DNA of 64,000 nt. Source: Syntrophaceae bacterium (GTDB lineage Bacteria > Desulfobacterota > Syntrophia > Syntrophales > UBA2185). Shown one piece after another: positions 1 through 64,000 of this stretch. Numbering within the stretch: position 1 is the stretch's first letter; every line of letters begins with the position of its first letter. The position numbers and the translations under genes were made by a program. The DNA is taken from assembly GCA_003153775.1 (NCBI GenBank), contig PMBI01000050.1, positions 127,325 to 191,324 on the forward strand. The letters are read 5' to 3'. The notes under the pieces are model-generated. The model saw nothing but the letters and a program-made list of their open reading frames with translations. It was not told the origin of the DNA and searched no databases.

Positions 1-180
1 CGCCACGGTGCTCTTGCCGACGCCGCCCTTCCCGGAAAGTACCATAATTTTGTGATCGATCTGCGCCATACGATTTGCCAGTGTTATATCTTCGGTACTG
101 TCATTCAATTTATTATCGGTTTCGTTGTGTTTGCCATGACAACCCTGGTCTTCGCCGGTATTGTGTTTCTTACACTCCAT
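1..180 (-). CDS. Mrp/NBP35 (MinD/ParA-type) P-loop ATPase, N-terminal fragment running off the window edge
   Basis: The reverse complement reads GAGGAG, 7 nt, ATG, then MECKKHNTGEDQGCHGKHNETDNKLNDSTEDITLANRMAQIDHKIMVLSGKGGVGKSTVA. It has the deviant Walker A GKGGVGKST. An alternative ATG lies at 69. It is absent from the ORF track because it is truncated. Confidence 0.7.
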   Translation of the reverse strand, partial: MECKKHNTGEDQGCHGKHNETDNKLNDSTEDITLANRMAQIDHKIMVLSGKGGVGKSTVA

Positions 181-287
181 TATCATTCTCCTCGGTTATT
201 CTGTCGCTTTTGCTTATTAGAACGCACATCATGATCGCATCTATGTGGCGCCTGCCATATAGTCTGCGGCCCTCGCACGAAGCGGGA

Positions 288-665
288 TCAGTGGGAGCAC
301 CCACCGCCCGCATGGCCTGCACAGGTATTCTCTTTCGAAAATTGCGACAATTTGCCGTCGCGAATGAGATCGATATGCTGCTGGACCGTGCCCTCGGCGC
401 CGCGGTAAACCTGGATCCCCTGGGCTTGCAGCTTCATCAGGGCGCCCATGCCGATGCCTCCGACAACCACGGCATCAACCTTTAATCCTCCCAGAGCCTT
501 GACAGGCTGGCACATGCCATGGGCATGATGCAGATCGCTGTTGTTGATTTCTTCTACGCTCATCTCTCCCGTATCCACAATGACAAAGCCGGGCGCAGAC
601 CCGAAATGTCCGTACACTTTGCTATTCAGTCCCTGCAATGTTTCTGTTGGAAAACAAACCTTCAT
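288..665 (-). CDS. NifB/NifX-family (dinitrogenase FeMo-cofactor-binding domain) protein
   Basis: 125 aa. N-terminus MKVCFPTE..VYGHFGSAPGFVIVD and the VDAVVVGGIGMGA block are typical of the NifX/NifB C-terminal domain family. It sits in a cluster with the Mrp ATPase and DUF134. Confidence 0.75.
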   Translation of the reverse strand: MKVCFPTETLQGLNSKVYGHFGSAPGFVIVDTGEMSVEEINNSDLHHAHGMCQPVKALGGLKVDAVVVGGIGMGALMKLQAQGIQVYRGAEGTVQQHIDLIRDGKLSQFSKENTCAGHAGGGCSH

Positions 666-753
666 CTTATTATCTCCTTTTTATTTCTTATTGATGTTCC
701 CCCTTTAACAAAGGGGGGTTAGGGGGATTTCTCCCTAATGATCAGTATCCTGC

Positions 754-1212
754 TTAAGACCTGCCGCGCGGGCATGCCTCACCAAGTCTCCTTCGTCCTC
801 TCTGCCCATCGGCCCTGCATATGGCCGCATCATTGCAAGCCGGGCATTTTATGGGTCTGCCGGTACCAAAAGGCACATCCCACGCATGCTTACATTTCAT
901 GCACGTAAAAATTCGCTTCTCTGCCATTTGTATTTCACCTCCCTCAATGCGGAGAACAAGACCCTTTACCAGCGCCTCAGCCACTTTGTGCCTCGCCGCT
1001 CCAATAATCCTGCCGAAGGTCTGGCGTGAGACTTTCATCCGTTCCGCCGCCTTGTCGTGGTAAAGCCCGTCAAGATCGGCCAACCGTATTGCCTCAAACT
1101 CATCCATGGATAAGACCACATGGTCAAGCGCTGAGGAAGGCACGCCGGCCGGCTTGAAAATCTGGCACGGCGGCTCTCCCGCTACTCTCCGGCAGCATTT
1201 TGGCCTCGCCAT
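754..1212 (-). CDS. DUF134 (UPF0251) putative DNA-binding protein with C-terminal Cys4 ribbon
   Basis: The N-terminus MARPKCCRRV..FKPAGVP, and SMDEFEAIRLADLDGL..VSRQTFGRII, match the DUF134 pattern. The C-terminus carries CMKC..CPAC. Confidence 0.75.
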   Translation of the reverse strand: MARPKCCRRVAGEPPCQIFKPAGVPSSALDHVVLSMDEFEAIRLADLDGLYHDKAAERMKVSRQTFGRIIGAARHKVAEALVKGLVLRIEGGEIQMAEKRIFTCMKCKHAWDVPFGTGRPIKCPACNDAAICRADGQRGRRRLGEACPRGRS

Positions 1213-1233
1213 TCTTCTTTCTCCTTTTTCTGC

Positions 1234-1262
1234 ATTATAAGCATATGCTCATAACTTGTCAA
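1234..1262 (-). promoter_or_regulatory. Consensus sigma70-type promoter with an embedded palindrome upstream of the DUF134 gene
   Basis: The minus strand reads TTGACA-agttatgagcatatgct(17 nt)-TATAAT, followed by AGGAG and ATG. The 18/20 palindrome TTATGAGCATATGCTTATAA spans the spacer and the -10 box. Confidence 0.6.
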
Positions 1263-1407
1263 GCACAAAAATATCTTCTCTGAGTGAATGAAACCTGAGA
1301 TGTGTTTCAGAATAAAACTTGGTTGGTCCTAATATTTGATATCGGCCGGGGAGGTGGGATTAATCGACATTGCCACAAATAAGACTTGATGGCTTATTCA
1401 TCTGCTG

Positions 1408-1689
1408 TCAATAGCAGCGCCAGCCGTCAATTACTAATTTCCTGAACCCCAGGAAGGAAGCCATCGCGATAACCAATTCTTCTTCCGGCAGGTGATGAGG
1501 GATAAAGACAGTCAAGCCGTCTATGGTCTCCTGTCTGTATTGATCCTGCTTGCGGGGCTTGCCAAGCCTCACGGCTGGTTCCGGCTGGTAGGGTATGCAG
1601 CAGCCGCCCGTTACGGTAACAAGTTCCAGGAATAGCGAGCCGCCTTTATCGAGTGCATATGCCTTTGCTTCGGGTGTAATGGTCAACAT
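1408..1689 (-). CDS. Small CC-motif protein, resembles the CC/Se motif (seleno)protein family (Cys form)
   Basis: The start is taken at the internal Met (MLTITPEAKAY). The sequence contains VTVTGGCCIPYQPEP. The family name is recalled from memory, not searched. Confidence 0.45.
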   Translation of the reverse strand: MLTITPEAKAYALDKGGSLFLELVTVTGGCCIPYQPEPAVRLGKPRKQDQYRQETIDGLTVFIPHHLPEEELVIAMASFLGFRKLVIDGWRCY

Positions 1690-1977
1690 GTTCTTAGCCT
1701 CAAATATAGTATAGCGATCCTGCCCTGAAAAATCAAGGGCGGAGAATCGCGCGAGCACTTCTGAAAGGCTGCACCTCATAACGTAGACGCAAATGCGATG
1801 TTGCAAATTATGATCGGCGATCGCCCTGTGTTCATTTTTCTTGACATGAAGGTGTTTTTTTCTTTAAAGTGGAGTCGCGAAAAAATTTTGTCACACGCTG
1901 TCTCTTTATATATGGCAGCAGACCGAAGCGGAATGCGAAAAAAAGCACCTTCGGCATCTTCAAGTCACGGAGAGAGA

Positions 1978-2949
1978 ATGGCGCGTAGATATTGCATAGC
2001 GATCCTGATCATCCTTCTGAGTGTGGGGATGCTGTCGGTCCAGGTGGCCGCAGGAACCTCAAAGTCCTCACAGTCCTCAAAGTCGTCGAAATCCTCGAAA
2101 TCCAAAGTTGTCCAAAAGAAGAAAAAGAAAACGCGCGCTAAAGTCGTCTACGCTCCCCAGAAACTCGTTATCCGCTCTGCCTGTGCATGGGTGGAAGACC
2201 AGCAGACAGGCGAGCTCTTCATTCAGAAACGGGCGACTGCAGTACTGCCCATCGCCTCCATAACCAAACTCATGACGGCCATGGTGACGCTGGATGCCCA
2301 ATTGGACCTCCAGGAATTGATCAGCATTGAACCCGAAGACGTGGACACCATGCGCCACAGCCGCTCGCGCCTGCGGGTGGGAACTCCCATCGCGCGCGGA
2401 GATGCGCTGCTGCTGGCTTTGATGGCCTCCGAGAACCGCTGTGCTCACGCCCTCGGACGGACCTACCCCGGCGGTATCAACGCCTTCATTGCCGCCATGA
2501 ACGCCAAGGCCCAGTCGCTGGGACTCACCGATACGCACTTCGAAGACCCCGTCGGGCTTTCGAGCGGCAACGTGTCCACCGCCCGGGAACTGGCGCGGAT
2601 GGTGGATGCAGCTTACCAGTATCCTCTTGTCAGGGAATTCACTACGCGCGAAGACGCCGCAGTCCAATTAGGCTATCGCATGATGAAGTTCCGCAACAGC
2701 AATCGCCTGGTCCGCAGCCCTCGCTGGCAGATCGGCCTTTCCAAGACGGGCTTCATCGATGAGGCAGGACGATGCCTGGTGATGCAGGCCCAGGTGGCCC
2801 AGCGCCCCGTACTGATTGTGCTCCTCGATGCTCATGGCAAGCAGACCCGCTTCGCAGACGCCGACCGCATCAAGCGGTGGATGGAGGGACCGCCTCCGCC
2901 GCGACAAAAACAGAGAGTTACCAAGACTAATACCACGCGTCCTATCTAA
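1978..2949 (+). CDS. D-alanyl-D-alanine endopeptidase/carboxypeptidase, peptidase S11 (PbpG-like)
   Basis: Signal-like N-terminus MARRYCIAILIILL, SxxK motif (SITK), SxN motif (SEN) and KTG motif (KTGF). A low-complexity SKSS/K-rich linker follows the signal. The start is chosen at the ATG after GGAGAGAGA. Confidence 0.8.
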   Translation: MARRYCIAILIILLSVGMLSVQVAAGTSKSSQSSKSSKSSKSKVVQKKKKKTRAKVVYAPQKLVIRSACAWVEDQQTGELFIQKRATAVLPIASITKLMTAMVTLDAQLDLQELISIEPEDVDTMRHSRSRLRVGTPIARGDALLLALMASENRCAHALGRTYPGGINAFIAAMNAKAQSLGLTDTHFEDPVGLSSGNVSTARELARMVDAAYQYPLVREFTTREDAAVQLGYRMMKFRNSNRLVRSPRWQIGLSKTGFIDEAGRCLVMQAQVAQRPVLIVLLDAHGKQTRFADADRIKRWMEGPPPPRQKQRVTKTNTTRPI

Positions 2950-3076
2950 CACTGCCGCAGTAGGAAACGCAGACCTTCCTGTAATATCGTTTTTCTGTTT
3001 TTGCTCAGCTATTACACATTACAACCCGTAATCCTTATTCCTATCAATAAGTGTGATCATGGTCCCTATATAATTA

Positions 3077-3104
3077 TTGACTTTTTAATATGGTACTGTA
3101 TATT
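3077..3104 (+). promoter_or_regulatory. Candidate sigma70 promoter
   Basis: TTGACT, 16 nt, TATATT, about 100 nt upstream of the GTG start at 3205. Confidence 0.35.
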
Positions 3105-3204
3105 TTTTTCTGCGATTTAAAGAGAACATTTGAGTTTGCAACCGTCAGCTGTCCATCCACCGCATCTCCATTCTCTGTGAGACTCCATAGCGAGGTAATG
3201 CAAC

Positions 3205-3762
3205 GTGAAAATTTCAGAAAAGCCCTTGCGTAATTATCCCTGGTACCTTCGTTTATTATTCTGGAACCAAGAAAGAAAGTACGGGCAGGTTCTGAAGCCC
3301 TCCCTGCTGTGGGCGAGAGTACCCAAGCTTTTCTTAGCGGTGGCAATTCTATATGGTGTGCTGGATAGACGAAGAAGCCCTGTCGATCCTATACTGCGTT
3401 CATTGGTCATGGTCAGGGTGTCGCAAATAAGCTGGTGTCGCTTCTGTGTTGATATCAATGCATCTCTACTTGCACAGAGAGCGGGCTCTGCGGAAAAGCT
3501 GGAAGTCTTGGAAAAATGGAGGGATAGTGAGCTTTTCAGCAAGAGAGAGAAAGCGGTTTTGGAGTACGCTGAGGCAATTACCTATCCGGGGCAACAGGTA
3601 AGCGATGAATTAATAGCTCGACTGCGTGAGTTCTTTGACGAAGATGGGATTGTCGAACTTACGGGTTTGGTCGCTTTTCAGAATTTATCCAGTAAGTTTA
3701 ACAACGCTCTCGATGTCCCCTCCCAGGGTTTTTGTCGGCTTCCATCTCTGCCTGCTAATTAA
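3205..3762 (+). CDS. Carboxymuconolactone decarboxylase (AhpD-like) family protein
   Basis: 185 aa with a WCRFC (CxxC) motif in an AhpD-like context and C-terminal LTGLVAFQNLSSKFNNAL. GTG start. Confidence 0.65.
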   Translation: MKISEKPLRNYPWYLRLLFWNQERKYGQVLKPSLLWARVPKLFLAVAILYGVLDRRRSPVDPILRSLVMVRVSQISWCRFCVDINASLLAQRAGSAEKLEVLEKWRDSELFSKREKAVLEYAEAITYPGQQVSDELIARLREFFDEDGIVELTGLVAFQNLSSKFNNALDVPSQGFCRLPSLPAN

Positions 3763-3850
3763 GCGAAAAAATCGACATCTTCCCGAACAGTCAAATTCTC
3801 GCCCTGGCAGAAGAAATAGTCAAACCGGATACAACCGGATAATAAATAAT

Positions 3851-3881
3851 GAAAAGACGCCGGCGGAAACCGGCGTCTTTT
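3851..3881. terminator. Bidirectional rho-independent terminator
   Basis: 11-bp perfect stem aaagacgccgg/ccggcgtcttt with a 6-nt loop. A/T runs lie on both sides. It sits between convergent genes. Confidence 0.7.
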
Positions 3882-3939
3882 TGAATTCAATCGCGAACGT
3901 GAAGGCGAAGACATCCTCCCTGCCAGCCATCCCCGAATA

Positions 3940-4680
3940 CTAATATCTTCTGTCCTGGATAAACTGGATCAAAAAACTGTACAGGCCTGTAAAGATGTAG
4001 ATCAGGATCAATCCGATAGAAATAAAAATCAGCCATTTTCTAAGTATGATTGAGAGCAGCACAATAAGCACTATCAGCAGAACGAGCTTTAATCCGTGAA
4101 TTTTATTGAACGCCTTGGCCTGCGGTTTAGAGAATTTTACGGTGGAAACCATCAGGAGGGCAACGGCAATGAATACCGGCACAAAAATCAGCAGGTGACT
4201 CCTTATGTCTCCGGGGTCGCTGAAGGCAATAGGCACAAGCGCCATTGCTATACCCGCGATAGGTGATGGCAGGCCGGAAAAGGAATCGCTGTCATGACTC
4301 ACATTGAACCGGGCAAGCCTGTAGGCCGCGCAGAGAGGAAATGCGGCCGCTATAAACATTCCCACGGGGACATACTTGGTTCCGTCCAGGGAAAATGACA
4401 TATTTGAAAAATACGCTGAATAAGCAAGATACCCCGGGGCTATCCCGAATGCCACACAATCAGCCAGGGAGTCGAGCTGTTCTCCGATCTTGCTGGTAAC
4501 ACGGAGCATCCTTGCAATCTGACCATCAAATCCGTCAAGGAGTGCTGCAAAGAGAATACAAATTCCCGCAACAGCATACTGTTCCTGTGATGCTTTCACT
4601 ATGGCAATAAATCCAAAAAGCAGGTTCCCCATAGTAAAAGAATTGGGGATCCAAACCTTGCTCAGCCTGAAATGCTTCAT
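3940..4680 (-). CDS. pssA: CDP-diacylglycerol--serine O-phosphatidyltransferase
   Basis: CDP-alcohol phosphatidyltransferase motif DGFDGQIARMLRVTSKIGEQLDSLADCVAFG in a polytopic membrane protein. The start is at MKHFRL, preceded by GGGGAG. Confidence 0.85.
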   Translation of the reverse strand: MKHFRLSKVWIPNSFTMGNLLFGFIAIVKASQEQYAVAGICILFAALLDGFDGQIARMLRVTSKIGEQLDSLADCVAFGIAPGYLAYSAYFSNMSFSLDGTKYVPVGMFIAAAFPLCAAYRLARFNVSHDSDSFSGLPSPIAGIAMALVPIAFSDPGDIRSHLLIFVPVFIAVALLMVSTVKFSKPQAKAFNKIHGLKLVLLIVLIVLLSIILRKWLIFISIGLILIYIFTGLYSFLIQFIQDRRY

Positions 4681-4971
4681 GCAGACTCCCCGCAATATCC
4701 TCTATTGTTCCTTGTCTTAAGACTGCATCATTGTACGTGATGAGTCAATTATATTTTCCTGCTTCCGCTGAAATCTCTTTGGTTTGTTTGATAAGAATTC
4801 TTTGTCATATCGTTCAACGCCGCAATCGCCGGATTGACGCATTCTTTATAGATTCGGAGATTTGTGGTCAAGATTTCCTTGACATACGCGGTCGAAATTC
4901 TTATGTATCGTCCGTAGAGAAAGCAAAACATAATCAAAAATCAGCAACTGATAACTCGGGGTAGAACATAA

Positions 4972-5757
4972 GTGGAAATGACGCCGGCCGATCTTGTTCG
5001 ATTAAAGTACGCAAAGGACCTTCTTGAAAATCCCGGTCTCGCCGCCAAGCTTACCAATGTCATTGGCCAGCCCTTCGAGAAAGCTTTCGATTACCTGCCG
5101 GCAAAATGGTCCGGCGCTATCCAGAACATAACCAAAAAATCTTTAACCCACGCCCTCGATGCCGCCGTCAAAACTATTCACCATAGCGAAAAGAACCATT
5201 CAAGCAATACCCTTCATAAGTTTCTTGTTGCCGCTTCCGGTGGAATAGGCGGCGCCTTCGGACTTCCTGCTTTAGCAATCGAATTACCGGCGACCACCGT
5301 CATCATGTTTCGTTCCATTGCTGATATCGCCAGAAGTGAAGGCGAAGATGTTCAACAAATAGAGACAAGACTGGCCTGCCTGGAGGTCTTTGCTCTTGGT
5401 GGCGGCTCTGAAAAAGACAATGCCGCAGAAAGCGGATACTATGCCGTGAAGACGCTTCTTGCAAAACAGGTGTCGGAGGCGGCGAAGTATATCGTCGAGA
5501 AGGGGATTGCCGAAGAAGGAGCCCCTGCGTTGATTCGGTTAATTGCGGCCATTGCCTCCCGCTTTGGAGTCACGGTGTCGCAAAAGGCCGCTGCCTCGGC
5601 AGTGCCTGTCATCGGTGCAGCAGGGGGAGCATTGATCAATTCCATTTTCATGGATCACTTCCAGAATATGGCCAGAGGGCATTTCATTATGCGGAGTCTG
5701 GAGAGGAAGTATGGGAGTGAAACGATTCAGCGAAGATATTTGGTGAGCATGCCTTAA
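4972..5757 (+). CDS. EcsC-family protein (start uncertain, ATG at 4978)
   Basis: 261 aa. The overall pattern (NPGLAAKLTNVIG..., Gly/Ala-rich central region, YFIMRSLERKYG) is recalled as EcsC-like. Confidence 0.55.
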   Translation: MEMTPADLVRLKYAKDLLENPGLAAKLTNVIGQPFEKAFDYLPAKWSGAIQNITKKSLTHALDAAVKTIHHSEKNHSSNTLHKFLVAASGGIGGAFGLPALAIELPATTVIMFRSIADIARSEGEDVQQIETRLACLEVFALGGGSEKDNAAESGYYAVKTLLAKQVSEAAKYIVEKGIAEEGAPALIRLIAAIASRFGVTVSQKAAASAVPVIGAAGGALINSIFMDHFQNMARGHFIMRSLERKYGSETIQRRYLVSMP

Positions 5758-6074
5758 CGGCTGATCCGCTTCGCTACCATGCATTCTGCATAGCACGGCC
5801 TCCTCTTCATCTCAGCGTGATCTTCGCTTCGCGTTACATACCGTTTATATGACCTTACTCGCTGATTGAAACAGAACGTTGACAATTCTAAATCATTATG
5901 CGACATTGCCGGTGACAATCACTGCCAAATAGGAATTTGAACGTGAGGAAGAAAAATGCACGTTTCAAGACCTGACCACATTTCCTCATTCAAGTTGTCA
6001 CGTATTAACCGTTATTCATTCTAGGATACTGTTCTCCAGTAAACATTATTTGATAAGAAAGGAGAAGAGCAATT

Positions 6075-6503
6075 ATGGGATTACCTAACGTATATACCGT
6101 AGCTGTCAGCCGAATACCAGATCTCTTCACAAAGATACGTGATGGCCAAGGACCAGAGCAGTTTACTCGGCAATTACTCAAGGACTGGGGATTCACATCT
6201 TCAAATGACCATGCATTTATTCCTCTACTTAAAGCATTGGGCTTTCTCTCTCCCGACGGAAAACCGACACAGATGTACCATGATTACCGTGATCATTCGC
6301 GATCGAAATTAATAATGGCGCAGGCAATCAGACAGGTATACAGCGACATTTTTTTGATAAAAGAACATCCCACAGCGGCAGATAAGAATGCTGTTACCGA
6401 GCGAGTTTCAGCGTATCTATATGTATATCGCGGACTGGAATCGTGTAATCGGCCTATAAACAATGCGCATCTTTCAGAAATGGCGGTTGACATAATGATT
6501 TAG
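6075..6503 (+). CDS. DUF5343-like protein (the C-terminal third looks atypical)
   Basis: PEQFTRQLLKDWGFTSSNDHAFIPLLKALGFLSPDGKPTQMYHDYR resembles DUF5343 as I recall it. It lies in a visibly AT-rich stretch. Confidence 0.4.
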   Translation: MGLPNVYTVAVSRIPDLFTKIRDGQGPEQFTRQLLKDWGFTSSNDHAFIPLLKALGFLSPDGKPTQMYHDYRDHSRSKLIMAQAIRQVYSDIFLIKEHPTAADKNAVTERVSAYLYVYRGLESCNRPINNAHLSEMAVDIMI

Positions 6504-6625
6504 GCTTCTACAAACATTCTTGGGCGAGGCACTATAATGAAATATCCCTTATAGGCTGGTGTGATTCAGTTTGGAATTGAGTATGGTGTCCATCTAACTT
6601 CCTCTATGTTTTCTCAGGGAACAGA

Positions 6626-7198
6626 ATGCGAAATTATGCAGAAGAGCTTACATACTGGTATTTAAGACTGAACGGTTTTTTCCTTCTTACAGATTTTGTC
6701 TTGCACAGGCGAAGACCAGAATATTCCGGAGATTGTGATATCCTTGCGGTCCGCCCCCCGAATGTGCACGAAGATGTTGGGGGCAGATGGAATGACTGGG
6801 ATAAGAACATGAGGCAGTTCTTTTCTCCCACCGTGACAGTAGGCGTGATATGTGAGGTAAAAGCTGGTAACTTCACACCCGCAAATCTATTCAGTCAAAA
6901 TAATGTCGAATACGCCTTTAAAAGGCTAGGTTTCATTCCCGCCATTGACGTTCCACCTGTGGTCGAGGCTTTTCAGAATAGTAAATGCCATGATATTGGA
7001 ACATACAAAATAATTAAGCTGCTGGTTTCGAACAGGACTGTAAATGACGACACAAATTTTTACTGCCTAACGCTGTCTTATATCAGAGGCTTCATTAAAA
7101 AAAGAATGAAGAAGTTTCCCATTAAGGATTCGGATTGGACTTTTTTTCAATCAAGCATAATACAAGAAATTATTTGGGAGGCTCATAGAAAGAAATGA
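6626..7198 (+). CDS. Hypothetical protein with PD-(D/E)xK nuclease-like motifs
   Basis: The order of elements is N-terminal acidic helix (AEELTYWYLRLNGFF), GDCDILAV, then VICEVKAG. That gives a D...E-x-K arrangement, as in YraN/restriction-endonuclease-fold proteins. Confidence 0.45.
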   Translation: MRNYAEELTYWYLRLNGFFLLTDFVLHRRRPEYSGDCDILAVRPPNVHEDVGGRWNDWDKNMRQFFSPTVTVGVICEVKAGNFTPANLFSQNNVEYAFKRLGFIPAIDVPPVVEAFQNSKCHDIGTYKIIKLLVSNRTVNDDTNFYCLTLSYIRGFIKKRMKKFPIKDSDWTFFQSSIIQEIIWEAHRKK

Positions 7199-7285
7199 GC
7201 TTTGGTAAATAAGCCTCTGTTAAATCTCGCCACCGCCGAAGAATGAACCCGAAAAATGAAAAATAGCGCAGGGTCCTTTATATCC

Positions 7286-7313
7286 ATATGTAGGCATACA
7301 GAATTCACAAGAT
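7286..7313 (+). repeat. Direct repeat copy A (26/28 identical to 8221..8248)
   Basis: atatgTaggcatacagaattcaCaagat here versus atatgCaggcatacagaattcaTaagat at the start of the 8223 ORF. Confidence 0.7.
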
Positions 7314-7356
7314 AACTCTATTGTCATCGAACTGTCCTGAAAACACATTAAAATAA

Positions 7357-7384
7357 AAAAGGGGCAAGGAGCCCTTCTGCTTTT
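7357..7384 (+). terminator. Possible rho-independent terminator
   Basis: aggggc-aagga-gcccct-like stem followed by ttctgctttt. Confidence 0.35.
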
Positions 7385-8168
7385 GCCAATTTCCTCTCAC
7401 TCTGTACCGCGCTGGCTGACCTCCTGGATGAAAGCTCAGAAAATTCCTCTCTGGGGCGTGGCTGACCTTCGCGGGTTCTCCACACCCGCTGACACAACAG
7501 GGCAGGGATATCCGTTCGCCATTTCATTTGCCATTCCCATGAACCCCGTGATAATGGCCGCTATCCAACACGGCCCAAACCAGGCTTATGCTGATGAGTA
7601 TGCCAAAGTAAACGACCATATCAATGAGCTTGCGAAAAAGCTGACGGTCGAGATTAAAGCCAGGGGTTTTCGAGCACAGCCTTTGGCTGCTTCAGAACGT
7701 ACCGATACAGTAAATATCAAGGGAGACTTCCCTCACAAGACCGCGGCCACTCGTGCAGGATTAGGCTGGATTGGCCGCCACTGCCAGCTTGTTACCCGTG
7801 AGTTTGGTCCATGGATTCGCCTCGGGACAGTTTTTACGGATATGGCCATTCCCTGCGGAGAGCCCGTGAAGCGTGACTCCTGCGGCCGCTGCACTCGCTG
7901 CGTCGATGCGTGCCCTGCCGGCGCACTCACGGGAAATGCCTGGTATCCGGGATTGCCGCGCGAGGACATATTGGACGCCCGCGCCTGCGATATCTGGAAA
8001 ATGGAACACTACTTCCAATACCACAAGGGGCACTCCTGCGGTATTTGCGCCGCAGTGTGTCCTCATGGATTGAAGGTGTTAAAAAAATCCTCTGCCCCTG
8101 GAAAGAACGCCCCATTATATAAGCAACGACCGTCGCGCTCGGGAAGCCGATCAGCCCCGGAATCATAA
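7383..8168 (+). CDS. 4Fe-4S dicluster protein, epoxyqueuosine-reductase (QueG)/reductive-dehalogenase-related
   Basis: CGRCTRCVDACPAGAL and CGICAAVCPHG ferredoxin motifs, plus GLGWIGRHCQLVT. The start is uncertain (TTG at 7383 or ATG at 7428). Confidence 0.65.
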   Translation: MPISSHSVPRWLTSWMKAQKIPLWGVADLRGFSTPADTTGQGYPFAISFAIPMNPVIMAAIQHGPNQAYADEYAKVNDHINELAKKLTVEIKARGFRAQPLAASERTDTVNIKGDFPHKTAATRAGLGWIGRHCQLVTREFGPWIRLGTVFTDMAIPCGEPVKRDSCGRCTRCVDACPAGALTGNAWYPGLPREDILDARACDIWKMEHYFQYHKGHSCGICAAVCPHGLKVLKKSSAPGKNAPLYKQRPSRSGSRSAPES

Positions 8169-8220
8169 AGCTGAAGGCTGAGTAACAGCCACTAATTTTT
8201 CTTAAAGGACAAAGGAAGAG

Positions 8221-8248
8221 ATATGCAGGCATACAGAATTCATAAGAT
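8221..8248 (+). repeat. Direct repeat copy B
   Basis: See 7286..7313. This copy covers the start codon and the first 8 codons of the 8223 ORF. Confidence 0.7.
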
Positions 8249-8486
8249 GGTCATTGCCGCAGATAATATAGAAGAAGCCTGTGCTTTTTATCGCGAGGAA
8301 ATAGGCGGCGCCCTGCCTGATGCAATTGAAGAACTGCCCTATGTGATCGAAGTATGCTGTGACGACGGAACCGTTAAACCGGTCAAAGAACGCATCAACG
8401 AGGAGTTAGACGCCCGCAATACCTGGCTGCTATTGGGAATCCCCTGCGAACTCCATCGGCCCTTTCTCATCGGCACCCTGCCGTGA
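8223..8486 (+). CDS. Hypothetical small protein
   Basis: 87-aa ORF preceded by GGAAGAG. No family recognised. Confidence 0.4.
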   Translation: MQAYRIHKMVIAADNIEEACAFYREEIGGALPDAIEELPYVIEVCCDDGTVKPVKERINEELDARNTWLLLGIPCELHRPFLIGTLP

Positions 8487-8543
8487 CGGGTAACTCTATA
8501 TGCACAAAAGTTCTATTTGCCCGGCGGAGCAATCGGAGAATAA

Positions 8544-9707
8544 TCAACCCTTCTTGTAAAGCGGAGACATATTTCTCAGGAAGTCCACGCTTTTCCTAAG
8601 GGACACGAATGCCTTGTCGATATCTTCCAGCGTAATATCAATTCCATAGGAAAATACAAGTGTCCCCTGCGCCGTAGCGTGATCGAGACCGGTTGCGATT
8701 AGGACATGGGATGTCCTGAGAGAGCCCGAAGCACATGCGGACCGGGTGGAGATGCTTACTCCTTCCTCGTCAAGCATCATCATCATAGACTCGCCTTCGA
8801 TGTACTCCACAGAGAAAGACACGAGACCCGGCAAACTCTTTTCCGGGTGCCCGTTGATAACTATCTTATCGATGGTAGCCAAACGGTCCATGACTGCCTT
8901 CTTCAATTTCAACAGGTGTTCAGTCCGCTGGGGCATTTCAACGCGGGCAAGTTCCGCCGCCTTGCCCATCCCGACGATGCCAATCATATTAGGAGTTCCC
9001 GCCCTGCGGTTACTCTCCTGTATCCCGCCATCGATAAGTGGCAGTATCCTTGTTTTCTCTCTTATGTAGAGGGCTCCGATACCCGCGGGTCCGTAGAACT
9101 GGTTTGCGGCGATGCTCACCAGGTCAACACCCATCTCGTTAACGTCTATGGGTACGTTGCCGCAGGACACCACTGAATCCGTGTGAAAGGGCACTTTCTT
9201 TGCCTTCGCGATCTTCCCTATTTCGGCGATAGGCTCAATCGTACCGATCTCATTATTGGCGTGCATTATTGAAATAAGGATCGTGTCTTCTCTAATCGCC
9301 TCCTCCACATCTGCGGGGTTGACCAGACCATACTTGTCTACGGAGACTGAGGTCACGTTGTAACCCATCTGGGAGAGCATCCGGAGGGGTCTTGCAACCG
9401 ACTGATGTTCAATATTCGATGTGATGATGTGCTTACCTTTTTTCGCTTTTGCAAAGGCCACACCTTTTATGGCGTGGTTATTTGCTTCCGTTCCGCATGA
9501 AGTGAATACGATCTCCTGCGGATCTGCATTGATGAGTTGGGCAACCTTGGCGCGCGCGTCTTCCAGGATCTCCATAGCCGCATCTCCGATGCTGTGCTGG
9601 CTCACGGGATTCCCAAAACCGTCCTTCTTTATATAATCGATGATAGCCTCTCTAACCTGAGGATGGAGCGGATTACCGGAAATATGGTCTAAATAGATTA
9701 CCTTCAT
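8544..9707 (-). CDS. NifS/IscS-like class V aminotransferase-fold protein lacking the PLP-binding lysine
   Basis: The full-length NifS pattern is present (TSNIEHQSV, HANNEIGT, SACASGS Cys loop). The canonical S-x-H-K is replaced by SIAANQFYGPAGIG. The start overlaps the iscU stop (ATGA). Confidence 0.8.
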   Translation of the reverse strand: MKVIYLDHISGNPLHPQVREAIIDYIKKDGFGNPVSQHSIGDAAMEILEDARAKVAQLINADPQEIVFTSCGTEANNHAIKGVAFAKAKKGKHIITSNIEHQSVARPLRMLSQMGYNVTSVSVDKYGLVNPADVEEAIREDTILISIMHANNEIGTIEPIAEIGKIAKAKKVPFHTDSVVSCGNVPIDVNEMGVDLVSIAANQFYGPAGIGALYIREKTRILPLIDGGIQESNRRAGTPNMIGIVGMGKAAELARVEMPQRTEHLLKLKKAVMDRLATIDKIVINGHPEKSLPGLVSFSVEYIEGESMMMMLDEEGVSISTRSACASGSLRTSHVLIATGLDHATAQGTLVFSYGIDITLEDIDKAFVSLRKSVDFLRNMSPLYKKG

Positions 9708-10255
9708 TATTCCTTTGCTCCTTTCAGGATAGGGAAATCAGAATGCTGTAACGTGGGCTTTCCACAATGTGTGCAGATTGGAGTGGGGTCCGGTAATCCG
9801 GCGTCGCAGTAAGGGCAGTAACATTTCCCTTCCCTTTCACCGATGTGCTCCACTTTTTCGCCTTCTTTTGTCTCCCTGACTTTGCCCTCTTTGTGCTCAT
9901 AGTAATCCATAATGGCTTTATGCAAAGCGTCCGCTCCGAGGTTTGAACAGTGGAGTTTGTTCTTCGGAAGGCCGCCAAGGCTTTTTGCGACAGACTCTTT
10001 GGTAATCGCCAGGGCTTCTTCCAAAGTCTTTCCTTTTGCCATTTCAGTCACCATGCTGGAGACGGCAATAGCCGCCCCACAGCCGAATGTGTTGAATTTT
10101 ATGTCATCAATGCGGTCATCCTTGACTCTAAGAGTAATCGTCATCATATCGCCGCATATCGGGTTCCCTACTTCACCCGTGCCATCAGGATTGTCAATCT
10201 TGCCGACATTCCGGGGCTTCTTGAAATGATCCATTACTACATCCGAATATTGCAT
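9707..10255 (-). CDS. iscU: IscU/NifU-type Fe-S scaffold with a C-terminal Cys-rich extension
   Basis: MQYSDVVMDHFKKPRNVG, GNPICGDMM, FGCGAAIA and LHCS cluster ligands. The tail carries CYCPYC..CTHCG. Confidence 0.85.
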   Translation of the reverse strand: MQYSDVVMDHFKKPRNVGKIDNPDGTGEVGNPICGDMMTITLRVKDDRIDDIKFNTFGCGAAIAVSSMVTEMAKGKTLEEALAITKESVAKSLGGLPKNKLHCSNLGADALHKAIMDYYEHKEGKVRETKEGEKVEHIGEREGKCYCPYCDAGLPDPTPICTHCGKPTLQHSDFPILKGAKE

Positions 10256-10454
10256 GACTACCTCCTTTGACTCAGCTTTATGTATATAAATATAACTAAT
10301 TTCGTCAGTTTTACAAGTGGTTTAAATATCGGTACCGTGTAAAGTCTATACGCATCTAACCCTGCCTTTCCTGTACACCGATATAAATGATTGTCAATTT
10401 GTGAATTCACGTATAAAATTATCATACTATTCCAAAAATGGGATCGCGACAGAC

Positions 10455-10685
10455 ATGAGCAAGGAACTTCCTTCCGGAACGGGAGAGCAGAATCAAGGTA
10501 CGGAAATAAACTGTTTTTCCTGTTGCCATTTCTATATCACCTATGAGACGCAATTTCCCTATGGGTGTCGAAAGGCGGGTTTCAAATCGCGGCTGATGCC
10601 TTCGAAGGTGATGTACGTGTACTCCGGAATAGAGTGCCAGCTATTTCAGGAAAAAGAGAGCCCGCAGAAGAGTAAATCCGTTTGA
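10455..10685 (+). CDS. Small Cys-rich hypothetical protein
   Basis: CFSCCHFYITYETQFPYGCRKAGFKS. The start is taken at the internal ATG (MSKELPS). Confidence 0.4.
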   Translation: MSKELPSGTGEQNQGTEINCFSCCHFYITYETQFPYGCRKAGFKSRLMPSKVMYVYSGIECQLFQEKESPQKSKSV

Positions 10686-10759
10686 TGGATAGAACGTGGG
10701 ACCGGGATAGGCAAGTCTGATTTGATTGCGGCGCCGGCCGGCTGTACGATTTAACTATT

Positions 10760-12928
10760 ATGAAAACTATGCTTTCAGAGAAGCTTGCAAAAATTCATAT
10801 CTCTTTCCGCCTGGCAATATCGACAATCCTCTCGGTGCTGCTTCTCGGCACCGTAGCCGTCACAGGCATCCTTTCTTACGTAAACCTTACGAGGGACACC
10901 AGAGATCTTTCCGCGCAGATTCTCGATCAGGAGTCCCTGCGCATCAGTCAGTGGGTGGGGAATCTCCTTTACAAAGCCCACGATCAGAACGTAATGAACC
11001 GCTCTCTCCTGGGTACAATCAAACTGGATAAGGAAAGTCTTACAAAGCTCGCCCATTACTGGCAGAGGGTGATAGAGGCACAGCCATTATTTACTTTTAT
11101 TTCCGTAGATCTTGAATCCGACGTGCTGCTCTCCATCGAGCGCATGCAAGATGGAAAGTTCACGATCCGTGAGGCTCACGTCGATAGAAAAAATCACACC
11201 GCCGAAATTTTTGATTTCTGGCCCGCGGATTATCCGAAGCGAAAATTTTACGCCCGCAAGAAGATCGAGATGACTTCAACAGCGGGACGGCCATCCTGGT
11301 ATATTAAGGCCAAAGAAGCGGGCCGCCCCATATGGACGGACGCCCGCACAATCCGCCTCGGAGCGGAAGCGTTTCCGGGCATCACCTATGCCGCACCATT
11401 CTATGACAAAGACGGGAAACTGCTCGGGGTCACGACAATCGATTTCAACATCACTGCCATATCGGATTTTCTTGCCAAGAACAAGGTCGGCAAGGGAGGG
11501 TTCGCTTTCATCATTGAGAAACCGCTGGACGGGGAGCCGCACGTGATCGCCTTCGCGAAGCCGGAAATCCTGACCCATGCAGTAACGGACAGCCGGGGAC
11601 GCACTCAATACGAATTCGTTTCAACAAAGAATCTCAGCGATGACAGGGTCGTCCGTTTCATGGAAACGTTCTCTCAGAATAGTCTCAAGCATCCCGGCGC
11701 CAGTCTGCGGACATTCGATTTCACCTCCGAAGGCACCGACTATTTTGGAAGTTACCATCTAATGACGGGCAAGGAACTTCCGGGATGGACCATCGCCCTC
11801 GTCATTCCCCGCGACGAGATAATGGGGCCGGTCAAACGCAACAACAGGCAGACGTTCGGCATAGCGTTGGCAAGCTTTTTCGTGATCCTGATTGTGAGTG
11901 TGTGGATTTCCATGCGCATCGCAAAGCCTCTAAGAGAAATAGCGCGTGAAACGGAGGCTATCGGCCAATTCGAACTGCAAGCCCAGCCCCTCGGGCACTC
12001 GATGTTCAAGGAAGTGGATCAGCTAATGGTGGCCACCCAGAATATGAAGACAAGCCTGCGCTCTTTTAAGAAGTACGTGCCGGCAGATCTCGTGCGTGAG
12101 GTCCTGGCTTCCGGCCAGGAAGCGGAGCTTGGCGGCCGCAGGGAGACTCTTACAATCTTCTTTTCCGATATCAAAGGCTTTACGTCCATCTCGGAAGTTC
12201 TTTCACCGGAATCACTCGTAGAGCAGATGGCCGAATATCTGGAGGCGATGAGCTACGAGATCCGGAAAAATCCGCCGGGCACAGTCGATAAGTTTATCGG
12301 AGACAGCATCATGGCCTTCTGGGGCGCTCCCACACCCAACCCGGATCACGCACCGTCGGCGTGCCGCGCGGCGCTGCTCTGCCAGGAGAGATTGGGACAA
12401 TTGAGGGAAAAGTGGGCACAGGAGGGGAAACCTCTCTTCTTCCAGCGCATCGGCATATACACGGGAGAGGTGATCGTAGGCAACATAGGCAGCGAATCCC
12501 GGATGAACTATACGGTTATAGGCGACACTGTGAATATAGCGAGCCGTCTTGAAGGCCTCAACAAGTATTACGGCACGGCGATCATCATCGGGAATAATAC
12601 GTGTGAGCTGGTGAAAGAAGAATTTATTGTCCGTCCCCTCGACCTCGTATCAGTCGTGGGCAGCACGAAAGGCATCAAGATATATGAATTGTTAGGGGAG
12701 AAGAATAATACGGATGGACAAAAAGTCCGGGTTGCGGAACTTTGCGCAGCCGCACTGGAACTGTATTTAGGAAAGCGTTGGAATGAAGCAATGGATAATT
12801 ATAAAAAAGTCCTGGAATTAATTCTTGAAGATCAACCCGCCATTATGATGCTTGAGCGCTGCAAGCTGTATCTTGAAAATCAGCCGCCCGATGATTGGAG
12901 CGGCATCCACCGCATTGAAAGCAAATGA
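10760..12928 (+). CDS. Membrane sensor class III adenylate/guanylate cyclase (Cache-like periplasmic domain, HAMP, cyclase)
   Basis: Two TM segments flank a roughly 300-aa sensor domain. Cyclase motifs are TIFFSDIKGFTSISE, FIGDSIMAFWGAP and GEVIVGNIGS..YTVIGDTVNIASRLE. Confidence 0.85.
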   Translation: MKTMLSEKLAKIHISFRLAISTILSVLLLGTVAVTGILSYVNLTRDTRDLSAQILDQESLRISQWVGNLLYKAHDQNVMNRSLLGTIKLDKESLTKLAHYWQRVIEAQPLFTFISVDLESDVLLSIERMQDGKFTIREAHVDRKNHTAEIFDFWPADYPKRKFYARKKIEMTSTAGRPSWYIKAKEAGRPIWTDARTIRLGAEAFPGITYAAPFYDKDGKLLGVTTIDFNITAISDFLAKNKVGKGGFAFIIEKPLDGEPHVIAFAKPEILTHAVTDSRGRTQYEFVSTKNLSDDRVVRFMETFSQNSLKHPGASLRTFDFTSEGTDYFGSYHLMTGKELPGWTIALVIPRDEIMGPVKRNNRQTFGIALASFFVILIVSVWISMRIAKPLREIARETEAIGQFELQAQPLGHSMFKEVDQLMVATQNMKTSLRSFKKYVPADLVREVLASGQEAELGGRRETLTIFFSDIKGFTSISEVLSPESLVEQMAEYLEAMSYEIRKNPPGTVDKFIGDSIMAFWGAPTPNPDHAPSACRAALLCQERLGQLREKWAQEGKPLFFQRIGIYTGEVIVGNIGSESRMNYTVIGDTVNIASRLEGLNKYYGTAIIIGNNTCELVKEEFIVRPLDLVSVVGSTKGIKIYELLGEKNNTDGQKVRVAELCAAALELYLGKRWNEAMDNYKKVLELILEDQPAIMMLERCKLYLENQPPDDWSGIHRIESK

Positions 12929-12963
12929 TTGAAACATTAAAGCTGTAAGGGAGGAGCCGCAGA

Positions 12964-14649
12964 ATGAAACAGAAGACTGATGACCAGAAGGCTGCTGCAA
13001 GGCTTAAAAAAGATTTCAAGAAGTGGCACACTGATATCTACGGCTCTCATAAAGAGCGCAAGCCGCATTTTCAGACCCTCTCCGGAATTGCCATAGAGCC
13101 CCTTTACACGCCTCTCGATACAGCAAATATTGACTATCTCAAAGATCTCGGATTCCCCGGTTGCGAGCCGTATATCCGCGGCGTTCACCCGACCATGTAT
13201 AGGGGAAGGGTATGGACGCATCGACAGCTGGCGGGTTTTGGTCCGCCTGAAGAGACGAATAACCGCTATAAATTTCTTCTTCAACAGGGGGCAACGGGGA
13301 TCAACGGCGTCTTTGATTACCCGACCCTGCGCGGCTACGACAGCGATGACCCGGAGGTATACGCCGACGTAGGCCGCGGCGGCGTTGCCATCGACACAAT
13401 CGAAGACATGCGCGTCTTATTTGACGGGATTGCGATCGACAAGGTCAGCGTATCACTGGTCACATGTCAACCCATCTGCAATATCTCCATCCAGTCGATG
13501 TATTTTGCCAACGCACAACAGAAAGGTCTGTCCCTGAACGCATTGACGGGGACGAGCCAGAACGACTTCCTGATGGAGACAGCCATTACAACCGCCCCGA
13601 GCGTTCTGCCGCCGAAGGCTTCCTTCAAGGTGAGCTGTGACGCCATTGAATTCTGCACACAAAATGTGCCGCGGTGGAATCCCATCAGCTTTGCCGGCTA
13701 CAATTACCGGGAAGCCGGATGCACGGCGCCCCAGGAAGTTGCATTTGTCATTTCCTGTGCCATTGCCTGCTGCGAGGAACTGATCCGGCGGGGCCTCGAT
13801 ATTGACAGCTTCGCTCCCAGGCTCAGCTATTTTCTCTCCGCGCACAATGATCTCTTTGAGGAAATCGCAAAGTACCGTGCTGCGCGAAGAGTCTATCACC
13901 GGATCATGAAGGCGCGGTTCGGCGCAACTGATCCCCGCTCCCTGATGTTCCGGTTTCACGTGCAAACAGCCGGTGTAGCGCTCACTGCCCAGCAGCCTCT
14001 GAACAACATTGCCAGGGCTGCCTACCACGCCCTTTCCGCCGTGCTGGGTGGAGCCCAGTCCGTGCACGTTGATGCTTACGATGAGGCGCTCTGCACGCCC
14101 ACGGAACTTTCGTCATTGACGGCGCTGCGCACGCAGCAAATCCTGCAGATGGAAACAGGCGTCACCAATACGGTGGATCCATTAGGCGGATCATATTTTG
14201 TGGAATCTCTGACCAATAAAATGGAGGCCGAGGTCGAAAGAATTATCTCGGAGATTGACAGCATGGGCGGCATCGTCAAGGCAGTCGAAAAAGGATGGAT
14301 TCATAATGAAATAGCGTCTGCCGCTTATCAGTATCAGGTTGACATTGAATCCGGCGAGATGCCCATCGTCGGGGTAAATTGTTTTAAGATCGAAGATGAA
14401 GTTCTTCCCATAGAGCTTTTCAAGGGGCCGGAAACGCTGCTTATCCAGGAAGAGAAGCTGAAGAGGAACAGGAAAGACCGAAATTCCCAGGAAGCTGCGA
14501 AGGCCCTCGATGCTATTACGCGCTGCTGCGAGCGGGATGGAAACCTTATGGGAGTCATTGTAGACGCAGTGAAGACGCGCGTTACGGAGGGAGAAATATC
14601 AAAGACACTGAAGGCATTTTATGGGATATGGCACCCGCCCCTCTTCTAA
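12964..14649 (+). CDS. Methylmalonyl-CoA mutase family catalytic (substrate-binding) subunit
   Basis: 561 aa with EPYIRGVHPTMYRGRVWTHRQLAGFG, FHVQTAG and the TNTVDPLGGSYFVE signature. Preceded by GGGAGGAG. Confidence 0.85.
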   Translation: MKQKTDDQKAAARLKKDFKKWHTDIYGSHKERKPHFQTLSGIAIEPLYTPLDTANIDYLKDLGFPGCEPYIRGVHPTMYRGRVWTHRQLAGFGPPEETNNRYKFLLQQGATGINGVFDYPTLRGYDSDDPEVYADVGRGGVAIDTIEDMRVLFDGIAIDKVSVSLVTCQPICNISIQSMYFANAQQKGLSLNALTGTSQNDFLMETAITTAPSVLPPKASFKVSCDAIEFCTQNVPRWNPISFAGYNYREAGCTAPQEVAFVISCAIACCEELIRRGLDIDSFAPRLSYFLSAHNDLFEEIAKYRAARRVYHRIMKARFGATDPRSLMFRFHVQTAGVALTAQQPLNNIARAAYHALSAVLGGAQSVHVDAYDEALCTPTELSSLTALRTQQILQMETGVTNTVDPLGGSYFVESLTNKMEAEVERIISEIDSMGGIVKAVEKGWIHNEIASAAYQYQVDIESGEMPIVGVNCFKIEDEVLPIELFKGPETLLIQEEKLKRNRKDRNSQEAAKALDAITRCCERDGNLMGVIVDAVKTRVTEGEISKTLKAFYGIWHPPLF

Positions 14650-14680
14650 GTAGCGAGGAAACTTTTCAGGAGAACAGACG

Positions 14681-15067
14681 ATGAGCAAAAGAAAAAGAAT
14701 TCTTATAGCCCGCCTCGGCATGGATGCCCACTGGAGAGGAAGCGTCGTGGTGGCAAGGGCTTTGCGTGATGCGGGGATGGAAGTGATTTATATAGGCAAT
14801 CAGATGCCTGAAGGAATCGTAAGAACCGCTATTCAGGAGAGTGTCGATATCATCGGGTTAAGTTCTCTCTCAGGCAACCACATGATCCTGGCCCCGGAGG
14901 TCGTCCAAATTCTCAAGAGGGAGGGGGCGGACGATATAAAAGTAATCTTTGGGGGAACTGTACCGCCCGAGGATATTCCCCTGCTGAAGGAAGCCGGGAT
15001 CTCGGAGGTGTTCGGCCCGGGGACATCCCTTAAGAAAATCATCGACGCCATCAACTCCCTGGACTGA
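14681..15067 (+). CDS. Cobalamin-binding small subunit of the acyl-CoA mutase
   Basis: D-x-H-x-x-G motif (DAHWRG), followed by GLSSLSG and FGGTVP. Confidence 0.85.
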   Translation: MSKRKRILIARLGMDAHWRGSVVVARALRDAGMEVIYIGNQMPEGIVRTAIQESVDIIGLSSLSGNHMILAPEVVQILKREGADDIKVIFGGTVPPEDIPLLKEAGISEVFGPGTSLKKIIDAINSLD

Positions 15068-15133
15068 ATTTTGGAGGAATTTAGAAAAAGGATTTAAAAA
15101 GAATTCTTCAGCGCATCGAGAAAGTAAACTTCT

Positions 15134-15544
15134 TCACAGTTGCTTTGTTTTATCTTTGTAAGAGTTTATTTCCCTGATCAGTTCGAGGGTATCAAAGTAG
15201 ACTTCATTTCGCTTGATCTTCCCTTGATTGTCAAACTGGACAAAGCAGACGCCGATGCATTCGATGATCTTGCCGCCGACGGGGATTTTAGCCAGCCACT
15301 TGTTCAGGAATCCTCCTTCCATGGGGATCGGTTCAATTTGGGTCCAGACCCAGTCCGGATTCTGTCTCAGTAGCTTTCTGAAGTAGTTGGTCAGGGACTT
15401 TTTTCCGCGCACGCCTTGAGGGATGGTGGGATCCAGGTAAAAGGCATCATCCGAATAAAAATCAGCCAACCTTTCCGGATCGTTCCCTGTCCATGCAGGC
15501 AGCCATCGCGATGCAAATTCCCTTGCTTCATCCTTCGTCATCAT
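15134..15544 (-). CDS. NTF2/SnoaL-like fold protein
   Basis: FASRWLPAWTGNDPERLADFYSDDAFYLDP is typical of SnoaL-like domains. The start is at the MM after AGAGGG. Confidence 0.55.
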   Translation of the reverse strand: MMTKDEAREFASRWLPAWTGNDPERLADFYSDDAFYLDPTIPQGVRGKKSLTNYFRKLLRQNPDWVWTQIEPIPMEGGFLNKWLAKIPVGGKIIECIGVCFVQFDNQGKIKRNEVYFDTLELIREINSYKDKTKQL

Positions 15545-15610
15545 TTCCCGACCCTCTTCTTTTAGAACCGTCAAGGAGCGCATTATAACAATGAGGCGCC
15601 CGTTCTCTTT

Positions 15611-17077
15611 TCAGTTTGTAGTGCCGGTTTCTTTGTTGAGAGTAGAGGTGTCTTTCTTGTCTTGGTCCGAGGCAATCCTGTTGTCCGCCTCTATGACCCA
15701 GCCGCCGCCTATCGCCTTGTAAAGGTTCACGAGAGCCTGAAACAGAACTCCTGCCGTCCGCGCCCGGGCAAGTTCCGCGTCGAAAAGGCTGCGCTCCGCA
15801 TCAAGCACCTCGATGTAGCTCGTGTAGCCGTTTTCAAATCTCAGACGCGCGAAGCGGGCGTAGGTGCGCAGAGATTCGACCTGCCGCGTCTGGATATCAA
15901 GTTCTTCCCGTGATCTCCTCTGGTCAATAAGGGCGTCTTCGACTTCGCGAAAGGCCGTCTGGATGGATTGCTGATACTGAATGAGGGCCTGCCGCTGTAT
16001 CGCCTCTGCCGCTTCGACCTGCCCACCAATGGCGCCTGCTGTGAAGATCGGCACATTCAGAGGGACGTTCCAGCTCCAGGCTCTGGATGGACCCTGGAAT
16101 AGTGTGGAGAGGTCCGTGCTTGCAAATCCATACGTGCCGGTGAGAGATATAGTCGGGAAATAGAGTGACCGCGCCACGCCGATTCTCGCATTCGCCGCGA
16201 TCAGGGTCTGTTCCGCCTGACGTATGTCCGGACGGTTGGCGAGGAGCTCTGACGGCAGACCCGCCGGTACGGCGGGAAGGACAAGGTCATCGATCTTCTT
16301 TCCCCGTGGAATAGGACCCGGATTTCGTCCAAGGAGTATGGAGAGCGCGTTTTCCTGCTGGGCAATGGTCTTTTCGAGGGACGGGATGATTGCGAGGGCC
16401 TGCTCATAATTTGATTTAACCTGGCTCAGTTCGAGTTCGGAGATGACACCGCCCCGGAAGCGCAACTGAAAAAGGTCATAAGTTTCCTTACGGCTCTGTA
16501 CTGTGCGCCCGGCGATCTCAAGCTGTTTGTCAAGGTCGCGAAGGTTCACGTAGGAGCTCGCCACAGAGGTTACAAGAATAAGGATAACGCCCCTTCGTCC
16601 CTCTTCCTGGCTCAGGAAATCGGCGCGGGACGCTTCTTTTGCCCTCCTCAGCTTGCCCCACAGGTCAATCTCCCAACTCGCATACAGGGTAGCGGAATAG
16701 TTGTCCGCGGGGTTTATAGTGGCGGGTGTGAGGGGAGTCTGGCCGTTGTCCGTGGCCCTGCTTCTCCCCACAGCTCCTCCTGCGCCCGCCTGGGGGAAGA
16801 GGGAGGCGCGGGTTATACCATACCGGCCGACAAATTCTTCCACGCGCGCCGTGGCAATCATGACATCCTTATTCTCTTTCAAGGCCGCTTCAATCAGTGC
16901 GTTCAGTACGGAATCATTGAATTGCTCCCACCATGCGGCATTGCCGATCTCTCTTGCCTCCTTTTCTTCAAAGCGCCAGGATGCAGGCGTCTCCACAGAC
17001 GGTCTCCGGTAGTCGGGACCCATCATGCAGCCGGAAAGGACAATTGCCAGAAGCGAGCAGATGATAATGTTACGCAT
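15611..17077 (-). CDS. RND efflux outer-membrane factor lipoprotein (NodT family)
   Basis: Lipobox LSGC after [13 protein letters not shown], with two OEP repeats. It overlaps the RND pump stop by 8 nt. Confidence 0.85.
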
Positions 17078-20000
17078 TGTTTTTTTCCTCGCTCTTTCGC
17101 CGGTCATCTTTTTTCTTCCTGTGGGAGAGAACCATGACGACATAGAATGTCACGGGAATGAGAAAGACGGCAATCAGCGATGCAGCCAATGTGCCGCCCA
17201 TGACGGCGGTTCCCATGATCTGCCGTGCAGTAGCGCCCGCGCCCGTGGATACGGCAAGTGGCAAGACGCCGAACAGGAACGCAAAGGATGTCATAAGTAT
17301 CGGCCTGAGTCTGAGCCGTGCGCCCTCGAGGGCGGCGTCTGTAATGGACATCCCCTCTTCATATTTCGCTTTCGCGAATTCGACAATAAGGATGGCATTC
17401 TTGGCGGTGAGACCGATAAGCACAATGAGGGCGATCTGGGCATAGATATTGTTCACCTGGCCGCGAAGCCATATCGCTATGAGCGCGCCGAAAACGGCTA
17501 TGGGCGTGCTCAGAAGAACGCTGACAGGCAGAGACCAGCTTTCATACAGCGCCGCAAGGATCAGAAAGACGCATAAGAGCGAAAACCCGAAGATGACGTA
17601 TAGCGGTATTCCTTCCTGGGCCTTCTTTTCCTGGAAGCTCATGCCCATGTAATCGAGGCCCATTTCGGTAGGCATTGTCTGGGCAAAGACTTCTTCGAGG
17701 GCCTTCATCGCCTGAGCGGAGCTATAACCGGGATTGGCCGTAGCATTGATCTGTGCCGAGCGATAAAGGTTATACCTCATCGTAAACTCAGGACCGGAGC
17801 GCGATTCAATCGTCGTCACCGCCGAGAGCGGCACAGGATCACCTTTGTCGTTCTGTACGAAGAACTGCCCCACTTTGTCGGCCTTGTTGCGGTATTCTCC
17901 CTCCGCCTGGACGTACACTTGCCATTGACGGCCGAATCGGTTGAAGTAATTTACGAAGTATCCCCCCATGAAGGTCTGAAGAGTCTGGTACACCTGTTTT
18001 AAGTCGGTGCCCTGCTTGAGCACTTTGTCCCTGTCCACATTGATGAAGATCTGGGGAACGCCGGGCAGAAAGGTCGTCGTCACGCGCTCGAGCTCCGGTC
18101 TCTGGCGTGCAGCATCGAGAAATTTATTCACGTTCTCCGCGAGGTAGGGTATATCCTTGCCGGCCCTGTCTTCAAGAACAAGGGTTACACCGCCGGCTGT
18201 GCCGATCCCCGGGATGGCCGGAGGTGAAAAGGCAAAGGCAATCCCTTCCGGCAATTTGCCGAGCTCCCGATTTAGATGGGCCATGATGGCCCCGTACTGC
18301 TCCTCAGGCATTTCCCGATATTTCCATTCTTTCAGATTCACAAAGAAGAACCCGCTGTACGTATTCTGCACAATGCTCAGCAGGCTCACACCGACGACAG
18401 TCGTGTAGTATTTCACTCCGGGCGTGTTTGCCAGGATCTCCTCGATCTTTTTGCATGCCGCATCGGTGCGCTGCAGAGAGGCTGCATCGGGCAGGGCCAG
18501 ATTAATGAACATGTACCCCTGATCTTCTTCCGGCAGGAAGCCTGCGGGAATCGCCTTGCCGATGCCGCCGGAAACGACCGTGATCCCGGCAAGGAATACA
18601 AGGCTGAGGACGCTCTTGCGGATCAGCGTACCCGAGAAAGATACATAGCCGTTGGTGGCACGGCCAAAGGCGCGGTTGAAAAGGCTGTAGAATCTGCCCA
18701 GCGGTCCGCCCGACTCCGACTTCGGCTTGAGCAAAAGGGCGCACAAGGCAGGGCTTAAGGACAGCGCATTAAATGTTGAGATGAGAACCGAGATGGCGAT
18801 TGTCGCAGCAAACTGCTGGTAGAGCCGGCCCGTAATCCCCGGTATAAAAATTGTGGGGATGAAAACCGCGGACAGGACCAGCGCAATGGCTATCATCGGC
18901 CCCGATACTTCTTCCATTGTCTTGAGCGCCGCGTCTTTCGGAGCCATCCCTTCATCCATGTGCCGTTCCACGGCCTCAACCACGATGATGGCGTTATCCA
19001 CAACCAGTCCTATGGCGAGAACCAGGCCGAAGATGGAGAGCGTATTAATTGAGAAGCCCAATAAGGGGAAGAACGCAAACGTGCCTATGAGGGAGACAGG
19101 AACTGCAATTGTGGGAATGAGGGTCGGCCGCCAGCCCTGCAGAAATATGAAAACGACGATGATGACGAGGATTATGGCGATGAAGAGCGTCTTGACAATC
19201 TCACTTATTCCTTCGGTGATTGCCCTTGTCGTGTCGAGACCGAGTGCATAGTCCAGATCGGCGGGAAAGCGCTCCCGGGCCTCTTCCATTACCTTTCTCG
19301 CCCCTTGGGCGGCCGCTATCGCATTCGTCCCGGGCAACTGGTAAATGGCGATATTGGCGGCAGGCTTGCCGTTCAGCCTGCCCCTGATGTTATAAACCTG
19401 CGTCCCCAGATCAATGCGGGCTACGTCTTTCAAGCGGACAATTGATCCGTCAGAATTTGCCCGGATAATGATCTCGCCGAATTCCTGCTCGGAGATGAGG
19501 CGGCCCTGGGCGCGCACCGCATAAGTAAATTCCTGCCCGGGAGGTGAAGGCTCAGCGCCGATCTGCCCGGCCGGATTCACTGTATTCTGCTTCTGGATGG
19601 CATCGATGATCTGAGGGACTGTGATGCTGAGTTTTGCCAGGGTATCGGGCCTGACCCAGATGCGTATGGAGTACTGGCCTGCCCCGAAGATCGAAACCAT
19701 GGCGACGCCGGGGACGCGGAGCAACTGATCGCTGAGATTGATGTAGGCATAATTTGCAAGAAAAGCGGCATCGTGTGTTTCATTCGGTGAATACAGGGAG
19801 AACATCATCAACGGTGCAAACCTGGATTTCTGGACCGTGACCCCGTAATTGCGCACGTCCAGCGGGAGCATCGGCTCGGCCTGATTCTGCCGTATCTGAG
19901 TGAGAATCTGGTCTGTATTCGGATTGGTCGCGACATCAAAAGATACGATGAGCCTCATGATGCCGATGTTGGAGTTCAGGGAAAACATGTAATTCATGTT

Positions 20001-20219
20001 ATCCACACCGCTCAACTGCTGCTCGATGGGGGTGGCAACCGACTGCTCCACCGTCAACGCATCGGCGCCCACATACATGGTGTTGATCTGGATCTCCGGC
20101 GGGACTATTTCAGGGAATTGCGAGACGGGCAGTTGCACGAGCGCAACTGTCCCGATAATGACAAACATGATGGATATGACCATCGCCACGATGGGACGGT
20201 TGATGAAAAACTTCGCCAC
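17070..20219 (-). CDS. RND (HAE1, AcrB-like) inner-membrane efflux permease
   Basis: 1049 aa. The N-terminus is [17 protein letters not shown], with 12-TM architecture and two large loops. Confidence 0.9.
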
Positions 20220-20225
20220 GCGGCT

Positions 20226-21434
20226 TTACCTCTTCTCCGCTGCGGGTTGAGCCGGCGGCGCTGCGTCGGCCTTTTTCGCCTGATCGGTTGCAGGCTGAGG
20301 TGCAGATCCGTAGGGGGTTGGATTTACGGTTATGCCGTCCCTGACCTTCTGGACGCCTTCTGCCACGACCCGCTCCCCGGCCTTCAGCCCTTCGTCAATT
20401 ACCCACAAGTCATCAACGCGTTCAGCCACTTTGACGGGCCGTATCTCAATCTTGTTATTCGCATCCACGACTGCAATCTGATAACTGCCCTGAAGCTCCA
20501 TGACCGCACGCTGGGGCACCAGCAGCGCCTTCTTGATCTTGATTCTGGCGCGAATCTTGGCAAATTGCCCGGGGCGCAGAATATTGCCGGGATTCTTGAA
20601 GATGGCCGCCACTCTGATGGTTCCCGTCTTCACGTCCACCTGCCTGTCGGCAAGGGTGAACTTCCCCTTATAAGAATAAACGCTCCCATCGGAGAGGATC
20701 ATCTCGAGAGGGTTGTCTTTAAAACCGTTTTGGCCTTTGCCCGTTGCTATGAGATATTCCTGCTCGCCCACGGAAATATAGACCTTGATGGGGTCCACCG
20801 TGGAGACCGTTGTCAGCTCCTCTATCACTCCGGGACCGACTAGGTTACCGATCTGTGTCTTGGCGATGCCGGCGATGCCGTCAATAGGGGAAACGAGCTT
20901 TGTGAAGTCAATGTCCAGCCTCGCCTTCTCAACCACTGCCTCTGCAGATATCACTGCGGCGTGGACCGCCTGTTCCTGCCCTGTGGCATCGTCCAGATCT
21001 TTCTTGCTGACTGCATTCTGTTCCGCAAGCGGTATAATTCTGTTAAGATTCGCCTTAGCCGTCGACCACCGCGCCTTTTGCTCGCCCAGTTGCCCTTTGG
21101 CGTGATCAAGGGTGGCCTGAAAAGTGCGCGGATCAATCTCGAAGAGTATCTGCCCCTTCCTGACGAAATCGCCTTCGTGATAGTTCTGCCTGATGAGGTA
21201 GCCCTGAACCTGAGCGCGTATCACGGCATTCACCATGCCGTCCGTAGTGCCGATCCATTCAGAATACATGGGGACATCTTTCTGAACGACGGCTGCAACC
21301 TGCACGGTGGGCGGAGTTGGACTGCCTTTTTGTTCCCTGCTGCACCCTGAAATAAAAAAAGAGAGCAAGCTCACGGCTACGACTGCAAGAACACAGGCAT
21401 GGCGTAATTTCATTTTTTTATCTTTCAAAGACAT
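20226..21434 (-). CDS. RND periplasmic adaptor (membrane fusion protein)
   Basis: Lipoprotein-like signal ..FFISGC. HlyD/AcrA-type coiled-coil and beta-barrel segments. Pro/Ala-rich tail. Confidence 0.85.
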   Translation of the reverse strand: MSLKDKKMKLRHACVLAVVAVSLLSFFISGCSREQKGSPTPPTVQVAAVVQKDVPMYSEWIGTTDGMVNAVIRAQVQGYLIRQNYHEGDFVRKGQILFEIDPRTFQATLDHAKGQLGEQKARWSTAKANLNRIIPLAEQNAVSKKDLDDATGQEQAVHAAVISAEAVVEKARLDIDFTKLVSPIDGIAGIAKTQIGNLVGPGVIEELTTVSTVDPIKVYISVGEQEYLIATGKGQNGFKDNPLEMILSDGSVYSYKGKFTLADRQVDVKTGTIRVAAIFKNPGNILRPGQFAKIRARIKIKKALLVPQRAVMELQGSYQIAVVDANNKIEIRPVKVAERVDDLWVIDEGLKAGERVVAEGVQKVRDGITVNPTPYGSAPQPATDQAKKADAAPPAQPAAEKR

Positions 21435-21646
21435 AGAAAATTCCTCAATGCCTCTCTTTCGGATTAGAAAGATGTAATTTCAGGATTGATAGTACAGATT
21501 CACACTGCATATTATCGGATTAATCGGACAGAATGATAAGAACCCCCCTTTTAAGTCTGGGGAGTATATTTGAACGTGTTCTTGTAAGTCAAGAAGATTT
21601 GCCTGGAAATGAGGTGGGTACTGATGTCAGATTTTGTAATTACGGT

Positions 21647-21661
21647 AGTCAATGATTGACT
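21647..21661. promoter_or_regulatory. Perfect 7-1-7 palindrome in the divergent RND/EamA intergenic region
   Basis: agtcaat-g-attgact. Confidence 0.3.
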
Positions 21662-21791
21662 GATTTTGAGAATTATGAAAGATTGCAAACGATAATGGCT
21701 CTATCGGGAACTTAGGGCTGTAAACGGAAAAAACAAATTTCAACCTGAGTGCCGGCGGAAACAGGGCTACCACACTCATCATAAAAACGAT

Positions 21792-22655
21792 ATGAGCACT
21801 CAAGCACTGTTGTTAGTTATGTCGGCGGCGTTGTTGCATGCCGTATGGAATCTCATCTTTAAAAAAACGAATGGCGGACTTCCTCTTGTCTGGTTGGTTT
21901 CTTTAGCATCTGCAGTCATCTATCTTCCCTTCGTCATTTGGCAACTTGCACAAAGTCAAGCATCATTGACAGGTGTCATGTATGGCTTCGCATTGGCAAG
22001 CGCCGTACTCCATTTGTTGTATTTTATAGTCCTGCAAATCGGCTACAGAAAAGCTGACCTTTCCATTGTATATCCTATGGCACGGGGAACCGGGCCATTG
22101 CTTTCGGCAACCGGCGCCGTATTGTTTTTCGGTGAAAGACCGGGCTGGATGGCTATTTCCGGCATCGTATTGATCGTGACCGGTGTCTTTATAATGACCG
22201 GATTGAAATTGCGCTTATCCGACGACGAACGGTTGAAAACCGGAATTGTTTACGGGACTATCACGGGTTTGTTTATTGCCGCATACACGTTGTGGGATAA
22301 AATAGCCGTAACGGACTACAACGTTTCTGCATTGATACTCACATTTGCATCCATGCTGTTGCCATTATTGGTACTGCTTCCCAAGGCAGTAAAAGAAAAA
22401 CAGGAAATAAGGCGTGAGATGCGACAACACTGGAAACATATTGTCGTAATAGCAGTGTTAGCCCCGCTTTCTTTTATTCTCGTTCTCATGGCGCTGAAAA
22501 CAACTCCCGTAAGTTATGTGGCGCCGGCACGCGAACTCAGCATTGTCTTTGGCGTATTTTTCGGAACCGGTCTATTGAAGGAAGCAGACGCAAAGAAGAG
22601 AATTATTGCCGCAATCATAATGCTGCTTGGCATATCGTTTTTAGCGATGGGATAA
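21792..22655 (+). CDS. EamA/DMT-superfamily transporter
   Basis: 287 aa, about 10 TM segments and a two-repeat architecture. Confidence 0.7.
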   Translation: MSTQALLLVMSAALLHAVWNLIFKKTNGGLPLVWLVSLASAVIYLPFVIWQLAQSQASLTGVMYGFALASAVLHLLYFIVLQIGYRKADLSIVYPMARGTGPLLSATGAVLFFGERPGWMAISGIVLIVTGVFIMTGLKLRLSDDERLKTGIVYGTITGLFIAAYTLWDKIAVTDYNVSALILTFASMLLPLLVLLPKAVKEKQEIRREMRQHWKHIVVIAVLAPLSFILVLMALKTTPVSYVAPARELSIVFGVFFGTGLLKEADAKKRIIAAIIMLLGISFLAMG

Positions 22656-22802
22656 GCAGCGAAAGCGTTTTTGTTTAGTCCTTCCTGCAATGTCGTTTTT
22701 TCAATTCGGCCACTCCATACTGTTTATCTGGAACCTTTAGTAAGCATATTTTCCATCCGTACTTATCTATTCCCCCCTCGACGTTGTGCGGCCATAATTA
22801 CA

Positions 22803-22831
22803 TTGACACTCAAGACCGCTTATCCTATATT
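22803..22831 (+). promoter_or_regulatory. Candidate sigma70 promoter
   Basis: TTGACA, 17 nt, TATATT, about 35 nt upstream of the 22867 ATG. Confidence 0.45.
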
Positions 22832-22866
22832 TTCACCACATAAAAGGAAGTTCTTATCAAAACACT

Positions 22867-23637
22867 ATGAGCTTACCGCTGCGCAGAACAGGACTGAACA
22901 GAAAGACGCCTTTCTTTTTCTCTTGTGCCCAGTGTCTACGTTGCTGCCACCACAAGAAAATCCAGGTCAACCCCTACGAAATCGTGCGCCTGGCCGCGAA
23001 CCGGCGCCTGTCCACTGCCGAGTTCATGGGACGCTACACCCACGACAGCGGAACCATTCTGAATTGGGAAGAAGACGGCGCCTGCGTCTTCCTCGATTCT
23101 CGGGGTTGCAGCGTCCATCCCGACCGCCCGCTCGTCTGCCGCCTTTACCCCCTCGGCCGTCACGTCCTTCCCTCGGGAGGGGAAAGCTTCTCCGAGATCG
23201 AACCGGACAACGATTGCAAGGGCGTCTACGGCGATAGCGGTATAATCACGGCGTATCTCGACTCGCAGGGTGCTGCACCTTTCATGGAGGCCGCAGACAG
23301 GTATCTCGATCTCTTCTGGAGGCTCTACATGATACTGGAAAAAGAGGCGGCAGTGCCCGAGACACAAAACGCCATCGTCAGTGTGTTTCAGAAATTTGCC
23401 GGAGGCGAACGGAATGGCGACATCGGGTTTGCCGATGTGGATGCCATCGCAGCCGCCTTCTGCGATAAGTTATGTATATCGGTACCGGAGAGTGCTGACG
23501 ACAAGATGACGATCCACATACAGGCCGTTGAAGCCTGGGCAAATAACTCAGGGAGGAGACAAGAACATGAAGCAAAAAAAACAAAACGCACCGCAACAAA
23601 AGGTCCCGGAAAAAAGTCACATAAGGCAAGCCATTAG
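22867..23637 (+). CDS. YkgJ-family (UPF0153) cysteine-cluster protein
   Basis: FSCAQCLRCCHHKKIQVNPYEIVRLA and GACVFLDSRGCSVHPDRPLVCRLYP. Confidence 0.7.
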   Translation: MSLPLRRTGLNRKTPFFFSCAQCLRCCHHKKIQVNPYEIVRLAANRRLSTAEFMGRYTHDSGTILNWEEDGACVFLDSRGCSVHPDRPLVCRLYPLGRHVLPSGGESFSEIEPDNDCKGVYGDSGIITAYLDSQGAAPFMEAADRYLDLFWRLYMILEKEAAVPETQNAIVSVFQKFAGGERNGDIGFADVDAIAAAFCDKLCISVPESADDKMTIHIQAVEAWANNSGRRQEHEAKKTKRTATKGPGKKSHKASH

Positions 23638-24148
23638 CGTCGCCACTGTTGTTGCCTCGCTGGGAACTTCGCTCGGCGTCAGCGTTACTGAACTGGTTGC
23701 CGCAGATCAGAAGTCCCCCGTGCGCACGGAAGCCGCACAGCATAAGGATGCTGCTTCATGGGACTGGGGAAATATAAACGCAAACCAGCTGAAGATCTCC
23801 GATCAACTCAAAATGATCGAGGCATCTCAATTCAAATTCTGGAATCAGGTCAAAGGAGAGTCACGGCAGGGAAAGATCAACGTAAGGCAGTACAAGGAAT
23901 TACAGGCGAATGAATACAAGCTTGCAGACCAGATCAAGGACTTGCGGGCAGATGACTACAAGCTGTCGAACCAGTTTAAGTTCTGGCGGTCGAACCTGCA
24001 TAAGGGTGATCAGGCAGATCAGCTCAAACTCGACGGCCTGGAAGCAAACGAACTGAAGATCGCAAACCAGATCAAGTGGCTTGAAGCCAACCAGCTCAAG
24101 ATCTCAGAGCAGATGAAGATACTTCAGTCGAATCAGGACAAGCGCTGA
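23567..24148 (+). CDS. Secreted protein built of 14-residue tandem repeats
   Basis: GGGAGGAG RBS and signal-like AISVATVVASLGTSLG. About 8 units of A-N-x-[LY]-K-[IL]-x-x-Q-[IFM]-K-x-[LWI]-x. It overlaps the 3' end of the YkgJ-family ORF out of frame. Confidence 0.55.
   Translation: MKQKKQNAPQQKVPEKSHIRQAISVATVVASLGTSLGVSVTELVAADQKSPVRTEAAQHKDAASWDWGNINANQLKISDQLKMIEASQFKFWNQVKGESRQGKINVRQYKELQANEYKLADQIKDLRADDYKLSNQFKFWRSNLHKGDQADQLKLDGLEANELKIANQIKWLEANQLKISEQMKILQSNQDKR
23780..24145 (+). repeat. 42-bp (14-codon) tandem repeat array inside the CDS
   Basis: Units such as ANQLKISDQLKMIE, ANEYKLADQIKDLR, ANELKIANQIKWLE and ANQLKISEQMKILQ. Confidence 0.7.
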
Positions 24149-24178
24149 GCATTGATGAAGATAAGATAGGCAGAAAAT

Positions 24179-24212
24179 AAAACCCCGCCCATCAGAAGCG
24201 AGCGGGGTTTCT
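24179..24212. terminator. Rho-independent terminator between convergent genes
   Basis: 8-bp stem aaccccgc/gcggggtt. On the minus strand it is followed by TTTTATTTT. Confidence 0.6.
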
Positions 24213-24243
24213 AAAATTAATTTCTGTTGCAGCGCGAGACGCA

Positions 24244-24948
24244 TTACTTCGGCTTTTTCCAGAACGGGCCGGTCTTGCCGATTTCTTTCATGCCCTGGAC
24301 CATCTCACGGGCATATTCATGTATGTGTGACAGATAGTCCGCATCCATCCGCCGCCTGAAAAAAGGCCCGGAGAATAATTTGCGCAATTGGTCCAGTGAC
24401 AGGACGCCTTCGTCGGTGCCTTGAACAAAGGACTTCCAGTTGTGGACATGCTCTTCCGACCGGAAGAGATTCATGGTGCTTCAGGCATAACCCGGATCTT
24501 CAAACCATTTCCAGAAGGGCACGGCTACATAGGCCGTGTACCCCGAAGCTTCGTCATTCAAAACGACCCCGTCCCGGATGACCACACGAAGCGGTTCTCC
24601 GCAATCCAGACAGGGGAAATCCACCGTCACTGCCTTGCCAGGGAATAGCCAGCAGACCGCCAGCGATTCGAATGCTCACTGGCCGAACCATTTCTGCTGA
24701 CCGTCGATGGTGATCCGGTATTGGGTTGGAAGGTTGTTGAAGGGAGCGAAGGATACGATGTGGTCTGTGCGGGGATACAGCCACGAAGGGATTCCCGATG
24801 AGAAGAGATCGTGCATGACCTTCCGCCCTTCCTCAACCGGAAGCCCGAGTTCTTGGGCAAGCTCCGTGTAAAAGGGCGCCTGCCCGGTTTCTACCATACG
24901 ATTCATGATGATGTGAAACGCCTTCTCCAGCAATGGGGGTGCGCTCAT
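24244..24948 (-). CDS. MerB (alkylmercury/organomercurial lyase) family protein with two in-frame UGA (predicted selenocysteine) codons
   Basis: ORFs 24676..24948 and 24244..24474 and the Met-less segment between them share one frame (705 nt). The TGA at 24676..24678 aligns with MerB Cys96 (KWFGQ-U-AFE versus LYAWCALD). The TGA at 24481..24483 aligns with Cys159/160 (GYA-U-STMNLFRSEEHVHNW versus [18 protein letters not shown]). Both are followed by GGUC-loop hairpins. Confidence 0.75.
24448..24474 (-). promoter_or_regulatory. SECIS-like hairpin for the second UGA of the MerB-family gene
   Basis: The RNA reads AUG-AAU-CUCUUCC-GGUC-GGAAGAG-CAU, a perfect 7-bp stem with a GGUC apical loop starting 20 nt after the UGA. 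Confidence 0.65.
24648..24664 (-). promoter_or_regulatory. SECIS-like hairpin for the first UGA of the MerB-family gene
   Basis: The RNA reads GCUGGC-GGUCU-GCUGGC, a 6-bp stem including 2 G-U pairs. The loop starts 18 nt after the UGA. Confidence 0.5.
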
Positions 24949-25005
24949 GCTAATTCCTCCTTTATAATTCTGTATTTCAAATCCCCTGTTCAGATGAAAT
25001 TTTAT

Positions 25006-25563
25006 CTACACTTCCTTCATAAAATCAATTGACGTCATGATTTTGAAAAGAGGATAAAGCGGGTTGTTGCGGTACAGGCTCAATGTCGTTTCATGAATTT
25101 CTCTGGTGAAGGCGGCGCAGCAGTCTTCGAGGATACAGGCCTGGAAGTCATTGGACAAGGCGTCAAGGGCGGTCACGAGGACGCACCAGTGGGTACTTAT
25201 GCCGCAGATCGCAACTGTGTCCACTCCGTGCAGCCTGAGAATCTGATCCATATCCGTTTTATAAAAGGCGCTGAACCTGCGCTTGGGGCTGTAAATGTCC
25301 GTCGGAGACTGAATCAAGAGCTCTGTTACTTCCGCGTCCCTTGTCCCGCGGATGGAGCGCTCTTTCATCTTTCCACCGAAGATGAAGTCCCCTTTCAAGA
25401 AACTGTCCATGGAAAAAATCACCGGTATGGACCTGCCCCGCGCGAATTCCGTGAGACGGTTGATATTCGGACACACTGCACGGGCAAGGGGGGTAATCGG
25501 AAATCCCGGTTCAACTTCCAATGAGTCCTTAAGCATATCGACGATAACAATTGCAGGTTTCAT
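25006..25563 (-). CDS. Isochorismatase-family cysteine hydrolase
   Basis: MKPAIVIVDMLKD, RFSAFYKTDMDQILRLHGVDTVAICGISTHWCV. Confidence 0.8.
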   Translation of the reverse strand: MKPAIVIVDMLKDSLEVEPGFPITPLARAVCPNINRLTEFARGRSIPVIFSMDSFLKGDFIFGGKMKERSIRGTRDAEVTELLIQSPTDIYSPKRRFSAFYKTDMDQILRLHGVDTVAICGISTHWCVLVTALDALSNDFQACILEDCCAAFTREIHETTLSLYRNNPLYPLFKIMTSIDFMKEV

Positions 25564-25636
25564 TCACAACTCCGCCAACATAAAAAGAGGCAAGTCAAAA
25601 CGCCTTGCCTCTTTCTTCTTTGTTTGATTTCCTTGA

Positions 25637-27088
25637 TTATCCTTCCTTCATGCCCATGAGCTTCTTGGCCATTTTCTTCTTGGCGTCAAAGTCCGTAAGC
25701 ACGGAGATCATGAACCGCTGGGTCTGCGGGGCGCCGGCGCCGTGCCAGGTGCCCGTGCCGTGCAGGCCGGCTGACCAGTGCTGCAGGAACTTTGCCACCT
25801 TGAGGCGCTTGTCTGCCGGGGCTGCAGCCGCGAAAGCCTTTTTCAGCATGGGACCGACCTCCGGGTCTTCCAGATCCTTCTGCCTCGGCATGGTTACCAC
25901 CAGGCCGCCGCCGATATCTCCGGCGTTCTTGATGATTTCCCAGAATCCGTGGGCGATGTTCAGTTTGGCGGCATTGCCGAAGAGATCGTCCGGCAGGAAG
26001 ACGCCGGATCCCTTCGGTTCTTCTCTTCCCCGCATGGCCGCCGCGATAGCGCAGGCGTGGGATGTCTCGCTGTAGCGGACCATATCAATGATCTTCTCCT
26101 GGATGTGAGGGACCTTGTCCACACCGGTGTATTCGGCGGCAAGCACGGTGCCCCCGATGATCAGGTCGGCGAACCCCACCTTGCAGGCGCCGCCGCAATT
26201 CATGCGGTGGGCCTTGGCGAACCTGGTAACCATTTTCCCGCAGAACTTGGTCTCACCGCAGAGGAAAACTCGCTCCCAGGGAATGAAGACATTGTCAAAG
26301 ACCATCGTCGAGGTTTCCCTCTGTCCGTAGATGGGGGTCCCGAGCTCGGATTCATCTTCACAAAATTCCCGCTCTGCGGAGTAGGCATTGTACTGGCAGA
26401 TGTATGTGAGCCCCGGTGCGCCGTTCTGCACGGCAAAAGCGAGGGCAAAGGCCTCTTCGCCTTCTCTCAACGCGCCGCCTGGCAGAACAAGAGTTTCATG
26501 CGAGCCTATGGCGCCGCTCTGGCTCACCTTGATCCCGCGTACTACGATCCCGTCGTCGCGTTTTTCGACGAGGTGAACGAATGTATCGGGTTCGTCCTGC
26601 TGGGAAGGCCTCTTTTTCCTGTCTCCTTTTGCATCGGTTATGGCGCCGGAGACGGCCAGGTCGTTTGCCTGTGCAAATGCAAGCCACTTGTTGAATCTCT
26701 CATTATATTTCGTTTTCAGATCCCGGTCCATCTCCCACGTCGTCGAAGCAAGGCTGTTGAGGGCATCGCAGCCGACGCAGCGGTAGTTGCAGGTCCCCAC
26801 CGTCTGGCTCGTCAGGAGGGCCATCTCCTGCCGCATGTCCAGGTCGTGGATGTTGCGCGCGACGTTAAGGTTACGGTTGATTGGCTCGCCCGTAAGGTGG
26901 GATGTAGCGACCATGATCTCCTTGTATTTAGGGTCTTCAGCGAGCTCGTAAATCGCCGCGTTGGCCATGACCATGGAACGTGTAATTTTGTTGTTGAGTA
27001 GACCCTTCACCCATTTCCCCCCGCAATAGACACGGGGCGACAGCTTCTTCACGCTCTCCAGATACTCCTTTGAAGTTTTTAATGCCAT
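25637..27088 (-). CDS. 4-hydroxybutyryl-CoA dehydratase / 4-hydroxyphenylacetate hydroxylase-fold family protein (divergent AbfD paralogue)
   Basis: 483 aa, colinear with the abfD gene at 39228. Shared blocks include CNYRCVGCDALN, GAITDAKGDR and HGAGAPQTQRFMI. Confidence 0.8.
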   Translation of the reverse strand: MALKTSKEYLESVKKLSPRVYCGGKWVKGLLNNKITRSMVMANAAIYELAEDPKYKEIMVATSHLTGEPINRNLNVARNIHDLDMRQEMALLTSQTVGTCNYRCVGCDALNSLASTTWEMDRDLKTKYNERFNKWLAFAQANDLAVSGAITDAKGDRKKRPSQQDEPDTFVHLVEKRDDGIVVRGIKVSQSGAIGSHETLVLPGGALREGEEAFALAFAVQNGAPGLTYICQYNAYSAEREFCEDESELGTPIYGQRETSTMVFDNVFIPWERVFLCGETKFCGKMVTRFAKAHRMNCGGACKVGFADLIIGGTVLAAEYTGVDKVPHIQEKIIDMVRYSETSHACAIAAAMRGREEPKGSGVFLPDDLFGNAAKLNIAHGFWEIIKNAGDIGGGLVVTMPRQKDLEDPEVGPMLKKAFAAAAPADKRLKVAKFLQHWSAGLHGTGTWHGAGAPQTQRFMISVLTDFDAKKKMAKKLMGMKEG

Positions 27089-27106
27089 AATATCCTCCGA
27101 ATTAAT

Positions 27107-27430
27107 TTATTCTTTAGACTTCACGTCTATTATATACTTCGCCCCGGCCCCTACACCGGGAAATGCCCCTATGTTCTCGAAGGCAATGTCCATGATTTCC
27201 ATCAATTCGCCTTCTGTCCTCTTTCCGGACAATACGAGCAGCATGCCTCCTTCCTTCAGTTGAACTTCTGCAATGAGACCCTTTTCGTAAAAACCCGGTA
27301 TAGCTTTTTTTTCATTGCAGCTATACACAAAACTCGCGAATGTGCCGGCAAGACCACTGGAGCTTCTCCGCTCCTCGCGCCCAATCTTGACAACTATTGT
27401 TTCCAATCCCTGATCGTTCTCTAATGCCAA
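27107..27430 (-). CDS. Hypothetical protein
   Basis: 107-aa ORF in an operon position between the Sec-oxidoreductase and the AbfD paralogue. No family recognised. Confidence 0.4.
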   Translation of the reverse strand: MALENDQGLETIVVKIGREERRSSSGLAGTFASFVYSCNEKKAIPGFYEKGLIAEVQLKEGGMLLVLSGKRTEGELMEIMDIAFENIGAFPGVGAGAKYIIDVKSKE

Positions 27431-27496
27431 CTTCGAATCCTCTCACCACTACTGAGCGTTATACGCTCTGAAAATTTCTTTCATTGCCTGACGGAT

Positions 27497-28831
27497 TTAC
27501 ATCTTTCCCCTGAGAGACTGGGCCGTGATGTGAATGGCGTCCCATGCGCCACCGAACGGCGGCGCGTATGGAAGATCAAGGTAGCCGACCTCATCCACGG
27601 AGAGTCCCGCCCACAGGGCGACAGAAAGGCTGCTGACCCTTTGAACGGCCCCTTTCTCTCCGATGCACTGTCCGCCGAGAAGTTTTCCCGTTTTCTTATC
27701 TCCAACAAGTTTCACGCCCAGCTTTTCTCCCTTCGCCATGGGACGGCCGACGGGAAGACCCCAGATCATGGCGCTCACCGGCTGGAACCCGTATTTCGCG
27801 GCTTCTTCTTCCGTAAGTCCCGTGGCGGCTACTTCCAGGTTGAAGACCTTGAAGGCCTGGGCGCCCACGACTCCCGGAAATTCCGCCGGGTAACCACCGA
27901 TGTTCTGACCGGCAACACGGCCCTGCTTATTGGCGACATCGCCGAGAGGAAAATAGACCCATCTTCCGGCAACCTTGTGGAAGACCTCACAGCAATCTCC
28001 CACTGCGTAGACCCCTTCCCGGGATGTCTTCTGCCGGAAATCCACCTTGATGGCGCCGCTTTCTCCTAAGGCAATCCCCATGGATTCGGCAAGCGCGGCA
28101 TTTCGCTTTGTGCCGACTCCCATCAGCACGAGGTCGGCATCCAGATCGCCGCCGCTGGTCTGCAGTTTCAACCGGTATTCCTTCCCCTTTTCGATGGCCA
28201 GAGGCTTCGTCTCCGGAAGAAACTCAACCTCGTTCTTGGCCAGTTCTTCCACGATCATCTTCGTGAATTCGGCATCCCACCGTACGGCCGGCCGGGGCAG
28301 GATGTCCATGACCTTCACTTCAATCCCGAGGCTTCTCAAGGCCTCGCACATCTCCATGCCGATATAGCCTGCACCGATCAGAACAGCTTTCCTGCAGCTC
28401 TTTTCGTTCAGGTAGGATTTCATCGTCAAGGCGTGGGTCAAATCCCTGAATACGTAAACGCCGTCCAGGTCTTTGCCCGGAATATCCAGGCGGATCGCTT
28501 CGGCCCCTGTCGCCATGACCAGGAAGTCGTAAGGAAGACTCGTTCCGTCGGACAAAGATAGAGAACTCTTCTTTGTATCGACACTGTCTACGCGCGTCTT
28601 AATCTTTACGTCGATACCCGTTTTCTTGAATTCTTCCGGCGTACGGATAACGAGCTTTTTTGACTCTTTGATTACATCACCGATGTAATAAGGCATCGGT
28701 CAGGCCGCATAGGAAACAAAGTCGCCCTTCTCAATCATCGTCACTTCCAGAGAAGGGTTTCTTCTTTTGGCCTCGGCAGCCGAAGACGGGCCTGCAGCCC
28801 CGCCTCCTACAACAACCAGTTTCTGGCTCAT
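27497..28831 (-). CDS. CoA-disulfide reductase / NADH oxidase family FAD oxidoreductase with in-frame UGA (predicted Sec44) at the redox-active Cys position
   Basis: GGAGG RBS, then MSQKLVVVGGGAAGPSSAAEAKRRNPSLEVTMIEKGDFVSYAA-U-PMPYYIGDV. The TGA at 28700..28702 takes the place of the Cys in the (S/A)F-x-x-C-x-(L/M)PYY motif. The ORF track only shows the part after the UGA. Confidence 0.8.
28672..28688 (-). promoter_or_regulatory. SECIS-like hairpin
   Basis: The RNA reads UUACAUC-GGU-GAUGUAA, a 7-bp stem. The loop starts 19 nt after the UGA. Confidence 0.5.
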
Positions 28832-28894
28832 TGAATAACCTCCCCGGTTATCATTCTAATCGCATCGCGACTGTTTATCTTTCTATGTGTTACA

Positions 28895-29437
28895 TCAGTC
28901 TTTGAGGTTTTCTACGTTCTCACCGAAAGGCTTTGCCGCCAGTTCATTCTTGTCGGATAGGACAAGGTCCGCTGCAATTCCGGCCGCATCGGTGATGACA
29001 TCACGACAGTAGAGCGCGTGTTCCTTGCACAGCCAGGTGGTCTGCCACGGCACTGTCAATTCCCTGCACAGGGTCTTTCCATATTTCGCCTTGAAGCGGT
29101 TGGGTACCACATTGAATATCCTGTAGACGCCGGGCTTCCCGTAGAACTGGGCCTTCGACTTCATTGCCACGTCCTTTTGATCTGTTCCTTCAGGGAGTGT
29201 ATCCCTGCCGTGGACGGCGCTCACAGCCATTACGGCCCCCGCCAGGGCGCCGCAGGTGTCTCCGAAAAGCCCTATGCCGCCGCCAAACCCGGTTGCAACT
29301 TTCTTGACTGCAGGAGGCAGTCCCGTATCCACCAAGCTTAGAACCGCTTCGGTGACACATTCTGCGCAATTGTACCCTAAAGAAAAATTCTTGCGGGCAC
29401 GCTGACGGATTTCCTCGATCTTCTCCTCTTTTGTCAT
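28895..29437 (-). CDS. C_GCAxxG_C_C family protein
   Basis: GYNCAECV, GDTCGALAGAVMAV, and C-terminal Cys residues. Confidence 0.75.
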   Translation of the reverse strand: MTKEEKIEEIRQRARKNFSLGYNCAECVTEAVLSLVDTGLPPAVKKVATGFGGGIGLFGDTCGALAGAVMAVSAVHGRDTLPEGTDQKDVAMKSKAQFYGKPGVYRIFNVVPNRFKAKYGKTLCRELTVPWQTTWLCKEHALYCRDVITDAAGIAADLVLSDKNELAAKPFGENVENLKD

Positions 29438-29649
29438 TGATTCTCCCTCCTTTTTTAAGAAATATTTCTAAGACAATTTTCTTGAGCACATTTCCGCGAT
29501 AGCCGCGTCCCGGAGAAACATATAAAGCCGGAGCGCATATTCAAAGATGGATAATAGCACCATCTATTTGATGAAATAGCAATACGGAAAATTTACGTAA
29601 AGTATACGTATTTTTTATAAGTAGTCAATGAAATCGGGAAGGCCTAAGA

Positions 29650-30930
29650 CTACAGAGACAGAAGATATGATCTCAAGTTTGCCTTTCTCTGGTTCAAATT
29701 CAACTTTCTTCTAATATGATCCCTATGCACTTCGATTGTCCTCGCTGACGCATTCAACAGTCTCGCTATTTCTTTTGTCGAGCGTCCCTCTTTTATAAAA
29801 TTGATGACTTTGATCTCCGTCGGTGTGAGATTGGGATATTTCGAAGAGAGGGTGCGAAGAAACGGGGAAACGATTTCATTCAGATTTCTCTCGAGTATTC
29901 TTAATTGATTCAATTGATGACTGTCAACATGGGTGATCTTCAGGTTCTCGATATACGGCAGGACGAGTTCCCTCATATTGCAAGTTACTTTGTCCTCCAG
30001 TTCAGCCCTGTCTTCTTCCCTGCGCTTAAGGAGGACAGTCAGGGCCGTATTCGCATCTTCCAGATTCCGGGATTGCTCTTCCAGTTCCCGCTCTCTTTTT
30101 TTCAAGGCCTCTTCCATCTTCTTGCGTTCGGTAATATTACGGGCAATGCCATGAATCGAAACCTGTCTGCCATTTTCCCTCATGATACGGGCGTTAACCT
30201 CCACCCAGACTGCTTCACCGCCTTTTGTATAGGTAAGGAATTCCTGAGGGCTTTGCACTTCTGTATCGCCTGCTTTCTGGCGAATGAGCTTGCGGACAAC
30301 GGGCAGATAATCCTGATCCAAGAGATTCTCTATATTGAGTCCCACAAGCCGTCCAGGCTCGTAGCCGTATGTCTTGGAAGCGGCGGCATTGCAGGATAAT
30401 ATCTTGCCGTCGAAATCAAGTATGAAAATTATGTCATTGGCATTTTCGAAGAGCTCCCGGTACTTCTGCTCTGACTGGCGCAGCGCTTCCTGGGCCCGCC
30501 GTCTTTCAGTTATATCTGTAACAATCTCGACTATACCGATAAGAGATTCTTCCTCATCTCGTACTGGATAGCTGCGCAAAACCCAGTTTTTCGTGTATGA
30601 TGAAAAATCAATTACCTCTTGAGGCTTCCCGGTTTTCAGGGTTCTTGTAGCCGGACAAACACGGCATGCTTTACTTCTGTTATGAAGACCGTGATAGCAG
30701 TGTTTTCCGTTCAATTGGCCGGGTGCCAGCTTAAAGGCATCATGCATAGCCTTATTGGCCCAGATAACTTTCAAATCCGTGTCGAGATACAATACTAGCT
30801 CCGTCATGGCGTCGAGTATGACCGATTTTTCCTGCTCTGATTTGCTCAGCTTTTCAAACAGCCGGAGGTATTTTTTTTCGATTTGACGGCCCTTGGGATT
30901 TGGGCTGTCAGGCGCGGTTATTTTTTTCAT
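29650..30930 (-). CDS. PAS-domain LuxR-family transcriptional regulator
   Basis: Two PAS-like regions, a coiled coil, and the C-terminal HTH STKEIARLLNASARTIEVHRDHIRRKLNL. Confidence 0.8.
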   Translation of the reverse strand: MKKITAPDSPNPKGRQIEKKYLRLFEKLSKSEQEKSVILDAMTELVLYLDTDLKVIWANKAMHDAFKLAPGQLNGKHCYHGLHNRSKACRVCPATRTLKTGKPQEVIDFSSYTKNWVLRSYPVRDEEESLIGIVEIVTDITERRRAQEALRQSEQKYRELFENANDIIFILDFDGKILSCNAAASKTYGYEPGRLVGLNIENLLDQDYLPVVRKLIRQKAGDTEVQSPQEFLTYTKGGEAVWVEVNARIMRENGRQVSIHGIARNITERKKMEEALKKRERELEEQSRNLEDANTALTVLLKRREEDRAELEDKVTCNMRELVLPYIENLKITHVDSHQLNQLRILERNLNEIVSPFLRTLSSKYPNLTPTEIKVINFIKEGRSTKEIARLLNASARTIEVHRDHIRRKLNLNQRKANLRSYLLSL

Positions 30931-30942
30931 CCATACCTCTGA

Positions 30943-31968
30943 TTACAGCGGCTTTTCGTCCGGCAATTTTTCGCCTAAGGCGAGTCGGCAGATGTCGCTG
31001 ATCATGAAATTTTTCATGCCCGCATCACGCACCTTCTTATTCAGGGTTGCGAAGCACATGGCACAGAGATAGACCATCGCCTCGGCGCCGTGATCCTTCG
31101 CATCCTTGATGTTCTTCTCCCGGAAGGGCTCGAAGTTCTTTCCCCTCGGGAAGAGCTTCAGCCCCGGGCCCGCCACCTCCACGCCGCAGCATATGGCATC
31201 GATGCCGTCGTACTGCCGTTTCACCCGCTCCACCCCGATGAGGTCGAAGATTTCGTCCACCAGGTAATCCTTCTCAGGCGTGTACCGGGAGGCGCATGGA
31301 CGCTGGTAGGCAGCCTTCATATTCAGCTTCCTGACCTTGCCTCTATTTTCCTTGAGATAGTCCCTCAGATATTCAAACAGGTGAACCGTCCGAAAAGGAA
31401 CCTTGATGCCGTATTCGGGTGCAACACCTTTAAGCGCTGCGTAGCAGTCGTCGTGCACGAAGATGATTTCCTTCGCCCCGGACTTTGCCAGGTTGTCCAC
31501 CATGGCCTGCAGACGATTGACCATCACCGACTCGTCCCCCATGTGAGCGAAGAGGACATTGCAGAAGTAGTGCTTCCCTTTGAGGAGCGGCATCGTCTCG
31601 AATAGCTGTCCCTGAATCGCCCAGGGCATGTTGCCCTGCATAACGCAGATGGACATTACCCGGTCTTTGGGCGCCACCGGTTTCGGCTCGCCTTCCGGCT
31701 TAAATCTTTCAGCCATCTGCGCCTTCAGCGCCGGGTCAGTGAAAGTGCCGTCTTCTTCCAGCCGTTTGAGGATCAAGTCGAAGGGACGGGCGCCCTTTGG
31801 GCAATATTCGTTGCAGGCGATGCAGGTCACACAGTCCTTGAGCCACGCAACCTTTTCGCCCTGCACAAGTTTCCTAAATTCCCGGCTTCCGTTTTTCCTG
31901 TCGAAATCCAGGTAGCGGCATAGATTGAGACACTCACCGCAATAATCGCATTTATCTTCGTGAAACAT
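30943..31968 (-). CDS. HdrD/GlpC-like Fe-S oxidoreductase (2x[4Fe-4S] ferredoxin plus CCG domain)
   Basis: CDYCGECLNLCRY, CVTCIACNEYCPKG, and the CCG motif ICCGVEVAG. Confidence 0.75.
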   Translation of the reverse strand: MFHEDKCDYCGECLNLCRYLDFDRKNGSREFRKLVQGEKVAWLKDCVTCIACNEYCPKGARPFDLILKRLEEDGTFTDPALKAQMAERFKPEGEPKPVAPKDRVMSICVMQGNMPWAIQGQLFETMPLLKGKHYFCNVLFAHMGDESVMVNRLQAMVDNLAKSGAKEIIFVHDDCYAALKGVAPEYGIKVPFRTVHLFEYLRDYLKENRGKVRKLNMKAAYQRPCASRYTPEKDYLVDEIFDLIGVERVKRQYDGIDAICCGVEVAGPGLKLFPRGKNFEPFREKNIKDAKDHGAEAMVYLCAMCFATLNKKVRDAGMKNFMISDICRLALGEKLPDEKPL

Positions 31969-32034
31969 AGATTCTCCTTACTAATCTTATTCTTGTGCCC
32001 CAATCTGTGACAAGTTGTTGCACCTTGAGGCCAC

Positions 32035-32313
32035 TTAAGTTGTTGAGTTATTTTCTATCAAAAAAAGGTCTCTGGCAATAGCATTTTTATCCCTGCCTTC
32101 AACGGGTATGCCACGTGTCTCCGCCTCGGCAACGAGAAGATCCCAGGGCATTTCTTGAAGGAGCGGATAGCTATGAATGGGCGACTTGAAGTACTGCTCA
32201 AGACGTTCACGCTTCATTTCTTCTTCATCACGTGTCTTAGTTGAAGCAAGACCAAGAAATAATTTTATAATTTTTTTTGTGAACATATCACGACGACTGA
32301 TTCTATCAAACAT
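32035..32313 (-). CDS. Small hypothetical protein with a twin-arginine-like N-terminus (start uncertain)
   Basis: MFDRISRRDMFTKKIIKLFLGLAS, then a charged region. Alternative upstream starts run up to 32445. Confidence 0.35.
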   Translation of the reverse strand: MFDRISRRDMFTKKIIKLFLGLASTKTRDEEEMKRERLEQYFKSPIHSYPLLQEMPWDLLVAEAETRGIPVEGRDKNAIARDLFLIENNSTT

Positions 32314-32453
32314 ATTAATACCTCGGCCAACCGGTCTCTGCTTGGATGCCATCCGGGAAGAAACATCCGCATGGTAAGTGAATATTCCCGGCCCCGCGTC
32401 GAAGGCGGAGCCAGGGAACAAGACACTCATGGAAGAAGAAATCAATAATTACA

Positions 32454-33707
32454 CTACAGCGCCTCCGCTTCCCGCTTTATACGCTTGCCCGGCCAGCCGT
32501 CCATGAACCAGTTATGGTAAAGCATGACGTTTATAAAGAGGATCACCGGCGCCATGGGAAACTGCTGTGGATGGGAGTAGCCTGCCTGCGTGCCGAGGAG
32601 CTGGTGGCTGTACTTATAATATGCCCAGTGCAGACCGACAGCCACCACGATTGTAATTGCTACGCGGATGAGAATGTTAACTTCCGTGCTGAACTTTCGG
32701 GGCCAGTTGTCAAAGTAGAAGTAAAGGACCAGGCCTACCGTAAGTAGGATAACGGCAAGCTCACCGGTATGAAGGTATCGCCAGTCAGGCGCCATAATGC
32801 GCTTGGCTCCCTCAACAGAGACACCCCAGACCATGTCCTGAAAGAACACGAAGGAGAAGAAGAGAATAAATGCAAGGAGCAGGATAAATAGAAAACCCGC
32901 AATGCCCCGCCAGGGCTGTGACCTCACAAGGCGGAATGGATATCTTTCCAATATCGTCTCCGTCAACCATACCGAGACGGTGGCGCACATGATCCAGCCC
33001 ACGTTAAAATTACCGCTCAGCGTATGGAAAGAATTGTACCACCAGGGAAAAGCCGCCGTATACTCCTGCCAGGGGTAAAAGAGAACGCGATAGTGTGGAT
33101 GCATGAAGATGAGATACGCATAGGTAGTGAGAAGAAAGGTTACTGCAAATACCGTTAATCCTTTGGCAGGCTGTTTCAGCTTGTGCCAGGGATAATTTTC
33201 AAAGGCGGAAGGCCAGATTGGACTCAGCCACGAGGCAATCGCGGCCATCATCAAGATGGCAAGAGATGAGTATTCGCGGGAGAAGAAATCAGATAGTCCC
33301 GTTTTTTTCAGCTCCGGCCAGCTAAAATACGGGATCGCCAGTTTCCCGAAAATGTTGTAGTAGAATACCCAGACGAGGAGTCCTGTAACCGCAAAATTGA
33401 TCGCAATCAGAATCAGGCCTTTCTTAAGAGGGTGTGCCTTTTCCATCCACTCCAGTTTGAATGGCCAGAAGTTGAAGATATAGACCTGCCAAATGGCGAT
33501 GATGAGAAGCCAGCGTATGTACATGTAGCCATACTGGGGCGTATACCAGCGGAGGACCCCGCGAGGATCCATGAAAACCCACCAGAGACCCATGAAGACG
33601 GCAAAGGCCAGGAGCGTATCCAGAATGCCTCGTATGACAGGCTGTTTGATCAGATCGGTTAACTTTCGTTCTTCGAGCCACAATGTATCCAGAGCATTTG
33701 CACTCAT
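32454..33707 (-). CDS. Polytopic, aromatic-rich integral membrane protein of unknown function
   Basis: 417 aa, about 10 hydrophobic segments, strikingly rich in W/Y/F. No family recognised. Confidence 0.55.
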   Translation of the reverse strand: MSANALDTLWLEERKLTDLIKQPVIRGILDTLLAFAVFMGLWWVFMDPRGVLRWYTPQYGYMYIRWLLIIAIWQVYIFNFWPFKLEWMEKAHPLKKGLILIAINFAVTGLLVWVFYYNIFGKLAIPYFSWPELKKTGLSDFFSREYSSLAILMMAAIASWLSPIWPSAFENYPWHKLKQPAKGLTVFAVTFLLTTYAYLIFMHPHYRVLFYPWQEYTAAFPWWYNSFHTLSGNFNVGWIMCATVSVWLTETILERYPFRLVRSQPWRGIAGFLFILLLAFILFFSFVFFQDMVWGVSVEGAKRIMAPDWRYLHTGELAVILLTVGLVLYFYFDNWPRKFSTEVNILIRVAITIVVAVGLHWAYYKYSHQLLGTQAGYSHPQQFPMAPVILFINVMLYHNWFMDGWPGKRIKREAEAL

Positions 33708-33728
33708 TTTATCACCTCCCTTATCTAA

Positions 33729-34820
33729 TTAAGTGATGACCAGTTCATCCCCGTTACCAAGGTAGATGTCCCGCTTACTCATGTGACGGGCAGTACCCTT
33801 GACGACAGGGAGGCCGGCTTTGATCATTTTCTCGGCTGTGATAAAGCCGGTACAGTGATTGCACCCTATTTTCTGTACGCCATACTTGTTGAAGGCCATA
33901 ATAAGATCATCGTATTGGGGATCCCAATCCTCAAAAGGCGAGATGTGAAGGCCACCCTGCACGGCGTATATCTTTTCTCCTCCGACGATCTTCTTTCTCA
34001 CTTCCTCCATGTAGCTGATTATACCCTGATGACAGCATCCGGTCACCAAGACGATACCCTTGTCCTTCACGTTAAAGACAAAGGCCTGTTCGCCGAAGAC
34101 CCGGAGTATGATGGGTACGTCGAAGGTCATAAGGGCAATCCCGGGATATAGGACATTAACCTGCTTGGAATCGAGAACAGTGACTTTTCCCTTGTGTGGA
34201 TGATCATTCTTTACATTGGCTTTCGGGAAGCTCTTCCCTTTTAAAAGATCAAATCCATCCTGATAGAAACCCTTGGGCACATACATAGGTATATCGGGAT
34301 AATGCCGCATGGTGGATTCAATACCAAAAAAATGATCGATGTGCTCGTGGGAAATCACCTGGAAATCTATCTCCTTTTTGGCGAGCTTTTCGGCGATTCC
34401 CTCTTCCTTGAATCTCTTGTCCATCCAATGGGGATTCCATCCTGAGTCCAGAAGGATTTTCATGACCTTCCCATCCATGAGCTCCGCCTCGATATAGGTG
34501 GAGAAGCCCCCCAGATTGTCTCCCAGGTAGCCGGCCTTTACACCCTCCCTCGTCCAGGGGATCTCGTATTGATTGACTAAAAGTCCCCCCGCTTTTTTGA
34601 CGTCATTCAGAAAGACATTGTTGTCATACCAGCTTGTCTCCGAGATGACCTTGATCTTCAACCCCTTAATCTGGCCGATATCTACGAGGTTGACTTTCTC
34701 CTTGGGCAGAAGCTGGCTCTTGAAAACGGTGGATGACAATCCCGCAGCGCCGAAATATCCCGCCAGGGTGCCTACGGCCATCCCCTTGACAAAAGAACGC
34801 CGTGAAAAATCTTTTTCCAT
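33729..34820 (-). CDS. Tat-signal MBL-fold metallo-hydrolase (MJ0301-like subfamily)
   Basis: FSRRSFVKGMAVGTLAG Tat motif, SHEHIDHF (HxHxDH), GCCHQG, GGLHI and NHCTG. Confidence 0.75.
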   Translation of the reverse strand: MEKDFSRRSFVKGMAVGTLAGYFGAAGLSSTVFKSQLLPKEKVNLVDIGQIKGLKIKVISETSWYDNNVFLNDVKKAGGLLVNQYEIPWTREGVKAGYLGDNLGGFSTYIEAELMDGKVMKILLDSGWNPHWMDKRFKEEGIAEKLAKKEIDFQVISHEHIDHFFGIESTMRHYPDIPMYVPKGFYQDGFDLLKGKSFPKANVKNDHPHKGKVTVLDSKQVNVLYPGIALMTFDVPIILRVFGEQAFVFNVKDKGIVLVTGCCHQGIISYMEEVRKKIVGGEKIYAVQGGLHISPFEDWDPQYDDLIMAFNKYGVQKIGCNHCTGFITAEKMIKAGLPVVKGTARHMSKRDIYLGNGDELVIT

Positions 34821-34837
34821 TTTAACAACCTCCTTTG

Positions 34838-34960
34838 CTATTTAGCCATAAGCAGCAATTGGTAGGTCAGCACGAAAAGAACGATACCGACCAAGAGTCC
34901 CAACAGGATACCGCTTCCCCAGCCCTTCTCTTTTTTGACCTCCTTAACATCTTCTTCCAT
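34838..34960 (-). CDS. 40-aa single-TM protein (not in the ORF track)
   Basis: MEEDVKEVKKEKGWGSGILLGLLVGIVLFVLTYQLLLMAK. Its stop lies just upstream of the AAGGAGG RBS of the MBL gene. Confidence 0.4.
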   Translation of the reverse strand: MEEDVKEVKKEKGWGSGILLGLLVGIVLFVLTYQLLLMAK

Positions 34961-34977
34961 TGATCAAGCCTCCTTAT

Positions 34978-35838
34978 TTAGTTTTCCAAATGCATTTCTT
35001 CCAGATCACCGTCAGGCACTAAGGCCAGAACATCTTCCTCTCGGCAGACCAATTCCGTCTGGACGATGATCCTCTCTATATTAAGGGAAGGCTCCGTCTT
35101 GATATCCTTCCCGTCGTTTAAGAATCTCACTCCTTCTCCCCGCCAAATCTGTTCGCGATTAACTTCGTATTGATGAAAAGAAGACCAACTCTTTACGAGT
35201 CCCTGATAGATGGAATTGCTGATTGCGAAGCCGGAGTAATTTCGGTCCAGCGCGCCTTTTTTAAGAGACGTCAAAGGTTGACCATCTCCGTTTCTGATGG
35301 TGTGGTTCTGCGTAACGGCCACCTGCCAGCTCGTCTGTGTCTTAAGCCGTATAACGCTGCCTATAGTGTCTTTGAAAGCGATGTAAAGATGGCCGGCGTA
35401 GAAAAAATCCGGGGGTATGATATCCCTGCCGGCGTAGGAGGGCGCACCCGTGCTTTCTGCAAGATCGGCGAATCGCTGTTCTTCGTGGTTGTGGGAAAGA
35501 CTGTGGCAAGGACATCCGCCTCCGGCCGAGGGCGGGGTCTGAAATACATAACTTGCACGACAGAGTTTTTCCAGAAAAGACAATCCTTCGTACCACGGCT
35601 CGTCTTTATCCGGATAGTATTTAACTACGAATTCTGCCAACCAGTCATAGCCGTCCATAGCTTGTGCCCCGAGAAGATCGAGTTCGTATACCCCAGCGTG
35701 CGCTGCATGCCAAAGATACCAGTATGGCCTGTCATCAATCATGTGGCTGATATATCTCAGCCCGGCTGCTTGCCTGAGCGCATCCTCCGAAAAAAGGACA
35801 AGCCAGAAATGGTTCATCATCCCCGCAACCTGCATGGA
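34978..35838 (-). CDS. Hypothetical protein (start uncertain, possible up to 35895)
   Basis: Long ORF immediately downstream of the Fur-family gene. It contains GGGCPCHSLSHNHEEQ. No family recognised. Confidence 0.5.
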   Translation of the reverse strand, partial: SMQVAGMMNHFWLVLFSEDALRQAAGLRYISHMIDDRPYWYLWHAAHAGVYELDLLGAQAMDGYDWLAEFVVKYYPDKDEPWYEGLSFLEKLCRASYVFQTPPSAGGGCPCHSLSHNHEEQRFADLAESTGAPSYAGRDIIPPDFFYAGHLYIAFKDTIGSVIRLKTQTSWQVAVTQNHTIRNGDGQPLTSLKKGALDRNYSGFAISNSIYQGLVKSWSSFHQYEVNREQIWRGEGVRFLNDGKDIKTEPSLNIERIIVQTELVCREEDVLALVPDGDLEEMHLEN

Positions 35839-35851
35839 CATGTCTGCACGG

Positions 35852-36325
35852 CTACTTCGCATTTTTATTAGTCTTGCATTTGCTGCAGAACCCATAAAAT
35901 TGTATGAGATGGTTAATGATTGTGAAATTATATTTCTTGGACAACCCGGCTTCCGTCTTTTTTAAGAGGGCTAACTCTTCATTGATAAAGTCTGCATAAT
36001 CAATGACACGGCCGCAGCCAGTGCACACCAGATGATGGTGGTGAGCCTCTCCACGGCGGCCTTCGGCTATCTCGTATCTGGCCCTGCCGTCGCCAAAATC
36101 AAACTTATAGACCAGACCGGTACTTACAAGAACCTCCAGCGTTCTGTAAACTGATGTCAAACCAATAGCAGGATAGGAGGCATAAACTTTTATATATATA
36201 TCTTCCGCGCTCAGATGCTCCTTCGCATCTGCCAGAACATTCATGATGGCCTCACGGCCCTGCGTGATCCGGTAGCCGTATCCTTTAAGTTTCCCGCGCA
36301 ACAGCGGCTCCTGTCTGCTCTTCAT
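35852..36325 (-). CDS. Fur-family metalloregulator
   Basis: Winged-helix N-terminal domain, followed by HHHHLVCTGCGRVIDY and FCSKCK. Confidence 0.85.
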   Translation of the reverse strand: MKSRQEPLLRGKLKGYGYRITQGREAIMNVLADAKEHLSAEDIYIKVYASYPAIGLTSVYRTLEVLVSTGLVYKFDFGDGRARYEIAEGRRGEAHHHHLVCTGCGRVIDYADFINEELALLKKTEAGLSKKYNFTIINHLIQFYGFCSKCKTNKNAK

Positions 36326-36762
36326 TACTTATTCCCCCAATTGTTAATGGATGTCATTTTCATTTACTCCTTGCAAAAGCGTCTGTCAAGGCTTAATATT
36401 GGACCGCGAGAGTGAACCTTCACGTTAGCCTTCCACCCATCATCAGATATTAATCAGTTGTCTGAAGAAGGGCGCTATCCGAAATGAGTGCAATATTTTC
36501 AGTGAATTTAGTTCACGTCCTGTCAGTGGCAGATTGCTCTTGCAATATTCTTTTTTCTATGGTGAGCTGAAGACCTAAAGTAATCGGCGCCTTGTAATCA
36601 TGCCAGTCTCAAACTGCAACATCCATTTACCGTTTTATCTTTATTCTTGTGTTCCTTTATTCTCATTGCAGATGACCAGCATGAAGATCGCCATGGGTTG
36701 GTGAAGGAAGCCCGCCTTTATGATGATCGCGGGTGAATATGTTTTTAAAGAGGAGTGACACG

Positions 36763-37935
36763 ATGCAAAATTTCATATTCGACAATCCCACCAGGATCAT
36801 CTTCGGGAAGGGAACGATTGCCCGCATAGGAAATGAAGTTAAAAGATTCGGCACAAATGTACTGCTCGTCTACGGACAGGGCAGTATCAAAAAACATGGA
36901 ATTTATGACCAGGTCATCTCGTCTCTTACGGAAGCAAACCTTTCAATCGTGGAATTTCCCGGCGTCAAGGCAAATCCTGTATTCTCTCATGTCCTCAAGG
37001 GGATAGAGCTCGCTCGCAGTCAAAACATCAACGTTGTCCTCGCCGTGGGCGGCGGAAGTGTAATCGACACGGCAAAGACAATAGCGGCAGGCGTAAAGGC
37101 AGAGCCAGGCGACGATATATGGGATTTTTTTACATTCAAAAAGAAGATACGAAATGCCCTTCCTATCCTGACGGTGCTTACAGTGTCCGCCAGCGCCTCG
37201 GAGATGAATCCCACAGCGGTGATTACAAAGGAGGAAGGGGCGCAGAAATTCAGCATCTCTTCTCCTTTGATACAACCCAGAGCTTCAGCCTTGGATCCAA
37301 CCGTGCTCTTTTCTCTCCCCACCGAGTGCAGCGCTTACAGCGCCGTAGACGTAATTACGCATCTGCTCGAAGGATATTTTAACAACACAGAACCCGAAAG
37401 CCCCCTTCAGGACAGACTTGTAGAAGGAATTATGAAAACAGTCATGGAAAGCACGGAGGCTATCCTCAAAGATCCTCAGAATTACAACGCGAGGGCCAAT
37501 ATGATGTGGTCGGCTACACTGGCCTTTAATGGACTGACTGCGGCAGGCATGGGATTGATAAGCCTGCCTGCCCACATGATCGAACATTCGCTCAGTGCCC
37601 TCTATGATATCGCACACGGAGCCGGGCTCAGTATAATATTTCCCGGGTGGATGAAATATGCTGTGCACAAGAGGCCCGCGAAATTTGCCCAGTTGGGCAG
37701 AAAGATTTTTGACATTCGGGAAACCGATGACCTGAAGGCGGCAGTTGAAGGAATCACTCGTTTAGAGCGCTGGTTTTCATCCGTCGGCAGCCCCACATCA
37801 ATGAAAGAGGCCAGCATACCCGGATCTGATATAGATAGAATAGCAGATAACTCGGCGGCGCTGGCCAAGCTGTGGGGATTGAAAGATTACACCCGCGAAG
37901 TCATCGTAGAAGTTTTGCATCTCTGCAAGGCATGA
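36763..37935 (+). CDS. Iron-containing (group III) alcohol dehydrogenase, butanol-dehydrogenase-like
   Basis: AGGAG RBS, MQNFIFDNPTRIIFGKG, AVGGGSVIDTAK and the His-rich metal site HMIEHSLSALYDIAHGAG. Confidence 0.85.
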   Translation: MQNFIFDNPTRIIFGKGTIARIGNEVKRFGTNVLLVYGQGSIKKHGIYDQVISSLTEANLSIVEFPGVKANPVFSHVLKGIELARSQNINVVLAVGGGSVIDTAKTIAAGVKAEPGDDIWDFFTFKKKIRNALPILTVLTVSASASEMNPTAVITKEEGAQKFSISSPLIQPRASALDPTVLFSLPTECSAYSAVDVITHLLEGYFNNTEPESPLQDRLVEGIMKTVMESTEAILKDPQNYNARANMMWSATLAFNGLTAAGMGLISLPAHMIEHSLSALYDIAHGAGLSIIFPGWMKYAVHKRPAKFAQLGRKIFDIRETDDLKAAVEGITRLERWFSSVGSPTSMKEASIPGSDIDRIADNSAALAKLWGLKDYTREVIVEVLHLCKA

Positions 37936-37981
37936 GGAACCGCCCGGGCAGTACATTTATTTACATGAGGAGGGAATCAGT

Positions 37982-39202
37982 ATGAAGCGGTATGGAGATT
38001 TTATCACGTCCGAGGAAGATCTCGCCTTCCTGACGGTAATCCGGAAATACGTTGACAACGAGATGATGCCCCTTCGTCTCAAGTTGGACGAAGATTATTC
38101 CATCTTCGAAAAAGTATATGAGGGCCTCGTGAAGCTTGGCATTCAGAAGCGGGGGTTTTCTCCCGAATACGGCGGTCTGGGAATCCGGTCCGCAACCACG
38201 GTCTGCGCCATCACGGAAGAATTATCCCGAGGGGACAGCGGCGTATCCCTTCATTCGCTTATCATCCCCTGGTGCCTGGCAGGAGCAATGGGCGCGCGCA
38301 ACAAAGTCCTGATGGATAAGTTCATTCCCATGTTCTGCGGAGACACGCCGCGCTGCGGCTGTCTGGCGATTACCGAACCGGCCGGGGGCTGCAATATCGA
38401 AGATGCGGCAGAACATGGCCTCACCATTAGAACCAGAGCCAGACTCGACGGGAACGAGTGGGTGATCAACGGTGAGAAGATGTGGCCCAGCGGCGCCAGC
38501 ATTGCGGACATCTACTGTGTCGTCTGCACGACCGATCCCAACCAGAAAGAAGATGGCATGGCTCTCATCTATGTCCCCAAGGATACCCCCGGGCTTTCCT
38601 TTGGCAAAGCCGAAGAAAAAATGGGCATGAAGATGACTGACGTGAATACGGCTATCTACTTCGATAATGTGAGGGTGCCCAAAGAATACAGAGCCGGCGG
38701 AGCCGGCGTCGACTGGCAGCTTTTCAGGGCCAACATAGGCTGGGGGCGACTGACGAGCGCTCCCATGACGCTGGGAAACGCCCAGGCTGTTCTGGAGATT
38801 GTGATAGAGTATTGCAAGAACAGATTCTATGGAGGAAAGCCAGTCCGCAACCATTCCCTGCAGGCTGCCATGATCGCCGATATGGCGGTCGGCATCGAAT
38901 CAGCGCGCGCCTTTTACCTCTCCGTGGCAACCATGTTCAATAACCGAAAGAAATACGGAAATCCCGGTGAGGATTATCTGATGGCCCGCGCCAGTGCAGC
39001 AAAGGTATATGCGTGTGATGTCACAGAGACGGTCTGTAACAGGGCGATGGAACTCATGGGCTCATACGGATATGCCCGCGATTACCATGTGGAAAAATAT
39101 CTCAGAGACAGTAAGATCATCCAGATCTGGCTCGGGGGCGGACAATTGGGAAGGCTGGACGTGGTCCAGAGCTACTATCCTTACGTTGAGAGTCACAAAT
39201 AA
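37982..39202 (+). CDS. Acyl-CoA dehydrogenase
   Basis: 406 aa with the LAITEPAGGCN, WVINGEKMWPSGA and C-terminal YLRDSKIIQIWLGG signatures. Confidence 0.85.
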   Translation: MKRYGDFITSEEDLAFLTVIRKYVDNEMMPLRLKLDEDYSIFEKVYEGLVKLGIQKRGFSPEYGGLGIRSATTVCAITEELSRGDSGVSLHSLIIPWCLAGAMGARNKVLMDKFIPMFCGDTPRCGCLAITEPAGGCNIEDAAEHGLTIRTRARLDGNEWVINGEKMWPSGASIADIYCVVCTTDPNQKEDGMALIYVPKDTPGLSFGKAEEKMGMKMTDVNTAIYFDNVRVPKEYRAGGAGVDWQLFRANIGWGRLTSAPMTLGNAQAVLEIVIEYCKNRFYGGKPVRNHSLQAAMIADMAVGIESARAFYLSVATMFNNRKKYGNPGEDYLMARASAAKVYACDVTETVCNRAMELMGSYGYARDYHVEKYLRDSKIIQIWLGGGQLGRLDVVQSYYPYVESHK

Positions 39203-39227
39203 CACATGAATATGAGGAGCAATTGAC

Positions 39228-40679
39228 ATGACGCTAAAGACGCCCGAACAATATGAAAATAGTCTGCGTAAGATGAATTTTAAGATCTACCTGATGGGTG
39301 AGCTGGTGGAAAATCCCGTGGACCATCCGATCATCAGGCCTTCGATGAATTCGGTAAAGATGACGTACGCCCTGGCCCAGGACTCCCAGCATGAAGATTT
39401 GATGACCGCTAAATCGCACCTCTCGGGAAAGAAGATCAACCGCTTCTGCCACCTGCACCGGAACACCGAGGATCTGATAAAGAAGGTGAAGATGCAGCGG
39501 CTTTTGGGACAGAAAACAGGGGCATGTTTTCAACGCTGCGTGGGTATGGATGCGATCAACGCCGTGGACAGCGTCACTTTCGAGATGGATAAGAAACTCG
39601 GCACCAAATATCATGAGCGGTTTATCAAGTTCCTCACGATGATGCAGGAAGAAGACCTGACGGTGGATGGCGCCATGACGGACCCCAAGGGTGACCGCAG
39701 CCTGACACCCGGCAAGCAGGCCGATCCGGACCTATTCACGCACGTGGTGGAAAGAAGAAAGGACGGCATCATCGTCCGAGGCGCGAAGGCCCACCAGACG
39801 GGGGCCCTCAACTCCCACTGGATTCTTGTTATGCCGACGATGACCATGACGAAAGAGGACAGCGATTATGCCCTTTCCTTTGTGGCGCCTGCGGACGCCG
39901 AAGGCATATTTTACATTTACGGCCGCCAGTCCTGCGACACGAGGAAACTCGAAGGCGGTGAGATCGACGTGGGCAACAAGGAATTCGGCGGCCACGAGGC
40001 CCTGATGGTCTTTGACAACCTGTTTGTCCCCTGGGAGAACGTGTTCATGTGCGGTGAATACGAATACAGCGGCGCCCTGGTGGAAAGGTTTGCCGGGTAT
40101 CACCGCCAGAGTTACGGCGGCTGCAAGGTAGGCGTGGGCGACGTGCTCATCGGCGCTGCGGCCCTGGCTGCCGATTACAACGGCGCGGCCAAGGCGTCCC
40201 ACATCAAGGACAAGCTCATCGAGATGATGCACCTCAACGAGACCCTCTACGCGTGCGGCATCGCCTGTTCGGCGGAAGGGCACCAGACCGCATCCGGGAA
40301 CTATCTGATTGATCTGCTCCTCGCCAATGTCTGCAAACAGAATGTCACGCGTCTCCCCTACGAGATCGCGAGACTTGCGGAGGATATCGCCGGGGGGTTG
40401 ATGGTCACCATGGCCTCGGAGCAGGACCTCCGCCACCCGGAGATCGGCAAGATAGTGGAAAAATATTTCAAAGGTATTGCGTCGGTTCCGACTGAACATC
40501 GCTGCCGCGTACTGCGGCTGATTGAGAATGTCACCCTCGGTACGGCGGCGGTGGGCTACCGGACGGAATCCATGCACGGCGCAGGCTCACCCCAGGCGCA
40601 GCGGATAATGATCTCACGCCAGGGAAACTTGGCGCACAAGAAGAAGCTGGCCAAAGAAATTGCCGGGATCAAGGACTGA
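39228..40679 (+). CDS. abfD: 4-hydroxybutyryl-CoA dehydratase/vinylacetyl-CoA delta-isomerase
   Basis: Near-colinear with clostridial AbfD as I recall it: KVKMQRLLGQKTGACFQRCVGMDAINAV, GAMTDPKGDR, ERFAGYHRQSYGGCKVGVGD and TESMHGAGSPQAQRIMI. Confidence 0.85.
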   Translation: MTLKTPEQYENSLRKMNFKIYLMGELVENPVDHPIIRPSMNSVKMTYALAQDSQHEDLMTAKSHLSGKKINRFCHLHRNTEDLIKKVKMQRLLGQKTGACFQRCVGMDAINAVDSVTFEMDKKLGTKYHERFIKFLTMMQEEDLTVDGAMTDPKGDRSLTPGKQADPDLFTHVVERRKDGIIVRGAKAHQTGALNSHWILVMPTMTMTKEDSDYALSFVAPADAEGIFYIYGRQSCDTRKLEGGEIDVGNKEFGGHEALMVFDNLFVPWENVFMCGEYEYSGALVERFAGYHRQSYGGCKVGVGDVLIGAAALAADYNGAAKASHIKDKLIEMMHLNETLYACGIACSAEGHQTASGNYLIDLLLANVCKQNVTRLPYEIARLAEDIAGGLMVTMASEQDLRHPEIGKIVEKYFKGIASVPTEHRCRVLRLIENVTLGTAAVGYRTESMHGAGSPQAQRIMISRQGNLAHKKKLAKEIAGIKD

Positions 40680-40710
40680 GCATGAATACAAGATGAAAAG
40701 AGAGAGGAAC

Positions 40711-41184
40711 ATGCCAAGCGAAGAGAAAGACTTACTGGAAGAGCCCCTGACGGGCTACAAGGAAAAAATAGTACCAATCACAAAGACAGCCCTGACCTGG
40801 AATAAGGATCTTATCTTTACGGGCACAACCCAGCAGGGATATGAGATAGAATTCGATGCCCATGCCCAATGGGGCTGCAAGCCGACAGAGGCGCTGCTTC
40901 TTAGTCTCGCCGGTTGCATGGGGATCGACATGCTAATGTTTTTACAGAAGATGAGGGTCCAGCTGACAAGCTTTAAGATGGAACTGGTGGGAGAGCGAAA
41001 TCCGACACCGCCGCAGTATTTCAAAGCCATTGAGATCGTCATGTATATAGGCGGAAAAAACCTTAATGCTCAAAAGGTTGATCGTGCCGTATCCTTATCC
41101 CACGATAAGTATTGTTCTGTCTATAACACCCTTCGCAAGGATTTGGACATGAAGGTGCGATACGTGCTCGAAGAATCAAAATAA
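40711..41184 (+). CDS. OsmC/Ohr-family protein
   Basis: PTEALLLSLAGCMGID and HDKYCSVYNTL, the two conserved Cys regions. Confidence 0.8.
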   Translation: MPSEEKDLLEEPLTGYKEKIVPITKTALTWNKDLIFTGTTQQGYEIEFDAHAQWGCKPTEALLLSLAGCMGIDMLMFLQKMRVQLTSFKMELVGERNPTPPQYFKAIEIVMYIGGKNLNAQKVDRAVSLSHDKYCSVYNTLRKDLDMKVRYVLEESK

Positions 41185-41282
41185 CGAATCACACTTCGCC
41201 AAGTGCAACGAGCGTAATGGCTGTCTTCACATTTATGCCTGTCATCAAGGATCTCTGCCAAAATGGAGCCTTGTTTAATAAA

Positions 41283-42332
41283 TTACACCCCATACAGCTT
41301 CGGACATCCCTGGCAGATTGGATGGGGCTTCGAATCTAAGGACGCTCGGAACGAGGCGTAGCCCTTATTTTGCCAGATGGCCAGAATCGACTCGTCCGTG
41401 ATATTACCGAAGGTAAGACGCTGATATATTTTTTCACAATCACCTGCCATGTGGGAAATTCCTGAGGCTGGGATGTTTGCAAAAGCGCATGGAGAGATGG
41501 TACCGTCTGCAGACACAAAAAGCGCTCTCTCGATGTTTTCTGTGCAGATCGGGCTTCTCTTTCCCGGCGGGACAAGTCGATAGCAGATATTTAGTCCCAC
41601 TCGTTCGCCCTCCTTCACCAGTCCTTCAAGCAGGCTTTTCAACTCGCCGTGCATGTTTTCATCTGAGGGCACAAGGATCTCTTCCCGCAGGTCTTTACTG
41701 GGCACGAAGTCAAGGGTACTCACAATCACCTGTTCTATCCCGTGGTCCTTGAATGCGTGGATAATCCTGTGGATGTCTCGAAGATATGAGCGGAGGAGCA
41801 AAAAGGCAATGTTGACCGTTGGCGTATCGACATGGCGAGCTCTTTTCTCGGCAGCAAGGTCGGTAATGGCCTGAAGAACCATTCTGTATTCTGTCTTCTT
41901 GCGCACGGTGTCGTTGTCCTCGCCTATACCCGCTAAAGAGAATGCAATATGGTCAATATCGCTCTCGACGAGCCTGCCGATGTTCTGGCGGTCGAGCAAC
42001 ATACCATTTGTTGTCGTACTTACCTTGCACCCGATCTTCTTCAGACGTGCGACCATCTCGAAGAAGTCCCCGTGCAGGAATGGCTCACCCCATCCCTGCA
42101 GATGAATCATCCTTGCCGTGGCGAAGAGGGGGAGCATCCTCTCGAACTTGTCAAGCGAAAGGTCTCTGTTGCTCCAGTTGGATCGGTATGCTGTTCTCGG
42201 GCAGTAGGTGCAGGCTGCATTGCACCGAGACGTGACTTCAACCTGTACCCAGTCGAGCCACGGCATCCGCTCAAATTCCCACCATCGAGCAAAATGATTG
42301 GCAATGGATTTTCGCAATACAGCCATCGTCAT
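41283..42332 (-). CDS. Radical SAM / SPASM-domain protein
   Basis: VEVTSRCNAACTYCPR (CxxxCxxC). C-terminal Cys clusters are ICTEN..SPCAF..CQGCPK. Confidence 0.8.
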   Translation of the reverse strand: MTMAVLRKSIANHFARWWEFERMPWLDWVQVEVTSRCNAACTYCPRTAYRSNWSNRDLSLDKFERMLPLFATARMIHLQGWGEPFLHGDFFEMVARLKKIGCKVSTTTNGMLLDRQNIGRLVESDIDHIAFSLAGIGEDNDTVRKKTEYRMVLQAITDLAAEKRARHVDTPTVNIAFLLLRSYLRDIHRIIHAFKDHGIEQVIVSTLDFVPSKDLREEILVPSDENMHGELKSLLEGLVKEGERVGLNICYRLVPPGKRSPICTENIERALFVSADGTISPCAFANIPASGISHMAGDCEKIYQRLTFGNITDESILAIWQNKGYASFRASLDSKPHPICQGCPKLYGV

Positions 42333-42549
42333 CTGCTACATCACTTCCTCAAAGACATTTTCTTATATATTGCTAACTGAAATGCTGCATAAATGATGGG
42401 CACTAAAAACGAGTTTCAGGAAGAAATCCGTGCATCCCTTTGGTGGTTGCAGGAATCAGCAGTGCGCGAAAGACGCGCCCCGTCATGGAAGCAGCAGATG
42501 GTTATCACTGAATCCTTGTCCCCCAGGCAGTGCATATGCCGAGATCGGC

Positions 42550-43281
42550 TCATTCGGGCCAGGACGGGTGAATCCGCCACGGGAGGAGCATGGGAACTTT
42601 CCGCTTATACTCCCCGTATGCTTCCCCGAAATCAGCAACCAGATCCCTTTCTTCAAGGAACGCGCCAAGACAGATCCATGTGGTCCAGAGGACATTGAAC
42701 AAGAGCCTGTCCAAGGTGAGATAGGGGTTCGACCAGATCATGAGAAGAACGAAAAAATACAGGGGATGCCGCACAAAGCGGTAGGGACCGCTGATGGTCA
42801 AAGGTATTTCTTTCGGTTTCTTCCCGCGGAGACGGTATTTTATTGCTCTGATGCCGTAAGGGTCGAAAAAGCCCAGGGCCTTCGTTCCCCAGTAAAAACC
42901 CACAAGAGACGCTGCAAAGATCACTCGCAGCAATAAGCGAAGCGCGCCTTTAGCTGTTGCCACCGTATTGGATGATACCTGCCAGAAGATTATAACTGCG
43001 AATAAAACGATGCCTGACAAGATCGCGTAGAACGCGCTGACGTATGCTTCCGTAATAAGCCGAGAGAAAAACCGGCGAAATGGCTTTCGTACCATTCCAC
43101 TGTGCTGAAGGAAAAAAACAATAGAAAGACAGAAATCAAAAAATAATGTCCCGCCTTCGTTTAGACCCAGCCTTGCCAAATGCAGCGATCCGACATAGCA
43201 GAATATCCCGAACATAACCAAAGAACCGCTGCCAAATATATATGCAATACAAATCACAATGTATGCTGGATACTTTTGCAT
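42550..43281 (-). CDS. ICMT/PEMT-like membrane methyltransferase family protein
   Basis: Polytopic, with SGPYRFVRHPLYFFVLLMIW and FLEERDLVADFGEAYGEYKRKVP. Confidence 0.65.
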   Translation of the reverse strand: MQKYPAYIVICIAYIFGSGSLVMFGIFCYVGSLHLARLGLNEGGTLFFDFCLSIVFFLQHSGMVRKPFRRFFSRLITEAYVSAFYAILSGIVLFAVIIFWQVSSNTVATAKGALRLLLRVIFAASLVGFYWGTKALGFFDPYGIRAIKYRLRGKKPKEIPLTISGPYRFVRHPLYFFVLLMIWSNPYLTLDRLLFNVLWTTWICLGAFLEERDLVADFGEAYGEYKRKVPMLLPWRIHPSWPE

Positions 43282-43414
43282 CAATTTTTCCCCATCAGAA
43301 ACTGCCCATAGCAAGGGATAGTAGTTGTTACAGTTGCTTTAAGCATTGAGAGCAACGGACAATTAGAATGTGTTTGCGCTATTTTTACTCCTCACCGAGG
43401 GGTCTTTTTACCGG

Positions 43415-43660
43415 TCAGGTGCCTCCGAAAATGGGGATGCCGCCGCGCAGCGAAATATCCCCGGCGAAACCGACCGTGACCTTGTTGCCTTCCACAATCA
43501 CGGGTACCTGCATCTTGCCGCCGGAATAGGTCAGCATTTCTTCCAATTTCTTCGGGTCCTCATGCACATTGATATATACGGCACTGTCGGCGTAGGCTGC
43601 CCGAGCCTGGTTACAGAAGGGTCAGATGTCCGTTCCGTAGATGATGATCTTCGCTTCCAT
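43415..43660 (-). CDS. Glutaredoxin-like protein with UxxC redox motif (predicted selenoprotein); not in the ORF track
   Basis: GGAGG RBS, then MEAKIIIYGTDI-U-PFCNQARAAYADSAVYINVHEDPKKLEEMLTYSGGKMQVPVIVEGNKVTVGF... The TGA at 43622..43624 replaces the first Cys of the CPxC motif. The gene lies 22 nt downstream of acr3. Confidence 0.7.
43584..43616 (-). promoter_or_regulatory. SECIS-like hairpin
   Basis: The RNA reads CUGU-AACC-AGGCU-CGGGC-AGCCU-ACGCCG-ACAG. The apical loop starts 19 nt after the UGA. Confidence 0.45.
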
Positions 43661-43682
43661 AAATCCTCCTGCGTATTGAATC

Positions 43683-44735
43683 TCAAACTTCCGCCGGAAA
43701 TAATTTCCTTTTAAATATAAGGGCCACATTAACAAGCATGATCATCACCGGCACTTCCACCAAGGGGCCGATTACTGCGGCAAAGGCCACGCCGGACGTA
43801 ATTCCGAAGACTGCGATCGCTACAGCAATAGCCAGCTCAAAGTTATTGCTGGCCGCCGTGAACGCTAAAGTGGTGGTCCGAGAATAATCCGCCCCCAGTT
43901 TCTTGCCCATAAGGAAGGACACAACGAACATGACAATAAAGTAGATTCCCAGGGGTATGGCGATGCGCAACACATCCAAGGGGATAGTAACGATCAAATT
44001 GCCCTTCAGGCTAAACATTACTACGATAGTAAAAAGAAGGGCAATCAGGGTAATCGGTCCAATTTTCGGCACAAAGTTTTTATGATATCTCTCCTTGCCC
44101 ACCAGTTTTAAGCCTAAAAATCTGGTCAATGCTCCGGCGATACAAGGAATGCCCAGGTAGATGAAGACGCTTTCAGCGATCTGGCGGATGCTCACTTCCA
44201 CGATACTTCCCGAAAGCCCGAAGAATGGCGGCAGAACGGTAATAAAAAACCAGGCATAGACACTGAAGAAAAGCACCTGAAAGACACTGTTAAAGGCCAC
44301 CAGGCCAGCAGCGTATTCTGTACTGCCCTTAGCCAGCTCATTCCACACGATCACCATGGCAATGCAGCGGGCCAGTCCGATCATAATTAGTCCAACCATA
44401 TATTCCGGCTTGTCCGGCAGGAAAACCATGGCCAGGATAAACATCAACACCGGTCCAATCAGCCAATTCTGCACAAGGGAAAGCGCCAGTACTTTCTTGT
44501 CGTGAAAGACTTCCGGCATCTCCTCGTACTTTACCTTGGCAAAAGGAGGATACATCATCAAGATGAGCCCGATGGCGATTGGAATGTTGGTGGTCCCAAC
44601 TTGAAACTGATTGATGAAGTGCTCCACTCCAGGCAAAAAGTATCCGAATCCAACACCCAGAGCCATAGCCGCAAAAATCCACACAGTTAAATAGCGGTCC
44701 AGGAATGATAACCTTTTCACAATACCCTCTGACAT
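43683..44735 (-). CDS. acr3: ACR3-family arsenite efflux transporter
   Basis: [44 protein letters not shown]. The start is at MSEGIV after GAGAGGA. Confidence 0.9.
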
Positions 44736-44760
44736 ATATCCATCCTCTCTCAACTGCCGG

Positions 44761-45183
44761 TTATAATTTAATGAATTCTCTTTCAATCCAGTTTTTGATT
44801 TCATCGCGGATCTCTCGAAAACCTGCCATGATTTCCTCTTCTGTCCCGGTCAAGGCCGAAGGATCCTCAAAGCTCCGGTGAAGGATTTTTTTGCCGGCTG
44901 CAAAATATGGACAGGCCTCCTTCGCATGATCACAGACGGTGACCACGCAGTCAAATTGCTGACCGAAAAATTCCTGAATACCTTTTGATCGATGGGCTCC
45001 CATATCGATGCCAATTTCACTCATCACCTTAACGGCATAAGGGCTCACATCTCCTGGCTCAGTACCGGCACTATAGACTTCATAGAGATCTCCATAAAGG
45101 GCACGCAGCAGACCTTCGGCCATCTGGGAACGGGCCGCATTATGGGTGCAGATGAACAGCACCCGTTTTTTATTTCCTGACAC
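44761..45183 (-). CDS. arsC: Arsenate reductase, LMW-PTPase (thioredoxin-coupled) type
   Basis: [17 protein letters not shown] and [13 protein letters not shown] (catalytic Cys plus the Cys82/Cys89 equivalents). GTG start. Confidence 0.85.
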
Positions 45184-45203
45184 CGTGATATTTCACTCCA
45201 CCG

Positions 45204-45443
45204 CTACTTCTCTTCTTCAATCCACTTCTTGATTTCACTGACTGACGGAAGCCTTCCGTATGACTTGACCTTCCCATTTATGACCAGTCCCGGCGTACTG
45301 AGTATACCGTAAGTCATCATCTGTTTCATATCGGTCACCTTGACAACCTCGGCGGCGCAGCCTGTCTCTTTAGCGGCACGTTTAGCCTCTTCGGCGAGCT
45401 TTTCACAGTTGCGGCAACCTGGTCCCAATATCTTAATCTCCAT
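45204..45443 (-). CDS. Thioredoxin-fold redox-active disulfide protein 2 family
   Basis: MEIKILGPGCRNCEKL..STPGLVINGK, preceded by GGAGG. Confidence 0.75.
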   Translation of the reverse strand: MEIKILGPGCRNCEKLAEEAKRAAKETGCAAEVVKVTDMKQMMTYGILSTPGLVINGKVKSYGRLPSVSEIKKWIEEEK

Positions 45444-45457
45444 AGACTTCCCTCCTC

Positions 45458-46408
45458 TCACATGATTGCGTTAAAAAGATAGCCCACCATAATTATGGCG
45501 ACCGTCAGAATGGCAGCAAATATAACCAGCAGCTTTACTTTTAAAACCTTTCTCAGGATGACCATTTCGGGAAATGAAATCGCCGTGACGGCCATCATGA
45601 AAGCCAGCACCGTCCCCAGAGGCATTCCCTTCCCCATCAGCGCCTGCACGATCGGGATTGTGCCCGCGGCATTCGAGTAAAGAGGTATTGCAATCAGGAC
45701 GGCGAGAGGAACTGCAAAGGGATTGTCCCGTCCTGCGTAGGTCGCCACAAAATCTATGGGCACATATCCGTGAATAACTGCGCCGACTCCGATTCCCAGA
45801 AGGACATACAGCGTTACCCGTTTTAGAATGTCCTGGGTATGAAAAGAGGCCAGTTGAAAGCGATCCCGCCAGGAAAGCTTCGGAATTTCCGCCTCGCCCA
45901 TCCTGAGTTCCCACACGTAATCTTCAACCATCTTTTCCACGGCAGGGATGCGTCCCAGGATGATGCCGGAGATGATGGCAACAGTCAGACCCGTTCCGAT
46001 ATAAATCAGGGCAATCTTTGCCCCGAAAAGCCCCCAGAGAAGCACCAGTGCCACTTCGTTGATCATCGGTGAGGCGATCAGAAAGGACAGTGTCACGCCG
46101 AGGGGGACGCCTGCCTCCAAAAAACCGATAAATACCGGTACTGCCGAGCAGGAACAAAAAGGTGTCACAATCCCCAAGAGTGAGGCCAGAATATTTCCGA
46201 CGAACTCAGCCTTCGTGGCAAGTATTTTTTTTACCTTCTCCGGCGGGAAGAAACTTCTGATGACTGATACGATAAAAATTATTGCGGTGAGCATCAGAAG
46301 AATCTTGATGGTATCGTAAATGAAAAAATTCACCGCGTCAGCAAGATGGGTCCCGTCTATAAGCTGAAATATGTCGTACGTCAGCCAGTCTGCAAAGGCT
46401 TTAATCAT
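45458..46408 (-). CDS. COG0701-type permease, ArsP-like
   Basis: Polytopic, with the TPFCSCSAVP motif. Pairing with the thioredoxin-fold protein under ArsR is a recurrent arrangement. Confidence 0.7.
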   Translation of the reverse strand: MIKAFADWLTYDIFQLIDGTHLADAVNFFIYDTIKILLMLTAIIFIVSVIRSFFPPEKVKKILATKAEFVGNILASLLGIVTPFCSCSAVPVFIGFLEAGVPLGVTLSFLIASPMINEVALVLLWGLFGAKIALIYIGTGLTVAIISGIILGRIPAVEKMVEDYVWELRMGEAEIPKLSWRDRFQLASFHTQDILKRVTLYVLLGIGVGAVIHGYVPIDFVATYAGRDNPFAVPLAVLIAIPLYSNAAGTIPIVQALMGKGMPLGTVLAFMMAVTAISFPEMVILRKVLKVKLLVIFAAILTVAIIMVGYLFNAIM

Positions 46409-46457
46409 TTGTTTTGTATGTTCTCCTGTATATTTCTATTGAGCAATATCACTGCGG

Positions 46458-46800
46458 CTACTTGCATATATCTTCACGCCTGATGGACTTGAGGTTTTTT
46501 ATAAGAAGCTGGACCTCCCGATCCTCTGTGATCCAGTGTTTCAGGTTTCCCAGGAGACTCGCGGCATAGGGGCTTTTGCTTCCATCCGTCAGATGGTAAT
46601 TCACCCAGAGACCGTCCTTCTTAAAACCGACGAGACCGGTATCTTCAAGGAACTTGAGATGCTTTGAGACGGTCGGCTGAGCGATGTCCAGAGCCGCCTG
46701 GATTTCGCACACACACATGGCCTTATGCTGCAACATTTTCAAGATCTTTACCCGGTTGGGGTCGGAAAGCGCCTTCATAACCTTTATAAAATCTTTCATG
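46458..46800 (-). CDS. arsR: ArsR/SmtB-family metalloregulator
   Basis: MKDFIKVMKALSDPNRVKILKMLQHKAMCVCEIQAALDIAQPTVSKHLKFL. The longer 155-aa ORF in the track would run over the promoter. Confidence 0.85.
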
Positions 46801-46813
46801 GCTATCCTCGCTT

Positions 46814-46859
46814 GTATATTGCTCGTCGGTAATATACTAACTCCGCCTATTGCTGTCAA
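46814..46859 (-). promoter_or_regulatory. ars operon promoter with an inverted-repeat operator candidate
   Basis: The minus strand reads TTGACA, 17 nt, TATATT. The inverted repeat GTATATT-10 nt-AATATAC overlaps the -10 box and the leader. GAGGA RBS. Confidence 0.5.
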
Positions 46860-46952
46860 GTTTTTTTCACATTTTAGTTCTGACAAGTCAATTCCCTGCG
46901 AGCCCGGCTGTTGAACCAATATCAAGACTGCATATACACTATTGATTTAGTT

Positions 46953-47033
46953 TTGAATTCGGTAGCCGGCGGATGACGAACGGTACTGTTCTTTAAGAAG
47001 AGAAGATTCTCCGCAGCTTGCTGCGGATAGCTT
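46953..47033 (+). repeat. Intergenic repeat element, copy A
   Basis: It contains ttgaattcggtagc and gcttgctgcggatagctt. The second block is part of the hairpin tccgcag-cttg-ctgcgga. An inverted copy lies at 49708..49755. Confidence 0.5.
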
Positions 47034-47057
47034 TAGTGCCGAGGCTTGCGGGAGTAT

Positions 47058-48605
47058 TTAGGGGAGCAGAAGTTGATTATCTCGGGATCTCGATTCCCCG
47101 ACGCTGGTGACATAGATGGCCGGCTGTCCGAGAACGGGGCACTTTGCCTCGCAGAGTCCGCAGCCGATGCAAAGCTCCAGGTCGACCTTGGGCAGCTTTA
47201 ATCTCCGTTCTTTTCCCTCTCTGTTTTTGACCCCTACCTGTTCAAACCAGATGGCCTTCTTCGGGGTAGGACAGACCTCCTCACAGACGATACACGGTGT
47301 GGCATGGGCATGGGGCAGGCATCTCCCCTTATCGATCATGGCGAGTCCTATCTTTACCTTGTTTTTCTCAGGAAGCTCCAATTTCTTAATCGCGCCTGTA
47401 GGACAGACCTGTCCGCAGAGGGTGCACCGGTATTCACAATAGCCGATGCGAGGGACAAGGACGGGTGACCATATTCCCTCAATCCCCGCTTCAAAGAGCG
47501 TCGGCTGGAGACCGTTTGTAATACAGACCTTCATGCACTCACCGCATTTTACGCATTTCCTGAGAAATTCCTTTTCCTCGAGGGAGCCAGGCGGCCTGAT
47601 CAATCTGGGATCTGCGACCCCTGCCTTGGCAATGGGTGTGATTCTCAGGAGCGGTACGGCGATAAGACCCGTCAGGATTGAACCGACGACCCGCCTCTTG
47701 CCAAGGTCCATACCGGCAACAGGCTGCTTTTCCCGGAAACCGAAATGGACGGCATTCCGAGGACAGAGATCATCGCAGTCCATGCAACAGAGACACTCCG
47801 TGTTTTTCCACTTTTCGTTCCCGTCGGGGGCCGCTCCCCCCTGACATGCCTGTGCACAAGCCCCGCAGTCATTGCAGTCTTCGCTGACAGATCTTTTAAG
47901 GAAGGCATATCTCGAAAGGATGCCGAGGAGCCCGCCTAAGGGGCAGAGATACTTGCACCAGAAACGTCTCTCCACAAGGTTCATTCCAAGGATGAGCAGA
48001 AACAGGAACCCTACAAAAGCGCTCTGCAGGTAAAATGGCTGCTGGAACGGGAGAAAAATCTTTTTCAGGGTGGAGTAGATAAATTCGGAGATATTGACCA
48101 GAAATGGTATATGTGCATTATAGAAGGCGTCAAAAGTGGCGCTCGTGGCATAGCTCACCAATGGATAAACGGCCAACGAAAACGACCTGATCAAGAGCGA
48201 AATGGGGTCGGCTATTCCTACGAGCTGAAGAGAGAAAAGAGATGATACCAGGAGAAAGATCAGTATATAGTACTTGAACCGATACCAATCTACTGTCGCT
48301 TTTTGGGGACGCCCCTTCTTTATGGAACCCACCATGTTATTCAAGGTTCCGAGCGGGCACACCCAGCCGCAGAACACTCTCCCCAGAAATACCGTGGCAA
48401 CGATAACAATAATGGCGAGGTAAAATGTTTGATACCACTCGCGGCTGGACAGCATCGTCGTGATGAAGATCAGCGGGTCCGCATCGAGGAATATCTTCAC
48501 GGGGTAGCCAAGGTCATTGGCCCCTTTCGATTCGGTCTGCAGAAAGAGCCACAGAAACAGCAGTAAAAAAAGCCCCTGCGTTGCTATACGGATTTTTTTT
48601 GTCAT
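47058..48605 (-). CDS. Membrane-bound polyferredoxin (NapH/MauN-like N-terminal domain plus multiple 4Fe-4S motifs)
   Basis: TM-rich N-terminal half with CGWVCPLG and CKYLCPLG. Then CNDCGACAQAC, CLCCMDCDDLCP, CVKCGECMKVC, CTLCGQVCP, CIVCEEVCP and CIGCGLCEAKCP. Confidence 0.75.
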   Translation of the reverse strand: MTKKIRIATQGLFLLLFLWLFLQTESKGANDLGYPVKIFLDADPLIFITTMLSSREWYQTFYLAIIVIVATVFLGRVFCGWVCPLGTLNNMVGSIKKGRPQKATVDWYRFKYYILIFLLVSSLFSLQLVGIADPISLLIRSFSLAVYPLVSYATSATFDAFYNAHIPFLVNISEFIYSTLKKIFLPFQQPFYLQSAFVGFLFLLILGMNLVERRFWCKYLCPLGGLLGILSRYAFLKRSVSEDCNDCGACAQACQGGAAPDGNEKWKNTECLCCMDCDDLCPRNAVHFGFREKQPVAGMDLGKRRVVGSILTGLIAVPLLRITPIAKAGVADPRLIRPPGSLEEKEFLRKCVKCGECMKVCITNGLQPTLFEAGIEGIWSPVLVPRIGYCEYRCTLCGQVCPTGAIKKLELPEKNKVKIGLAMIDKGRCLPHAHATPCIVCEEVCPTPKKAIWFEQVGVKNREGKERRLKLPKVDLELCIGCGLCEAKCPVLGQPAIYVTSVGESRSRDNQLLLP

Positions 48606-49513
48606 TAAATATTGACTCTCTTGATTTTCACCTTCGCGAGGTCCATCGTACCGAGTCCTGCCTTGTGCCCTGCCACAACGTAGCCGAGATCTGCTCCTTT
48701 CAGGCCGAAAAGTGTGGCTCCATAGGCATCAACGGCCACCTGATCCGTTCCCGCGATAACGGTGTTGAGCTGCTTCACATCTGAAAGGCTTCCTCCCTGC
48801 GGTCCATTGGCGGTCAATATCCGTACCGCATCGAGGATGACGAGGGAGGGCTTCATGAACATGGCAACATCGACAAGGCTTCGTTCCATCTTCTGGTGAA
48901 TCCTGCCTCGCGATCCACCCATGATGCCCATCCAATTCTTCATGCCGAGGGTGAGGGTGGAAAGCCCGTGCGTCTTTGCGATAGGGAGATTGATGACCTT
49001 ATCCGCCTCCATGGCCTCCGCATATAAGGGCCATGATTTCAGCGCCGCTCCTGGAAGTTTTACCTCTCTGAATTTCCTGTCATCCACAAAGCTCACGACG
49101 CCGCCCACGGCGGAGGCTGCGTCGCTGATGCCGCTCTGCTTATAACACCGCCTCGGGTCTACGACGCTGCGGTCAAAGACCTTTACCTGTTTTGCACCCG
49201 CCTCATAGCACAGCCTGATAACTGTCGAGACGACCTCAGGATTGGTAGTGGCCGCATATTCGGGCATTCTATCCCATCCGATGTTCGGCTTAACAACCAC
49301 AACATCTCCCCTTGATATGAATCTTTTTATCCCCCCCAAAGCATCAATGGCCGCTTTCGTTATCCCTGCGGGTGAAACGCCGTGGGAAACGGCAAGGTCC
49401 ACCTTCTCGGCGGCTTCCAGAGGACTGAGGATTATGCCCGTATTGCCCGGGAAGGTTATGGTCACGCCTGCCGCGATAGCAGCTTTGATAAAATCCCTTC
49501 TCTTCATCGGCAC
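48605..49513 (-). CDS. Tat-signal DUF362-domain protein
   Basis: MKRRDFIKAAIAAGVTITFPG, VVVKPNIGW, NLPIAKTHG. Its stop overlaps the start of the polyferredoxin gene. Confidence 0.75.
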   Translation of the reverse strand: MPMKRRDFIKAAIAAGVTITFPGNTGIILSPLEAAEKVDLAVSHGVSPAGITKAAIDALGGIKRFISRGDVVVVKPNIGWDRMPEYAATTNPEVVSTVIRLCYEAGAKQVKVFDRSVVDPRRCYKQSGISDAASAVGGVVSFVDDRKFREVKLPGAALKSWPLYAEAMEADKVINLPIAKTHGLSTLTLGMKNWMGIMGGSRGRIHQKMERSLVDVAMFMKPSLVILDAVRILTANGPQGGSLSDVKQLNTVIAGTDQVAVDAYGATLFGLKGADLGYVVAGHKAGLGTMDLAKVKIKRVNI

Positions 49514-49707
49514 TCCTTTTTATATATATAGACTGTTCCGGAATCGAGGACAACTTTGAATTAAAAATAATATATACACTAATTATCTATTGTACACATT
49601 TTTACGAAATACTGCAATATTCCGCCATCATGAATCCAAGTGATGTTTATCTTTAGCACTGCGGAAGTTACGCGTCAAGCATCCCCGGTTTCGCTTTCTC
49701 ATCATTG

Positions 49708-49755
49708 AAGCTCTCCGCAGCAAGCTACGGGGAATGCGCTCGCTACCGAATTCAA
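49708..49755 (-). repeat. Intergenic repeat element, copy B (inverted, with an internal deletion relative to copy A)
   Basis: The reverse complement reads ttgaattcggtagc...gcttgctgcggagagctt: 14/14 and 17/18 matches to copy A. Confidence 0.5.
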
Positions 49756-49891
49756 CAGTTGCGGAACAAAAAAGTGTGGTAAAAACGCGCTTTCATATTT
49801 ATACTTATAACAGAATCCTTAATTCTTAGGTGTCTGTTAATAATGAAGTGTGCAAGAGACGTTACAGCAATATGTCCTATGGGAGAAAAGC

Positions 49892-51694
49892 ATGGAAAAA
49901 CGTCATAGATTTTCTATCTGGTACGTCCTCTTGGGCGTATGGGCAGTCCTGATTATCCAGGGTTATATCGCATCCATGTTTGCCGCTAAGATGATACCGT
50001 ACAGCCAGTTCCTCAACCTCCTCAAAGCGGGAAAGATCGTTGAGGTAGCGGTAACGGCCAATCAGATTCAGGGTAAAATGACGGTGGATGGGGGCGCTCC
50101 CGGCGAGACGAAGGTTTTCAAGACAATCCGGGTTGACCCCGAATTGTCCACCTTGCTTGAACAGTACAAAGTCGTTTTCAAAGGGGAAATCGAATCGACT
50201 TTTCTGCGTGACATCCTTTCATGGATTTTTCCCATAATACTCTTTGTAGGCATCTGGTACTTCTTCATGAAGAAGATGGGCTCCCAGCAAGCCGGGTTCA
50301 TGACTATCGGCAAGAACAAGGCAAAGATATATGTGGAAAATGAATTGAACGTTACCTTCAAAGACGTTGCCGGCGTTGACGAAGCCAAGCAGGAGCTCAT
50401 CGAAGTTGTCGAATTTTTGAAAAACCCCGGGAAATTTACCCAACTCGGAGGCAGGATACCCAAGGGCATCCTCTTGGTGGGACCGCCGGGGACAGGAAAA
50501 ACGCTTCTGGCCAAGGCTGTCGCCGGTGAAAGCGGCGTGCCTTTCTTCAGTCTCTCCGGATCAGAATTTGTGGAGATGTTCGTGGGACTGGGAGCGGCAC
50601 GGGTGCGTGACCTTTTTGTTCAGGCCAAGGAGAAGGCTCCCTGTATCATCTTCATCGATGAACTCGACGCCTTGGGAAAGGCCCGCGGCGTCGGGAACTT
50701 TGGGGGACACGATGAGCGGGAACAAACTCTAAATCAGCTTCTCGCGGAAATGGACGGTTTCGATCCGACGGTCGGGGTTATTCTTATGGCCGCAACGAAC
50801 AGGCCGGAGATTCTTGACCCCGCACTCCTAAGGCCTGGTAGGTTCGATCGTCACATCCTTGTGGACCGCCCCGATAAGACGGGACGGATGGAGATACTGA
50901 AGGTCCACCTGAAAAATATAAAGGCAGCGGCAGACCTTGACTTGGAGAAGCTGGCGAACATGACCCCTGGCATGGCAGGTGCGGACCTCGCCAACCTAAT
51001 CAATGAAGCGGCGCTCCTCGCCGTCAGGAGAGATAAGAAAGAGGTGGGAATGCCCGAATTCGAGGAGGCAATCGAAAGGGTCGTGGCGGGACTCGAAAAA
51101 AAGAACCGGCTGATAAACCCCGATGAGAGGAAAACGGTGGCCTATCACGAGATGGGTCATGCCATTGTGGCCTTGTCTCTTCCCGGCACCGATCCGGTCC
51201 AAAAGATCTCCATAATACCACGCGGCATTGCCGCTTTGGGTTACACCATGCAGGTTCCTACAGGGGATCGTTTCCTCATGAGGAAGACCGAGCTCCTCAA
51301 CAAGGTCGCCTCCCTTCTGGGCGGCAGGGCGGCAGAAGAGATCATCTTCGGGGATATATCCACGGGCGCCCACAACGATCTCGCAAGGGCTACGGATATC
51401 ACGAAGAGCATGATCAAGGAATACGGCATGAGCGACAGATTGGGTCAAGTGTACTTCGCCCGCGAGAAGCGACAGCAGTTCCTAGATATCGGCCTGCAGG
51501 AGACGGGCGATTACAGCAACGCCACGGCCGAAACCATCGATGAAGAGATAAAGACGATTATCAGCATGGAATATGCCAAAGCGCTCGAGATTCTCAAGAC
51601 CAAGAAAGACATCCTGCAAATAGGCGCTGAACTGCTGCTTGAAAAGGAAAAAATTGAAGGAACGGAGCTGAAGGCGCTGATGGAGGGCCAATAA
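49892..51694 (+). CDS. ftsH: ATP-dependent zinc metalloprotease FtsH
   Basis: Two N-terminal TM segments, [16 protein letters not shown] region and HEMGHA. The start is at the ATG after GGGAG. Confidence 0.92.
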
Positions 51695-51717
51695 GCTCAA
51701 TATGAAAGGATCTTAAA

Positions 51718-52053
51718 GTGACCAAGAAGAAAGCAAAAGATACGGTTCTTACCGGTAGCGGAATCAAGACCTCGGCAGGCCCCGTTCTCCTCTCCTGCAC
51801 CTTGCACTGCCGCGTATGCGGAAGTTCCGAGCTATTCGAATGGCATGACAAAGAGATATGCCCGGAGGACGTAGCGGGTATCGACACACTGGGCCTCATA
51901 ATGGCAGTTGCGCATAGCCAGAACTGGATTGCCCAGCGCGTTCACAATATAAATGAAGGGGAAAATTGCCTTTTTGTGCTCTGCCCCACCTGCCTGGCCC
52001 TCTTCTTCTCCGCTACGACAGAACCTATCGCAAGCGGTGAAGGAAATTCTTGA
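51718..52053 (+). CDS. Hypothetical Cys-rich protein
   Basis: 111-aa ORF 24 nt after ftsH, with CTLHCRVCG and LCPTC. GTG start. No family recognised. Confidence 0.35.
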   Translation: MTKKKAKDTVLTGSGIKTSAGPVLLSCTLHCRVCGSSELFEWHDKEICPEDVAGIDTLGLIMAVAHSQNWIAQRVHNINEGENCLFVLCPTCLALFFSATTEPIASGEGNS

Positions 52054-52259
52054 CATCCATGTCATGGACATTCTTTCAATATACTCTTCACACAGGGACG
52101 GCGTCAAATCCTTAGCCCGATAGCAGTTGCCATCCGCTCCATCGCGGCCGATCACCCCTGCTGTAGAACACCCCACATTGCCCCTACGCAAAGATGACTG
52201 ACCGAGGCTGGTATTGACTTTTTAAACGCAAATGATGATAATATTGAAAAGGATTGAGG

Positions 52260-52826
52260 ATGAAAATGGCACATGAGCAAATGATAATTAGGTGCCTCAA
52301 CTGTGGAACGAGGAATCGCATAAAGAGGGAGCGGATTCACAACCGGCCCACGTGCGGTAGGTGCCATGCCTATCTCGACGATATGATTATCAGATGTCTC
52401 AGTTGCGGAACGAAAAATCGTATGCCTGAGAATCGCCTGAACGAGCGCCCCCTGTGCGGGAAGTGCGGCGTGCCTCTCGTCATAAGAAGCGGCGAAGGCT
52501 ATCCTATAGATGTAACTGATGAAACTTTCTCAAGAGAAGTCCTTTCCCACGCCGGTTCCGTCCTCATGGATCTCTGGGCGCCATGGTGCGCCCCCTGCCG
52601 TACGATAGGTCCTATCCTGGAGGAACTTGCAGCTAAGTATGCCGGCGGCGTCAAAGTCGTCAAACTGAATGTGGATGAAAATCCCCTTACTGCGTCAAAA
52701 TATGACGTTCGCAATATTCCGACGATGCTGCTGTTTAAAGATGGAGAACTTGCAAACAGATTAGTCGGCGCCCTGCCCAAAGAAGAAATCGAACGACATC
52801 TCCTTGCCATAATGAAGACAAACTGA
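52260..52826 (+). CDS. Thioredoxin with two tandem N-terminal zinc-ribbon modules
   Basis: IIRCLNCGTRNRI..RPTCGRCHAYL and IIRCLSCGTKNRM..RPLCGKCGVPL, followed by the Trx fold with WAPWCAPCR. Confidence 0.8.
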   Translation: MKMAHEQMIIRCLNCGTRNRIKRERIHNRPTCGRCHAYLDDMIIRCLSCGTKNRMPENRLNERPLCGKCGVPLVIRSGEGYPIDVTDETFSREVLSHAGSVLMDLWAPWCAPCRTIGPILEELAAKYAGGVKVVKLNVDENPLTASKYDVRNIPTMLLFKDGELANRLVGALPKEEIERHLLAIMKTN

Positions 52827-52860
52827 GTTCATCCAGGAATTCTATCTGGGATTTCCGGCG

Positions 52861-53865
52861 CTATGGCTTGCCGTCATGGTGTTGTTTGAAAAGCAGGACG
52901 AACTGCTCGAAGAGGTCTCTGTGGAAGTGATGGATCATCTCTTCTTTCATCAATTTAAGGGCGGCAAAAGGGTCGAGTTTCTGTCTGTAGGAACGCTCTG
53001 ATGTCAGTGCATCAAACACATCGGCGATTGAACATATCCTCCCATAGAGATGGATGTCGTCTCTTTCAAGTCCGTCCGGATATCCCTTGCCGTCGTACCT
53101 CTCGTGGTGCTGCAGGACGATCTTCTTGCATTCATGGGTCAATTGATTAGTCTCATAGAGAAGCTTGTATCCCATGTGGGGATGCTGCCTCATCTGGGCC
53201 ATCTCCTCCTCCGTCAACTTGCCGGGTTTGTTAATGATAGACGCGTCTACCTCCACCTTGCCCAGGTCATGAAGAAAAAAACCGGCTCCCAGTTCATGCA
53301 TGTTATGAGCCTCTGATTTCTTGAAGAGGGCCTTGGAGAGGGAAACTGCCAGAAAGCCAACGTTTACGGAATGCGTATAAGTGTAGAAATCATGGGATGT
53401 AATGTCAAGCAGGTACAGGGATGTATCATCATCAGTAAGAATCAGATCGACCACTTCAGCAATGCCTTTTTTAACATCCTGAATATTTTCGGCGGTCGGG
53501 TTTTCAAGCAGATTGCTTATCATCGTGATGGAATGGGCTCTGACTGCTTTTGCCTTTTCCTGAGGAGCTAAGTTTACATCATGGATTGCTTCAAGGAGTC
53601 CGTCGGGTACGACGGTTCTGGATGCGGATGGCCTTGCGGTTTTTTCAGGTTCGGTTTGAGGTGCGCGGTTCTTTTGCTCTCCGTTAAAATTGCTTTTCTT
53701 GGTGTCAAGGATAACTTCTGCTATCCCACTCTCAGAAATTTTTTGGATCTGTTCTTTTGATCTAATGAGAAATTCGTTCTTCACAAAAGGGTGCTGATAC
53801 CACGATAGCGGCAAAATAACATACATGCCGATTTTCAGGTTGTCCGTGTTGATAGTCTTCTGCAT
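52861..53865 (-). CDS. HD-GYP domain phosphodiesterase (DUF3391-like N-terminus)
   Basis: NLKIGMYVILPLSW, HDLGK, HHERYDGKGYPDGL. The start could alternatively be at 53916. Confidence 0.8.
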   Translation of the reverse strand: MQKTINTDNLKIGMYVILPLSWYQHPFVKNEFLIRSKEQIQKISESGIAEVILDTKKSNFNGEQKNRAPQTEPEKTARPSASRTVVPDGLLEAIHDVNLAPQEKAKAVRAHSITMISNLLENPTAENIQDVKKGIAEVVDLILTDDDTSLYLLDITSHDFYTYTHSVNVGFLAVSLSKALFKKSEAHNMHELGAGFFLHDLGKVEVDASIINKPGKLTEEEMAQMRQHPHMGYKLLYETNQLTHECKKIVLQHHERYDGKGYPDGLERDDIHLYGRICSIADVFDALTSERSYRQKLDPFAALKLMKEEMIHHFHRDLFEQFVLLFKQHHDGKP

Positions 53866-53942
53866 ACCTTGGCCAAATATGGTGATCTCGAAATTGTGTG
53901 AAACCTGTTCTCTCACATTCTAATATCGGCAGGTCTGCGGAT

Positions 53943-54476
53943 TTACCTGAGCATCTTTTCCCTTTTTTCCAGTTGCACCTCCAGGCTTTTCAGGAGCTGA
54001 ATATCTTTCTTGAGCTGCTCATTTTCCTGAATCAGTTTTGCTGTTTCCTCAAGCAGACGACGGTTGTCCTTCTTCATTTGTTCGCTCTCTTTAAGGAGTC
54101 TCGCGTTATCTTCTTTGGCCTTCTCGATCAATTGCACATCCGTGCGGGATGTTTCCTCATATAATTGCTCCATATCAATCAGGCGAATGAATGTCTCTGA
54201 GAGTCCCCGCCATTTGCTCTTGGGGTATGTCTTCAGCACTTCTGCGAACGCCGCTTTTGCTTTAATATAATCCGCCGACTTCTCCTTGTCTCCGAGATCT
54301 GATATTCCCTGATAAAAGATATCAACGTCCGCAGGCGATCTCTTAAACCAGCTCCTGTCATTCGCCCGCGGGGGAGTCCCGGGGGGTGAGGGCAGAGAAG
54401 AGCAGGCCACGAGCAGCATAACGAAAAGAATAACCAAATATTTAAGATAATTTTTCAAAATATTCCTGCTTAACAT
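53943..54476 (-). CDS. Lipoprotein with a C-terminal coiled coil
   Basis: Signal MLSRNILKNYLKYLVILFVMLLVAC (lipobox LVAC). Heptad-rich tail EQLKKDIQLLKSLEVQLEKRE. It overlaps the upstream gene by 35 nt. Confidence 0.55.
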   Translation of the reverse strand: MLSRNILKNYLKYLVILFVMLLVACSSLPSPPGTPPRANDRSWFKRSPADVDIFYQGISDLGDKEKSADYIKAKAAFAEVLKTYPKSKWRGLSETFIRLIDMEQLYEETSRTDVQLIEKAKEDNARLLKESEQMKKDNRRLLEETAKLIQENEQLKKDIQLLKSLEVQLEKREKMLR

Positions 54477-55776
54477 AGTTGCTTCCCGGCAATGTCTTTG
54501 CATATTCCTTCAATTCCGCGGCCTTCTTCGCCATATCCAGAGGTCCCTGAAACTTGGACCCATCATCCGTTACTACAGCAATAGTCATGGTTACGAGAGG
54601 AAAGTCTTGCTGTTTACCCTGCCTGTCTTTCCCTGTGACAAATCCTTTCTGCCTGTCTTTCTCGCTGTAAAACTTCATGCTGCGGCGATCAAACTCCTCA
54701 ACGATTTTTTTGCATATTTGTTCCGCACGCTCGGAGCCGGTAATGACAATGAAATCATCACCGCCCACATGGCCCACAAAGTCGCCGTCAAGATCGGCGG
54801 TATGCACATTTTCAGTCAGGATTTGGGCCACTTCTTTGATGACCTCACTACCCCATGCATAGCCATACTTATCGGCGAAGGGCTTGAAATTATCAAGATC
54901 GATGTGGCAGAGGGAAAATAGTTTTTTTTCTGAAAGCCGCTTTTGAATCTCCATCTCAATCGCCATATTGCCGGGCAGACCCGTCAACGGACTCGCATCA
55001 AGGAGGAGACTTTCCAAGGCCTTGAGGCGCTCCATCATGAAGCTGAAGGCATCCGCGAGGCTGCCTATCTCATCAGGGCGGTTGATGTTCAGATTATATT
55101 CGAACTTCCCCTCGGCGATATGTTCTGTGGCCTTTTTCAGTTCCTTAAGAGGTCTGGAGATATTATAAGTGATTAAGAGAGCCAGGGCCAATCCCACAAT
55201 CAATCCTATGGCGCTCAAGGTTATCGTCATTCTCGAAGCCTGTACACCCCGCGTCTTAATAAGGTTCATTCGTGTATCTATATTATTCTCGGCCCTCGTA
55301 CGGATGTCACGCAACGCCGTGGCCATGTCTTCTATGGTTCGTTGACTATCCGTTTCGGAGATCTTGGTTGCATCCTCCATCTGATTGCCGTTGACGAGTG
55401 TCACGGTCTGGTTAAAAAAGTCATCATACTGCTTATGCAGCGATGAAATTTGCGACAGCATCTTTGCCGTCGCGGGGATATTATTCTTCCTGAGATTCTC
55501 GAGGCTGTCCTTGAATTCCTGGCTGCGTGACCAGAACAGCTCTGCGATCGACGGGTCTTTAAGAATAAGATATCTCTTCTCTGCGCTTTCCTGGGCAAGG
55601 AGCGCATCCATCATTTTCTTGCCCGTATCGACAACAAAGAAATCCTCGTCGATTATCGCATATGCCAATTCGTTGAGATTATGAAGACTGAAAATCGCAT
55701 AGGCGCTTGCCGAGACGGCAAGCAGCGCCATGGCCAGGTAACTCGCGAGCAGTTTTCTGCTTATTGTCAATTTCAT
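54442..55776 (-). CDS. Membrane sensor with HAMP and a GGDEF-family domain carrying a GGDDF variant motif
   Basis: N-terminal TM, four-helix sensor-like region, second TM, HAMP (ISRPLKELKKATEHIAEGKF), then HIDLDNFKPFADKYGYAWGSEVI and HVGGDDFIVI. Confidence 0.7.
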   Translation of the reverse strand: MKLTISRKLLASYLAMALLAVSASAYAIFSLHNLNELAYAIIDEDFFVVDTGKKMMDALLAQESAEKRYLILKDPSIAELFWSRSQEFKDSLENLRKNNIPATAKMLSQISSLHKQYDDFFNQTVTLVNGNQMEDATKISETDSQRTIEDMATALRDIRTRAENNIDTRMNLIKTRGVQASRMTITLSAIGLIVGLALALLITYNISRPLKELKKATEHIAEGKFEYNLNINRPDEIGSLADAFSFMMERLKALESLLLDASPLTGLPGNMAIEMEIQKRLSEKKLFSLCHIDLDNFKPFADKYGYAWGSEVIKEVAQILTENVHTADLDGDFVGHVGGDDFIVITGSERAEQICKKIVEEFDRRSMKFYSEKDRQKGFVTGKDRQGKQQDFPLVTMTIAVVTDDGSKFQGPLDMAKKAAELKEYAKTLPGSNYVKQEYFEKLS

Positions 55777-55946
55777 TACCCTTACCGGTATCTTTTACTT
55801 CCCCTGTATACACCGCAGAACATCAAGTACCATATCCCGCCGATTTCCGCAAAGCGGAAAATCTCTTTCCGTGCCTAATGTTTGTTGCCCCCTGCATCAA
55901 GTTTTGGTATATTAAAAAAAATCTTGGCGGATAGTGGAGGCTAAAG

Positions 55947-57254
55947 ATGATATATAATGAAGATTTTGAAACGTTGCCCCGCGAGGTTTTAGAAACCCTG
56001 CAGTTGAAGAGGTTGCAGCAGGTAGCGCAGCGCGTCTATCATACGGTTGGCTTTTACAAAAAGGCATTCGATAAGGCCGGCGTACAGCCGGATGATATCA
56101 AGACACTGCCGGACATAAAGCGGCTTCCCTTCACGACGAAACAGGACCTGAGGGACAACTATCCTTTCGGACTCTTCGCGGCGCCGATGAGCAGTGTTGT
56201 CAGGCTTCATGCTTCTTCAGGCACAACCGGCAGGGCAATCGTCGTCGGATATACAAAAAGGGATGTCGATACATGGTCGGAGCTGATGGCCAGATGCTTT
56301 GTGGCCGCGGGCCTTACCAAAAATGACATTATCCATAACGCATACGGATACGGCCTCTTCACGGGCGGTCTCGGCGCCCATTACGGCGCTGAGAAACTTG
56401 GTGCCAGCGTAATACCCATGTCAGGCGGCAATACAAAGAGGCAGATCATGATCCTGCAGGACTTCGGTCCCACGGCAATCTGCTGCACGCCTTCCTACGC
56501 GCTGAACCTGGCAGAGCGCGGCTCAGCCATGGGTGTTGACATGCGGTCGCTGAAGCTCCGCGTCGGCATCTTCGGTGCGGAGCCATGGAGTGAAAAGATG
56601 AGGGACGAGATAGAAAATAAACTGAATCTATCCGCTCTGGATATCTACGGCCTTTCAGAAGTTATGGGTCCCGGGGTTTCCATGGAATGCATGGAGGGAC
56701 GCTCCGGCATGCATGTGTTTGAGGATCATTTCATTGTGGAGGTGATCAATCCGGAAACGGGCGAGGCGTTGCCATACGGCGAAGAAGGGGAACTGGTCTT
56801 CACTACCATCACGAAGGAAGCCTTCCCTCTCATCCGCTATCGAACGCGCGACATATCCCGCCTGATCGCCGAGCCTTGCCGCTGCGGCAGGAGCCACATC
56901 AGGATGGACCGGGTCACCGGCAGGAGTGACGACATGCTTATTATCAGAGGCGTAAATGTCTTCCCGTCTCAGATCGAGGCAGTTCTCATCGGCATCACAG
57001 GGCTCGAACCGCATTATCAGTTGATCGTGGACAGGGTCGGCGCCATGGATACGCTGGAGGTCCAGGTTGAAGTAAGCGAAAAGGCATTTGCAAACGCAGA
57101 CGAGGTCCGCTACCTGCAGAATTTGGAAAAAGGTCTCGCCAAAGATTTGAAGGACTATGTCGGCGTGACAGCCAAGATAAAGTTGGTAGAACCGAAATCC
57201 TTGCAGCGTTCTGAAGGTAAGGCCAGCCGGATAATTGATAAACGGAAGATGTAG
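55947..57254 (+). CDS. paaK: Phenylacetate--CoA ligase family adenylate-forming enzyme
   Basis: [35 protein letters not shown] and the C-terminal [13 protein letters not shown] pattern. Confidence 0.8.
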
Positions 57255-57303
57255 GGGAGGCTCTCACTTATTCTTTTTCCCTCGCAATCAATCAGGAGGA
57301 CTT

Positions 57304-57735
57304 ATGAAAGTAGAACAGATCTCCATATTCCTGGAGAATAAACCGGGTGCACTCGAAAGCGTCATGCGGCTGCTGAAAGATGCTGATATTAATATCAGGA
57401 GTCTGTCTCTTGCAGATACGTCCGATTTCGGAATTCTCCGGCTGATTGTTAACGATGCAAACAGGGCGCTCAAGGTGCTGAATGAAAATGGTTTGAGGGT
57501 CAGCCGGACAAGCGTGGTGGCAGTGGAAGTCCCTGACCGTCCGGGCGGCCTTCACAGTATCCTCGCAACGCTGGCGCAGCATGGAATCAACGTCGAATAT
57601 CTGTACGCATTTATCGAAAAAAGCGGCGAGAACGCCGTGATCATTTTCCGTTTCGATGCTCCGGATGCCGCCGTTGAAGTCCTTTCAAAAAATGGGTTTA
57701 CTGTCCTGCCCGGTGAGAGGCTGTATTCTTTTTAA
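57304..57735 (+). CDS. ACT-domain protein (two ACT repeats)
   Basis: [34 protein letters not shown] and [20 protein letters not shown]. Confidence 0.75.
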
Positions 57736-57962
57736 GTATGATAGTCCCGCAAGAAATGGTTATCAACACCAGGAAGATAGGCATAGGCGGCTCTGTCGAA
57801 GCGGTTGCTGTCACTTTCGCTTTGTGGAAACAGAAGCGCAACCTCAACCCGTGATGGTCACGACCTGCCGCCATAATTGTCATTCCCGCCCCGTACAATG
57901 ACATTCGGGGGCACGCTCCCACAGACACAGGTGAGGTCAGTCTTGATAAACTGTCAAAATAT

Positions 57963-58844
57963 ATGAAGCAAGCAGATGTTAGACAAAAAAGGCGGCGCTC
58001 ACCGATGAAGAAGATCGGTATTGCCCTGGGCGCAGGCGGTGCCAAAGGATTGGCGCACGTGCTGATACTCGAAGCGCTGGATGAGCTTGGACTAAAACCA
58101 TCCTATGTCACGGGGACCAGTACCGGCGCCATTGTGGGCGTTCTTTATTGTTCGGGATTGAGCGCAAAGGACTTAAAGCAGGTTATCAGCCATATAAGTA
58201 TCGGTGAAAACGATACACTGAAAGACGTTATGACCAAGAAGCATATGTTCAAGTGGCTGAATTTCATGGCGCCGCAATTTGACGGCCATGGTTTCCTGAA
58301 TGCGGAACGGTTCATAAACTATCTCTTCGAATCCATCGAGGCGAGGACATTCGAGGAGCTTGTAATTCCTCTGCGCGTCGTCGCTTCTGACTTTTGGACC
58401 CGCGAGCAGGTGGTGCTTGACGAGGGAGAATTGGCGCCGGCTATACAGGCAAGCATGTCGCTGCCCGGTGTGTTTACGCCCGTCACCATGGGGGAGAATG
58501 TCTTAATCGACGGCGGGGCGGTCAACCCCGTGCCTTTTGACCTCCTGCCAAGCGATTGCGACCTCACCATTGCCGTTGATGTTATCGGACGCCGTGACGC
58601 AGGCCCGGACCGCATGCCGTCGCTGCAGGAAGCTATTTTTAACACCTTTCAAATCATGGAGAGAAGCATCGTCCGCGAAAAATTGCGCAATTCGTCGCCG
58701 GATATTTACATCGAGATTGAAATTTCGAATATTCGTGCTCTGGAATTCTACAAGGCGGACCAGGTGTTTAAACAGGCGCAAACGGCCAAGGATCAGCTTA
58801 AACGTGAGTTGGAGAAGCGAATCTATCTCCACAACAGTTCATAA
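57963..58844 (+). CDS. Patatin-like phospholipase (start may be at 58005)
   Basis: GAGGAKGLAHVLILEAL oxyanion motif, GTSTGA (GxSxG), DGGAVNPVP (Asp of the dyad). Confidence 0.8.
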   Translation: MKQADVRQKRRRSPMKKIGIALGAGGAKGLAHVLILEALDELGLKPSYVTGTSTGAIVGVLYCSGLSAKDLKQVISHISIGENDTLKDVMTKKHMFKWLNFMAPQFDGHGFLNAERFINYLFESIEARTFEELVIPLRVVASDFWTREQVVLDEGELAPAIQASMSLPGVFTPVTMGENVLIDGGAVNPVPFDLLPSDCDLTIAVDVIGRRDAGPDRMPSLQEAIFNTFQIMERSIVREKLRNSSPDIYIEIEISNIRALEFYKADQVFKQAQTAKDQLKRELEKRIYLHNSS

Positions 58845-58853
58845 TACAGGCTG

Positions 58854-60293
58854 TCATCCTTTGATACATCCTAATGCCCGAAGCTTTGCGACCTTCCTGG
58901 AGATGCCTGCCCTGTGAACCACTTCCACCACCTGATCTAAATCCTTATACGCCTCCGGCATCTCTTCACTTAGGGTTCCCTTGCCTGTTGCCATTATGAT
59001 GATGCCCTTGGCGGCCATTTCACGTTCTATCGATCTTCCACGGCTTGCCTTTTTCGCCTGGGTGCGGCTCATGACGCGCCCCGCGCCGTGGCAGGTGCTT
59101 CCGAAGGTCTCCGCAAAGGCTTTCTCCGTCCCCGTGAGTACATACGAGCCCGTCCCCATATCGCCGGGTATCAATACAGGCTGGCCTGTATTTGCATACC
59201 GCGCCGGAAGGGCCGGATGGCCGGGTGGGAAAGCACGGGTCGCTCCCTTCCTGTGAACGCACAGCTTCGTCTCTTTACCATCGACGACAAATGTTTCGAT
59301 CTTGGCGATATTGTGGCAGACGTCGTAAAGCAATGTCATGCCCAAATCGCGGGGCCCTTTTTTCAGGGTCTGTTCGAAGGTCTCACGCGTCCAGTGCATC
59401 ATCATCTGACGATTGGCCCAGGCATAATTGGCGGCACAGGCCATGGCGGCAAGGTATTCCTTCCCCCGGTTTGACGTGAGATACGCGCAGGCAAGCTGCC
59501 TATCGGGAAGGGAGACGTCCAGTTCGCCAAGATGCTTGACCATCCTCGCCAGATAATCATCGCAGACTTGATAGCCAAGTCCCCGCGAGCCGCTATGAAT
59601 GAGAACGCAGATCTGATCCTCTTCAAGGCCAAAGGCAGCGGCGGCCGTTCTATCGAAGATCTCCTCGACAACCTCGATCTCCAGAAAATGATTGCCCGAT
59701 CCGAGCGTTCCCAACTGCTCCCGTCCGCGCTCGATAGCCCTGGCGCTTATCATTTCGGGATCGGCGCCTGCCATCTTACCTCTGTCTTCCGTGGCCTCCA
59801 GATCCTCATGTGTGCCGTATCCCCGCTCCACCGCCCATTTGGCCCCTTCGATGAGAACCTTTTTTTCTTCATTAGCGGAGAGCTTGAGGTCGCTCTTCGA
59901 GCCCACACCGGTAGGGATATGATGATACAGGGCGCTTATCAGTTCTTTTAAACGATCCCTTATGTCTCCATGAGCAAGGCGGGTCGTCACCAGCCGGCAT
60001 CCGCAGTTGATGTCATAGCCCACGCCGCCGGGAGAAATAACTCCATCCTGAAGACCGAAAGCAGCGACGCCGCCTATCGGGAAGCCGTAACCCCAGTGCA
60101 TATCAGGCATGGCCAGAGAATATTTCACAATCCCGGGGAGGTGCGCCACATTGGCCACCTGCTTTGGACTCTCGTCCGAACCCATTTCCCTGATGAGGCG
60201 CTCACTCGAATAGATGATCCCGGGTACCCTCATGCTGCCCGTCTGAGGAATCATCCACCGGCAATCGTCGATCTTCTTGAGTTCAGACATCAA
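58854..60293 (-). CDS. rtcB: RNA-splicing ligase RtcB
   Basis: GYDINCG, HSGSRGLG, GDMGTGSY and CHGAGR motifs. Confidence 0.9.
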   Translation of the reverse strand: MMSELKKIDDCRWMIPQTGSMRVPGIIYSSERLIREMGSDESPKQVANVAHLPGIVKYSLAMPDMHWGYGFPIGGVAAFGLQDGVISPGGVGYDINCGCRLVTTRLAHGDIRDRLKELISALYHHIPTGVGSKSDLKLSANEEKKVLIEGAKWAVERGYGTHEDLEATEDRGKMAGADPEMISARAIERGREQLGTLGSGNHFLEIEVVEEIFDRTAAAAFGLEEDQICVLIHSGSRGLGYQVCDDYLARMVKHLGELDVSLPDRQLACAYLTSNRGKEYLAAMACAANYAWANRQMMMHWTRETFEQTLKKGPRDLGMTLLYDVCHNIAKIETFVVDGKETKLCVHRKGATRAFPPGHPALPARYANTGQPVLIPGDMGTGSYVLTGTEKAFAETFGSTCHGAGRVMSRTQAKKASRGRSIEREMAAKGIIIMATGKGTLSEEMPEAYKDLDQVVEVVHRAGISRKVAKLRALGCIKG

Positions 60294-60699
60294 AAATCAC
60301 CCTTGCCGTCCACATGCCATGGGCTTCTTTCACGGCTGCCTGATGATACGTTACCGCCTTGATCTCCGTATTTATCGTATGCTTTGCGGGATCAAAAGGC
60401 GCCCCCGCAACCTTCCCCACTAAGCGCCGCGGGTCGATATCAATTATGGAAAACTCTTTGAGCAAGAGACCTTCGCCATTATACATATAGAGAACCTCCC
60501 GCAGATAGTTCACCAGGAGGTCTTCCCAGCCGTCACCAGCCACAACTATTTTTCTTTCTACGATGGGACTCACATGCGAGAGGTCGGCAAGAATATCAAA
60601 GACGGCGAAGGCGGCATTGGCAAACAACTCGTTTGCAGTCTTGCCATATGCCTCCACTCCCACGTCCGCCGTATGATCAAACAGCTTGTATCTGTGCAT
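60283..60699 (-). CDS. Archease
   Basis: MHRYKLFDHTADVGVEAYG and a C-terminal KAVTYH pattern. It is translationally coupled to rtcB (11-nt overlap). Confidence 0.8.
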   Translation of the reverse strand: MHRYKLFDHTADVGVEAYGKTANELFANAAFAVFDILADLSHVSPIVERKIVVAGDGWEDLLVNYLREVLYMYNGEGLLLKEFSIIDIDPRRLVGKVAGAPFDPAKHTINTEIKAVTYHQAAVKEAHGMWTARVIFDV

Positions 60700-60793
60700 T
60701 TCAGTAGTCGCGGGTTTCGCAATAAAATTACGCCGGGCCTGTTGAAATTGCCGCACTCACTTTCTTCGCTCGTAATGGCAAAGGGAAATTATG

Positions 60794-63313
60794 TCACTCC
60801 TCTTCCTCGTCGTCTGCGGCGAATTCAAGCTCGTTTACGGGTTCCTCCTCTGCATCTTCCTGCGGCAGGCCGTTTTCTTTTTCTTCCGATTCTCGCTCGG
60901 CGCGGGCCACACCGACCAGTTTCTCATCGGGATCGATCTCGATCAGCCTTACTCCTTGAGTACTTCGATGAAGAAGTGGAACTTCCGCAACCTTCAGGCG
61001 TATGATCTTCCCGGCATTGCTGATCAGCATGATGTCTTCATCGCCCGTAACCTGAAGAACACCGGAGACATTTCCCACCTTGGAAACTGTTTTGAGATTT
61101 ATAACCCCCTGGCCGCCGCGGCTTTGCCGGCGGTATTCTTCCACTTCGGTGCGCTTGCCGTAGCCGTTTTCAGAAACAGTTATAATGGAATTGCCTTCCG
61201 AAGGTATCTCCATCCCGACCACGGCATCATCATCGTCCATGCGAATGCCGATAACGCCCCTCGCCGTTCTCCCCATATCCCGGACGTCCTCTTCATGGAA
61301 AAGGATGGACTGGCCTTTCCTCGTCCCCAAAAAGACATCCTGATCCCCGTGGGTCAACTGGACGGCAATGAGTTCGTCTCCCTCGTCAATGGATATGGCA
61401 ATGATTCCCCCGGACCGCGGGTTCGAATAGGCTGCAAGATCTGTCTTTTTTGTTATGCCCTTTCTTGTCACCATAATCACATACTTCCCCTCGACAAACT
61501 CCCGGACGGGAAGTATTGCCGCCACCCGTTCTCCCGGCGACAGATTGACGAGGTTGACAATCGCCTTCCCTTTCGATGCCCGTCCGGCCTGGGGAATCTG
61601 GTAAACCTTGAGCCAGTATACCCTTCCCAAATTCGTAAAGATCAGTACATAGTTATGGGTGGAGGCGATGAATATCTTCTCGACAAAATCCTCCTCCTTG
61701 GTTCCCATGCCGACCTTCCCCTTGCCGCCCCGGCGCTGGCTCCTGTACAGGCTGACGGCATTCCTCTTAATGTAGCCAGAGTGGGACACGGTCACCACCA
61801 TGTCTTCTTCCACGATCATGTCCTCGATATCAATGTCCTCCACGCTTTCCACGATCTCCGTGCGTCTCTCGTCGCCATACTTTTTCTTGATCTCTTCCAG
61901 TTCCGCCACGATGATATCGAGCACCTTCTTGGGGTCATCGAGAATCCCCTGCAACTGGGCGACCAGCCGGGTGAGTTCCGCGTACTCATCATCGATCTTG
62001 GCACGCTCGAGACCTGTAAGCCTCTGCAGGCGCATGTCGAGGATAGCCCGCGCCTGGATCTCCGACAGGCCGAACTTTTGCGTCAGGGCCTGCGCCGCCT
62101 CTTGGGGACTCTTGGATTTCTTGATCAGCTGAACTACGGCATCGATATTGTTAAGGGCGATGATGAGTCCTTCGAGGATATGGGCCCGTTCTTTCGCTTT
62201 CCTGAGATCAAAGATCGTCCTGCGCGAGATGACTTCCTTGCGGAAGTCCACAAATTTCTGGAGGACTTCTTTAAGATTGAGGACCCGCGGCTGGTTGCGG
62301 TCGATCGCCAGCATGATGACCCCGAAGCTCGTCCCCATCTGTGTATGCTTGTACAGTTGGTTGAGGATCACGCCGGATGGCTCGTCCTTCTTCAAGTCTA
62401 TGACGATCCTTATCCCGTCCCGGTCCGATTCATCCCTGAGATCGGAGATGCCCTCCAGCTTCTTCTCTTTCACGAGCTCGGAGATCTTCTCGATGAGATT
62501 GGCCTTATTCACGAGGTAGGGGAGTTCCGTCACGACGATGCTCTCACGGTCGTTCCTCGCGTTTCTCTCGATGCTCGACCTGGCCCTCATGCGTATGGAA
62601 CCCCTCCCCGTAGTATACGCGGAGACGATCCCGTCCCTCCCGTTGATGAAACCGGCCGTCGGGAAATCAGGGCCTTTGATATGAACCATCAGTCCTGGAA
62701 CCGTGATCTCCGGATCGCGTATCAGGGCGATTGTCCCGTCGATAAGCTCGCTTAAATTATGAGGAGGAATGTTTGTCGCTACACCCACGGCAATTCCGGA
62801 AGTGCCATTGAGCAGAAGCGCAGGCATACGCGCAGGCAGTACGGTGGGCTCTTCCATGGAGGCGTCATAGTTCGGAACAAAATCTACTGTTTCTTTTTCA
62901 AGGTCGGCAAGCATCTCCTCTGCAAGCCTCGCCATGCGGATCTCTGTGTAACGCATCGCCGCAGGCGGGTCTCCGTCGACGCTCCCGAAATTTCCCTGAC
63001 CGTCAATCAGGGGATAGCGCATGGAGAAGTTCTGGGCCATGCGGACAAGGGTATCATAGGCGGCGGTATCGCCGTGGGGGTGATACTTACCGATGATATC
63101 CCCGACGATCCTGGCGGATTTCTTATAGGCCTTGTTCCAGACGTTTCCCATTTCCGACATGGCGAAGAGCACACGGCGATGGACCGGTTTCATGCCGTCC
63201 CGGACGTCCGGGATGGCGCGGCCGATGATCACGCTCATCGCGTAATCCATATAGGATTTCTTCATTTCATCTTCGATATTGATGGGGATGTTCTTCTGGA
63301 AAAGCTGCTCCAT
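60794..63313 (-). CDS. gyrA: DNA gyrase subunit A
   Basis: [34 protein letters not shown], six C-terminal beta-pinwheel repeats and an acidic tail. Confidence 0.95.
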
Positions 63314-63344
63314 ATTTTCAAGTCCTCACTATGCGTTTTCGCTT

Positions 63345-63386
63345 CTAAAAACACCTGCAATTTCAAGCATTAACACGGCAGGTGTT
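63345..63386 (-). promoter_or_regulatory. Terminator-like hairpin in the gyrB-gyrA spacer / gyrA leader
   Basis: 9-bp perfect stem aacacctgc/gcaggtgtt with a 19-nt loop. On the minus strand it is followed by UUUUU. It lies about 30 nt upstream of the gyrA ATG. Confidence 0.3.
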
Positions 63387-63604
63387 CTATGAAAACATAT
63401 ACCATTTTTTACCAAATAAGTCGCGTCATTTTTTATCTTTTTGGTGGGTTAAAATGCGGGAATTTCAAACGCTGCTATGTCCTTGACACTGGCGGTGAGA
63501 AAGTTAAAAACAGATAAATAATTCATCCGGATATTCATTTAGAACTTCCAAACACTCTCCGCATTTTACGTGATTTCAATAGTTCTTATTAGAACAATGT
63601 ATCC

Positions 63605-64000
63605 TCACACATCCAGGTTCGAGGCATAGAGGGCGTTCTTGTAGATGAATTCTTTGCGGGGTTCTACATGGTCGCCCATGAGGGTGGTGAAGATTTCGTC
63701 GGCGGTGACATAGTCTTCCAGCTTGACCTGGAGAAGGGTTCTCTTGTCCGGGTTCATGGTGGTCTCCCAGAGCTGCTCGGGGTTCATCTCGCCGAGACCC
63801 TTGTAGCGCTGGATGGAAAGCCCCTTCTGCCCCATCGCCGTCACATATTCCACCAGGGCCGTCATGCTTGCGAGTTCCTTCTTGCCCTTTTCCTCGTCGT
63901 CCGTAACCACCGTGTAGGGCGGCTCGCCGATGGCGCTCACCTGATTGAGGAGCTCCTTGATTTCGATAAATCTCGGTGATTTGAATATCTCGCGGTCAAG
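63605..64000 (-). CDS. gyrB: DNA gyrase subunit B, C-terminal fragment (runs off the window)
   Basis: [35 protein letters not shown]. The frame stays open to position 64000. Confidence 0.9.

Follow-up and report, generated by a model that had tools for sequence, protein, structure and literature searches.

The locus at 24244..24948, which has two in-frame UGA codons, is very probably a single intact gene, independently transcribed, that encodes a 234-residue cytoplasmic protein with the MerB fold in which both metal-ligating nucleophiles are selenocysteine (Sec). Coordinates are positions in the window, i.e. the whole 64-kb stretch of DNA that was analysed. The features of the locus are:

24999..25028, minus strand: candidate sigma-70-like promoter TTGATT-18-TAAAAT, a weak match to the consensus (9/12 positions, with 0.7 expected by chance)
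24956..24962, minus strand: Shine-Dalgarno sequence AAGGAGG, read from the sequence, 7 nt 5′ of the ATG at 24948..24946
24244..24948, minus strand: complete di-UGA MerB-fold gene, 234 sense codons followed by TAA
24676..24678, minus strand: UGA codon 91, predicted to encode Sec, in the column of MerB Cys96
24667..24669, minus strand: GAA codon 94 (Glu), in the column of Asp99, the proton donor of MerB, and also the 5′ side of the SECIS1 lower stem
24643..24669, minus strand: putative SECIS1, with a 3-bp lower stem, a 2-nt internal loop, a 6-bp upper stem GCUGGC/GCUGGC and an apical loop GGUCU at 24658..24654
24601..24612, minus strand: codons 113-116, C-L-D-C, with Cys113 aligned to MerB Cys117
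24481..24483, minus strand: UGA codon 156, predicted to encode Sec, in the column of MerB Cys159
24451..24468, minus strand: putative SECIS2, with a 7-bp stem CUCUUCC/GGAAGAG and an apical loop GGUC at 24461..24458
24179..24211, minus strand: intrinsic terminator 33 nt 3′ of the TAA, with a GC-rich stem of 13 bp and then a U-run
27497..28831, minus strand: neighbouring second gene, separate from the di-UGA gene, for a predicted selenoprotein of the CoA-disulfide reductase/NADH oxidase family; its TGA at 28702..28700 falls on the active-site Cys

The only internal stops in the frame 24948..24244 are TGA at 24678..24676 (codon 91) and TGA at 24483..24481 (codon 156). The initial annotation had read the two listed ORFs, 24676..24948 and 24244..24474, as parts of one frame interrupted by two TGA codons alone, and this is correct. 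The segment between the TGAs lacks Met as it had stated, and has no Shine-Dalgarno sequence of its own; its length is however 192 nt (64 codons), the 195 nt given there having counted one of the TGAs. About 125 sites in the six frames of the window have a TGA with at least 40 open codons on either side, and single-sequence folding energies did not discriminate the two hairpins from shuffled sequences (z = +0.47 and -1.63), so that a single sequence is insufficient as proof. It is the homology extending across both TGAs, and the conservation of these in other genomes, that take the finding far beyond what chance would give.

Full-length homologues are 53-95% identical over all three segments of the protein, including the sequence after both TGAs, and invariant residues of the family are found in each segment. 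We fetched 176 gene copies, mostly from metagenome-assembled genomes of Syntrophales and other Thermodesulfobacteriota. TGA is present at both positions in 163 of the 176, while 11 have Cys91 with TGA156 and two have Cys at both; thus codon 91 is TGA in 163/176 and TGC or TGT in 13/176, and codon 156 is TGA in 174/176 and Cys in 2/176. The TGA/TGA copies come from 163 independent assemblies of ~77 species-level genomes and many metagenomes. At the protein level the Cys91 forms make up 64 clusters, and a crude neighbour-joining tree of the family suggests that Sec and Cys have been switched frequently. TGA/TGC covariation, which had been put forward as a check, is therefore present, with orthologues carrying TGA or Cys at the same two codons; nor do they consistently end there, since they run past both TGAs with conserved protein sequence downstream. 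A GTDB scan gave 511 relatives. All the database copies that we saw were fragmented or translated with the wrong genetic code. The gene falls in a large clade of MerB-like proteins that as yet has no name, occurs in anaerobes (for the most part Syntrophales and other Thermodesulfobacteriota) and is unlinked to mer or SAO operons; its members are of the Sec/Sec or Cys/Sec type or, rarely, Cys/Cys. Taken as a whole, these comparisons are strong evidence that both UGAs would be decoded as Sec.

The read-through product had been assigned to the MerB family, and it passes the gathering threshold of Pfam PF03243 (MerB), scoring 62.8 bits where the cutoff is 27; residues 72-188 align with profile positions 3-117 of 126, placing it in the superfamily. 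An AF2 model of the natural Cys/Cys homologue P0036, which is 55% identical to the window protein, has a pLDDT of 93.2. Its only significant matches in the PDB are 11 chains of MerB or MerB2 (E = 1e-9 to 8e-7, Foldseek TM 0.57-0.68), the next PDB match having E > 0.6. Judged by the Pfam score and the model of this homologue, the window protein has the MerB fold. In the same model the N-terminal three-helix domain gives weak matches to the winged helices of LexA and MntR.

HMM alignments to the solved MerB/MerB2 structures 5c17 and 3f2g place U91 on Cys96, E94 on Asp99 and U156 on Cys159, so the earlier assignment of the TGA codons to the catalytic Cys columns, and of Glu94 to Asp99, is borne out. 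The three columns of the MerB triad are thus filled by the analogous residues Sec, Glu and Sec, none of them identical to that of MerB, and Sec91, Glu94 and Sec156 would form the active site as the predicted counterpart of Cys96, Asp99 and Cys159. Codon 94 is Glu in 100% of the set with Sec at both positions, and Asp in a few homologues. In addition Cys113, Asp115 and Cys116 are invariant in the family.

Both of the hairpins with GGUC loops that the initial annotation described are present, and their apical loops begin at the 18th and 20th nt past the TGA. The stem of SECIS2 is perfect over its 7 bp, and the upper stem of SECIS1 includes two G.U wobbles. GU is invariant in each apical loop, 22-25 nt from the U of the UGA. 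The loops occupy nt 21-25 (SECIS1) and nt 23-26 (SECIS2), against nt 22-25 for the GGUC of E. coli fdhF, whose sequence we verified; they therefore lie within 1 nt of the fdhF position, and with the hairpins conserved the proposed fdhF-like geometry is upheld. Like the fdhF SECIS, both elements are part of the coding sequence, follow directly on the 3′ side of the UGA and have a GGUC(U) loop. They differ from it in their shorter stems (6+3 bp and 7 bp), which lack an obvious bulged U, and in that two independent elements occur within one 705-nt gene. Rfam gave no match to a SECIS or any other RNA family, either at gathering thresholds on the whole window or in permissive mode on the gene.

Across the homologues the SECIS1 pairing is maintained in 99.4% of cells, compared with 26-64% when the partners are slid, and that of SECIS2 in 98.2%. 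SECIS2 has two-sided compensatory changes at three pairs (C-G to U-A and U-A to G-C), a result reached by 0/500 shuffles; no two-sided covariation was found for SECIS1 among the homologues. Within the two hairpin windows codon entropy averages 0.85 and 0.53 bits, as against 1.42 bits elsewhere. Six-fold degenerate codons are fixed within both stems and synonymous variation collapses exactly there: in SECIS1 Ser95 is TCG in 98% of sequences, Leu96 is CTG in 93% and Cys99 is TGC in 100%, and in SECIS2 Arg163 is CGG and Ser164 is TCG in 100%. Third positions within the hairpins vary only if they are unpaired or tolerant of wobble. For SECIS1 the support comes from conservation and a structure-consistent pattern at synonymous sites, without covariation.

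The Cys-containing homologues provide only a partial negative control for the hairpins. In L003, which has Cys156, the peptide NLFRSREH is encoded by different codons and hairpin 2 is lost, while L174, the other Cys/Cys form, retains it; a stem like that of hairpin 1 is kept in about four of six distinct Cys91 forms. Given the frequent switching suggested by the tree, the hairpins in Cys forms may be relics. Since SECIS1 lacks covariation and its stem occurs in Cys91 forms, part of it is either dictated by the peptide L-A-V-C-W or such a relic.

Decoding of Sec in this genome is supported only indirectly. A second predicted selenoprotein gene, of the CoA-disulfide reductase (CoADR) type, lies 2.5 kb upstream of the MerB-like gene, and this family is listed among selenoproteins (Table 1 of PMC13188914). 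The lineage is rich in Sec, with 19 selenoproteins in Syntrophus aciditrophicus (PMC1794560). Pfam and NCBIfam scans found no selA, selB or selD among ~40 ORFs scanned in the window, nor in the 10-kb flanks of 44 loci, and a tRNA scan of the 64-kb window and the 44 loci found no tRNA-Sec.

The absence of mer operon genes nearby, claimed from the start, holds for the ~40 window ORFs covered by the Pfam and NCBIfam scans. A nearby flavoprotein is CoADR-like and not MerA (129.8 bits versus 454.45). The neighbours include an isochorismatase-family gene, an HpaB-like gene, an EamA transporter and an RND pump, and close to the di-UGA gene are the redox genes for Sec-CoADR, a C_GCAxxG_C_C protein and a CxxCxxCC protein; an ABC transporter and a SaoE-like set are both absent. 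A plasmid search with the neighbouring RND pump gene gave no match, which fits the chromosomal markers gyrA and ftsH in the window. The window neighbours are common only to relatives that are at least ~90% identical, no recurrent neighbour was found in ~150 loci, and when 897 flanking ORFs were clustered de novo, no family extended beyond 12 loci. Given this lack of conserved neighbours, we rejected a mer-like or SAO-like cassette.

A MerB homologue containing Sec has already been described: SaoL, with one Sec in a CU motif (Haft & Gwadz, bioRxiv 10.1101/2022.07.06.499078), which is the sole MerB-like selenoprotein described to date. SaoL (NF040728) and the window protein have in common the MerB fold (PF03243), Sec where MerB has Cys159 and a carboxylate where it has Asp99, and both are found in strict anaerobes and truncated at UGA in databases. 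Yet SaoL has Cys-Sec at the Cys159/160 position and Cys at the Cys96 position, whereas the window protein lacks the CU dipeptide, having Ala-Sec in the sequence Y-A-U-S (the residue preceding the second Sec is Ala or Ser/Thr across the family), together with Sec at the Cys96 position and Glu in place of Asp. It scores 30.6 bits against the NF040728 model, for which the cutoff is 140. SaoL marks a conserved nine-gene SAO locus with an ABC transporter, an efflux pump and others, mostly in Firmicutes, whereas the window gene stands alone, without conserved neighbours, in a family found mainly in Thermodesulfobacteriota.

With MerB and MerB2 (EC 4.99.1.2; PDB 3f0o, 3f2g and 5c17) the window protein shares the fold and the domain order, an N-terminal helical domain followed by a beta-rich core. 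Identity is however ~20%, Sec/Glu/Sec stands where MerB has Cys/Asp/Cys, and there is an additional invariant Cys116 and a C-terminal extension of ~25 residues. The score against the MerB equivalog PRK13239 is 29.9 bits, below the cutoff of 193, and the gene has no merR/T/P/A nearby and lies in a chromosomal, non-mobile context. As judged from its sequence, the window protein is neither a canonical MerB nor SaoL. The metal-binding double selenoprotein MbdU, the UxxU metal-binding protein and TsoB (PMC13188914, Table 1) also have two Sec per polypeptide, several of which are proposed metal ligands. These have other folds and motifs, with Sec residues usually close together (UxxU, CU repeats), while those of the window protein are 65 residues apart, each with its own SECIS, and are predicted, from their alignment with the two Hg-ligating cysteines of MerB, to meet in one active site. 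An NCBIfam scan gave no match to multi-Sec models such as these, and the family is listed neither in the 2026 catalogue of 119 selenoprotein families nor in NCBIfam. Within the literature and libraries searched, the protein would be without precedent in having Sec for both of the cysteines that ligate the metal in the MerB active site.

We propose that UGA91 and UGA156 would each be read as Sec by means of their own SECIS inside the coding sequence, given that each is followed by such a hairpin, which would bring in SelB with its Sec-tRNA(Sec). If the chemistry is analogous to that of MerB, the two selenolates, very thiophilic groups that have lost their proton at neutral pH, could then ligate the metal in methylmercury or another organometal, and the carboxylate of Glu94 could supply the proton that breaks the metal-carbon bond. 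Lyase activity and the nature of the substrate are suggested by this analogy. The presence of Glu for Asp, and scores far below the equivalog cutoffs of MerB and SaoL, count against it; moreover there is no MerA to take over Hg(II) once it is tightly bound, nor any conserved neighbour that hints at a substrate.

The protein could alternatively be a genuine di-Sec protein on the MerB scaffold that is not a lyase, either an oxidoreductase with a redox-active selenenyl-selenide or a trap, chaperone or sensor of very high affinity for soft metals (Hg, Cd, Cu or As); its N-terminal winged-helix-like domain might lend it a regulatory role. Most bacterial selenoproteins are redox proteins (PMC13188914), redox genes lie close by in the window, and the complex of Hg with two selenolates would be very hard to release where MerA is absent. 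The motif C113-x-D-C116 is invariant and specific to the family. Nevertheless virtually every member has a carboxylate at the position of Asp99, which favours proton delivery over simple binding or disulfide-type chemistry. The same N-terminal helical domain that weakly matches winged helices is moreover present in MerB, an enzyme, and the redox genes that lie near the gene are common to close relatives only. We therefore think a function other than that of a lyase rather unlikely.

It is very improbable that an alternative code or near-cognate suppression places a standard amino acid (Trp, Cys or Gly) at the UGAs. Some misreading of UGA as Cys or Trp at Sec codons is known under selenium limitation, and the JGI and NCBI pipelines gave Trp for TGA in 51 homologues. 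However, in the DNA of these 51 database proteins both columns with 'W' are TGA while every other Trp codon is TGG, as are the other Trp codons of the window gene, and homologues have Cys, never Trp, at the aligned position. TGA terminates 13/46 large ORFs in the window, where coding density is 87% with the standard code, and its use as a normal stop rules out genome-wide reassignment (codes 4/25). The conserved SECIS-like hairpins at the right distance also argue for Sec.

That the UGAs are real stops, in a decayed MerB pseudogene, in three small genes or through sequencing or assembly errors, is effectively refuted: GenBank and gene callers do annotate fragments of 90, 49-64 and 73-77 aa as 'hypothetical protein', and the window has no Sec machinery, but the same two TGAs recur in the 163 assemblies with identity across and beyond both, other members have Cys at exactly those columns, the middle segment could not be started by a Met or Shine-Dalgarno sequence of its own, and there is constraint at the level of RNA 3′ of each TGA.

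If the lyase reading of the di-Sec protein is taken further, the Sec/Sec and Sec/Cys clade might be an enzyme for the mer-independent cleavage of methylmercury or another natural organometal(loid) in anoxic sediments, peat and groundwater, and hence a selenium-dependent demethylase in the same guilds of Thermodesulfobacteriota that methylate mercury; we offer this as a tentative possibility, with the balance of likelihood against it. HgcA of mercury methylators is usually a selenoprotein. If the proposal is true, selenium availability would be tied directly to the net accumulation of methylmercury.

The family is a widespread group of predicted selenoproteins that present catalogues and annotation pipelines have missed. 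As a rare bacterial protein with two distant Sec residues, each with its own SECIS, it offers a natural system for double recoding, and one in which to study the effect of substituting selenium for sulfur on cleavage of the metal-carbon bond. Synthetic selenium-based mimics of MerB cleave Hg-C bonds, and the means by which methylmercury is degraded in anoxic habitats without a mer operon are a recognised gap (PMC10114901). This MerB-like family, present in hundreds of anaerobic bacteria, is a candidate for the breakdown of organometals without oxygen; it may provide both a testable candidate and a molecular marker for that gap, if probes and gene callers read through the UGAs.

The MerB-like gene lies in a single reading frame interrupted only by TGA codons at positions 91 and 156, as the initial annotation had claimed; both of the flanking ORFs that it named are present in the ORF list. 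The gene is a stand-alone unit, with the following features.

Features of the MerB-like gene
24948..24244 (-), MerB-like gene, one reading frame of 234 sense codons plus TAA
24678..24676 (-), in-frame TGA, codon 91, one of only two internal stops
24483..24481 (-), in-frame TGA, codon 156, the other internal stop
7 nt 5′ of the ATG (-), Shine-Dalgarno-like AAGGAGG, read from the sequence
25028..24999 (-), weak sigma-70-like site, promoter candidate
24211..24179 (-), strong intrinsic terminator, the gene's own signal
24669..24643 (-), SECIS1, hairpin 3′ of codon 91, with a 3-bp lower stem, 2-nt internal loop and 6-bp upper stem
24468..24451 (-), SECIS2, hairpin 3′ of codon 156, with a 7-bp stem and GGUC loop

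In the window ~125 TGA codons have 40 or more open codons on both sides, and as single sequences the hairpins are unexceptional in stability (z = +0.47 and -1.63). Because TGA in open frame is common and the hairpins alone are not unusually stable, the argument for a di-Sec protein has to be made from homology and from comparative data.

Searching 5.8 billion proteins identified 260 homologues. Of the best 120, 51 are 'full-length' with Trp in both UGA columns, 64 carry Cys in column 91 and stop at residue 155, and two carry Cys in both columns. In the DNA of gene copies L001 and L002 the 'Trp' at the UGA columns is TGA and every other Trp codon is TGG; the Trp/Trp proteins are therefore gene-calling artefacts of code 4. 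Within the window TGA is an ordinary stop, ending 13 of 46 large ORFs, and coding density under the standard code is 87%. Attribution of the UGAs to an alternative code, to a pseudogene or to sequencing error is effectively excluded.

Scanning of GTDB species representatives gave 511 confirmed relatives, and of metagenomes at least 548. These scans and a few look-ups provided 176 gene copies, a sample skewed to near relatives of the Sec/Sec query (i.e. Sec at codons 91 and 156), with 53 to 95% identity to the window protein across all three segments. The comparison of TGA and Cys among orthologues proposed in the initial annotation gave TGA at both codons in 163 copies, Cys at codon 91 with TGA at codon 156 in 11 and Cys at both in two. 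Syntrophales and 'delta proteobacterium' MAGs are the nearest, with L005 at 95% and L006-L012 at 89-93%. Some MAGs contain two paralogous Sec/Sec MerB-like copies (L019 and L023, L015/L075, L069/L071); L019 and L023 are both on contig CAWFOM010000007.1, ~12 kb apart.

Synonymous codon usage at conserved residues was analysed in 163 distinct Sec/Sec genes. The entropy has a mean of 1.42 bits, but of only 0.85 bits over codons 92-102 and 0.53 bits over codons 157-167. The predominant hairpin-stem codons are Ser95 TCG (98% of sequences), Leu96 CTG (93%), Cys99 TGC (100%), Leu161 CTC (98%), Phe162 TTC (99%), Arg163 CGG (100%), Ser164 TCG (100%) and Glu165 GAA (98%); Leu and Arg codons outside the stems of the same genes have ~2 bits.

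The SECIS1 apical loop reads RGUYN, its G and U being invariant. Its cells are 99.4% paired, compared with 26-64% when partners are slid, and the variable third positions are exactly those that are unpaired or where both alleles pair (G-U/G-C, A-U/G-U). SECIS1 has no two-sided changes, so that its support is conservation and not covariation. The SECIS2 stem and loop are found in 137 of 139 distinct sequences, with 98.2% of cells paired (42-59% slid). Compensatory two-sided changes occur at three pairs in 16 cells (C-G to U-A, U-A to G-C), a signal equalled in none of 500 shuffles. The proposed resemblance to the E. coli fdhF SECIS, the sequence of which was checked against 5,419 genomes, holds: counted from the U of UGA, its GGUC is at nt 22-25, compared with loops at nt 21-25 (SECIS1) and 23-26 (SECIS2). 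No Rfam model matches the hairpins.

In a crude neighbor-joining tree (without support values) Sec91 and Cys91 forms are interspersed, with ~20 parsimony changes, and the natural Cys/Cys protein P0036 falls within a Sec/Sec group. This pattern in the sequences suggests that Sec/Cys exchange is frequent, and hence hairpins in Cys-containing homologues may be relics. As negative controls for the hairpins the Cys forms are imperfect. In the Cys156 homologue L003, NLFRSREH is written in other codons and hairpin 2 is lost; the other Cys/Cys form, L174, retains it. A hairpin-1-like stem is retained in ~4 of 6 distinct Cys91 forms, the first loop G often being A. We note that a SECIS-like hairpin still lies 3′ of a Cys codon in L174 (1430-2146), L004 (5193-5903) and L124. 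Taken with the interspersed tree, this suggests Sec/Cys switching that is both frequent and recent, or else a tendency of mRNA encoding the L-A-V-C-W and F-R-S-E-E peptides to form such structures.

Evidence for Sec usage by the organism is indirect. No selA/B/D or tRNA-Sec was found in the window or the flanks of 44 loci. Support comes from the 19 selenoproteins of the cultured Syntrophus aciditrophicus, of the same order (PMC1794560), and from a gene 2.5 kb upstream of the MerB-like gene, belonging to a catalogued selenoprotein family (PMC13188914 Table 1).

Upstream predicted selenoprotein gene
28831..27497 (-), CoA-disulfide reductase (CoADR)/NADH oxidase homologue (E = 2e-94 to 6ruz)
28702..28700 (-), its only in-frame TGA, aligned with the redox-active active-site Cys (SYAA-U-PMPYY)

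UUACAUC-GGU-GAUGUAA could be a SECIS of this gene, its GGU occupying nt 22-24 when counted from the U of UGA. This hairpin is weak, at -4.7 kcal/mol, and a different one is favoured in the MFE structure.

The presence of gyrA and ftsH marks the window as chromosomal, and PaaK, acyl-CoA dehydrogenase, methylmalonyl-CoA mutase and a tungsten-cofactor radical SAM maturase mark its source as an anaerobe of the type that degrades fatty acids and aromatics. A search of the window for mer genes found none, in agreement with the initial annotation. The neighbours of the MerB-like gene encode isochorismatase-family, HpaB-like, Sec-CoADR, C_GCAxxG_C_C and CxxCxxCC proteins, an EamA transporter and an RND pump; they are common only to relatives at least ~90% identical, and when 897 flanking ORFs were clustered de novo, no family adjoined the gene at more than 12 loci. 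Two HpaB-family genes (4-hydroxyphenylacetate hydroxylase/4-hydroxybutyryl-CoA dehydratase-like; 25637-27088 (-) and 39228-40679 (+)) lie beside acyl-CoA dehydrogenase and Fe-ADH genes in an otherwise strict-anaerobe setting. An arsenic-resistance-like cluster ~19 kb from the MerB-like gene (43683-46925 (-)) comprises an ACR3/SBF-type arsenite carrier, an ArsP-type permease and small flanking ORFs. Three successive large ORFs at 32454-35895 (-), of 417, 363 and 305 aa, match nothing in Pfam at E ≤ 1e-5, and the sole NCBIfam match of the adjoining 341-aa ORF (30943-31968), to 'diclust_near_Sec', is faint. The top NCBIfam match of an RtcB-family RNA ligase gene (58854-60293 (-)) is the intein-containing RtcB model, at 750 bits, under the 1150 cutoff and covering the C-terminal part of the model alone.

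Translated with Cys at both stops, the gene scores 62.8 bits (E = 4e-17) with Pfam MerB (PF03243), for which the gathering score is 27, bearing out the family assignment; scores against the NCBIfam MerB (29.9, cutoff 193) and SaoL (30.6, cutoff 140) equivalogs are far under. HMM alignments to MerB2 (5c17) and MerB (3f2g) place UGA codon 91 on canonical Cys96, Glu94 on Asp99 and UGA codon 156 on Cys159, all as first proposed, and Cys113 on Cys117. A confident AlphaFold2 model of P0036 (pLDDT 93.2, pTM 0.88) has only 11 significant PDB matches, all MerB/MerB2 chains (E 1e-9 to 8e-7, TM up to 0.68, ~200-230 columns aligned); the next are at E > 0.6. Features specific to the family are the C113-x-D115-C116 motif, which is invariant, and a C-terminus of greater length.

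In MerB, Cys96 and Cys159 are the Hg ligands, and the hydrocarbon is released by a proton that Asp99 shuttles. The window gene is intact, with a product of the MerB fold, predicted Sec, Glu and predicted Sec aligned to this triad, and two conserved recoding elements; it is very probably a genuine di-Sec selenoprotein gene. From established MerB chemistry we infer that an organometal would be held through its metal by the two selenolates, with tighter binding and no need of deprotonation, and that Glu94 would protonate the leaving carbon. That the predicted protein is also an organometal lyase we regard as an evenly balanced proposition; the main rival, a redox or metal-trap role for the same scaffold, seems rather improbable. 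The combined statement, a genuine di-Sec gene and predicted organometal lyase, is likely.

The literature searched contained no MerB-like selenoprotein besides SaoL, and nothing further relevant on organomercurial or alkylmercury lyase with selenocysteine. SaoL, with Cys99/Asp102/Sec162, a CU dipeptide and one Sec, belongs to a nine-gene SAO locus, mostly in Firmicutes (Haft & Gwadz, bioRxiv 10.1101/2022.07.06.499078). Like SaoL, the window family has Sec at the Cys159-equivalent position; it has none of the three traits by which SaoL is defined (a score above the HMM cutoff, the CU motif and the neighbourhood), and it has an extra Sec at the Cys96-equivalent position. Of the 119 prokaryotic selenoprotein families catalogued in May 2026, SaoL is the only one under MerB, and a small subset alone have two or three Sec (PMC13188914); no model in NCBIfam release 20 captures the window protein. 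In public records Sec/Sec genes appear as 'hypothetical protein' fragments of ~90, 49-64 and 73-77 aa (e.g. HET6459767.1, MGZ6249481.1), and Cys/Sec genes are cut at 155 aa and named 'organomercurial lyase' (HZQ37779.1). The initial observation is thus confirmed and its interpretation supported: judged from sequence, this is a distinct, widespread and unannotated family of MerB-like selenoproteins, with two predicted Sec at the two metal-binding positions.
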